Notes under the pieces: model-generated
Told to the model about the DNA's origin: nothing
Databases searched by the model: none
Seen by the model: only the letters and a program-made list of their open reading frames with translations
Shown here: positions 1 through 64,000 of the stretch, piece after piece
Layout of the letters: each line of letters opens with the position of its first letter
How positions within the stretch are numbered: the stretch's first letter is position 1
Translations under genes and position numbers: made by a program
Origin: Eledone cirrhosa
Taxonomy: Eukaryota
DNA: 64,000 nt
NCBI GenBank assembly: GCA_964016885.1
Contig: OZ024743.1
Location: 92,008,001-92,072,000, forward strand
Direction: 5' to 3'

Positions 1-28
1 TGCGTGGAGAAGCTGATGTTTAAGTCCT

Positions 29-260
29 TTAGTGATGTGATGTAGTCCGCGACGAAGTGGAGTGTCTTAGTTTTTTATTTGTGAAAGAGTGGAGATGTGT
101 TCGAAACCTAATTTTGAACGGGCCGGAGGTAGCCCCTATATAATGTTTAACGCTATTGTGGCTAGTTATAGTGCATCTATATATAACCCTATCAGTCAAG
201 CAGTATCCTCTAAGGGGGCAGCGTCCTCTGTCGCGGCAGTTGCAATTTCTGTCGCGGTTC
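29..260 (-). pseudogene. Penelope-like element GIY-YIG endonuclease fragment with Cys-rich linker
   Basis: ORF 29..430(-) reads CNCRDRGRCPLRGYCLTDRVIYRCTI..HYIGATSGPFKIRFRTHLHSF: a Cys-rich linker followed by VIY..YIG..R...H. This is the GIY-YIG pattern of Nematis/Neptune-type PLEs. The upstream part is replaced by a microsatellite. Confidence 0.8.
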
Positions 261-384
261 CGTCTATTTCCTACGGTAAGGCTATCATTGTTGCTGCCTA
301 CGTTGTTACCCACGCTACTGCAGCTGTCGTTAGCACCATTACAACCCACAGCACGCGGGGTGGTGCGATTGTTATTCCGCACGT

Positions 385-387
<3 letters not shown>

Positions 388-422
<35 letters not shown>

Positions 423-428
423 GCACAC

Positions 429-500
<72 letters not shown>
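388..500. repeat. (CA)n/(TG)n back-to-back microsatellite
   Basis: Seen directly. Confidence 0.95.
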
Positions 501-503
<3 letters not shown>

Positions 504-662
504 GTGGTAGAACACTGGAATACGGTAATATCCGTAGTGGTAGAGCACTCAGTCCATGGGACGAGTTAGGTAGAAGTGGTTACACAACAGTTACGAGCTG
601 AGGATCCGCTAAAGTGAAACAATTGTTCTCGGTATGGTGAACTAACTGTTGTGTAACCACTT
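501..662. mobile_element. Fold-back PLE-like mini-element (tail + 20-bp inverted arms around a hammerhead-like motif)
   Basis: Arms 574-593 and 643-662 are reverse complements. The tail contains GCACTC-AGTCC-AT-GGGAC-GAGT. The element ends at TA repeats. Confidence 0.6.
594..631 (+). ncRNA. Minimal type I hammerhead-like motif (weak stem II)
   Basis: CGAG-CTGAGGA-TCCGCTAAAGT-GAAA-C-AATT-G-TT-CTCG. Stem I is CGAG/CTCG and the stem III loop is palindromic. Confidence 0.55.
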
Positions 663-705
663 ATATACATATATATAGGATAGGTTCCTGTAGCTTCTGT
701 CTTTC

Positions 706-765
706 AAAATAAACTGACACAAAATAAACTCACACAAAATAAACTCACACAAAATAAACTGACAC
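706..765 (+). repeat. 15-bp tandem repeat AAAATAAACT(G/C)ACAC x4
   Basis: Seen directly. Confidence 0.9.
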
Positions 766-1339
766 AATGGGAAGTGGGTGACCTGTGCTTCTGTGTTTGT
801 GTGTGTATTGAACATATGTGATGAGTATAAATTTATGATAGTAGGCATTTAAAAGGTTTCATCACAAATCTATAGATGTTACAGTGCATTCAGCTATTCA
901 ACTATTCAGGAACGATAACTAAATTTGATTCGACTGTTAAAGGAGCGCCGCGAGGTGGGGCGGAGCTGTTGCTGTGAGTATTGCTGGCCATTGTCGGCGG
1001 AAATGCTTTTGCGGTCTTGTCCGCGGGGCTCAGCCCAAACACCACCACGCCCTAGGCCCAGAGCCCATCACACTCTCCCCTTCCATCGCCCTTTCTTCTG
1101 TGGCCCTAGAGTCCTTGCTTTTCCCCTGCTTTTCCTCTCATGTATGGCTTTCAAAGCCCTTTCCTCTACTTTCCCACACAGCCAGATCTTCCCTTCCTTA
1201 CCCTTTCCTCCATTTTCTTATTACTTAATTTTGCTTTTCTTTCTTTCTCAAATTTATTTATCTTTTGAAAATAAACTTCCATATGAAGCAATTCACTGAC
1301 GACATATCTCCATGTCAACGACGTTTACGTCATAATCAG

Positions 1340-1450
1340 TATTGTTGTTGTTGTTACTAATGTTGTTGTTGTCATTGTCGTTATTGTTGTCGATATTATT
1401 GTAGTTGTTGTTGTTTTGTTATTATTGTTGCTGCTGCTGTCGTTGTCGTT

Positions 1451-1482
<32 letters not shown>

Positions 1483-2167
1483 CGTTATTGTCGTTATTGT
1501 TGTTGTTGTTGTTGTTGTTATTGTTGCTGCTGCTGCTGCTGATGTTGTCGTTATTGTTGTTGTTGTTGCTGTTGCTGCTGCTATTGTCGTTGTTATTGTT
1601 GTTGTTGTTGTTGTTGTCGTTGCAGTAGTCGTCGTCGAAGTTGTAGTTGTTGTTTTTGTTATTCTAGTTATTATGAATCTTAACACCTGTAATACCACCA
1701 CCACCACCACCATCGCAACCACCACCACATCACCATCACCACCATCACCATCGCAACCACCACCACCACCACCACCACTACCACCACCACCACCACCATC
1801 GCAACCACCACCACCACCACCATCGCAACCACCACCACATCACCATCACCACCATCACCATCGCAACCACCACCACCACCACCAACCACTACCACCACCA
1901 CCACCACCACCATCGCAACCACCACCACATCACCATCACCACCATCACCATCGCAACCACCACCACCACCACCACCATCACCATCACCACCATCACCATC
2001 GCAACCACCGCCACCACCACCAACCACAACCACCACCACTACCACCACTACCATCACCACCACCGCCACCACTACCACCACCACCAACATCGCCACAACC
2101 ACTACCACCAACCACCACCACCATCACCACTATCATCACCACCACCGTCATCATCACCATCATCATT

Positions 2168-2199
<32 letters not shown>

Positions 2200-2680
2200 C
2201 GTTTTCACTGCAGTCATCAATTAATACTCTCGCAATCACCATTACTAATTTCATTATCGCCAGCACCACCACCAGCACTACGTCGCCACTACCACCACTA
2301 ACACCACCACCACTACTACCACTTACATCACCACCATTATCATCACCAACATTACCACGACAATCAGCATCTAAACTATCGCCACAAACACCACCACCCC
2401 AACTACCACCACTACCACCGGCATCACCACCACTACCACCGGCATCACCACCACTACCACTGCCATAATAACCACTAACAAACACAACCACTTCCAGCAA
2501 GACCACCACCACTTTCATAGCCCCCCCCCCCCCCCCCCCCCCCCCCCCCCACCACCACCACCACTATCCCCCCCCCACCACCACCACCACCACCACTATC
2601 ATCCCCTCCACCACTTTCATCCCCCCCCTACCTACCCCCCCCCACCACCACCACCACCACTATCATCCCCCCTACCACTA
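1340..2680. repeat. Compound trinucleotide low-complexity tract (GTT/GCT, then CAC/CAT, poly-C)
   Basis: Seen directly. It explains the poly-T/V/P/H ORFs. Confidence 0.95.
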
Positions 2681-2796
2681 ATACATTCCATCTGTGTATA
2701 GAAGAAAAAAATCTAGAATCACAAAATTCCAAAAAAAAATGTTTAAATAATTATTTGATGTATGTTATGTTTGTTCAGTTTTACCTGACACCATGC

Positions 2797-2797
<1 letters not shown>

Positions 2798-2827
<30 letters not shown>

Positions 2828-3250
2828 CTTCTTCTTCTTCTTCTTCGCCCACTTATGCCTGGGAGGGCAGAATCCTCAAGCACGCCTTCCGGCGGGCCCT
2901 ATCGAATGCAACCGTCTCTAACTGATCCTGCTGGATCCCCAAGACCAGCCAACCTGTTGGTTTTGCCCGTAAAATCTGTCCAGCGATTCTTTCCTGAGAC
3001 ATTCTAACAACAAATCCGGAATATCGCAGCTGTGATCTCTCAATTCGGAGACGTGGAGACGTAGCTGCTCTACATAGAGTAACACTCTGATTTCCGAGCT
3101 ACGCACTCTATCGAGTAACGTGACTCCAAGAACCCTTCCAAGGAACCCTATTTCAGCCACTTTTATTCTTTCGGCCCTTAACCAAGATTAAGGTTTGCAC
3201 AAATACCGAATGAAAGATAGCTAGTTTGGCATTTACACGTACCTCCCTAT
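2798..3250 (-). mobile_element. RTE-clade LINE 3' fragment with (GAA)n tail
   Basis: Minus-strand translation EIGFLGRVLGVTLLDRVRSSEIRVLL resembles an RTE C-terminal region. (TTC)n at 2798-2846 forms the tail. Confidence 0.7.
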
Positions 3251-3252
3251 TG

Positions 3253-3316
<64 letters not shown>

Positions 3317-3364
3317 GTATATATATATATGTGTGTGTGTGTGTATGGGTGTGTGTATATCTAG

Positions 3365-3604
3365 AGTCTAAAGTCTGTCTTAAGCCAGAAGGCTGATTTG
3401 GCCGGTGTTTATCTCGGTTTCCTGGACAGGACATCAGTCCATCACAGGGTTAAACATCCAGCTACCGCTGTACTCATTTTCAGTTGAGTGTACTGTAGCA
3501 ACGTGAAATGAAGTGTTTTGTTGAAGAACACAACACGCAACCCAGGAATCGAACCTACGACATTATGATCGTAAGTCCAACAACCTTACTAGGCCACATG
3601 CCTC

Positions 3605-3605
<1 letters not shown>
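3365..3605 (-). mobile_element. tRNA-derived SINE (CORE-like family)
   Basis: Minus strand reads GGCATGTGGCCTAGT..GGTTCGATTCC..TGTGTTCTTCAACAAAACACTT, i.e. A/B boxes plus a CORE-like block. Related to copies at 28.4, 29.6, 38.4, 42.7, 43.3 and 57.3 kb. Confidence 0.7.
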
Positions 3606-3703
<98 letters not shown>

Positions 3704-3704
3704 A

Positions 3705-3736
<32 letters not shown>

Positions 3737-4076
3737 CCCTCTCTAGATCTCTAGATCTCTCTCTATATCTATCTATCTATTGCTTTCTCTCTCTCTCTCT
3801 TTCTTTTCTCCACCTCGTATTCTTCAGCTTATCTTTCTGCATGTTTATTCTTGTTTTCTCTCTTTTTCGTTTTTTCGTCCTTTTCTTCTTCATCTTCTTC
3901 CTCCTTATGCTGTTGTTGTTGTTGTTTTGTTTCCGCTTTCATCATTTTACCATCTAAGTTCTTAATTTAATCTGATTTGAAGCAATTTCTGTCTTTGCCA
4001 TGTTCATATTTGTAAAATATATCAAGATACAATGCACTATAACGTAATATATGACTTTATAATACAATACGATACA

Positions 4077-4140
<64 letters not shown>

Positions 4141-4259
4141 CTTCTTCGTGTTCTAGTTTTGATCTTTGCATATTCATGTATACGAATGCGCATACACACA
4201 CATACATACATTCAAACATGCATATATTCGCAAATATGGGAAAATCGATATATTTATAG

Positions 4260-4297
<38 letters not shown>

Positions 4298-5024
4298 GTG
4301 CGTGTGTGTGTGTGTGCGTGTGTGTGCGTGCGTGTGTGTGTGCGTGTGTGTGTGCGTGCGTGCGTGCGTGTTGTGTATGTGTGTATGTGTGTGTGTGTGA
4401 GTGTGTGTTTGTGTTTGTGTGTGTGCTCTTCTCCATCTATCTATCAGAAAGAGAAAGAGAAATGATAGATAAATGGAAAGAGCACACAAAATATGTTTTT
4501 AAAGTTTACATTTTAGTTGCGTGTACATATATATGTATGTATGTGTGTGCATGTGTGTGTGAGAGTGTGTGTGTGTGTGTGTGTGTAAACATATATATAT
4601 ATGAGAAAGTCAGGTGTGGAAAATAATACTATTCTAAATTAGATTATACAATTCTGTTGAAACTATGAAAGTTGAATGCTCAAATGTGTTTTTGCTCTGT
4701 TTTTCAGATACCGCTCATAACTTAATATAATAAGGATTACATAGAAGCAACGTCTAGACAGGTAAGTCTTTTCAGTTTCTTATATCGTTTCGTGATGACA
4801 GCCATGGAGTATGATATGAATTTCTGCCACGAATTGAAACTGGGCTACAGCTCATAGTATATCGCATTGAAGATTTTACTACAGTATTCCTAAGTTCTTT
4901 TGCAACATACTGTAAAGCGCGCACAAGACGCACCATTCTTAATGTATTATTCTTATACTGAAGATGAGACGATGTTCTCTCTAATTTAAGAACGCTATTT
5001 TCCCAAGCTAAACATAAAGTACTA

Positions 5025-5215
5025 ATAATTGTTTCTACTTTTGGCACAAGGCCGGCAATTACCCAGGGCATTACTGGTACTTTATTTTATCTACCCCGTA
5101 AGGATGAAAGGCAAAGTTAACCTTGGCGGGATTTGAACTCAGACCGTAAAGGGACGTAACTGTGCTGGAAAGCATGGCGTCCGACCTTCTACTGATACTG
5201 CCAATCCACCGCCCT
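5025..5215 (-). mobile_element. tRNA-SINE with Meta-like domain
   Basis: Minus strand reads GGGCGGTGGATTGGCAGTATC..GAGTTCAAATCCC (B box)..GCCTTTCATCCTTACGGGG..ATAAAATAAAGTACCAG. About 15 copies lie in the window. Confidence 0.85.
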
Positions 5216-5361
5216 TAAAGTACTAATAATGAAATATGAAACATCGTTAATAGAAAAGAATCAAATTTGAACGCAGTCGTTATTTAATTATTTAAGCAAT
5301 ATGGAAATAAAAGCTGTTTACACACAAACACACACTCACACACACACACACACACCACACA

Positions 5362-5437
<76 letters not shown>

Positions 5438-5836
5438 GAGTGTGTGTGTGTATGTACACATACACGTTATATATATATATATATATATATAAAATTACAA
5501 ATATGAGGAATTAATAGACAAAAATATACCTATTTTTTCTTCAAAGTCCGACAGCAGTTTCGCCGATCTGTGTCAAAAATAACGGCACTATAAAAATGCA
5601 TCATCGCTGTGAGGTTGATACAGCTTATCAAGAGATCCCTCAGAAAAAAGGACTATTTCTTTCGTAGCAAGTGAGAAACTCTCGATAGGCGGAGGGAGAA
5701 ATAAACACGTGATACAGTGGTCCCAGAAGGGTGGTAAGGTGGACAATGACCAAATAACGTATTTGTTAGAAATAGCAGTTAGTACATTCCTGGTTAACCT
5801 ACCCATAGCGGAGTTTGGAACAATATATATATATAT

Positions 5837-6013
<177 letters not shown>

Positions 6014-6156
6014 GAGAGAGTGAGAGAGAGAGAGAGAGAGAGTGAGAGAGAATATAAAACAAGGATTTATCACAAGAGATAAATATCTTTATTTCCCTCG
6101 CTGCAAAATCATGCTGTGTGTCTCGCACAGTCACACAAATTATATATTATACGCAT

Positions 6157-6200
<44 letters not shown>

Positions 6201-6251
6201 ACACACATACACACTGATACACATATACACACGCACACACTGACACACACA

Positions 6252-6296
<45 letters not shown>

Positions 6297-6765
6297 GCAC
6301 ACTGACACACATACACACTGATACACATATACACACGCACACACTGACACACACACGCACACACACACACACACACACATATATCTATATCTATATATAT
6401 CTATACATATACACGAACTCGACTGTCATCAATTCTGATATTATGTTAAGACATAAGATCAACAGCTGGAATTATAGATAATAACGTATTCTTATATCAT
6501 GGGGTTTACATTCAAATCCATTTTCTAGCTAGAGTTTGTCTTCGGTTTTATTGCAAGGCATAAAACACAATCTGAGAACACCGAATATAATCCGCAATAT
6601 TCTTTCTTTTTGGTCTTGATTGATTAATGAATATTTATTTTTTCAGATGTATGATAATATATATATATATATATATATATATAATGTGTGTGTCTGTGCG
6701 CGAGGGGGGAGTGAGTGTGTGCATATACATATAAACATACATATATATGTATATATATATATATA

Positions 6766-6821
<56 letters not shown>

Positions 6822-6883
6822 TAGATTATATATATATATATATATATATACTATATCATATATATATATATGTGTGTGTGTGT

Positions 6884-6944
<61 letters not shown>

Positions 6945-7208
6945 CGTGCGTGCGTGTATACATGCACACAACTAATAGGAGGTAAATAATACATAAATGA
7001 AAGCGCCAGGAGTGCGCCTGCGCACATGGACACATGCGACAGGTCCTTCGCAACTAGGTAAACACTTGAGCCCCCAAACATAGATCAAATATGTAATACC
7101 TCAGCGATAATATACGAAGCTGAAGTCTCTTCACTGAATCAACATCGTCAAAATGAGACCTGATCATATTTGGGCATGTTGGAGAGTCCGTTCAAAAACA
7201 GTTCCCTA

Positions 7209-7635
7209 AATAATTGTTTCTACTTTTGGCACAAGGCCAGCAATAACCCCTAGTGGATTACTGGTGCTTTATTTTATCGACCCTGTAACGATGAAAGACA
7301 AAGTTAACCTCAGTGGGATTTGAACCCAGATCATAAAGGGCCGTAACTCTATGCTGCAAAGTATGGCGTCCGACCCTCTACCAATACTGCCAATCCACCA
7401 CCCGTTTTCTAAATAATGGTTTCTTATATAGGCACAAGGCCAGTAATTTGGGGGGAAGGGGAAAGTCGATTAAATCGACCCCAGTACGTGACTGGTACTT
7501 AATTTTATCGACCTCATAAGGATGAAAGGCAAAGTTAACCTCGGCGGGATTTGAGCTCAGATCATAAAGAGCCGTAACTCTATGCTGCAAAGCATGGCGT
7601 TCGACCCTCTACCAATACTGCCAATCCACCGCCCG
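7209..7635 (-). mobile_element. Two tandem Meta-like tRNA-SINEs
   Basis: Same consensus as the 5025 copy; units at 7209-7404 and 7411-7635. Confidence 0.85.
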
Positions 7636-7978
7636 TTTTCTAAATAATGAAAACACTTTCAGATAAAAGGAATGCCACTAATTTTGGCGAACAAAATATG
7701 GCAACTCAAGGACATGAACAGAAAATTCTCTATTAAATAGGAAGATACTTGGACAATTGTGACAATTATGTAATTATGTATTCACTCATTCTAACTGCAA
7801 GGGTTGTCCTTCCATGTGTTTTTTTTTTATGATTTTCTTCCTTTCCTATTTTTGACGGCGCTTTTATCTCCTTCCTTTTTATGCTTTTACCTGTTCCAGC
7901 CATCCGGCTGAAGTCATGCTCAGATATATTATGTGTGTGCGTGTGTGCGTATGTGCGTGCGTGCGTGCGTGTGTGTGT

Positions 7979-8076
<98 letters not shown>

Positions 8077-8343
8077 CATCATCACCGTTTTACGTCCAGT
8101 CTGCCACACTAGCATGGGTTAGACGGGTTGTCCTGTTGTGGGCAGTGTTCAGTCGGCTGACCTTGTCTTGCTCATACAGAAACTGATTCTGGCTTGATTT
8201 CTACAGCTGGATGTCCTTCTTAACACCAACCTCATTTACAGTGAGTGGTGGTCCTTCTTTTTTTCCGTGGCGCCTACACGTCCACTTTACAGTGTGGGCT
8301 GGGTGTTTTTTGCCGTGACACCTCCACGACCACTTTGCAGTGG

Positions 8344-8345
<2 letters not shown>
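8077..8345 (-). mobile_element. SINE/LINE-tail relic with (GAT)n end
   Basis: Minus strand contains GTTGGTGTTAAGAAGGACATCCAGCTGTAGAAA...CCATGCTAGTGTGG..GGACGTAAAACGGTGATGATG, a SINE-like 3' tail. Confidence 0.5.
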
Positions 8346-8374
<29 letters not shown>

Positions 8375-8723
8375 CGATATTAATAAATGGAAACTATATT
8401 TATAAAACCATATTTATTTCATTATACATATTTCAAGGATACCAAGTTAAATTATGGTATGCCTTCATCAGACAATATACAATATATATATCAGTTTTAC
8501 AAATAAGCATTGACAAAAAGAAAAAAAAAAAGTTTTAATTTATTCTTAATTTCATTGAAAACTACGTGAATCCAGCCCTTGTTCTATGACACAAAACTGT
8601 TTTAAAGATTGTATTTAAACATTTTCAGTAAGTTAAACCCCAAACACTAGCTTAATAATTTCCCGATTACTTTCAAAATTATTTTTAAATGATAGGCAGT
8701 ATCTTTCATGAGAAATATATTAA

Positions 8724-8908
8724 CTCTTTAGCATTTAAACCGGCTGTAACTGGCCAGAGTTCTCACCTCTTTCTGTTCAAACCAGCTGTAACTGGCCATT
8801 CATACTGATGTTACGGTATTGTCCCTAAAATAAATATCAATATCTCAGATTCGATATTAGCACAAAAATACAATAGTATATATATAGAGTAATGTAAATG
8901 CTAAAGAG
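8724..8908. mobile_element. piggyBac-type MITE
   Basis: 14-bp TIRs CTCTTTAGCATTTA / TAAATGCTAAAGAG, flanked on both sides by TTAA (8720-8723, 8909-8912). Confidence 0.8.
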
Positions 8909-9384
8909 TTAAGGAAAGGGTTAATGTATATAAATGTTTCTTCACGTTACAAAGGCAATGCCTATTTCAAAGACTACAATTCAAATGTAGTCCAATCAGT
9001 GGGAGACTGAAGTGCCATCGGCTGGCATTGCTTGTAACCTGCCACAGACATTGATAGGCAGCCATTGATTTTGAGTCGAGATCAAATGTAGAAAGGAAAA
9101 CATTTAAAAGAGTTTTAAAATCTTGAAAGAATTTCATTTAGCCGCAGCACTTAAAATTTCCTTTTTTACAAAATCAAAAAATATATAAATAAATTTAAAA
9201 AAAAACTAATGAGCTTTATTAATTATTGCTTTATTAATTATTGCTTTCAAAATGCGACCATTACTTTTGGAGGACATCAGGATAGTGGTTTGTTTATATT
9301 ATTTTAGTAAGTCTTAGTGTTAAGGACAATTACAAAAGACGGAGAGAGAGAGAAAAGCGTGGAGAAAAAAACGGAGAGAGAGAG

Positions 9385-9460
<76 letters not shown>

Positions 9461-9519
9461 CAAGGCTCTGATACCATCAACACTATAAACACAGAGCTGG
9501 AATATCTAAGAACTGACTA

Positions 9520-9575
9520 ACTGCCTGATGAGGTCATAGCCATTCAATAGCTATCATCGAAATATATATAGCAGT
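9520..9575 (+). ncRNA. Type I hammerhead ribozyme motif within a (TA)n-flanked PLE 3' remnant (9456-9620)
   Basis: ACTGC-CTGATGA-GGTCATAGC..GCTATCATC-GAAA-T-ATAT-A-TA|GCAGT. All core residues and stems I and II are present. Confidence 0.8.
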
Positions 9576-9616
9576 AAATAAAGGATTATGAGTTCATGCT
9601 ATTGACTTATGTTTCG

Positions 9617-9671
<55 letters not shown>

Positions 9672-9904
9672 GAGACAGGGGGAGAGAAAGATAACGTGCC
9701 ACGTTATGTGACATGGTAGGCATTTTGAACAAGAGATTCAATGCGACTGGAGTAACGTGGAATAAAGTGTCTTGTACAAGGACACTACACGCCACCCGAC
9801 CCGAGATTCGAACTCACTACCTCAGTATCACAGTATCAGAGCACTGAGAGCCGGAACAGATACTGCAAACCACTCTAATGACTCTGTCAATACGCAGCCG
9901 TCAA

Positions 9905-10318
9905 ATAACCATTTCTACTATAGGCACAATCCAGCAATTTTGGGAAGGGGAAAGTCGATTATATCGACCCCAGTGCCGGTACTTGATTTTATCGACCCCG
10001 TAAGGATGAAAGGCAAAACTAACCTCGGCGGGATTCGAACTCAGAGTGTAAAGGGACGTAACTCTATGCCGCGAAGCAAGGTGTCCGACTCTCTACTGAT
10101 ACTGCCAATCCCCTGATCTAGGAACAAGGCCCCCAGTTCTGGGGGAGGGGAGAATCGATTAAATCGAAATCAGTGCATTACTGGTACTTCATTTAACCGA
10201 CCTCGTATGAATGAAACACAAAGTCAACCTCGGCAGGATTTGAACTCAGATCAGAATGTAATGGGCCATAACTCCATGATGCAAAGCATGGTGTCTGATG
10301 ATCTACTGATTCTGCCAA
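9905..10318 (-). mobile_element. Two tandem Meta-like tRNA-SINEs
   Basis: Same consensus as the 5025 copy. Confidence 0.8.
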
Positions 10319-10659
10319 ACTATAATAATAATAACTAAACTAAAACACGTCGCTCTTGGATGTATTTAATAATGCATTGTCGACCAATTATCATCAGAAG
10401 AATACAGCATCAACAGTTTGGTCCGGTAGATATGGCGTGTTCGGTGGACTGTGGAGAGCTGAATACGAAATGTATTGCGAACGGCCACAGGAAGAGTTCG
10501 CTTGTTTGCATAAAACATCAAAAGACTACGTTGATATTCAAACACTTCTCTAAGTAGTTGAAAGGTACTTTATAAAGGAAATCCAGCGTGTGAGGGGGGG
10601 GGGGGTAGTGTGACTGTGGCGTGCGTGCAACATATACAAAGCAAACACAGACACACGCA

Positions 10660-11994
<1,335 letters not shown>

Positions 11995-12602
11995 TGGTGG
12001 CTGCCAACTCGTTTTCGAGTACGGCCACTACTTTATATCCATGTAGGAGAACCCCTACCGATGCGCTGAACGAGTGTGACTTTTTAGTCCAGCCAGCGAC
12101 TTGAAAACTCTGGTACAAACACTACACTTGTGACAATTACTGACACATAGTGCTGGGCCCATGGTACCATGTGACGACAAGTGCAGAGAGATCTCCAGAT
12201 ATAAAGCAATGCCTGTGCCGTGAAGCTTTTATAGTGAGCAAAGGCACTGCACAAAGCCAGTCCCACTATCTTAACCAAGATGATATTCACCAAAAAGAAG
12301 AACAAGTCAACATCATTGGATACCATCAGGGTTGCAGGTGTTATATCAGAGTTTTCCTTCTCCTAGAATTCTGCCTTGACAAAGGCTAAGGGGTCATCCC
12401 TCCCGGTGATTTTGGATGGCCATTGACTCTTAAGAGCTCCTTTTCCCTTTGACAGGTTTTGTTTTTAGTCCTGCAGGATGTCCAAAGTCACCCTCCTCAC
12501 CAATAAACCTTGGTGGGGTTGCCAGTTTAGTCGCCAACGACCCGACCATGGGACAGGTTGTACTGGGATACATGTTACCAGTAGCACTAACTGGTGACCT
12601 GA
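11995..12602 (-). mobile_element. Bipartite non-autonomous RTE derivative (5'UTR + 3' end), copy 1
   Basis: The 5' ~170 nt align with the RTE 5' end at 16550-16723. The 3' end encodes [13 protein letters not shown] (RTE has CKSLAGVKSHIRAS) and shares GAGTT(G/T)GCAGCCA(C/T)CA. Flanked by (TACA)n on both sides. Confidence 0.8.
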
Positions 12603-12750
12603 CATACATACATACATACATACATACATACATACATACATACATACATACATACATACACACAAACATACATACATACATACATACATACATACATACA
12701 TACATACATACATACATACATACATACATACATACACACAAACATACATA

Positions 12751-15700
12751 ATTGATGGCTGCAAACTCTGCCAAGAGTATTGCAATCGCTTGTCAGATTC
12801 AGGTGTGTGACGCTCGGATATGGCTTTTCACGCCCGCTAGAGACTTGCACTCCTTCACACACTGACGCCAACTATGGATCTCCCTGGCCTCAGGTCTTGC
12901 ATCAGGTTGCCTGTGAACCCTCACAACACCGTGGAGATCATAGTTCACTAGTTCTCTCTGAATATGGCTGTGACTGTGGCTTCTGAGACCAGATTTGCTC
13001 AAGCAAATTGTTCCACACTCAGGGCACTTCACTTCAATGGAGACACCAATTGTTTCAAGAGATACACCAGGGCATTGCTTACGCACATCCCTTTTGATCT
13101 TCTCGTGCTCTATGCGTCTGTCCTCAAAATTATGGACCCATCGTTCACCATTCCACGCCAAGTTTCTCTTTCAAGAGTTTCTATCTCCCAGTCAGCCATC
13201 ATCAAACCAATTCTTTTCAATAAGTCCTTTACACAATCCTTGAATCGGAGCCTTGGCTCGTGAGGTGGTCTCTTACCCTCACAAAGCTGGCCATACAAAA
13301 GTTGTTTTGGGATTCGATCATCCTCCATTCTGCAGAGGAGTCCGATCCATCGCAAACGCCGTTGGTGGATGATACTTTCAATGCTGGGAAACTTCTCTCA
13401 AGGACCTCAACATCACTCACATGCATCTGCCACTTGATACCAAGCATCTTTCTGAGACACTGCTGGTGAAACCGTTCCAGTCTGTGGATATGCCGTTTGT
13501 AGGCAACCCATGTCTCACATGCATACAGCAAAGCTGACATTACACATGCAGCAGACACTCTCACCTTGGTCCTCGTTGTGATTCCTCGCCTGCACCAAAG
13601 ACGGTCGTTGAGCCTTCCAAATGACTCACTTGCTTTACTAACACGTAGACCAACTTCTGCATCCAGAGAGTAGGTCATACTCAGAGTACTCCCCAAATAC
13701 ACAAATGTGTCAGCAGCCTTCAGCTTTTGACCGTATACGTGTATGGAGGGTTCATTGAAAACTTTATCCGGAGCAGGTTGGTACATGACGACAGTCTTCT
13801 TCAGACTGATTGTCAGTCCCAAAGCACTGCACGCATTGGAAAAAGAATCCATAAGGTGTTGCATGTCACTCTGGGGGTGTGCAAAGAGATCACAATCATC
13901 TACATATAAAAATTCTCTGATCAAGGTACTCACTACCTTAGTGTTGGCAGTGAGACGCCTAATGTTAAACAGCTTGCCGGAAGTGCGATATCTGAGATAG
14001 ATACTGTGTTGACAATCCTTGAAGGCCATGAAAAACACCATCGCGAAATACAAGGCAAACAAAGTTGGTGCAGGTATATCACCCTGCTTGACACCATTTT
14101 CAACCGAGATTGGCTCAGACAGTTTACCTCCAACATTCACCCATGCCTGCATGTCATCGTGGAAGAGTTTCAGAATGTTCACAAACTTTTCAGGACAGCC
14201 CAATCTCTCTAAAATAACCCACAAAGCCTTCCGATTAACGGTGTCAAATGCCTTGGTCAGATCGACAAAAACTTGGTATAAGTCCATGCGCTGCTCAATG
14301 CATTTCTCTTGAAGTTGTTTGGCCGAGAAAATCATGTCAACAGTGCCTCTGCCATTCCTAAAGCCACATTGGGACTCAGGAAGTACCTCAACAGCAATGT
14401 GATGTATCAATCTGTCCAACAATATCCTGCACAAGATCTTCCCAGCCACAGATAGCAGTGAAATACCTCTGTAGTTGCCACAGTCATCTTTGGCTCCATT
14501 TCCTTTGTAAAGTACCACCATCAGTGCGTCTTTCCAATCCTGTGGCACATCTTCTTCATTCCAAACATTCACAAAGAGATCAGTGAGGCGGTTTAAGAAG
14601 TTATCACCAGCACACTTGAAAATCTCGGCACTCAGTCCATCCATTCCAGGTGACTTGCCGCTGTTTAATTTGGCAATGGCCTTCGCCACTTCATCAAATG
14701 AAGGAGGATCAGCCATTGCCAGCTTTGTAGGTCTGGATGGAATCGACCGGATGAACTTATCATCAATTTCTGATGGTCTGTTGAGAAGCTCATCAAAGTG
14801 GTCATGCCACCTGATAAGGATTTCCTTCGGATCTCTGAGCAATTCCTTGCCGTCCCCGGAGCGAAGTGGTGATATTTGTGAATCGGTCGGACCATACACC
14901 TCCCTGAGCAGACTGTATAGGAGCTTTGCATCATGTCTATCTGAGGCCTTCTTGATTTCATCAGCCTTTTGGCTCCACCAGGTATCCTGCTTGGCTCTCA
15001 ATCGATGTTGCACACGTGCCTTGATCTGCCTGAAGGTCCGGTCACTCCTGTCAGAACGTGTCTCACAACAATGATGTCAGCACTTTTTGTTTCTCTTCAA
15101 GCAAGGTCTGTATCACTGGATCATTTTCATCGAACCAGTCTTTATGCTTTCTATTGGTATGACCCTAAACTCCAGCACTAACATCATAGACGGGTTTCTT
15201 CAATGATTCCCAAGTGTTTTCACATTCCATGGACTCAAGGGACCTCGACAGCTCAGCTCTGACTTTCTCTGTTTTCAGACGAGCCACGTTTAGTTGTTTT
15301 GGAAGTGCAACCTTCTTCCCCCTTACTTTAGGTTTCATAACAAATTGAAATTTGGCGCGCACCAGACGATGATCAGTCCAACATTCCGTGCCTCGCAATA
15401 CACGAACCGATGTGATATCCCTGATATCACGTTTTCTCGTTAAAACGAAGTCAATAAAGTGCCACTTCTTGGAACCTGGATGCATCCAAGTTGTCTTATA
15501 TTTGTCTTTCTGCTGAAAGAGCGTGTTCCCAATAAGATCCATCTCAGTGCACATCTGCAACAGAAGTAGGCCATTGTTATTGCACTTACCTACTCCATGC
15601 CTGCCCATCACACTCCAAGCTTCCCAGTCATTACCAACACGTGCATTAAAATCACCAAGGATGACAATCTTGTCTGCATAAGGTATACCATGGATGACGT

Positions 15701-16723
15701 CTCTCAAAGACATGTAGAAACTTAGTTTTTCATCATTACTAGCACACATAGTAGGAGCGTACACACTGACCAGAGTCACAAAGCGGTTTTGAATCAGAGG
15801 GACTCTCATGGACATTATCCGATCATTGAATCTACAAGGAATATTTTCCAGCTTTGAGACGATTCCATTCCTGACAGCAAATGCGACCCCTGCCTCTCTC
15901 CTACAACCCTCTGCTCCACCACTCCAATAGAAGGTATATCCTCCCTTCTGTTCTGTGAATTGACCCTCACCTGCCAATCTCGCTTCTGAAAGAGCAACGA
16001 TGTCCATGCTATAGCGATCGTGTTCCCTCGACACCAAAGCAGATCTTCTCTCGGGGCGAGTTTTACTGGACTGGGTATCCAAAGTTCTTACACTCCAACA
16101 TCCAATATTCAGAGGTTTGAACCTCCTTGCAGTTGTAGGATGACGACCGGGCCCACGCTGCGGTGCCATGGGACACCTGCCGGGCCAGACTACTTCACAA
16201 TAAGTTTCAGAGCCCTTACTGCCATTGACTTCAAGGTTATCATCTGTCATCATAGAGCTTGGTGCACTTTTAAGCTACGGCCAGCCACACGAACCTGTAA
16301 CAGATCCTGTAATCGGTGCCTGTGCTTTGAAGGTTTTTTAAGTGGGGAAAAGCCTTGCACTCGACCAATCCCATTCTCTGAGCATCTAAAACACTACCCG
16401 AAAAGGAGAACTGGTCAACATCGCTGGATGCTTCCGAAGCCACAGGTTTTCTTTTCAGAGTTTTCCTCTCTTAGAAAGGTGTCGTGACAACAACTGGGGG
16501 CCTTTCACTCCCAGGTAAAAAAAAAAAAGTACTATTTGGATGGCCGTTGACTCTGCTGAGTTCCTCCGCCATTTGCCAGGTTTTGTATTTCATCCCGCAG
16601 GGTGTCCAAATATCACCCTCCTCACCAAGCTTGGTGGGGTTACCGGTTTATTCGCCGACGGCCCGACCATGAGACAGGTAGTACTGGGTTACATATTACC
16701 AGTAGCACTCGAGAGCAACCTGA
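12751..16723 (-). mobile_element. Full-length, frameshifted RTE-clade LINE (APE endonuclease + RT + C-terminal zinc fingers)
   Basis: APE motifs (IGCWSVRTL, DIVALSE, SVYAPT, GDFNARVG, IDFVL, TDHRLV) in 15165-16253. RT motifs (NYRGISLL, QCGFR, FVDLTKAFD, GVKQG, YVDD, YLGS) in 13229-15013. RWIG..RM..RIPKQLLYG and CPECG..H in 12799-13355. Flanked by (TACA)n. Confidence 0.95.
13229..16253 (-). pseudogene. RTE ORF (endonuclease/reverse transcriptase), disrupted by frameshifts
   Basis: Split into 362-aa and 594-aa ORFs plus C-terminal pieces in other frames. Confidence 0.9.
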
Positions 16724-16821
16724 CACATATACATACATACATACATACATACATACATACATACATACATACATACATACATACATACATACATACATAC
16801 ATACATACATACATACATACA

Positions 16822-17695
16822 GATAGGGATGCAGGCAAAACACCTAGATGTGATAACAAGTGCAGACTCTGCAGAACTAACATCGAGGATATCACCCATG
16901 TCATCAGCAGCTGCCCAAAGATGTCACCGCGGTACTATCTACCTATGAGGCATGATGTAGTGGCCCAAACACTGTACAAGCAGTTCGTAAAAAAGATAGC
17001 CCCGATAATAAACACATTAAAAGCTACAACAATGTGGAAGACATCCATGTACATAATATGAAAGAGTACTGGTGGAATGTTCCAGTAAAAACCCCAATAA
17101 AATGCAGGCATAACAGACCAGATATTATGATATGGAACAGGGAAAAGAAGGCATGCACAGTAGTGGAAGTTAGCTGCCCAGCAGATGCCAATATAATATC
17201 CAAGATTAGTGAAAAGGAGAATATTTATGCAGAACTGATGAGAAATCTGCAGATACTCCACCCTGATTACACCTTCAGATTTATGCCTGTGATTATTGGG
17301 GCACTGGGATATGTTAGTAACTGCCTCAATACAAATCTTGAGAAGCTAGGCTTCACAGGAACAGAAAGAACACAACTAGTTACGAAATTACAAGTACAAT
17401 CCATTAATGGAACAGTAAAAATATGTAAAACATTCCAAAAATTTGCATCTAATAACTGCATATACACATGTACATATACACATGTACATATACACATGCA
17501 TACATACAACTCAAAACATACACATCCACACATACAATAACATCCATATCTACACATGCATGCATGCATACAAAATCTACCTAGTTGATGTTGTGTAAAT
17601 TCCAATGAGAGAGTCTTGTGTCTATGTTAGAAACCGACTCTCTCTCTATTGGGAAAAAAAAGAAATAAATTGGTGAAATAATAAAACCAGAAGAA
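16822..17695 (+). mobile_element. R4/Dong-like (restriction-like endonuclease) non-LTR retrotransposon, 5'-truncated
   Basis: CRLC..EDITHVISSC..RHD zinc knuckle, then HNRPDIMIW..VVEVSCP..K...Y (PD..D/E-K nuclease) and PVIIGALG. Flanked by (TACA)n on both sides. Confidence 0.85.
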
Positions 17696-17761
17696 CATAC
17701 ATACATACATACATACATACATACATACATACATACATACATACATACATACATACATACA

Positions 17762-18369
17762 TGGTGGCTGCCAACTCGTTTTCGAGTACGGCCACTACTT
17801 TATATCCATGTAGGAGAACCCCTACCGATGCGCTAAACAAGTGTGACTTTTTAGTCCAGCCAGCGACTTGAAAACTCTGGTACAAACACTACACCTGTGA
17901 CAATTATTGACACATAGTGCTGGGCCCTTGGTACCATGTGAGGACAAGTGTAGAGAGATCTCCAGATATAAAGCAATGCCTGTGCCGTGAAGCTTTTATA
18001 GTGAGCAAAGACACTGCACAAAGCCAGTCCCACTCTCTTAACCAAGATGATATTTACCAAAAAGAAGAACAAGTCAACATCATTGGATGCCATCAGGGTT
18101 GCAGGTGTTATATCAGAGTTTTCCTTCTCCTAGAATTCTGCCTTGACAAAAGCTAAGGGGTCATCTCTCACGGTGATTTTGGATGGCCATTGACTCTTAA
18201 GAGCTCTTTTGCCCTTTGACAGGTTTTGTTTTTAGTCCTGCAGGATGTCCAAAGTCACCCTCCTCACCAAGAAACCTTGGTGGGGTTGCCAGTTTAGTCG
18301 CCAACGACCCGACCATGGGACAGGTTGTACTGGGATACATGTTACCAGTAGCACCAACTGGTGACCTGA
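17762..18369 (-). mobile_element. Bipartite RTE derivative, copy 2
   Basis: Near-identical to 11995-12602 with the same termini. Flanked by (TACA)n. Confidence 0.85.
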
Positions 18370-18433
18370 CATAAACATACATACATACATACATACATAC
18401 ATACATACATACATACATACATACATACATACA

Positions 18434-18465
<32 letters not shown>

Positions 18466-18635
18466 AAGCTATTATATTATGTTCCTAATTTGGACAGAAA
18501 CTATTGTCAGTTAGTATAGTTTTAACATGCTTGGCCGAATTCAAGGGATACCGACTAGTGGTTTCTGGCCACTTATTTTCTGTCTCCAAGGGCATATCTA
18601 TCTATATATATGTGTGTGTATGTGTATGTGTGTGG

Positions 18636-18775
18636 GTCAGGGGTTCAATCGGGTGTAACCTCAGTTAAAAATGTACTCAATACATTAGTAATGTGTAAAT
18701 ATCAAGTTTAATATAGAAATGGTTTCTACAAGACTAGAAGCAGTTCTAGTCCTCTAGAAATCATCTGTATATTAA

Positions 18776-18780
<5 letters not shown>
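18636..18780. mobile_element. Fold-back mini-element, family B
   Basis: Homologous to 38127-38312. Tail carries GTACTCAATAC, followed by an imperfect hairpin and then (TA)n. Confidence 0.65.
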
Positions 18781-18814
<34 letters not shown>

Positions 18815-18820
<6 letters not shown>

Positions 18821-19011
18821 AAGTGTTTAACCCCGACGGCAGAGCTCAAGCCGTTTTGACGGCTATGCTATTTCTGTCCAGAAATAGCCGTCGAAACGGC
18901 TTGAGCTCTGCCGTCGGGGTTAAACATTTTCCTATTACCCACTCTACTACCCTAAGTATTGAGTACTCTGGTGCATTATGCTCCATCTGATTCCTTACCA
19001 CACTTCCTTCG

Positions 19012-19013
<2 letters not shown>
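18815..19013. mobile_element. Fold-back mini-element, family A
   Basis: Hairpin 18815-18935 plus a 78-nt tail, between (TA)n tracts. Six copies lie in the window. Confidence 0.8.
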
Positions 19014-19087
<74 letters not shown>

Positions 19088-19092
<5 letters not shown>

Positions 19093-19496
19093 AAAAACAA
19101 ACACTAGACGTGAAGTGAAGAATTTTATCAAAAGTTCATTCTTTAACACATGTTTCAATACAATATAAGTCTACATAGTGCTGGTTGCATATTAATATTA
19201 TTATTATGCCCATTCACTGTCAATACATTAAATATTAAACAAATACATTAGATATTCCATTTCTTCAGAAAGATTTCAAAGTACGAGGAAAGTTTCTTAC
19301 TGTTATCTACTCTTATTCGTACATTGAAATCTTTCTGGTGAAATGCAATATTTAATGTATTGATAGTGAATGTGCATAATAATAATATTAATATGCAACC
19401 ACCACTATGTAGACTTATATTGTATTGATACGTCTGTTAAAGAATGAACTTTTGATTAAATTCTTCACGTCACGCCTAATGTTTGTTTTTCCTATA
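19088..19496. mobile_element. ~200-bp imperfect inverted repeat (family C) carrying long-stem-II hammerhead-like motifs
   Basis: Arms ATAGGAAAAACAAAC... / ...GTTTGTTTTTCCTAT. The minus arm reads TCTTT-CTGAAGA-AATGGAATAT..ATATTGTATT-GAAA-C-ATGT-G-TT|AAAGA. Confidence 0.7.
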
Positions 19497-19677
19497 CACT
19501 TTAAAATATTATTACTCCACGATCTTCCACCTGGGTACTATACTCTGATCCCTCTTTTTGGACTACTGTAAACTATACAAGAACCATGTTGAGAAAAATA
19601 CTTTGATAAGCAACCTTATTTGTTTTTTTTTTGTTTCGTTATTTTGTACACTTATCTACGCAAACAAATTTTACTCG

Positions 19678-19784
<107 letters not shown>

Positions 19785-19796
19785 TATATATATAAT

Positions 19797-20213
19797 GTAG
19801 GAGGTGAGTTTTATTGTAGCACAATAAAGCAATGCAAATATCGGATAAGTAGCACTCTACAGTTTGTAGGACTGGAGTATAAATAATATAAGATCAAAAG
19901 ATGGTTAAAAGAGTTCCAAGTATTTTATACTCCTTATACTCCTCCCCCACCATTCTTTACTCTCATCTCCTCCTCTTCCTTACCTTTACCAACCCCCCCA
20001 CTCACTTTTTCCCAATCTCATACATCAATCTTAAATTATTTTTCATATGTTGATTTAAAACTTCACTATTCACAAGTGTTTTTTAAGCTTCATATCATGT
20101 ATCCCTATTTTATCTGATGAAAACGCAGATATCATCCCATGATGATATTTGTTTTTGAAATGCGCATAATAAAATACTTGGAACTCTTTTAACCATCTTT
20201 TGATCTTATATTA
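19797..20213. mobile_element. PLE-like mini-element, family D (tail + inverted 45-bp arm + hammerhead + arm)
   Basis: 19884-19928 is the reverse complement of 20169-20213. Flanked by (TA)n. Confidence 0.8.
20106..20176 (+). ncRNA. Type I hammerhead ribozyme motif
   Basis: TATTTTAT-CTGATGA-AAACGCAGATATCATC-CCAT-GATGATATTTGTTTTT-GAAA-T-GCGC-A-TA|ATAAAATA. 8-bp stem I, long stem II, palindromic stem III loop. Confidence 0.85.
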
Positions 20214-20216
20214 CAG

Positions 20217-20248
<32 letters not shown>

Positions 20249-20333
20249 CATACATATATATATATATACTATATATATACATACATATATATCATAATTG
20301 TTTCTACCCTAACCTTAACCCTAACCCTATCAT

Positions 20334-20516
20334 AATAATTGTTTCTACTTTAGCACAAGGCCAGCAATTATCCCAGTGTATTACTGGTACTTTATTTTAT
20401 CGACCTCGTAAGGATGAAAGGCAAAGTTAACCTTGGTGGGATTTGAACTCAGATCATAAAGGGCCATAGCTCTTTGCTGCAAAGCATGACGTCCGACCCT
20501 CTACCGATACTGCCAA
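20334..20516 (-). mobile_element. Meta-like tRNA-SINE preceded by short (CCCTAA)n
   Basis: Same consensus. Duplicated in inverted orientation at 43.7-43.9 kb. Confidence 0.85.
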
Positions 20517-20772
20517 TAAGCGTTGAATGACAATTTTGTGCTAGATTTGTCTGGGAAATGGTAATTTGATATCTTCATCCCACTCTCACCCTCTCTCTCT
20601 CTCACACACAAACACACTCACTTGAAAATATTGTCACTGGTAGAAAAGCAGCTAATTTTAACTATTTACCTATGTATCTATCTATCAACGGTCATGATTA
20701 ACAATAACAACAGCAATGCACACATCAGAATAACAGCCCAAAGATAGCTAGATAGCTAGCTAGATAGATAGA

Positions 20773-20824
20773 TTTCTTTATTAGCCACAAGGGCGCAACA
20801 AGAAAGGGGACAATACAAAGACAA
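20773..20824 (-). mobile_element. Tx1-like LINE extreme 3' end
   Basis: Matches the 3' termini at 20853 and 49141 (TTTCTTTATT(A/T)(G/A)CCAC(A)AGGGG/C..). Embedded in GATA repeats. Confidence 0.7.
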
Positions 20825-20852
20825 TAGCTAGATAGATAGATAGATAGATATA

Positions 20853-21464
20853 TTTCTTTATTAGCCACAGGGGCACAAAAGAAGGGGACAAATACAAAGG
20901 GGGAAGTTTACATACAATAAAAACGTGTAAAATGTTATCACAGATGGAATTTAAAAGTTAGTCGATTTTCCCCAATAGAGGGAGACAGTTTATATGGGTA
21001 ACACAGACCCCCGAAAAAAATGTGCAACCCTCATCTCCAGGAGTACGAAGAGCTTGTACTCCTTTCCTCTCCTCCTCCTTTTCCTCAACCTACAGGCTGA
21101 TATAGAGAGAAGGCCCATTCACTCGGGCCATTCTCGCCACTTTCACCCACCTTTCATAAAACTTGCTGGGGTACAGCACCTCTCTCTCCATCCTGATTCT
21201 TCTTCCAAAGTGGTATTTGAAAAAAAGAATCAGTTGTTGGCCGGAGAGAAAGGTGTCTGACCTCAGCCCTTTCAACCTTGTCCACCATACAACCTCTTTC
21301 GCCATAGCTATCACACAAAGGAAAACCGCCTCTCCTTCGTTTTTGAAGGAGGGTGGCGGTTTGATCATGACAATGGACTCGGTGGTCAACCGGATTGGTC
21401 CCACCCGCGACAACAGTCGTTCTACATAGCCCCACAGGTCAGTGACGCCCGGGCAGTGTATGAA
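20853..21464 (-). mobile_element. Tx1-like LINE 3' fragment
   Basis: ORF2 C-terminus (HCPGVTDLWGYVERLL..FYERWVKVARM) is paralogous to 21.75-22.1 kb and 49.4-49.75 kb. GATA repeats on both sides. Confidence 0.85.
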
Positions 21465-21487
21465 TAGATAGATAGCTAGATAGATAA

Positions 21488-24400
21488 CTTTCTTTTTATT
21501 TGCCACCAGGGCATCAAAAGTGGGACAAAGGGGGAGTTTACATGCAAAGACGTCCTCAGTATGGAGGAGGCAATAACAATATATAAAAGTATAAAAATAA
21601 AATAAAATATAACAAAATAAATTTCATAACAATATCCTCAATAGGGAGGAGGCGCCTTGGGGGGTCGCACACAACCCCGAAAAAAAGTGTGCAACCCTTC
21701 TCCTCAGGAGCACAGAGAGGGGGGTGCTCCCTTGGTCTTTCATCTTCCTCACCTATAGTCTGATGTAGAGTGAAGGCCCATTCACACGGGCCATTCTCGC
21801 CACTTTCACCCATCTTTCATAAAAACGGCTGGGGTGCAGCACCTCTTTCTCCATCCTGATCCTTCTTCCGAAATGATATCGGAAGAAACGGACCAGTTGT
21901 TGGCCAGAGAGAAAGGTGTCTGACCTCAGTCCTTTCAGACGCGTCCACCATACAACGCCATGGCTATTACGCACAGAAACACCGCCTCTTCTTCGTTTTT
22001 GAAGAGGGGAAGCGGCTTGATCGTTACAATAGACTCGGTGGTCAACCGGATCGGTCCCACCCTTGACAGCAGTTGTTCGACATAGCCCCACAGATCGGCA
22101 ATGCCCGAGCAGTGTACCAATGCGTGTGCAACGGTTCCTCGTCGCACATGCATCTGGGACAGATCTTTTTCGAGGGGTCCCTACCCGGGCGCCCGTGTCT
22201 GTAGAGCCTTTCTCGAACGGGCAGAGCCCTTCTGTAACATTGCCAGGCCAGGGACCTCTGGAAGTTATCCATGGGTCCCGGGCTGAATGTCCTACCGAAC
22301 AGGTTTGCCAGTTCGTCTTCCTCCATGCCTAGGGCTTCTCCGAGGGCGTCGTCGCACCTGCTAACCACCAGCTCTCTATAGAATGACGAGGTGGATTCTT
22401 CACTGACAGCCGGGTCCGCCTGCCAGAGAGCCGTGAGCGCCTGGGCACACTCGGTGTGCCAGGCGCCCAGTTTTCTCGGTCTTTGCTTGACCCAGGATTG
22501 CAGCTCGGTGAGTTAGACGAGTCTGGGAAAGGCTCGCCTCACAAACGGGGCCCACACCGGTTGACCGGAGAGGAATACCTGAAGGTGCCGTAGACTTAAT
22601 GCGTGTTTACGTATCATTAGCCACGGCATCCCCAGCCCTCCTTTCGAAGGGTGTTGACAGCAGATGTAATCTTCTCACCATAGGAGCCCGCTTCTTCCAA
22701 AGGAATTGGAAGAGCGCGCGCTCCATTTTGGCGAGCGTTTCCCTTGGGCAAGGCACAACAGTCATGCGGTAGTAGATGACGGACGCTATATAAGTGTTCG
22801 CCACCTCCACCCGACCTTTCAGGGACAGTTTGCACTCGGCCCACTTCTGGGTCCGTGCAAACACCCTGTTCGTTACCTCACCCCAGTTCTTCTCCACCTG
22901 GAGGTCTGGTCCGAACCAGACCCCGAGCAACTTCACCGGACCCTCCGTCCAGCGCCCGACGACGCCATCGGAGGGCATCGATCTGCCCCTCCACGTGCCG
23001 AGTTGCAGACCGATCGACTTGTCCCGGTTCAGCTTAGTCCCTGTAAACCTTTCGTACTCCTCCAGTAAGGTGCCGATCGCCCCCATTTCCGAGGCCGTCG
23101 ACACCATTACTGTTACGTCATGGGCGTAAGTCCGGCATAGCTAGATATAGTTCGTATGGAAGACCATCGAGACCCGGGGATTTGCCTTTGCCGCATTGGC
23201 TCAGCACGTCCTCTATCTCAGCGGCTGAAATCGGCTCCTCGCAGGACTTCGCCTCCCTGTCCGAGAGACGCGGCAGGCCGTCGAGGTATGGACCAAAGTC
23301 CACATCCCCAACCGGCCCCCCGCCTCTTCCGAACAATCCGGCAAAGTGCTTTTGAAAAGCCTCGCACATTTGCTTAGGTTCAAGGATTACCCGTCCATCC
23401 TGGTCTCGCAAAGACTGGATAGTGGATCTGCTCCCTCTTTTGGCTTCTGTCACGCGGGCCCAGCTAACAGCTTTGGTCCCCTCGTTTCCCAGAGCACGTA
23501 TTTTGCTTCGGACGATGCAGCCTTCGTGTTTCGCGTCGAAGAACTGGCCCAGGCCCGTTCTCGACGCTAGCACTCTGGCCACGTCGCCGCTTCTAATTGC
23601 CTCTTCTACACTATCTACCAACTCCCTTTCCTTCCTATTTCTATTTGAGGCTAATTCCTTACTAAATTCTATAGAGACTACTCTAATCTCTCTTTTGAGA
23701 GATCCCCACCACCTGCTGTTGACGATGGCGCCCGTCAACCGCTCCTTAACTAAAGTGCTAATCCGGTCCCTGTAAGCCTTACTTGCCGGTAAGGACAAGT
23801 TGAGCTTCCAGTAACCGGGTCCCTGTCTATGAGTTCTGTCAAGGTTGACCATGCAGGTCACTAACTTGTGGTCTGAATAGCCAACCATGCGCATTTTTGG
23901 ACAACTTAAAAAGTCCTTATCCTTAATTCTAACTAAGAACCTATCTAGGTACGACCTAGATGATCCGCTACGATTTGCCTAAGTCCAGGTTGGCGCAGTC
24001 GGAAAATCTAGTCGATATCTATCGGCCAGGTCAAATCGACCGATTAACCCTTTGAGGCTATTACACCCCTCTCTATCGGGACAGGCCCCTACGTAGTCCC
24101 AGCGTGCATCTAGGATACCATTCCAGTCCCCCACTAATAGCATGGAGCGGGACGTCCCTAGAAAAGTCTCCAGACGATGGAAGAAGTCCGGCCGCATTGA
24201 CCCGAAAGGGCCGTAGGCGGCTACCAACCTAAACGCTCCGCCTTTACCACTGCCAAGGTCCAGAACCACTAGTCGACCCTCCGGGTCCAAATGTACCATC
24301 TGTGTTGCGAGACCCAGATGTTTTTGCAGCAGAACGACAACTCCACCCCCACCTCCGGGCTGACAGAGAGATGCGTGCATCTCAAAGTCATCAAAGGTGG

Positions 24401-26556
24401 GGGCCAGCTGTCGCACGTTGCTGATCCGGGCCTCGCAAATAACCATCACATCTATACGTTGTGACCTGAGGTCATTTAGAAGCATTGCTTGCTTCCAAGT
24501 TGAGCCCAGGCCACGCGCATTTAAACAGCCTACTCTTAGCATAGCCATGTTGGTGGTGAAGAGAAAAGGCACTTGCCTCTCTGCGTCCGGGTATCGAGCT
24601 GCACAATTTCCATTAGGGTGGGGGATGGGTTGTTGGGTGGGGTGGTGGTTTGTGGAAGTGTTGTGTGGTTGGGGAGTTTGGAGTTGTGTGGGTGTTTGGG
24701 GAGGGGGTGGGGTAGTTTTTTAGGAGGACGCGGTTAATGGGCCCGACGCAGGGGGGACCCACGTCCTCTTTAAAATTGTATTTTAAAGTTTTATATGTGT
24801 CCTGTGGGGCCTTAATCATTTTGAGGTGGGGGAAATGCCCTGCCTGGGTGAAGTTAGGCCCTTGTGTTTTTATTAGATTGTTGTTGTACACAATGTTTAA
24901 CAGTTTTTTGTTTCTTGTGTTTATGTATGTGTATGCATGTTTTTGTTTTTGTGTGGTGTTTTTTGTTTGCTGTTGTTGTGAGCTCTTTTGTGTTGGTGTC
25001 AGTGTTATGTTTTGGGGAGGGGTTGTTTTCATTTGTGTGTCTGAGGTGTGTTTTCTTTTTTTTCTTTTGATTGTGTGGAAGTGCTCCTCCTCGTCTGACG
25101 ACGAACTAGGGTCATCTTCCGCGTTGGAGGGGAGGGGTATATTTTCGGGTTGTGTTTGCGGTGCGGGTGTTTTGGAAATTGTTTTTGTTTTTTGAGTGGA
25201 GGGGATGGGTTGGACATTGTTTTGTTTTGGTTTGAGCTGTGGTGGTTGTTTTTGTAGCGGTAGTTGTGGTGATTGTGTTGGTTGTGCAGTTGTTGGTGGT
25301 GTAGGCAGGATGGGGTTTTCTTATTAAGTTGGGGACAGACAGCCCTCAGGTGACCTCTGGTTCCGCAGAGGTAACACGAGGGCCGCCTACCCTCAACGGT
25401 AATGTTGATGAAAGTTAGATCATCCAGTATGACGCGTTCAGGGATCTGGGCGATCCTTTCAGGCCTCATTTGAACTACAAGTTCGAGGCTCGTTCCACTG
25501 AACGCGTCACCCGATGCTTTTCCCATGGACACCAGCATGTCATCATCCAGGTCCAGGAAACCTGTCAAAACCCACCATATGTCCATAATCGGCAGGATGG
25601 TGTGGATTTTTATTTTTTGTGTTCTTCTACCCATGTACGTAGGGTAGAAGGTGTATGCGGTGGATGTGATTGGTTTGATGGACAGTTTCACTGCTGTGTC
25701 CCTGTCCTTCGTGAGAATGGATAGACTCCCGTAGAGTCTATCCTTCTGAATGAAGGTGATGTCCTTCATGACGTCTTTTAAAACCAGCTCTATCTCACTC
25801 TGTGATGGTTGAGCTGGTTTTTTGCTTTTATTCAAGATTGTCCTAAACATGACAGTGGTTAGGAGTCTCTGGCTTTTTAGTTCCGGGGGGGGGGGGATGG
25901 ATCGTGAATGAACCATTTTCCCCGTACACTATATATTTTTTGGCATCTGCCAAACGCTTTGGTTATATCTACTGGCAGATAGTCGAGTGTTTTCCTTGCC
26001 GTCTCGGCGAAGGAGAAATTTTTTTTGTTTGTGTTGCTGTTGTAGTTGGTGGTGTTGTTGTTATCATTGTTGTTGTTGTCACAGTTATTGGTCTTGTTGT
26101 TGTTGTTATTGTTATTGGTGTTGTTTTCGTCCGTCGCATTGTTGTTGTTGTTGCTGTTGCTGGTGCCGCTGGTTCTTTGGGTTGTTTCCATGGCAACGTC
26201 AAGTTGTCGGTTAACAGGTGGAGAAAATCCTTCCTCTGGCTGACCTTTCTTTTTGACCTCTGCTACTGTGACAGTGGCAGGGGGAAGCTGTAAGTTTATC
26301 TTCCCCTTTCCTCCTTCGAATTTTGGTGAAGATGCTTCAGCCATTTTTATCAAAATAGGATTTTTCGAAATATTAAATGTTTACAACACTATTTCGCCTA
26401 AAGGCGTAGAATATTTTGAGAGACTGACCAGATCAAAATTTGACGTGGCAGTCCCTCTACAAAATGGTACAAAAATGAAAGTTTACAGTTCACAATTTCC
26501 AGTTAAATTTAAACGAAACTTACCGAGCGAGCTCAGCACATGCGTCCATCGTAAAG
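21488..26556 (-). mobile_element. Tx1/L1-clade LINE, 5'-complete but decayed (ORF1 with CCHC knuckle, ORF2 APE-RT-CCHC with RT-core deletion)
   Basis: ORF1 26353-25029 contains CYLCGTRGHLRAVC. ORF2 starts at 24548 (CLNARGL, GDWN, SDHK, GPGYWKLN, GKSPGLDGLP, KLLGVWF, CPRC..HALVHC). (GATA)n at both ends. Confidence 0.9.
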
Positions 26557-26559
26557 AGA

Positions 26560-26560
26560 T

Positions 26561-26640
<80 letters not shown>

Positions 26641-26648
26641 GAGGAGGG

Positions 26649-26722
<74 letters not shown>
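26560..26722. repeat. (GATA)n followed by (GA)n
   Basis: Seen directly. Confidence 0.95.
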
Positions 26723-26725
<3 letters not shown>

Positions 26726-26938
26726 ACGGACGGATGGAACAAAAGAAATCTTAATGTATTGGATATATGTTTGATAATGATTGAAGAAAATGTAGTTGAT
26801 TTTAATGAATATAAAATGACATCCAGTGATAGCTGGAGTATCAAGAACTCAACGATTCAAGCACCTTTCCATAGAATGCTGTAATCAATTAAATATTGTT
26901 TGCTATAAAGCCCGTTATTTTTCGACGGGTACTATGCG

Positions 26939-26994
<56 letters not shown>

Positions 26995-27082
26995 TGCATG
27001 CATACATACATACATACATACATACATACATACATACATACATACATACATACATACATACATACACGCATACGTACATACA

Positions 27083-27431
27083 TGGTGGCTGCCAACTCGT
27101 TTTCGAGTACGGCCACTACTTTATATCCATGTAGGAGAACCCCTACCGATGCGCTGAACGAGTGTGACTTTTTAGTCCAGCCAGCGACTTGAAAACTCTG
27201 GTACAAACACTACACTTGTGACAATTATTGACACAGTGCTGGGCCCATGGTACCATGTGACGACAAGTGCAGAGAGATCTCCAGATATAAAGCAATGCCT
27301 GTGCCGTGAAGCTTTTATAGTGAGCAAAGGCACTGCACAAAGCCAGTCCCACTCTCTTAACCAAGATGATATTTACCAAAAAGAAGGACAAGCCAACATC
27401 ATTGGATACCATCAGGATTGCAGGTGTTATA
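27083..27431 (-). mobile_element. Bipartite RTE derivative, 5'-truncated copy 3
   Basis: Matches 11995-12345. Flanked by (TACA)n. Confidence 0.85.
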
Positions 27432-27444
27432 TACATACATACAT

Positions 27445-27748
27445 AGAAAGAACACAACTAGTTAGGAAATTACAAGTACGATCCATTAATGGAACAGTAA
27501 AAATATGTAAAACATTCCAAAAGTTATGCCGCTAATAACTGTATATACACATGTACAGATACAAAGCATATACACATGCACACATACAACTCAAAACATA
27601 CACATCCATATCTACACATGCATGCATGCATACATAATCTACCTAGTTGATGTTGTGTAAATTCCAATGAGATAGTCTTGTTTCTATGTTAGAAACATAC
27701 TCTCTCTCTATTGGGAAAAAATTTGTGAAATTATAAAACCAGAAGAAC
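27445..27748 (+). mobile_element. R4/Dong-like 3' fragment, copy 2
   Basis: Matches 17363-17695 (ERTQLV..KLQV.SINGTVKICKTF plus 3'UTR). Flanked by (TACA)n. Confidence 0.85.
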
Positions 27749-28399
27749 AAATATACATACATACATACATACATACATACATACATACATACATACATAC
27801 ATACATACATACATACTACATACATACATACATATGTATATATATATATATATATATAATTTATATATATATATATACATAATTAAATATAATTTGAAAC
27901 AAGTCAAAAGGTAATAACAGAAGGAAAACAGTTTTAAGAAATAATTATATATAATAATATACTGATTTATGATGCAACCGGAAGTGAAAAGACAATAAAA
28001 AAGAGGACGGCATCTTTTCTTTGTTAGTTTTCTTTATTGTCAATTGTATCCGGTCATTTGTCAAACGTAGTTTGAAAAACGGTGAAATTTAAACTGCATT
28101 CAACATGAAAACGGACAGCTATCCGTTATTCATATGGCATTCGTAACCTTAAACAACTGATTAACTAAATATTTTGAACGGAAATGAGAGCCAGTTTGAA
28201 ATTTTAAACGCAAGATGTATGATTTTTTTGTTTATGTTTTTGTTTTTGTTATTGTTTGTTTTTTAGTCCGGTATAACTGTCATAGAAATATGGTTTTGTC
28301 AAGGCGTTTGTCAAGTTGGCTATAACAGGCTGCTCACTCTGTGGGGGACAGCCAAGCTGATATATGTTATTTTTAGCATTTGTATAGTTTATGAGAGTG

Positions 28400-28690
28400 A
28401 AGGCACGTGGCTTAGAGTTTAGAGTGTTTGGTTCACGATCGTTAAATCGTGAGTTTGACTTCTGTATTGAGCGGTACGTTGTTTCGGCCCATTCAGCTGG
28501 CAAAAATGAGTTGTACTCCTAATTAAAACGACCAACCATGACACACAGTGCGTCATGCTGAATCTCCCTGATAACTATACGTTATTGGTGCACGAGTCTG
28601 TGTAACGTTCAGCCATTTCCACGTTAATTTCTAGAGCAGGCTGTTCTGTTGTTCGAACAACTGGATACTTGTTAGAACCAACGGAGGTCC
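28400..28690 (+). mobile_element. CORE-like tRNA-SINE, decayed
   Basis: GGCACGTGGCTTAG..GTGAGTTTGACT head; body similar to 57.3 kb. Confidence 0.6.
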
Positions 28691-29506
28691 ATGACAACAC
28701 TTTATGAAAAGAATTCGTTCGTTAGACATGGCGTGATTTAAAGACTGGCTAGAGCGCGTCTCAGTATTCATATACCGCAAAGATCTGTTTTGCATGTATC
28801 TTGTCTTCCTGGTATTGATTTTTTTTAATGTATCAAAGACCAGAAAAATGAAAGACCATTTGTTGTGTTTTTTTTGTTTTTTTACTTCTGTTCCTTTTTG
28901 CTGTTTTTGTTGTTATCTTTATCTTGTTGTGAAGAAATATAGTTAATAGAGGTCGTTTGAAATATATTATTGATATTCAGTTTACCGACCCAAGAAGGGT
29001 GAAGGGTTTAATTTCGACTCCGGCTCAGAAGAATTTATTTTTGTATTGTGAAACCAACAAATGGAGATACGTTCCTATAGGTGAGCTGGTGTGAACGAAA
29101 CTGACGCAAAATCAATCCATTATGTTTGGATAGTGATGAGTTCCGAGTATCTAAACGTCTACAATATTTTTATTGAAAACATTGAAACGTAACATTTTCT
29201 AATAAATATAATATAAATTTCCCATCTTTTCACATGAATTGGTAGAGATGGTAGAAAGTGGGATGGAATATTTTCAAATCCCAACGAGGTCAACATTAGC
29301 TTTTATCCTTCCGATCTCGATATAAAGGTAACTGTTTAGTACTGGGTATATTCTTTATGTATGTCTCTTTCTCACTTCCTCTCTCTCGGAAATAAATCAG
29401 CTGTGTTCAGACCTGGAGAAGGACAGGCTAAGCTAGGTTTAAACTGCCCAAGACAGTGTGTCACGATAGCGCCCCAATTACTCTACCAAATGTTACGGGT
29501 CCATAG

Positions 29507-29955
<449 letters not shown>

Positions 29956-30139
29956 TTATATATATTATATTAGGATAGTAAATTGGTAGAATTAGTAGAT
30001 CCGCTGATAAAATGTCATTACGGTATTTGTTCCGGCGCTTTATATTTTGAGTTCCAATGCTCCACGGTGAAATTTGCATTTTTATCGTTCTGGGTTCAAT
30101 AAAATAAAGCAGTCAAATACAGGGGTTAATTTTGCTAAA

Positions 30140-30410
30140 CGATGCTATGGTGGTGGGGTTAGAATGTCTCAGGAAAGAATCGCTGGACAGAGTTTACGGG
30201 CAAGACCAACCGGGAGACCCAGGAGTAGACCCCGAGTAAGATGGTTGGATAACATCCATGAGCTTAGAAGAAGAAGAAGAAGAAGAAGAAGAAGAAGAAG
30301 AAGAAGAAGAAGAAGAAGAAGAAGAAGAAGAAGAAGAAGAAGAAGAAGAAGAAGAAGAAGAAGAAGAAGAAGAAGAAGAAGAAGAAGAAGAAGAAGAAGA
30401 AGAAGAAGAA
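30140..30410 (+). mobile_element. RTE C-terminal fragment with long (GAA)n tail
   Basis: RMSQERIA..RPTGRPRSRPRVRWLDNI matches the RTE 'RM...GRPR.RW.D' motif, followed by (GAA)n at 30266-30410. Confidence 0.7.
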
Positions 30411-30779
30411 CTACTGTATACTCACCAGAGTCGACTATGACATTTTATAGCGCTATTATGTTGGTCTTGTCCACCAATGGAGCAGGATGCAACTTTAGTT
30501 CTGCAAGGATGGCCATGGTTAAAAGTCATTATTTTTATAGAAAAATACTCTCTCAATTTCTGTGGGAAACGGTTGTTTTTCTTGGGGGGGGTATTTTTCG
30601 TGTACTGTCAATTACTCTGATTTCAGAAAATGTCGGAACTTCTTGTCGGGAAAACGGAGAGGGAAGCGGGAGAACTCGGGCTTTTCCCCACTCCAGGAGT
30701 GTTCTTTACCACTTCCTTATATTTTTCGCGTGTTATATTATTCGTTTTTTAGTTAACTGTACCTCATGACAAATGTCAG

Positions 30780-30915
30780 CAGGGTTAGAGTTAGTGTTAG
30801 CGTTAAGGGTTAGGGTCAGGTTTAGTGATTAGAGTTAGTGTTAGGGTTAAGGGTTAGGGTTAGATTTAGGAGCTAGGGTTAGTGCTACTGTTAGGGGCTA
30901 TGTTTAGGGTTAGTG
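30780..30915 (+). repeat. Degenerate interstitial (TTAGGG)n-like array
   Basis: 6-bp periodic TTAGGG/TTAGTG/TTAGAG variants. Confidence 0.75.
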
Positions 30916-31985
30916 TGTTTGGAGGTCAGATTTGTCGATAACACGCGAAAAAAGGGCATGAGAAATATTTTCCACTAAACGCAAGAGGGGTGTAGATCTG
31001 CGAAACCACATGGACTTGCCTCTTTTCCCCCTTCAAAGCTACTTGTTTCCGATTGGTTAGTAGGTCAGATTTATTGATAACAACACATGAAATTGTTTTA
31101 AATGGTAAAGAAAACTCTGAGATGGGGAGAAAGTCCGAGGGTCCTATCTCCACCCCCTCTCTATTTTCCATGGAGGAAAGTCAATTGCAACATGTTTCGA
31201 AGTTATATTAAAAATCAAGGAAAAATAATTAATTGCTACAGAAATCGAGGGGAAAGCTTTTTCTATAAATTTACCTAAGAGTCATCCACCGATGACGGAC
31301 CAGGTTCGTGTTATGCACCTTCTTAAAATATAAAAACCAGGGCCGTATTAACCCATTGTCATATCCCTAGGCATCCAGGTGTTTCGGGTCTCCTGAGGCA
31401 CTTCAATATTTAATCCACTCAAAAGATGAAACAGAAAAAAAAAACACGGTCACCTAGTGCCTGCAGGATCCCTAGGGTTTCAATCTAGTCATCTTTATGA
31501 ATAATATGTCCCTAGTTATGACTATGTTTAAATGTCACTTCAGTTTCAGTCGTGGTCCATGTCACAACATTCTTCAAAGCAAGCGATTATCAAACAATGT
31601 CAGTTTTTATTATCTTCGTTCTTCTTCCTTTTTTGAGTTTCCAAAGGTTCTGCTAAATCTGTTATTCAGTAGAAAAGCCCTTTTCGTCTCTATTCCTGTC
31701 AAGAACCAATACAAACACACATTTTTTAAAACTGCGTGTATATATATATACATATAAGTATGTATGTACACACAAACACACATTCATAATATATATATAT
31801 ATAAGTTTATGGCGGGTACAATCGGGGGTAGTACTATATATATATAATATAGAAATGGCTACTACCCCCGATTGTACCCGCCATAAACTTATATATATAT
31901 ATATTATGAATGTGTGTGTATACATACATACTTATATCTGTGGGTTTGCATCTGTGTGTTTGTACATTTGCCTGTCTACACACGC

Positions 31986-32081
<96 letters not shown>

Positions 32082-32343
32082 AAGAGATAGAGAGTGTGAT
32101 ACAGAGAGAGGGTGTGTGGCTGTATGTATGTATATGGACATTAAAAAGATAAGACATAAATACACATGAAATGTGTTAATCTTCTTAGAAACAACTTGTG
32201 TGGTGGAAAGGAAATATATTTTATATTGTACATTTTATCACCTGTGATGAAGGATTTTATGGAGACGACTTTTTCGAGCAGATTAAAAAGTTCCGGTGTG
32301 TCTTTACTTGTAAATTTACATGGCTGCTTGAGTTCTGCCTCTA

Positions 32344-32500
32344 TATATGTATGCGGTTGACGGCTGAGAGGAAAAGGTCCTCAATACAGAAGTAGAGTTT
32401 TGATATTCATTTTATTAAGTTCTTGTCTGATGATTCTGTGATAAATAGGCAAAACTCCAGAATAACAAGACTCACTATTTAGCCTTAATAAAATGAATAT
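32344..32500. mobile_element. Fold-back mini-element with decayed hammerhead
   Basis: Tail GTCCTCAATAC..GAGT. Arms at 32403-32419 and 32484-32500. Core reads TCTTGT-CTGATGA-..-(C)AAAA-CTCCAGAA-TA|ACAAGA. Confidence 0.65.
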
Positions 32501-32510
32501 ATATATATAT

Positions 32511-33172
32511 ATATAAATATGAGAAAAATGGAGCGCTGCGTGGTTGCACATGGGTTACATATGAATAAAATTAGTCCTTCATCAGTGATCTTCCAACTTT
32601 CATTGGTATTTCATCGCTTTAAAAATCATATACCTCTAGTTGGTGCGAGCAATAACAAATAAAGTTATTGGGACAAGTAAAATAGGGTGAAACGAGCGAG
32701 GCATGTAAACAAACAACGATGGTATGGCAACGGAAAGATAGGAAGAGACAAGCACATGAAATCTGTAAGCTTAAGCTTGGTGAATTCATGGGCGAGAGAT
32801 ACAGACCATCCGACATGGGTGAGATGTGAGCGAGAAAAGGATTTCACACAGGTCAAACGGGAGGAAGTGAGAGAGGGGAGAAGCAGAGAGTGAGTGAGTG
32901 GAAGTGTGAGGAAGAGACCAGCAGAGAGAGAGTGTGACTGGCAGAGGGGGGTAAAAAGAGGAGAGAGAGTAAGAAAGAAAGAGACAATCGCAGCTGAGGA
33001 AAAAATATAAATATGAGAAAAATGGAGCGCTGCGTGGTTGCACATGGGTTACATATGAATAAAATTAGTCCTTCATCAGTGATCTTCCAACTTTCATTGG
33101 TATTTCATCGCTTTAAAAGTCATATACCTCCAGTTGGCGCGAGCAATAACAAATAAAGTTATTGGGACAAGT

Positions 33173-33177
<5 letters not shown>
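32511..33177 (-). mobile_element. Element with ~170-bp direct terminal repeats (pLTR-like) between (TA)n tracts
   Basis: 32511-32684 is nearly identical to 33006-33177. Each repeat has CTGATGAAGGAC on the minus strand. The spacer is purine-rich. Confidence 0.6.
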
Positions 33178-33215
<38 letters not shown>

Positions 33216-33340
33216 AGTAAGTATGTTTTGAAACAGTGAGCGAGTTTGAAATTAGAAAATATATAGCTTTCACCGTATTTTTAACTAAAGGAATTTTAGC
33301 TTGATAACGGGGTTTAGAACCCTCAGATAAATGGAAAAAG

Positions 33341-33852
33341 ATATATATATAAAGTTGCATTCCTGTCTGTTTGTTTGTTTATTCACGAACTACTCCTATG
33401 GTTTTGGAGATAGACACCATAACCATATATATTCTGAAACTACATTGCCCAGGGTACTTGGATAAGTATATTTCATTTTAATGAAAGGGTTTCCCGGGGG
33501 CACAAACCCCAGCTGAAATTTTTCCCTTCGACTTATATGAAATTTAAACCATAGATAAATAAACCATAGGTAAATGACAAGATATGATGCCTTTTCACAA
33601 AAGTTTTGAATTGATATTTTGAAAAAAATGATTTACAAGAAACAAAATAATAATAAGATTTAATAAAGTAATTTTGATTTGATATATTACAAAAAATAAT
33701 ATTTTCCAATTTTTCATGCATTACATTTTACGTTGAGTAATATTGAAATGCAGAGTTTTTCTCTATAAATGAAATCACTGATTTAAAATCAATCATCATT
33801 TTCTTACAAAATAAATGTGTGAAACGCAGCAAGGCGCGGGTAATTCGGCTAG
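33341..33852 (+). mobile_element. Non-autonomous Helitron
   Basis: 5' (AT)nAAAG..CTGTCTGTTTGTTTG. The 3' end has a GC-rich hairpin-like CGCAGCAAGGCGCGGG and then ..GGCTAG|T. Confidence 0.7.
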
Positions 33853-33883
<31 letters not shown>

Positions 33884-34326
33884 TAGGGATTTGAACGTCA
33901 AGTTACTGTAGGCTTAGTATATATATACATATATATACACACAAACACACACACACACATACATACACATATAGGCTTTGCTGCATCTCTGTTTTCAGTG
34001 CAACTATTTTGAGGTATCTTCTTGCAACTAGAAGGTCTGGGCCTTTGAAAGATCGTTCCTCGTCCCATGGACTGTGGTATGATGCCGTCTACAGTGTGTA
34101 TTAATATGTATATAAAACATTGCTCTCTGCGATGTTTTATATACATGTGTAGTTCCATATACTCATACTTTCTTTATATTAAGAAGAAAAATACATAAAC
34201 TTTTGGGGGCGAAAACAATATCTCCCGAAGCAAGCAATCAATATTAAGATATAAAGTAGAGAATTGTCAATCTGTATTGTAGTAATGTGTCTATATGTGT
34301 ATGTTATATATATATGTATCTCTCTC

Positions 34327-34456
<130 letters not shown>

Positions 34457-35400
34457 ATTATGTGTATATGTATCTGTTGTAAGGTTTTAAATTGAAAGTA
34501 GGTGTAGGTTTGGGTCTGCACATTATCTTTTGTATATACCTCTCTTCTTTCTATACGGTTGGCTGTGTGTATGTGTTTGTGCCTGTATATTTTAGAATGT
34601 GTGCGCACCTGTGTATATGTGAGTGGGTGTGTTCGTACAAACGTGAAATTGATCGTATTGTAGTAAGTTCCCGTCCATTGTACCATTTCAACTCTCCACT
34701 TAATCTCATCTCTCTTCAACTTCAAAACAAACAATTTTCATCGGTTCAGCTTTTTTTTTGGTTGAATGAATCCCCCCTCCCCCTACCCAAGAATTACTGA
34801 ATTTTGACAGGTTTATACAATTAGGTTTAGTTTTTTGTGTGTGTCTTTTCTACTTGGTTTTGTTGTGTATTTACACCTAGCGGGCAAACTGGCCGAGTTG
34901 CAAGACTGTCGTATGATTAAAATTAAAATACTTCGCAGTATTCGTTCCGGCTCTCTGCGGGATCGATAGGATAAAGTACTGGTCAAGTATTAGAGTCGAT
35001 GTGGATGACTTATCATTCCCCCTCCCTCAACTTTATTGGCCCCCTACCCAAATTAGTCACTTATATATAGGTGACTATATAGTGACTGTAGCCACTTCAT
35101 CTGTTGTTTATAAAGTGGCAAATTAGCATATACACACACTCTAGTATCCAAACCCATACACATATGCATATGTACTTATATAGAGAAACATGTATGTGTA
35201 CATATACACATATATGCGCACATTCAGGCTTACACACGCACACATGCTCACATTCATATATATGCACACTTTCATACACTTACACATATATATACACACA
35301 CGCATCCATACACACATATATATATACATACATATACACACACACACAGAAATATATATATATATGTGTGTGTATGTGTGTGTGAGTGTGTGTGTGTGTG

Positions 35401-35572
35401 TAACAAAGAAAGTGTGGTAAGGAACCAGATGGACCATAACGCACCAGAGTACTCAATACTTAGGGTAGTAGAGTGGGTAATAGGAAAAGAGTCAGGAACC
35501 CGACGGCTTAGTTCGGATCTAGTTGTCGAAACGGCCGGAGCTAAGCCGTCGGAGTCCTGACTCTTTTCCTAT
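35401..35572. mobile_element. Fold-back mini-element, family A (divergent hairpin)
   Basis: Same tail as other family A copies. Arms ATAGGAAAAGAGTCAGGA.. / ..TCCTGACTCTTTTCCTAT. Confidence 0.8.
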
Positions 35573-35623
35573 ATATATGTATATATATATATATCATAAG
35601 TATGTCTATGTTTATGTGCGTGA

Positions 35624-35685
<62 letters not shown>

Positions 35686-35900
35686 CCTACAGTAGTAATT
35701 AATTCCGATCTGAGAAACAACTTTGATTGACAGGTGTCGAATGAAAGGAACAAAATATAGGACGGCCATGAGTGGCCAAAAATACCGATGACGCGTACAA
35801 TTCTTGACCACTCACAGAATGCCAACAACAGGATCGAAGCTGCCAAGTGAAGGCCGCTGGTGTAACTGGACATTTTTGGAAACTCTGCTTCGTAGAATCG

Positions 35901-36000
35901 AGACGTATCTGAGGACCTCTGAGCGATTTCAGAGTCAGGTTCGATCATTACATCGATCGTTCCTCAAGCTGGTCGCCAGAGAAACGATTGTAATATGTCT
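35901..36000 (+). ncRNA. Hammerhead-like motif with extended stem II, in a (TA)n-flanked element (35683-36126)
   Basis: AGACGTAT-CTGAGGA-CC-TCTGAGCGA...TCGCCAGA-GAAA-C-GATT-G-TA|ATATGTCT. 8-bp stem I including one GU pair. Confidence 0.65.
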
Positions 36001-36122
36001 AATAAATGTTATTCGTCGCACCACTGATTCTCCGTTTCTTATGTGATATCATACTCTGCTCTGTAAGAGCATCGAGTGCTCAAGCGGCATACCGCTTACG
36101 GACGCTTTAAGCATCCAACACC

Positions 36123-36221
<99 letters not shown>

Positions 36222-37513
36222 TTGCAAGTTTTTGATATGAAATTGTGTGTCGAAACAAATAAGTGTATATATATAAATAAAACAATTAAGTCAGATATGT
36301 AAAATTTGGGTTCGTTTATTATAAATTATAGATATACTGCTATATATATTTCAGTGACAGCCATCATTTGCTGTGACTTCTTCAGGCAGTCCGAATTGAT
36401 GTGGGAGAGACAGGTACACATGTTGTTGAAGTGTGTTTTACTCCGTCAATACCAACCAGGAGCTGGACATATCGATGTATTGACGGAGTAAAACACTTCA
36501 ACAACATGTGTACCTGTCTCTCCCGGCGATGAATTAGTTTTGCGAGGTTTTTGATATGAAATCGTGTGTCGAAACAAATATTGTTATACTTGGGGAGGGT
36601 CATATTTGTGTAATAGTATTGCCAGTAAGCATACAATGCAACGGGAGGAAACATAATAGCAACACTGACGATGTTGCAGATGTGCAACGAAAGAACTTTG
36701 ATAGACTATATATATATGTGTTTGTGTCTATATTGTGTCTGTATTTTTGACCGTTGGTCAGTCAATGGCAACATTGAGGACCGAATAAATTAAATTAACC
36801 GATATAAAAGACACAGAAGCGAAAACCAACCAAACAGTGAGTGTGTACTGTTATTAATTCTGGCAATACTATTACACAAATATATATATATATAGTAATA
36901 ATAATAAATTTGAAGACTAAAATCCAAAGAGGGCTCGATAAGGATAAATATATATCAAATATATAAAAACCGTAGAGCAAATATTTATTAAAATAACAGA
37001 TTAAAGTTTAAGCAAAGAATCGCTGCTTTCACCCTTAACGGGACTTCTGAAAGTAACAAAGTCAATCTGTAAACGCAATTTCGGCTTGTAAACATAAATT
37101 GCACAAAACTTTCCTGTATTACAGCCCCACATTATACCCTAATGGATAGTACGATCTATACATGGATATTTTACGTCTTGATGTGGTAGCTAAGTATATG
37201 TTTTGTTTATACCATTACTTATTTGCATAGGTAAGTATATATTACCTGTATGTTTTGTGAAGGTACGTATACTTTCTCATACGTATATTTGATTGATTAT
37301 GTTATGGCGTATACATTTTCTATATATTCTGGTACATATGGTTTGGTTATGTGTACACGGGAGATTTGCGCCTGCGTGAGTATGCAGGTTCGTACGTATG
37401 TACGGTGTGTGTTTATGTGTACTTCATGTTTTGGTTGACTTACGTCTCCGAACATTTGTGTATTTACATGTAGGTATGTGTGTGCGTTTATTTAATTATT
37501 TATTTATTTGTAT

Positions 37514-37544
<31 letters not shown>

Positions 37545-38126
37545 AATATTTATATGTGCGTGGTTTTGTATACCTATGGCAAGTGTTTTGCGTATGCTTG
37601 TGTATGTACGTATTTGCATTGTGTATGCATTTATTTAATTTCTATTACATCTGTATTGTATTTATTTACTTTATTCTTAACTCTGAAGCGGAGATTCATT
37701 CGGTTTCCTAGTTAGAATTTAGTCTACGACTTCAGCTATACCATTTACGTGGTTTTGTCTTTGCTCCACATATGACGTATTATCTTCGTTTTTTCCGTTC
37801 ATTGCCAGAGAACGTCTCTATGACCACCTAAGAGAACATTAGTCTACGACCTCTTTTATACCATAAACGTGGTTCTGTCTTTGCGCGTAATTGTTTTTCA
37901 CCGCTCCTATTAATGACGTATTATATTCGTTTTTTCCCGTGCTTTGCCAGGGAACGTTTCCACGAACCAAAGTATCCTGTCTTCCTCCGGTTGCAACGTT
38001 TTTTGAAATATTCACTTCTAGTTTACAGATTGACTTTGTTAGTTTCAGAAGATCCCGTTAAGGGTGAAAGCAGCGATTCTTTGCTTAAACTTTAATCTGT
38101 TATTTTAATAAATATATATATATATA

Positions 38127-38312
38127 CGTTATTCCGGGTTGAATCGGAGGTAACCACAGTAAGTAAGGTACTCAATACATTGCAGAGTATAAAATTTTTA
38201 ATATAGATGAGATTCTACAGGACTAGAACTGTTTCATTCTTTATGATTCCTGATGATTTCTAAAGAATGAAACAGTTCTAGTCCTGTAGAATCTCATCTA
38301 TATTAAAACTTA
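38127..38312. mobile_element. Fold-back mini-element, family B, with hammerhead core at the hairpin centre
   Basis: Perfect 48-bp arms at 38196-38243 and 38261-38308. Core CTGATGA-TTTCTAAAGAAT-GAAAC at 38250-38273. Tail GTACTCAATAC..GAGTA. Confidence 0.75.
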
Positions 38313-38329
38313 TATATATATATAAAGGA

Positions 38330-38928
<599 letters not shown>

Positions 38929-39254
38929 TCACGTACACAAACATAGACGTACTTATGATGACTGGCAGAGGAAGTCGTCCTACTGGTTGGTTCCTCTGTC
39001 ACCTTTCTAACTCATAAGTTGTGCAAAAGACAAACACTGGAGGTGAATGTGGAGGTGTTGTGTGTAACGTCGGCTGAGCTGGTGATCAACTGGTAAAGTT
39101 ATTTTGAGACAGGTGAAATGGTTCAACAGTTTTTTTCGCAGTTTGTTCCTAATACTTAAACTGGAATTCGGAGTATACTTAAAGGATTACTGTGACTGAT
39201 ATATGACATCTGGCTTACTTCTTTCCTTTCAAGAAAATTCTCCTGTCTCTCACA

Positions 39255-39311
<57 letters not shown>

Positions 39312-39360
39312 ACTCTCTATCTATCTATCTACCTCTCTCTCTATCTCTCTCTCTCTCTCG

Positions 39361-39394
<34 letters not shown>

Positions 39395-39396
39395 TA

Positions 39397-39474
<78 letters not shown>

Positions 39475-39565
39475 TATATCCACAGCCACACTTCCTTCAC
39501 ATACCTTCCCCCTCTCTCCTTCCCTCTCTCTCCCTCCCCCTCTCTCTCTCGATCTCTCTCTCTCT

Positions 39566-39601
<36 letters not shown>

Positions 39602-40207
39602 GCACAATACACACACATATAAATATATATATATATATATACATACATGCACGCACATAATATATAGGTGTGTGCGTATGTGTTTGTACGAGTATGTGTG
39701 TGTTTGTGTGTACGTGTGTACGTGTGTATGGTTGATTGTCTTTGTTCGTACATGTACGTGTATGTGAATGTGAATCGAGAGAAATGGTGAGATAACACGG
39801 GAGTAAGTGTGGTTTCTGTAGTTCGAAGAAGTAAACATACCACCAAACTATTTCTAGTGTGTTTCGTATTTCATTTTATTCCTCTGTAATAAACATTTTT
39901 TACATCATATGCATGCATAGCTGGATTGTATTTGATCAGAGTCGCTCCAGATATGACCGCCCTGTCTTTTAAATGTATATCTAAGATCATATTATTCAGT
40001 CTCCCTTTAACAAGATAGAGTGTGATTTGGTTGATATTTCTAGCACGTTCAGCGACTATATAAGGGATCCACTTTCAAATAAAAACAAAATGTATTAAAC
40101 CAAACCAAATGAGTTGTTCATTTATCGCATCCTCATGACCAGTCGATCTACTAGACACAGCAGTCAAAGATACATACATGCATTCATAAATACACACACT
40201 CTCTCGC

Positions 40208-40510
<303 letters not shown>

Positions 40511-41033
40511 TAAAGTATAGATCGAAATAAATGACTCCATGGACATGAAGGGCTGTATTTCAAATTTACAGAGCATCATTTACAAAATATTATTTACAAT
40601 ATATATTTTAGTAAAATAAAGCAGAGTAAGCAAAAATACATTTAAAGGCAAACTCCATTAGTTTTACATTATAATTAGTAAATTCAGTTATAATTGTTTA
40701 GACCGCGGTTTTGGATGACAAAGAAAAAATACCAATTACCATAATTAAAATGGTTAATTAGTAAATTAAGAGCTTGTCTTACAGAAATATTATAGCCTCT
40801 ACAAGAGAATTTAAATAAATTGACTTGTGTTGGTAACGACGCCAGGATGACGATTAATTTTACAGCTCCAAAACGCACATATATTTATTTAAAAAAACAC
40901 GTGTTTTTACTTCAAAAAGTAGCCGGTTCAGTGTCAAAAGGCTGGGGGTTATGAACAGAGCTAAAATAGCTCGCCAAACGCCTATATATATATATATTTA
41001 AAAGAATAGAGGTGTAACACACGAGTTGTGATA

Positions 41034-42126
<1,093 letters not shown>

Positions 42127-42654
42127 ATAAACTTAACAAAAATAACAAAGAGAGGACAAGACAATGAACGAAAAGCAATTTTTAAAGTGGAAACCTTAAA
42201 AAGTTGTTTTTTTAAATAAAAATACAAACGAAGGACACAGAACTCCAGGGTCATCGGCCGTTGAGGTGGACCTTGGTAGTTTCGACCCCTACCAACGGTA
42301 CTGCTGGCCCACCTGGGATCACAGCGTCTCACACAAGTCAAACGCTGTCTAGTAGAGTAAGAGACGATAGACAAATCATTAATTTATATCAATTAAGTTA
42401 CAATTACACATATATATATATATCACAAGGCAAAGATCAACAACATCTATTTCAAATACTTCCCAAATGTCAGGCAATTGACGGTTTAACAAAAAATGGT
42501 AATGAAATGAATTTTGTAGAAAGATAGTTAAGAAATGTTCTAAATATGGTACATTGGTACATTTATGTGGCTGAAGAAAATATTCTTTAGGAGCTTTTAG
42601 AGACCCCCACCCCCACCTCAATCAATTTGTGTCGTGTTAATAGACAGATTCTCA

Positions 42655-42880
42655 GACCGGATGATGTGTTGTGTCTTTGAGCAAGACACTTTATTTCACG
42701 TTAATCCAGTTCACTCGGTTGTAGAAATGAGTTGCGACGTCACTGTTGCCAAGCCTTAAAGGTCATTGTCTTTTCCTTGTACAACATTGGTGGTGTAAGA
42801 GGAAACTAGTATGCATGGGCGACTGCTGGTCTTCCGCAAACAACCTTTCCCGGATTTGTACATCGGAAGAGAACTTTTAA
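42655..42880 (+). mobile_element. CORE-like SINE body
   Basis: Similar to 29680-29910. Confidence 0.65.
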
Positions 42881-43264
42881 CTTAAATTACTGTTAAGAGT
42901 GTCAGATTTACATCTAATATAATTGTTTCTACTATTGGCACAAGTCCAGCAATTAACCCCGTGTATTACTGGTATTTTATTTTATCGACCCCGTAAGGAT
43001 GAAAGGAAAAGTTAAAGTTACCGATCCTGCCATACATCTAATATAATATGACATTTATAGACCTTTCCTCTACTTTCCGAAGCTGCCAAATCTGTCCATC
43101 TTTACCCATTCCCCCTTTTCTCATTACTTAATTTTGTTTTTATCTTTCTTTTTCATAATTATGTCATTATTAATGGTATTTAAGCCAGCTTAAGGATAGA
43201 AACGCTTTGTTATTTATACAACTCTGAATAAAATGAACTTCTTCCTTTATATATATATCGACAG

Positions 43265-43455
43265 TCGATCGACTTTCGTCAAATCGGACCAAGGAAACAA
43301 TGTTTCCATGGTCTTTCCAATTGCTAATACTATCTATCGGTCGCAAGTCCTGGTAGAAGGAGCATCATGAAATAGAGTGTCTTGCTGAAGGACATCACCC
43401 GGACATCAACTTCACGATTGTGAATCCAATTCTCTAACCACTCAGCCACGCGCCT
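43265..43455 (-). mobile_element. CORE-like tRNA-SINE
   Basis: Paralogue of 38330-38540. Confidence 0.7.
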
Positions 43456-43460
43456 CCACT

Positions 43461-43655
<195 letters not shown>

Positions 43656-43694
43656 AGGGGGAGAGTTTTATTGTAGTACAATAAAGCAATGCTT

Positions 43695-43877
43695 ATTGGC
43701 AGTATCGGTAGAGGGTCGGACGTCATGCTTTGCAGCAAAGAGTTATGGCCCTTTATGATCTGAGTTCAAATCCCACCAAGGTTACCTTTGCCTTTCATCC
43801 TTACGAGGTCGATAAAATAAAGTACCAGTAATACACTGGGATAATTGCTGGCCTTGTGCTAAAGTAGAAACAATTAT
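43695..43877 (+). mobile_element. Meta-like tRNA-SINE (inverted duplicate of 20334-20516)
   Basis: Near-identical sequence, including the TTAGGG flank. Confidence 0.85.
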
Positions 43878-44170
43878 TATGATAGGGTTAGGGTTAAGGT
43901 TAGGGTAGAAACAATTATGATATATATGTATGTGTATATATATATATATGAATTAGAACCCTGTAACCATTAAGCTCTAAGTATAAAGTACAAATAAATA
44001 CTGAGCCGATTAACAATATATAGTAAGAAACACAGTAAACCGTGTGTCCAAAATTACAAGGGTTGAAAAACCACATATGCTTGAAATATTTAACCAAGAA
44101 ACAGACAGAATGACGAAATGAAAATAAAAATATATTATCAAATAATACAAACCGCCTCAATAACCATTAT

Positions 44171-44252
44171 ATCTCTCGGACAGATTATCCCTAATCTGTT
44201 TCGCCCTGAGTGTGTTTGTAACAGATAATCCTGGGCTTCATCAGCGAGAGAT
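44171..44252 (-). ncRNA. Complete type I hammerhead ribozyme motif with stable stem III
   Basis: ATCTCTCG-CTGATGA-AGCCC..GGGC-GAAA-CAGATTA-GGGA-TAATCTG-TC|CGAGAGAT: 8-bp stem I, 7-bp stem III, GUC cleavage triplet. It lies in a (TA)n-flanked insert at 43950-44410. Confidence 0.9.
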
Positions 44253-44431
44253 TGCGATTAAATGCCACAAACACTATATGCCAACGTTCACACAGAAAGA
44301 TGAATTCATCACCTCGTGCTTCGCCAGCCAAACGTGGTAAGCGCGTGTTGAACAGAAATAACAGTCAAACACGCACAACTTAATAGCTCATCCTGTAAGA
44401 GAGCCGAAATATATATATATGTGTATATATG

Positions 44432-44475
<44 letters not shown>

Positions 44476-44476
<1 letters not shown>

Positions 44477-44805
44477 TGTAATATAAGATCAAAAGATAGT
44501 TAAAAGAGTTCCAAGTATTTTATTATGCGCATTTCAAAAACAAATATCATCATGGGATGATATCTGCGTTTTCATCAGATAAAATAGGGATACATGATAT
44601 GAAGCTTGTGAATAGTGAAGTTTTAAATCAACATATCATGTTGATTTAAAACTTCACTATTCACAAGTGTTTTTTAAGCTACATATCATGTATCCCTATT
44701 TTATCTGATGTGAACGCAGATATCATCCCATGATGATATTTGTTTTTGAAATGCGCATAATAAAATACTTGGAACTCTTTTAACCATCTTTTGATCTTAT
44801 ATTAC
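44476..44805. mobile_element. Inverted pair of family D segments, with hammerheads at 44516-44586(-) and 44697-44767(+)
   Basis: Both arms match 20048-20214. The plus copy has CTGATGT in place of CTGATGA. Confidence 0.8.
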
Positions 44806-44832
44806 ATATATATATATATATACATATATATA

Positions 44833-44920
<88 letters not shown>

Positions 44921-44925
<5 letters not shown>

Positions 44926-45094
44926 AAAATGTATGACCCCGACGGCAGAGCTCAAGCTATTGCTGAAATAGCCGTCGAAACGGCTTGAGCTCTACCGTCG
45001 GGTCATACATTTTCCTATTACCCACTCTACTACCCTAAGTATTGAGTACTCTGGTGCGTTATGGTACATCTGGTTCCTTACCACAACTCCTTCG

Positions 45095-45096
<2 letters not shown>
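44921..45096. mobile_element. Family A mini-element
   Basis: Arms AATGTATGAC / GTCATACATT plus the conserved tail. Confidence 0.8.
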
Positions 45097-45180
<84 letters not shown>

Positions 45181-45209
45181 GTACAATAATGTATGTATAT
45201 ATATATATA

Positions 45210-45320
45210 TAACGAAGGAATTCTGGTAAGGAACCAGATGGACCATAACACACCAAAGTCCAGAAATAGCCGTCGAAACGGCTTGAGCTCTGCCGTCGGG
45301 GTCATACTACTTTTTCCTAT
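45210..45320. mobile_element. Family A mini-element, internally deleted, opposite orientation
   Basis: Tail start plus right arm. Confidence 0.75.
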
Positions 45321-45675
45321 ATATATATATATATATATATATCATTAAAGAAAGAAAAAGAGAAAGAGAAAGAGAGAGAGATAATCAGAGAGGTGGAACA
45401 GTGGGGAGATAACAGAGTGCTGCAGAAAACATTACATCATAAATGTTACCTGTAAATCTCATCATCTAGAAGGTTCTTCTCGTCTCATTGCTATATTGCT
45501 ATATTGGTGTATAACCACTGTTATATTGATTACTGACAAGATCAAAGACAGTCATCATATAACCTAGCTTCCTGGACAGTTTTCGCCTGACGAGTTTACA
45601 GAACGAGACTTTGAGACAACGTATTTGATATGTTTTCATGGCGTCTCAGTTTACATCTACCTGTGTTGTTGATTG

Positions 45676-45840
45676 GATGGATGGATGGAGAGAGGAAAGG
45701 AGAGATGGATGGAAGGATGGATGGAGAGAGGAAAGGAGAAACGGATGGAAGGATGGATGGAGAGAGGAAAGGAGAGACAGATGGAAGGATGGATGGAGAG
45801 AGGAAAGGAGAGACAGATGGAAGGATGGATGGATGGAAAG
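45676..45840 (+). repeat. 36-bp purine-rich minisatellite, ~4.5 copies
   Basis: Unit ATGGAGAGAGGAAAGGAGAGACAGATGGAAGGATGG. Confidence 0.85.
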
Positions 45841-46129
45841 AAAGGGAGAGATGGAAGTAGGGGTGGATGGATGAATGTATGGCTGACTAGATGGATGGAT
45901 GGAGAAGGGGAGACAGAAAGAGAGATGGATTGATGGATGAAGAGATGGTTGGATGGAGAGAGGGAGGACGCAAGGGTGGAAGGAATCGATTGGTATATGG
46001 ATACACGATTGAATTGATGAATGGGTGGGAGGGGGTAAGGGGGTAAGAGGTATGGAAGAAGGAGAGGGGATGGTTGGCTGGCTAAAAGATGTATGGATGG
46101 ATGGTTGAACGGATTGATGAAATTAAAAA

Positions 46130-47522
46130 GCTGTCTGTATGGCTGTCTGTCTGTATGGCTGTCTGTCTGTATGGCTGTATGGCTGTCTGTCTGGCTGTAT
46201 GACTGTATGACTGTATGGCTGTATGACTGTATAGCTGTATGGCTGTCTGTCTGGATGTATGGCTGTATGGCTGTCTGTCTGGCTGTATGGCTGTATGGCT
46301 GTCTGTCTGGCTGTATGGCTGTATGGCTGTCTGTCTGGCTGTATGGCTGTATGGCTGTCTGTATGGCTGTCTGGCTGTCTGGCTGTATGGCTGTATGGCT
46401 GTCTGTCTGTATGGCTGTATGGCTGTCTGTCTGGCTGTATGTCTGTCTGTCTGTCTGTCAGGCTGTATGGCTGTCTGTCTGGCTGTATGACTGTCTGTCT
46501 GTCTGTCAGGCTGTATGGCTGTCTGTCTGGCTGCATGTCTGTCTGTCTGCCTGGCTGTATGGCTGTATGGCTGTATGGCTGTCTGTCTGTCAGGCTGTAT
46601 GGCTGTCTGTTTGGCTGTATGTCTGTCTGGCTGTCTGGCTGTCTGGCTGTATGGCTGTATGACTGTCTGTCTGGCTGTCTGGCTGTATGGCTGTATGGCT
46701 GTCTGGCTGTATGGCTGTATGACTGTATGGCTGTATGGCTGGCTGTCTGCCAGGCTGTCTGCCAGGCTGTATGGCTGTATGGCTGTCTGTCTGCCAGGCT
46801 GTATGGCTGTATGGCTGTCTGTCTGCTAGGCTGTATGGCTGTATGGCTGTATGGCTGTCTGTCTGCCAGGCTGTATGGCTGTATGGCTGTTTGTCTGCCT
46901 GGCTGTATGGCTGTATGGCTGTATGGCTGTATGGCTGTATGGCTGTATGGCTGTCTGTCTGTCAGGCTGTATGGCTGTATGGCTGTATGGCTGTCTGTCT
47001 GGCTGTATGTCTGTCTGGCTGTCTGGCTGTATGGCTGTCTGGCTGTATGGCTGTATGACTGTATGGCTGTCTGTCTGCCAGGCTGTATGGCTGTATGGCT
47101 GTATGGCTGTATGACTGTATGGCTGTCTGTCTGCCAGGCTGTATGGCTGGATGGCTGTCTGTCTGCCAGGCTGTATGGCTGTATGGCTGTATGGCTGTAT
47201 GACTGTATGACTGTATGACTGTCTGTCTGCCAGGCTGTATGACTGTATGGCTGTATGGCTGTATGGATGGATGGCTGTATGGATGGATGGCTGTCTGTCT
47301 GGCTGTCTGGATGGTTGCCTGGCTGTCTGCCTGGCTGGCAGGCTGGCTGGCTGGCTTGATGGCTGCCTGGCTGTCTGTCTGTCTGGCTGGATGGCTGGAT
47401 GGCTGGATGGCTGGATGGCTGGATGGCTGGATGGATACCTGGCTATGTGGCTGTCTGCCTGGCTGGCAGGCTGGCTGGCTGGCTTGATGGCTGCCTGGCT
47501 GTCTGTCTGGCTGGCTGCCTGG
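46130..47522 (+). repeat. Complex tetramer-based satellite (GGCT/GTAT/GTCT/GGAT)
   Basis: Seen directly. Confidence 0.95.
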
Positions 47523-49083
47523 CAGGAAGGAAGATGGAGTGGTATGGGAGGATGGTTGAAATAAGGTCAGTGTGATTGCCTGGAATCGTTGAAATGGTAG
47601 AAACCATTAACTGTGAATATATTTGCTGTAGGCTACATCAATCAATATTTCACGTGATATACTGTGGATCTCATTACCGTCTTAACAATATACCTTACAG
47701 CACAGCTAGGGCAGAATGAGGGCAACTTTTACGTCACCATCTAACATTCTGAGAAGTTCCTCCCCATACACACGGAAATGACTCTATACTGTACACTGTA
47801 CACATTAGCAATGTTTCATTTGTTTAATGGTTGTTGCTTTCTCTTCTTTTTTGTTTCAAAACATTTTTGCGCTCAAAACATCGATATCATAAATATCTTT
47901 ATCAAAAGATAAAGATATTTATGAAAACTGTAAGTGACTGCTTGTGCCCCGTTGTCTCTTTGAAAATAGAGTGAAACGATTAAAAAATACATTATTCCAG
48001 TACACTGAAAGACACGCCTTAACAGAAGCTAAGGGGTGTCTCATCGCCAGTAGTCCAACAGCTCGCTAGTCCATAAGTCCCCCTGTTATATACCTGAGTG
48101 GGTAGTCTCGGTACGGCAGCCTGGGAAGGCAACCAAACTAGGATGAAGACAACTCCGAACATGAACTTTCACCGCCTGTGTGTGCCGGGGTAGAGGCGAA
48201 GGCTCGGAGAGTTAACCCCGATAGTAAATCGGGTCGGAAGAGAAATCGGGGCTGTTCGACCCTATTCATCTTGAAGACCCAATGAATAGTTAGAAGAGTG
48301 TTGATTGTGTCAAAGGACCCTGACATTCAACCATGACGATAATATTTATTCAGTGAAGATCAAACATGACCTTCTTTAGATGAGAATTAATTTGTATTGG
48401 TTAAATGCAGTTTTGCTCTGTATTGTCCATTGTATATATTATGTTAGTGAACTCGTGTCGTCAATAATGGTGGCATTAACGTTGAAAGTATTTAATGTTT
48501 GGAGTCCAGGATTGGTATGTCATATATAGCAGAATTATCGAATACATGAACAATCGTACAAACTGAGAAATTTGGATTTTGATAAATTAATGGTTTGCAT
48601 ACGAGAAACCCTATAGCTTATGTTGGTTACTGACTCGTGGATAATGATGATATTTCAACTATTTATTTCTAGGATATGATTATATAATTGTTCAGCATAT
48701 ATGTAGAAATGACATAGAGCATTAAATGTATGAGTAAGTTCGGGTAAATAATTATATCCAGGTACAAATATAAGGACCTTACGAATGGAAAGCGAACTTC
48801 TTATTGTAGCAACATGACTGAGATCAGAAATGCATTGTGTGTGTAAGTTTTTAAGAGTTAAAGGCAGATACATACATACAAATATACATGTATGCATGCA
48901 TACATACATACATACATACATACATACATACATACATACATACATACATGCATGCATACATGCATACATGCATACATACATACATACATACATACATACA
49001 TACATACATACATACATACATACACACATACATACATGCATACATACATGCATACATACATACATACATACATACATATAGAT

Positions 49084-49132
<49 letters not shown>

Positions 49133-49140
49133 AAGATATA

Positions 49141-52100
49141 TTTCTTTATTTACCACAAGGGCGCACAAGAAAAGGGGACAATACAAAGACATGCCGCGGA
49201 TTTTACATACAGTCGTGTAAAAAATATAAAAACAAACAATTACAACAATCGAAATCCCCAATAGGATGGAAGCGCCACAAATGGATTGTTTAATACCCCG
49301 TAGATAGAACAACCCTCAACTTCAGGAGCGTGTTGTACAAGTGCTCCTTTCTTCCTTTTGCTCTCTTCTTTAACCTACAGGCTTATAAACAGAGAAGGCC
49401 CAATCACTCGGGCCATTTTCGCTTCATTCACCCACCTTTCAGTAAATTTACTGGGGTGCAGTGCCTCTCTCTCCACTCTGATTCTCCTTCTAAAGTGATA
49501 CTTAAAGAAGGGAATCAATTGTCCTCTGGAGAGAAAGGCATCTGTCCACAGTCCTCTCAATCTCATCCACCATATAACTTCTTTCACCATAGCCACTGTA
49601 CAGAGGAAAACTGCCTCTCTTTCGTTTTTGAAAGAGACTGGCGGTTTGATCCTTACTATGGACTCGGCAGTCAACTGGATTTGGCCCATACGCGACAGCA
49701 GTTGTTCTGCATAGTTCCACAGGTCGGTTACGCCCGGGAAGTGTACAATTGCGTGTAGGACGGTTTCAATGTCCTGCGCGCATCTTGGACACGTCCTCTT
49801 GGAAGGATCCCTGCCGGGGCGTCCGTGCCTGTAGATCTTGTCACGAACCGGTAGAGCTCCTCGGTAGCACTGCCAGGCCAGAGACCTCTGGAAGTTGTCC
49901 ATAGGTCCCGGGCGGAAAGTCCTACCAAACAGACTGGTGAGCTCGTCGTCTTCGACGCCCAGAGTCTCTCCGAGCACGTCATCGCCCTTGTAACGTACAA
50001 TCCCTCTATAGAATGTCGAAGTGGAGTCTCCACTGATTGCTGTGCCCGCTTGCCAGAGGACTGTGAGCGCCTGAGCGCATTCAATGTGCCAGGCGCCCAT
50101 CGTTTTCGGTCTTTTCTTCACCCAGGACTGCAGCTCCGTTAGCGAGACGAGCTGCGGGAAAGCCTGTCTCACAAACAGTGCCCACACCGGCTGGAGGTCG
50201 GTGAGGAATACCTGGAGATGCCGCAGCCTCAGCGCATGTTTGCGCATCATCAGCCACGGCATTCCCAGCCCTCCGTTGGAAGGGTGCTGACAGCAGACGG
50301 ATCTCCTCACCTGCGGAGCCTGCTTCTTCCACAGAAACTGGAAGAGCATGCGCTCCATCTTGGCGAGGTGTTCACGGGGACAAGGCATGACAGTCAAGCG
50401 GTAGTAGATGACGGACGCTATGAAAGTGTTCGCCACCTCCGCTCGACTTTTCAAGGACAGGTTGCATTCTGCCCACTTCTGGGTGAGCGCAAACACCTTG
50501 GCCGTGACCTCGTTCCAGTTTTTCTCCACCTGGAGGTCTGGACCGAACCAGACACCGAGCAATTTCACCGGTCCGACCGTCCAGCGTCCAACGACGCTGT
50601 CGAACGTCATCGGTTTGCCTCGCCACGTACCGAGTTGCAAACCGACAGACTTGTCCGGGTTTAGTTTTGCTCCCGTCAGCGTATTCTTTCAGTAAATTGC
50701 CGATCACCCCGATTTCCGAGGTGCTCGACACCATTACCGGTTCTAGAGGGATGCCCTGCAACAGCTCCAATTTCCGCAGTAGTGGCTCTAGAGTCAATAC
50801 ATACAGAATGGAGGAGAGAGGGCACCCCTGTCGAATGGAACACGTGATTGCGAACGGCTCCGATAGGTAGCCGTTCACCTTGACCCTCGAGCAGATGCTG
50901 GTGTGCATCGCCTCTATCATAGTTGACTAAGCAGACGACTAATTTGTGATCTGAATAGGCAACCATGTGCATTCGTAGATAGCTTAACATCTCCTTGTCC
51001 CTTTCTCTAATGAAGAACCTATCTAAATACGATCTAGATGTCCCGCTGCTGTTTGCCCACGTCTACTGTGGTGCAGTCGGGAAATCCAGTCGATACCTAT
51101 CGGCCAGTTGGAATTGGCCGATTAAAGTTTTGAGGCTTTTGCACACACACACACACACACCCGACCCCCTCTACTGGGACATGCTCCCAGATAGTCCCAT
51201 CGTGCATCTAGGATACCATTCCAGTCCCCCACTAAAAGTAAGGAGCGAGACGTTCCCAGAAAAGACTCTAGACGTGATTGCGATTGCCCGGTCGGGGCAT
51301 AAACGGCCACCAGTCTGAAGGATCCACCTCCAATAGTGTTCACATCTAGGACTACCAGTCTACCCTCCGGGTCCAAGTGTACTTGCTGCACTTCGACGTC
51401 CAGGTTCTTCCGAAACATGACAGCCACTCCCCCTCCACCTCCTGGCTGACAGAGAGATGCGTAGATCTCAAAGTCGTCGAAGATGAGGGTTAGTTGCTGC
51501 CTGTTGTGGATCCTGGACTCGGTGATGGCTATCACATCCATACCGTGTGACCTAGCGTCGTTTAAAAGTTGGCCCTGTTTCCAGGGCATCCCTAGGCCAC
51601 GCACATTCACGCTTCCAACTCGTTAACTAGCCATGTTGGTGAAGAAAAGTTGGAGAAAAACGACCAAAAGGTGCACTTACCTTTTCGTTTCCTGGAGATT
51701 GGGTTGTTCAATCTCCATTTGGGTGCTGGGTGGGGTGTTGGGTGGGGTGGGGAAACATTTTAACAGGACGCGGTTGGTGGGTTTGTGGCAGGGGTTGCCC
51801 ATGTCCTGTGAACATTTTTTTTCAGGTCATTATAGGTTTCCATAGAAACCCTTATAAGTTTAAGGTGTGGAGACGATTCTACTTTGACGAAAGTTTTGCC
51901 CTCCGTCTCCACCTTGGGGTTTTGGGAGATGACCTCCATCAAACTCTTGTTGTTTGTGTTGATGTATGCGTATTGTTGTTTGTGTTTTTGTTGTGTTGTT
52001 TTAGTTTGTTGTTCGTCCGGGAGTTTTCTTTTTATGGTGGGTGCTTGTGTTTGGGGTGGTGTTGGTTTTGCTGGTAGGAGGATGTTTGACTGTGGTGTTG

Positions 52101-53357
52101 TTTGTGTTGTTGTTTGTGTCTGTGGTTGTGTGTTGGTGATTGGAATTTGGGATTGTTTTGGTGTTGGTGTTGGTAAAAGTACTTTTTTTTAAAGATTTGT
52201 TTGTAAAGGGCAGGAGGCTTTTATGTGTGATGTGCTTGCACATCGAAAACAGTGTGGCTTTCTGCCCCCAGTTATGATGTTGATGTAGTTCTGGTTGTCG
52301 GCCAGCACTCTTTCGGGGATTTGGGAAATTCTTTCTGGTGTCATTTGTGTCAGAATTTCCAAATTTGTGCCTGCCCACCTTTGTCTGGTCGATTTCCTGA
52401 CCGAAAGAATTGTATCACTTTCTGGCTCTATAAAACTGGCCAAGATCCACCGAATGTTGATGTTTGGTGGTATATTATTTATTTTAATTTTTTTAGTTCT
52501 TTTTCCCATGTAAGTAGGGGAAAAGGTGTGTGTTTTTGTAATGACTGGTGTAACAGAATGCTTTTGTGCGAGGGCTTCTCTTATAAAAAGTACCGAAACA
52601 CTTCCATATAGTCTGGCCCTCTGCATAAAATCAATATCCGGCAGAGCCTCTTTCAGGGTTGTTTCAATTTCTCCTTGACTGAGGAATACCGGTTTTTTCG
52701 TTTGATTTGAAACAGTTCTGAAGGTTACTGTCCTTCGAACTGTTTCTCATTTAATTTGCAAGGGTGAGTTTATATGAAATCCACCCTTTTCTTCAAAGGT
52801 TATGAATTGTTTTGCATCGGTCAACATTTGTTTGGAGTTGCTTATGTTGATGTGTTTGTACTCTGTTTTATTTATCACAGTCTGTGCGAATGTTTTTTCA
52901 ATTTTGTTGTTGTTGGTTTTATCGTTTGTAGTTGTGTCAATTGTTTCAATTTCTGCATTTTCTGTATTTTTTTGTGTCTGTTGTGGGCTGTTATTTTCAT
53001 CTTTTGTTGTGTAAATATCCATTTCTTTACGAAACGAAGTTTTGTTGTTGTTCGTTTCCATATATACTTCTATGGAAATAGAGGGAGACATAACGCTTAT
53101 ATCTGTCTCTTTCCTTCTCTTCTCGCAGTCTAGCGTTCGTTGTAAGTCACACATTGTTAAAGTTACGAAAATTTTTAAAACTTGTCAATTTTTTTAAATT
53201 AAATTTCCGCCCCTGTGGGGCGAAAACTGAGATTACCACGCAGCCGACAATTCAGCCTGGGTGTTAATCTATCAAACAATATAACATTTTACACAATGAA
53301 TTCTGTTTTTGTATGGAAAATTTTACAAAAACTTACCAGCGATCTACCACACGTCCG
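49141..53357 (-). mobile_element. Second Tx1/L1-clade LINE, 5'-complete, decayed
   Basis: ORF1 pieces 53154-52189 contain CFRCASTSHIKASC. ORF2 starts at 51634 (NVRGL, VYAPT, GDWN, SDHK, IRQGCPLS, GGLGMP, CPRC..H). (GATA)n at both ends. Confidence 0.9.
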
Positions 53358-53365
53358 ATAGATAT

Positions 53366-53428
<63 letters not shown>

Positions 53429-53431
53429 TAT

Positions 53432-53468
<37 letters not shown>

Positions 53469-53867
53469 TGTGATACAAACGCTCATACAATATTATTATG
53501 GTTAATTTTCAATAGCGGCGTACCTTAAAAGACTTACAACCCTAGGAAGTAGATGGTAGAGATATAGAGATCGTATCTTGTGTGACAATCTGGAAATAAA
53601 AGACATTCTATGATTAATGTCTTTATACAGTGACATTTTTGTTTTGTTTGGGTTTTCTTTGGTTTGTGTTTTTGTTTTTGTTTTGTTTGTTTGTTTATTG
53701 TTGTTGTTTTTTTGTATTTTACGAATTTGAAAAACATTCCACGTTACAAACAAAAAGGGAAAAATAACATCAAACAAATATTCCAATATGAAAGATGTAC
53801 ACTCTAGGAATTGTTATTTTGTATTTAATATATTTTATTTCTCATTAATATTATAATGAAACGAGGT

Positions 53868-54045
53868 GAAACGTTTCTACTTTTGGCACAATTACCTCAG
53901 TGCATTACTGGTACTTTATTTTACGACCCTGTAAGGATGAAAGGCAAAATTAACTTCGGCGATATTTGAACTCAGAACGTAAATGGCTATAACTTTATGC
54001 TACAAAGCATGTGTCTGACGCTCTACCGATACTGTCAAACCACCG
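53868..54045 (-). mobile_element. Meta-like tRNA-SINE
   Basis: Same consensus. Confidence 0.75.
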
Positions 54046-54769
54046 CACAAACGAGGTTAAATGAAACCATGTTAAGGGAGGACTCCACCCTACCCCACCC
54101 TCTCTCCCTCTTTCTTTCTCTCTCTCTCTCTTTCTCTCTTTCTTTCTCTCTCTCCCTCTCTTTCTCTCTCACTCATACTACCTCCCGATGAAGGGCTAGC
54201 GTCCAAAACGGTAGGACACTTTTCCAATTAGATTAACAGTTAAACTAATAATATATCATCAGTGTATTGGTGCATAGAAGTGTGTTGGCGCATAGAAGTG
54301 AGTGGGAAAAAGAAATAAAGAAAGGCGATGTACATGACAAGTTTATACACAGACATCTTCACCTTCAGCTCTCAAACCAGCAAAATGGTTTCGCACGATT
54401 TAATTGAGAATACCATTTTAAAATGCAGGACCGTGCAACAGAAAAGTAAATCTTTCTGCTAGTATGATGTGTGTGTGGTAAACCAAACAGCAGAGATAGA
54501 AGGACGAAAGAAAAGGAAAATAATAGGATAGTGGAGTTCAAGCTATGGTGTCTGTCCTAAATAGAAAGCTAATCATAGCTATGATAAAGTTTGATGAAAA
54601 AACAATGTTGTCTCTGATCGAGACGAAACGAGAGTTTATTTGACGGCTAAGGGTTTTATGTGCTCAAGCAGTCGTGAACAGAGACAGACATCCTCTCGAC
54701 CCCCACTCCTTTTATCCAGCGGAACATCCAGGATGTGAAAACTTGAAGGCGTGAGGGCTGCACCAGCAC

Positions 54770-55293
54770 TGACCTCGCACTCTTTTTATCGACCCCAAAT
54801 GGATGAAAGGCAAAATGGGCCTCGGTGGAGTATGAACACAGAACGCAAATATCCAGTGTTCTAACAACTCTACCAAACACATCGCCTCATAAGTGTGGGG
54901 GGGTGGAGATGATTTATATACATAATTATGGTTTCTGATACAGCAATTTGGGGGGAGGGGAAGCTCGATGAAATCAACCTTATTTTATCAACCGTAAGGA
55001 TGAAAGGCAAAGCTAACCACGGCGGGATTTGAACTCAGAACATAAAGGGCCGTGGCTACATACTGTGAAGCATATTGGCTGATGCCCTACCGATTCTGCC
55101 AATCCCTGATTTATATATATAATTGTTTCTACTTTTGGCACAGCACATTACTGGTACTTTATTTTATCGACCCCGTAAGGATGAAAGGCAAAGTTAACCT
55201 CGGCGGGATTTGAACTCAGAATGACAAGGGCCGTAACTCTATACGTCAAAGCAGGGCGTCCGACCCTCTACCGATACTGCCAATCCACCGCCC
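54770..55293 (-). mobile_element. Cluster of three Meta-like tRNA-SINEs
   Basis: GGATGAAAGGCAAA core at about 54801, 54998 and 55179. Confidence 0.8.
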
Positions 55294-56179
55294 TGATTTA
55301 TATATATATATATAATAATACCAATCGACCTCAGCTTTTAAATTGTTTGTCATAATTTAACGAGATTATTTCTATTTATTGGGATATTCTATCTAAGATG
55401 TTGACATTTTTATCTGCCAAATGCTATCATTATTTTTATTATTTAAAGCGTTGATAGAGACCTGCAATATCTATATGCTTTTAACATGGCTTCTAAATTT
55501 CATGACGCCAAATCTGGTTTGAACAGCAGCTTTCATCGTTCGCCAAGTGTCAGTGGCTGAGATAATCAGTCCGACGTTATACAAACGAATTTTCAAACTA
55601 CGAACAAATGAATAGAAGAATTTATTTATTTGCTCCCATAAACACACCGGTACAAAATGCATGTACACGCGAACAAACACCAGCATAAACACACTAACAT
55701 ACATTCATGCTCTCTCTTTTCTCTCTCTCTCTCACACACACACACATACGCACATACACACACACACTCTTCGTGCAAACTAAATACCATGCTACATTTA
55801 CCCCACACACACACAAAATACACATAAACACACACACAAACACCCTTTGTACAAATAGATATTAAAAAAAACATCGATTAATTCGCTCACAAAAACACAG
55901 GTACAAACACATACACTCGCGAGCAAATGCTTGCACAAACACACTGACATCTAATCACACACGCACTCACTACCCATCGTATATACTGCCCACACGTACA
56001 CACAAACACACATTCCTCGTACATACTACGCACACATACGCATACACACACACACACACACTCACACACATAGACGTATGCATTAAGAGATTTCTGTGAA
56101 TAGATAAGTGTCATCTTTGAAAAGCAACTCAAATATATCATCCCACTTTTTATAACCCTTATGGTGTGTTTATTTTTCT

Positions 56180-56211
<32 letters not shown>

Positions 56212-56852
56212 TTGCATCCTCTCCCCCCCCCCCAACCACCACCACCGCCGCCGCCCCGCTACCCTGGTCGTCTGGTCGTCTCTGATCTGATTTAATGCAT
56301 GGTAATAAATCATAGTACGTATTAGTACAGTAGCAATCACCAGATTGATGATGTTAGCTAATGACAGTCAGTGTGTTTCCATTTGTAGTGGAGACCATCA
56401 ACTTGTCGGCTGCTAATATTTGATGAGGCGGGAAAAATTATATACGAGGTTTATAATGGCTGTAAAAGGAAAATAACTTATTTTTCGTTTTTCTTTTATT
56501 TTCATTCATATTTTTTCAGGTAGGGAGTAAATTACTTCGTCGTAAAAACATTTAATGAAAGCGGTGATGTGTATAAAAGGTGAATAAATAATAAAAAGTT
56601 TAGAGGTATTGTCACGCAGGCATGGTCAGGCCGAGGGGACTTACAGATGTTTTAAAGGTAACGAAATGTATGTATCTCGGGAAACAGGTAAGGGCCGCAT
56701 GATGTTGAATCACTTAATTACATACAACGAAAAACCGGTGGAGGGGGCTGCTACGTGATCACTTGACCTGCTAGAAATAGCCACTAATTGTCCCTCGTTT
56801 CCCCTTCTACATTCTTAAAAGGAACATAAAAGAACATATTGAGTAATATTGT

Positions 56853-57158
56853 CAGGGTTGGATTTAGACCCTGGATGGGCCGGGGCATTTCAAGTTTGGG
56901 GGGCCCCCTCAACACAAAAAATTAGAATACACAGCAACCCCCCCAATTTTACATATCAAAGTTAGCTTGACGCAAGTAATTGGTATAGAAAAGTTATACA
57001 TACAGGTATTAAATTCAAAAATTATAACCATCCTAAAAGTAAAACGCCCAGCTGAGGGCAAAAATAAATTGCTACGGACGTCACTGGTGCTTCCCCACAC
57101 ACACACTGCAAGGGACACGGACAATTGCCACCTTTGTCCCCCATTAAATCCGGCACTG
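56853..57158. mobile_element. Putative MITE
   Basis: Imperfect TIRs CAGGGTTGGATTTA / TAAATCCGGCACTG. No clear TSD. Confidence 0.45.
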
Positions 57159-57319
57159 GTCGTAAAAGATGTTTTGGTTCGCTTGAATTGTTGGCTTTAG
57201 CCGCCATTTTCATACATAATTGTTTCTACTTTAGGCACAAGGCCAGCAATTATAAATAGCAATGTTTCTTGAGGAAAAGTGAATTCTCGTGTTTCAGTCA
57301 GGTGACTTCATCAGCTATG

Positions 57320-57625
57320 AAGGCCCGTGACATAGTCGTTAAGATTTTCGACACACGATCGCAAAGACGTGAGCTCAATTCCCAGTGACAAGTTTGCCCT
57401 TGAGCAAGATGCTTTATTTCTTGTTGCTCTAGTCCATTCAGCTGTCCACTGGCAATAAGAAGAGTTGTACCTGTAATTCAAAGGGCCAACCTTGTCATGC
57501 ATAGTGTATGACGCTGAATCTCTCCGAGTGTTATGGAATGCTCAGCCATTTGCACGTTAATTTTCATGAGATGACAGTTCCGTTGATCGCATCAACTGGA
57601 AAACTAATCGCTACACCCGACGAAG
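57320..57625 (+). mobile_element. CORE-like tRNA-SINE, decayed
   Basis: CCTTGAGCAAGATGCTTTATTTC..CCATTCAGCTG; similar to 28.4 kb. Confidence 0.6.
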
Positions 57626-58052
57626 ATCCACCACCACCACCACCACCACCACCAATAACAACAACAACCAACAACAATTTCATCGGATACGAAATTGAAA
57701 GAGTCGAGAATCTATAGAATATAAGAATATGTTTCGTGTGAAGCTTAGCTTTTATCTTTATTTTAGCTGTAATTGTTGAATAGCCTTTATCTTTTATATA
57801 TTTGTAGTTTTTTTTTTTTGGTTTGGTTCTATATATGGAAGCCACTTTTAATGGCGGACAGTGAAAAGGTTAACTAAAAATGTTAAACACGTTTCTTTTT
57901 ACGTTACGTAACAAAAGGTAAAACTTCACTGAGAATGTATTAACATTGACATTCGTGTATGTGTATATATGTGTCTGCTTGTGTCTGCATGTGTATGCGT
58001 GTGTATGCATGTATGTATGTATATACACACACACATATACATAAATACACAC

Positions 58053-58119
<67 letters not shown>

Positions 58120-58218
58120 AGGGCGGTGCCCCAGCATGGCCTCAGCCGGATAGCTGAAACAGGTAAAAGAGTAAAAGAGTATATATATATATAATTATAT
58201 ATATACATACATACATAC

Positions 58219-58382
<164 letters not shown>

Positions 58383-59024
58383 CAGAGAGAGAGACACACA
58401 CATACACACATATATATATATGTGTACGTATATGTACTTATATATATAATATGTGCATGCATACATGTGTGTATGTCTCAAAACGTGTATGTGTGTGCGT
58501 CTGTGTGTGTGTGTGTTACATACCTTTTATGGCCTGGCATCTAAGAACTGGGGTGAAAATGATGGACAGAAGTGTTATGTATGCATAAATGTATGAGTTT
58601 ATGTACGTACCTAAATATATATACACAATATAAAATGAGAGATACGTGCATACATCCATACATACACACACATACATACATACCTATACACACATATACA
58701 CACACACACATACATACATATATGCATTCATACCTGCATATATACATATATACATACACAAAATACATACATACATACATACATACATACATACATACAT
58801 ACATACATACATACATACATACATACAGACTTGCATGCATGCATACCTGAATACATACATACATACATACATTTTTGAAATTATAAAACCAGAAGAACAT
58901 ACATACAAACAAACATACATGCATGCATACCTGCATATATATACATATATATACATATATACATACACAAAATACATACATACATACATACATACATACA
59001 TACATACATACATACATACATACA

Positions 59025-59055
<31 letters not shown>

Positions 59056-59621
59056 CCAACATGGTGGTTAGAACGAACTAAAGAAGTTAAGTAAAGAACA
59101 TTTGCGTGTGTCTGTTAAAGCAAGATTTGGTGTTGGGGACTGTTGAAACCGGAAGTTCACCAGCTGGAGGCCTATGTCATTGAATGTTGTAGTATTGTAG
59201 TGAAAAGGGGGTAGAAAGGTGATGAAAAGGGGGCTGAGAGGGAGAGAGAAAGAGAAAGAAAGAGAGGGAGAGTGTGAGAAACAGAGAAAGACAGGAGTTA
59301 AAGAGATAGTGTGCAGGAATAGTGACAAACAGATAGATAGAGAGAGAGCAGGGGGAGAGATAGAGGGAGAGAGAGAGAGAAAGAGAGAGAGAGTGAGAGA
59401 GAGAGAGAGAGGGAGAGAGAGAGAGAAAGAAAGTGCGAGTGGTTGAGAGAAAGAGATGGTTGTGAAATGATATATTGCTGACAGAGTGACACACACGCGC
59501 ATAGAGGGAGATTGATGAGAGAGAGAGAGTTAGGGAAAAGTGACAGAGAGAAAGGGGTGAGTGGGAAATTAAAGAGATAGTGTGCGGGGGAAGTGATACA
59601 GATATATATATGTGTGTGTGC

Positions 59622-59671
<50 letters not shown>

Positions 59672-60033
59672 AAAGAGAGAGAGAGAAGATGGAATACAGG
59701 GAAAGGTGACAGAGAGAGAGGTAACAAAATGGCGGCGGTATGAAGAGACCCATTTAGTAGAAAACATTTTCAGTCTAGAATTTTACCATTGGTTTAGATA
59801 TGTGACGACTGTCAATGGAGTAGTCAGCCTGCCAAGCAAGCGTAGGTTTTGGGTCTCCGGTAATTACAAAGATGAGAGTTCGAGTTGTTTGATCAACAGA
59901 ACAGCCAGCTCTTAAGTAAGGAAAGGATATGTGAGATAACATTGACGTAGCTACCCTGAATAAGATGAGCTGGTCATGGCTGTAACGCCTTTGATCATAA
60001 ATCTACTCAATGAAGGTTGATCTGTGGTTAAAC

Positions 60034-60428
60034 AATAATTGTTTCTACTTTAGGCACAAGGCCAGCAAATACCCAGTGCATTACTGGTACTTTATTTTAT
60101 CGACCCCGTAGGATGAAAGGCAAAGTCAACCTCGGCTGGATTTGAACTCAGATCGTAAAGGGACGTAACTATGCTGGAAACGATGACGTCCGACCCTCCA
60201 CCGATACTGCCAATCCACCGCCCTGGTGGTTAAACAATAATTATTTCTACATTAGGCACAAGGCCAGCAATTACCCAGTGTATTACTGGTACTTTATTTT
60301 ATCGACCCCGTAAGGATGAAAGGCAAAGTTAACCTCGGCGAGATTTGAACTCAGAATGGCAAGGGCCGTAACTCTATGCGTCAAAGCATGGCGTCCGACC
60401 CTCTACCGATACTGCCAATCCACCGCCC
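60034..60428 (-). mobile_element. Two tandem Meta-like tRNA-SINEs with repeated flank TGGTTAAACAATAA
   Basis: The flank recurs at about 60025, 60227 and 60432, as expected for a TSD. Confidence 0.85.
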
Positions 60429-60734
60429 TGGTGGTTAAACAATAATAACACACTATAAGAACAATAACGACAATAACAGCAACACATACATACACACGCA
60501 AGCACACATACACACACAAGCACACACACATACAGGCACACACATGCACACACACACACACGCGTACACACACATGAACACACACACACACACATACACA
60601 CACACACATACACACACATACAGCACAGGCATACACACACACAGAGGCAGACACCATCTCTGGATACGCTAAATACCAGTCTTTCATAGAAAATTCGGAC
60701 GCGTTTCATGCAAAATGAAAATAGAAAAACATGG

Positions 60735-60802
<68 letters not shown>

Positions 60803-61334
60803 TTATGTGTGCGTCTTGAGGATGCATCACGGTTAAGAAGTTGGCTTAGCAATCATAGAATCCCAAGTTCGATCTCCCCCCCTCCCCTCCTCATGGTATC
60901 AGAGACGCGTGTTTTTCACCACAGCCTCGGGTCAACTTATGCTGTGTGAAGTGAAATTAGGTAGACGTAAACTATTCGGAAGCCCGTCAGGTCTACGGTA
61001 CCTGTAATTTAAAGAGCTAGCCTTGTCAAACAGCGTCCCGCCGAATTTTCATGAGAATTATCTTAGCAGTATTTGTGTATGCAGGATGCTCCGGCTGTTA
61101 CGTTGATCAGACTGTCGTGTATTGAACTCGTATTGATTGTTATCTAACAAATGCCGTATAATTATTTAATTATTTAACGACAGCCAATCATATCATAATC
61201 ACGTGTTTTAAGTGTGCTCATGTTTTTTTGTCTATATATTATGCTTCAGTTAAACGGGAGTACACAATTCTATCCAACAGGTTTGAAGTAGTCTGACGGT
61301 TTGAGGAGTACACAATTTTTGTCACCACGGAATT

Positions 61335-61615
61335 ACGTTCGCCATGCTTTGCGGCACAGAGTTACGGCCCTTTGCGGTCTGAGTTCAAATCCCGCCAAGG
61401 TTAACTTTGCCTTTCATCCTTATGGGGTTGATAAAATAAAGTACCGGTAATGCACTGGGATAATTGCTGGCATTGTGCCAAAAGTAGAAACAATTATTAT
61501 TTTCTCGCTTCCGAGGTTAATTTTGCCTTTCATCCTTACAGGGTCGATAAAATAAAGTACCAGTTACACACTTAATCAACTTTCCCTTCCCTCCAAATTG
61601 TTGGCCTTGTGCCTC
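61335..61615 (+). mobile_element. Meta-like tRNA-SINE plus a partial second copy
   Basis: Same consensus, plus strand. Confidence 0.75.
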
Positions 61616-61994
61616 AGTTCAACAGTTCAACAGTTCAACAGTTCAACAGTTCGACAGTTCAATAGTTTATTGTGTTTCATTGTGTCTAAATAGAAATGTA
61701 TAAATTACCGTCGAAACCGGTGGAGATCCACACCATTTCAATTCAGTAATACATCGAACAACTATAACACTTATGGTTTAAAGTGACGGAGGTCCTTTCC
61801 ATATCAGGTGTGCGTGTTCTAAAGAAGAGAGAGTAGAGTGACGAGGGAGAAAGGTACTGACGCCAACCTTGAGCAAGTCTCAACTTGTTCAGTTCCTGAT
61901 TGTTCTGGCGGGAAACTAATTGATTTGGTTCTGATCTGTATTCATTTCATTATCATTTCGTCTTAGACCCTGGAAACATGAGCTCACATGATGA

Positions 61995-62018
61995 CACATA
62001 CATACATACATACATACA

Positions 62019-62050
<32 letters not shown>

Positions 62051-62142
62051 CATACATACATACATACATATATACATACATACAGACAGACATACAGACA
62101 TACATACATACATACATACATACACGTGCATACATACATACA

Positions 62143-62176
<34 letters not shown>

Positions 62177-62182
62177 CATACA

Positions 62183-62214
<32 letters not shown>

Positions 62215-62540
62215 CATACATACATACATACATACAGACAGACATACAGACATACATACATACATACATACACGTGCATACATACATACATACATACATA
62301 TACATACATACATACATACATACATATACATACATACATACATACATACATACATACAGACAGACATACAGACATACATACATACATACATACACGTGCA
62401 TACATACATACATACATACATACATACATACATACATACATACATACAGACAGACAGACAGACGCATTCACACACATATACACATACGCACATATACACA
62501 CTCACATACTACATACACATACACACATTTACATACACTA
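61995..62540. repeat. Long compound (TACA)n microsatellite
   Basis: Seen directly. Confidence 0.9.
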
Positions 62541-63059
62541 TTGTACTTATTAGGTACCAAAACTGAAGTGGATTTCTCTTTCAGAACCTGTGTTATCTGT
62601 AAAATAATGTGTGAGTGATTAGCAGGAATGTGGGGTGTACCTACCCTGCGTGGGGTAAATGGTGGGGGTAAATGGTGGGGGTAAATGGTTTTTATATTTT
62701 ATATTATATCTTGTGTTTTATAATAATTTTATACTTATTTCATGTTTTATATAAATTTCATCTGTCTATTGTATTATATCCTTAAATTAATAAATCTGCC
62801 TTCCTAACAACAACTCATCCCCGACCGGTCCTTTAAGACCTTCACAAACAACAACTCATCTCCGACCGGTTCTTTAAGACCTTCACGGGGATACTCCTTT
62901 GATAATGAGCTTTTAAACCCGAAAATATTTGGGATAATAAAATTTGCTAAGGTAAAATTCTATCGTTATCTTGGCACCTTCTAATGCATTGTCGAGCTTT
63001 TAATATTATTTAAAATGATATTCCCTATTCAATAATGCTTGAAACAAACTACAACACTG

Positions 63060-63390
<331 letters not shown>

Positions 63391-63827
63391 CAAATTATAA
63401 AATAAGAAGAAGTAATAGACACAGATATATATACCTATTATTTCTTCAATGTCCCGACTGTACAGTTTTGCTGGTCAGTAGCAACAATTTTACATTATAG
63501 AGGTGCAATATCGTTGTGAGACACACCAGCTTTTCAAATAATTCCTCAGGGAAGGAACGCTTTCCAGGCACGTTCGTAGCATATATATATATATATGTAC
63601 GTACGTATGTGTTATGTATGTATGTATACGCACATACACGAGGCCATTATACGTAAGAGGTGTAAAACCAACAAAAATATCTATTCAATCGTCTAGTCAT
63701 TTCACCCTTTCATCTTTCTCTGCATTATAATGTCATACATATATGTATATATACATACATCCATATACATACATACATACATACATACATACATACATAC
63801 ATACATACATACATACATACATACATA

Positions 63828-64000
63828 GAGAAAATCATATTGAAAGCTGCTGGAGGTCTGTATAGGGAAACAAACGACGAGTTCAACACGCAAGCTGAAT
63901 TGGTAGAAGAACTGGCACAAAGCTACTACTAGCATGTTGAACAAAGATAATATAAAATAGATGACTCAGTACTGATTACTTCCCTTCAGGAAGTGATATA
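63828..64000 (+). mobile_element. Possible decayed R4/Dong-like fragment starting at (TACA)n
   Basis: Translations IESCWRSV and, frameshifted, NDEFNTQAELVEEL resemble the pre-RT 'FW..IW...N..A.W..E' region. Truncated by the window end. Confidence 0.35.

Follow-up and report, generated by a model that had tools for sequence, protein, structure and literature searches.

The hammerhead and its repeat family

The window, by which we mean the whole 64,000-nucleotide stretch of Eledone cirrhosa DNA analysed, carries on its minus strand a hammerhead motif within a short insert flanked by (TA)n (Table 1). Read on that strand, stem I pairs an 8-nt 5′ strand (44245-44252) with a 3′ strand at 44171-44178, and the core consists of CUGAUGA (44238-44244) and GAAA (44199-44202). 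Stem II is formed by GCCC (44233-44236) and GGGC and is closed by a 26-nt loop II (44207-44232), which contains AUUAUCUG, the stretch that a first-pass annotation had proposed to pair with stem III. Stem III and its loop read CAGAUUA-GGGA-UAAUCUG, followed by U16.1 (44180) and C17 (44179), and the predicted cleavage point lies between C17 and 44178. The core CUGANGA/GAAA/UH with G10.1-C11.1 and the three helices of 8, 4 and 7+1 bp, with stem I open, are those of a type I hammerhead.

Table 1. Features of the insert and its target, in window coordinates.
Feature	Position	Strand	Basis or remark
Retrozyme monomer, dispersed non-LTR family, subfamily A1, period 469-471	43945..44410	minus	(AT)n run at both ends
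(TA)n target, 5′ side of insert	44411..44475
(TA)n target, 3′ side of insert	43918..43944
Type I hammerhead	44171..44252	minus	core read, folding, descriptor; conservation across copies
Upstream strand, 5′ side of P0	44256..44274	minus	predicted to pair with loop II (12 + 5 bp) and to block; may in part be a pseudoknot
Loop II strand of P0	44212..44230	minus	overlaps the stretch first paired with stem III
Internal UAUAUAUU run	44015..44022	minus	"short" 3′ end of family insertions; putative second reverse-transcription start
70-nt "tail" between short and long 3′ end	43945..44014	minus	ends in junction (AT)n run (putative first start)
Predicted 3′ stem	43957..44064	minus	44052-44064 paired with 43957-43968, around short start site

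All elements named in the first-pass annotation (8-bp stem I, CUGAUGA, GCCC/GGGC, GAAA, 7-bp stem III and the triplet) were found. Its label of a textbook ribozyme failed, owing to an extra A (44237) between A9 and G10.1 that it had not listed, the 26-nt loop II and sub-threshold Rfam scores: nothing reached the gathering level in the Rfam search, and HH9 gave a weak 15.5 bits (E 1.3, cut-off 52). An extra nucleotide after A9 is a described hammerhead variant and a listed trait of Penelope-type hammerheads in the available parts of PMC4209133. As an isolated 96-mer, the motif adopted the three hammerhead helices as its MFE structure (−24.5 kcal/mol, z −2.4, equalled by 5 of 200 shuffles). A strict descriptor (stems I/II/III of at least 5/3/5 bp) matched this single site in the whole window and nothing in 300 dinucleotide shuffles. 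We conclude that the motif is, by its sequence, a real type I hammerhead. Inspection by eye of the strand opposite the motif found no ribozyme there.

The stable stem III was upheld as a difference from the minimal motifs elsewhere in the window, whose stem III is short and palindromic. A looser descriptor matched four of these, at 9525+, 20114+, 36385− and 44578−, and further minimal cores lie at 8471− and 57314−. The set at 9525+, 36385−, 8471− and 57314−, the first two of which pass the loose descriptor, resembles motifs found beside autonomous Penelope-like frames. The cores at 44578 (minus) and 20114 (plus) belong to a second element that targets TA, is present in very many copies and has its arms head to head (44476-44800 and 20045-20215); the insert described here lies in its (TA)n tail.

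The insert is 466 bp long, is TA-flanked and is missing from an inverted paralogue at 20.05-20.53 kb whose flanks are otherwise ~98% identical. The first-pass annotation had recognised the absence from the paralogue, giving a size of 460 bp and a paralogous locus at 20.2 kb. Both flanks are (TA)n, so no target-site duplication can be delimited. The (AT)n run that bounds the insert is also the junction between tandem units of a repeat family; unit positions are numbered from 44410 downwards, which places C17 at 232.

Three other genomic copies are 100% identical to the window unit across 466 bp, and a genome search with this unit gave 117 matches among the 40 scored of 1,393 candidates. Motif searches of the genome returned 213, 461 and 638 matches for younger subfamilies; the motif for older subfamilies, in which loop III differs in sequence, returned 519. 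Each reversed control had 0 matches. The units (periods 451-487) join head to tail via a short (AT)n run, in arrays of up to ~7. The tandem copies that the annotation had suggested seeking as a sign of retrozyme behaviour were present: 96 of 169 loci had a tandem join, and 21 had at least two whole ribozymes in one arm. In a tree of 103 full units the subfamilies were star-like; older groups were 68-83% identical to the window unit, and ten loci were flagged as mixed between neighbouring subfamilies. One insertion occurs four times (L044-L047) within 240 kb of one contig, as a segmental duplication. The family was also detected in sequence reads of three organisms, with the tandem joint in two (RAD-seq and runs of unspecified type). 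Viral contigs gave no match to it, and a motif to which loose ends in public contigs had pointed was not matched in this genome.

Units have a GC content of 33-37% and lack a coding frame, as expected of non-LTR retrozymes; among the frames of the window, none of at least 120 aa overlaps the unit, which is also without the RT plus GIY-YIG open frame of an autonomous Penelope-like element. No LTR pair was seen at the insertions, whose ends are (TA)n. On these sequence grounds, the insert is a monomer of a protein-free, (TA)n-targeted non-LTR retrozyme family of hundreds of copies, which we call young because identical copies exist. The literature searched held no paper on this family or on retrozyme tail rules; supplementary Figures S6/S9 of PMC7229834 may bear on ends and self-blocking.

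Other repeats occur in the window. A third TA-flanked element (44924-45345, 18780-19090, 63061-63390 and 40247-40491) has inverted arms with apparently one long and one short end, and it adjoins the 5′ end of a retrozyme arm in L164. A 185-bp repeat at 43695-43880 and about ten other places is of very high copy number and SINE-like; it was not recognised as tRNA, and a tRNA search of the window found none. LINE-type elements with an APE endonuclease lie at 13229-16274, 21090-25928 and 49375-53184 (minus), the RT domain being recognised in the first. The frames of the window are LINE-type (RVT_1, Exo_endo_phos) and unrelated to the retrozyme.

Insertion ends and the copied template

We mapped the ends of the family in 169 non-redundant loci, after removal of overlapping loci, of the non-hit L173 and of three loci that are segmental duplicates of L044. 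The 3′ ends fell at the unit junction (130, long ends), at the internal UAUAUAUU run ~70 nt upstream (95, short ends) or elsewhere (12). Head-to-head insertions combined one long with one short end in 81 of 90 cases; eight paired a long end with another end, one was short+short and none was long+long. The rule also held in loci picked without the ribozyme motif (39 of 43 head-to-head insertions). In a count that retained the L044 duplicates and L173, (TA)n lay within 14 nt of 209 of 244 3′ ends. The short-ended arm extended further 5′ than the long-ended arm in 21 of 74 cases, and thus the arms are not simple fold-backs.

A tail on one of two head-to-head, 5′-truncated arms, together with an AT-rich microsatellite target, marks insertions mobilised by Penelope-type machinery. 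The one-armed tail is described for Penelope-like elements in the available parts of PMC8557442 and PMC3846280, and Frangieh 2024 (PMC11167929), who called it unique to such elements, traced it to two internal start sites, spaced by the length of the tail, which serve a predicted dimer that introduces a nick in each strand. This genome itself contains an autonomous element with RT and a GIY-YIG-type domain, L275 (of the same family as L264 according to Pfam), that likewise has the tail on one arm only. The end pattern is that of a Penelope-like two-ended insertion, and the enzymology was probably similar. Earlier papers on metazoan retrozymes, in the parts available, deduce a connection to Penelope from co-occurrence and from homology to pLTRs; in this family the connection is visible in the ends of the insertions. 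There are differences: the tail is ~70 nt here versus 30-40 in Penelope-like elements with endonuclease (in the available text), and the target is matched here by both start sites, which are AU runs, whereas those of the anole Penelope-like element have no homology to its target (PMC11167929). The predicted 3′ stem around the short start site may be a recognition structure for a partner protein. Its sequence is kept in old subfamilies; covariation analysis of the stem gave nothing convincing.

The genome offers many possible partners. It contains 10,596 GIY-YIG candidates; of these 150 were scored, and those listed exceeded the cut-off. In several GIY-YIG elements a single long frame encodes both this domain and an RT. 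When three to six natural units were compared by BLAST with 30 + 20 GIY-YIG loci from among the 10,596 candidates, the retrozyme unit showed no homology to the ends of these 50 loci, nor to a pseudo-LTR. Among 76 single-arm loci, one (L055) adjoins a Penelope-like frame head to head without TA. This joint and a second, in L301, are chimeric, each with the 3′ arm of an autonomous Penelope-like element (L055:1490-3363 and L301:3815-5210) and a retrozyme arm head to head without a TA spacer. Both are long+long and involve two different Penelope-like families, too few to name the partner; they are suggestive of joint insertion of retrozyme and autonomous element.

The 5′ ends bear on the template. 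They were scattered, with only 1 of 237 at unit positions 231-236 and hence no pile-up at the cleavage site, and 173 of 273 arms crossed that site (64 of 134 in the subset unbiased by the ribozyme motif). The template was therefore not a linear monomer cut by the ribozyme. Variants private to one locus were common to its tandem units in 22 of 203 comparisons and to its opposite arms in 24 of 252, against 53 of 16,650 between loci, a difference of ~30-fold. For this test overlapping loci and the three L044 segmental duplicates were dropped, L173 was retained, and L028 and L069 were set apart. Such sharing is what repeated copying of one monomeric circle would give. Most private variants are unshared, and those that are shared could also come from gene conversion or local duplication after insertion.

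The same variants weigh on another template, an uncleaved linear multimer from a source array, with the ribozyme acting at another stage, where the Penelope-like protein might switch it on. If a heterogeneous source array had been copied, position-specific variants should recur, yet each was found in at most four loci, mostly one or two, and the 30-fold excess of sharing between tandem units speaks against it as well. In its favour, unprocessed RNA was the main insertion substrate and the ribozyme was protein-assisted in Frangieh 2024 (PMC11167929), and a blocked ribozyme would leave multimers intact. Moreover, arms reach four to seven units and no more in the loci examined, and an L022 variant is common to the outermost units of both arms and not the inner unit. 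On balance we regard this template as rather unlikely, with a chance of perhaps one in four, and favour the circle.

Local amplification or conversion after insertion is clear in the long arrays L028, with alternating variants, and L069, with six identical units, as would be seen if the family were a satellite spread by DNA-level events and its ribozyme a relic. The family, however, occurs as dispersed single insertions whose 3′ ends are fixed and whose 5′ ends are scattered, and it forms inverted arms; together with the selective conservation of the ribozyme described below, this makes such an origin highly improbable.

Folding of the ribozyme in its natural context

The first-pass annotation had expected the hammerhead to cleave as a monomer. 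This held for the fold of the trimmed motif, in which stems I and II formed with p 0.97-0.99, and it failed in the computed fold of a longer RNA, where the addition of 25 natural upstream bases lowered the value to 0.00. The computed competitor is a helix, termed P0, between unit positions 137-155 and 181-199. Enclosed within it are CUGAUGA and the 5′ strands of both stems I and II. The computed probability of P0 was 0.97-1.0 in the monomer; the helix was lost when the RNA began at 141 instead of 137; and in growing-chain folding all of it had formed once the chain was 200 nt long, when stem II cannot yet close. Circles of natural period were modelled for ten loci, two of which gave none; stem II reached at most p 0.007 in seven of the eight and 0.23 in one. 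P0 exceeded p 0.5 in 49 of 82 distinct copies, comprising 28 of 44 young, 16 of 21 middle-aged and 5 of 17 old ones (old median p 0.04). These computations predict that P0 keeps the hammerhead folded shut in the monomer and in most circles.

The annotation had also suggested that loop II could pair with the 5′ strand of stem III to give an inactive fold. This complement exists; computed folding pointed to the upstream strand, not stem III, as the strong competitor. The loop II/stem III pairing lies 3.8 kcal/mol above the hammerhead fold, has p 0.01 here (at most 0.03) and exceeds 0.5 in only 1 of 82 distinct copies; stem III itself forms at p ~0.9 in all contexts. A freely cleaving monomeric hammerhead with this off-state is therefore improbable as an account of the family, even though the 7-nt complement hardly varies, also at two U residues that P0 leaves unpaired or in wobble pairs, and the alternative appears in the MFE fold of two old copies (L239, L248+).

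P0 is well conserved. In 40 copies, 15 of its 17 columns were 95% paired and mismatches fell mostly in two columns; both strands and all three segments are conserved. True covariation was absent from these 40 copies, with only three single-cell double changes. An 8-bp core of P0 is worth −8.0 kcal/mol as a duplex. This core could coexist with the hammerhead, and ViennaRNA cannot score pseudoknots, so the computed block may be overstated.

This leaves room for an opposite role, with element and mobilisation unchanged: the upstream strand would form an activating pseudoknot in which the 8-bp core, or else a 5-bp proximal part, docks loop II beside stem I in the active fold, and the ribozyme would be fast. 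The core shares no nucleotides with stems I-III and is the best-kept part, with 97.5%, 96.4% and 80% of cells paired in three groups against 89%, 69% and 26% for the next two pairs. Such pseudoknots occur in ~40% of hammerheads and are critical for speed, according to the available part of Perreault 2011 (PMC3088659). As a candidate loop II/stem I tertiary contact, P0 is conserved without covariation, and the HH9 score is far below cut-off. On the other side, all three P0 segments are conserved, not the core alone; with the whole of P0 formed, stem II would have to be closed by only 2 + 5 nt of loop II, a geometry that we take to preclude coexistence; the nested P0 hairpin forms first in growing chains; and inserted arms read through the cleavage site with no piling up there. 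We give the activator role about the same low weight as the multimer template and retain P0 as a predicted blocker.

Conservation, mobilisation and meaning

Between the majority sequences of ten subfamilies, 4 of 81 ribozyme columns differed versus 102 of 385 outside (Fisher p 4e-6). Once inserted, copies had changed at about the same frequency inside and outside the ribozyme (39 of 4,475 versus 293 of 25,854 sites). The contrast between subfamilies is inflated in part because several, including B and C in part, were found via ribozyme motifs. Copy parsing and pairing counts covered only copies with intact anchor motifs, so the invariance of stem III there is not evidence. The positions that the parsing did not fix behaved as would be expected. 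C17, left free in the search pattern, was C in all 140 parsed copies. N7 varied (U, G or A), as did loop III in length and sequence, and stem I showed the series UA/UG/CG in 25/10/2 of 40 copies. The extra nucleotide after A9 also varied, with 83 A and 19 U among 102 copies of subfamilies A-C; CChMVd(+) has such a nucleotide, at which A and U are tolerated, in the available parts of PMC3705267. The oldest group has two extra letters after A9 in 10 of 17 copies. From the comparison of sequences, the ribozyme is under selection across subfamilies, part of the contrast being ascertainment.

Two variants were observed in older copies. In the oldest-group loci L235, L284 and L311 and their relatives, two extra nucleotides follow A9 and N7 is G. 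The loop III sequence UCCC of the middle-aged L233, L238, L247 and L248 is the reverse complement of the GGGA of young copies, an in-place inversion inside the stem III hairpin.

We consider it fairly probable that the retrozyme is copied by a Penelope-like RT/GIY-YIG protein from a monomer RNA that is likely circular, with P0 predicted to hold the ribozyme mostly inactive. Tandem arrays would be transcribed, and most of their RNA would be blocked because the P0 hairpin forms before the 3′ strands of stems II and I exist. Occasional refolding, to which the conservation of the ribozyme points, would let two successive ribozymes excise a monomer, and a host ligase would close the circle. In the circle, P0 is predicted to stop the re-formed ribozyme from cutting. 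A borrowed protein would then nick both (TA)n strands and prime each of them at a different one of two AU runs separated by 70 nt; copying would run round the template through the ribozyme site, and two 5′-truncated cDNAs would be joined head to head. The observed end pattern underlies this last step, and its enzymology is putative. The window copy would be the product of exactly one round, a monomer with its closure at the (AT)n junction. Counting against the model, cleavage was dispensable for insertion in vitro in Frangieh 2024 (PMC11167929).

The hammerhead itself and the retrozyme class are already known; what is unusual is the predicted self-block and the clear mobilisation signature. 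The family shares with metazoan non-LTR retrozymes, as presented in the available parts of PMC7229834 and of Li, Clavereau, Pollet 2026 (bioRxiv 10.64898/2026.07.22.740005), one type I hammerhead per unit, tandem and solo copies, the lack of a coding frame and coexistence with Penelope-like elements. It differs from what these parts describe in its long, non-palindromic stem III, and its unit length equals or exceeds the upper limit of the 150-450 bp given there by Cervera and de la Pena 2020 (PMC7229834). Unlike the Penelope-like elements with endonuclease described in the accessible text of PMC8557442, PMC3846280 and PMC11167929, the retrozyme has neither RT nor endonuclease, and its full stem III contrasts with their minimal palindromic one.

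In self-blocked hammerheads of viroids and plant LTR retrozymes, a complementary strand masks the ribozyme in the circle, as is predicted here; the extra A after A9 also recalls CChMVd(+), as far as the available text of PMC3705267 goes. The present ribozyme is type I rather than type III, belongs to an element without LTRs, and would be masked by only 17 bp in three segments. Self-blocking is not predicted for most circles of animal retrozymes, some mussel ones excepted, in the sections available of PMC7229834. If the predicted block is real, this family would be an exception among animal retrozymes and would resemble viroids. As a tentative extension, this animal retrozyme may possess an RNA switch of the viroid kind, built into its own sequence, by which the ribozyme is kept shut in the circle. 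Its insertions may also document a rule that Penelope-like integration follows in vivo: a dimeric protein would begin one strand at the far site and the second at the near site of one circular RNA, and at times it would bring a retrozyme and an autonomous element into a joint insertion (L055, L301).

Two questions stand open in the literature, as represented by the texts available: by what machinery animal retrozymes are mobilised, and what prevents their circles from self-cleaving. A young, short family with clean ends makes both directly testable. P0 is a single helix, and its disruption would decide between blocker and activator. The rule of one long and one short end supports, from genomic data, the view that a Penelope-like dimer primes at two sites on an RNA that is non-autonomous, and a shut ribozyme would let the repeat RNA, likely a circle, survive to be copied into DNA.
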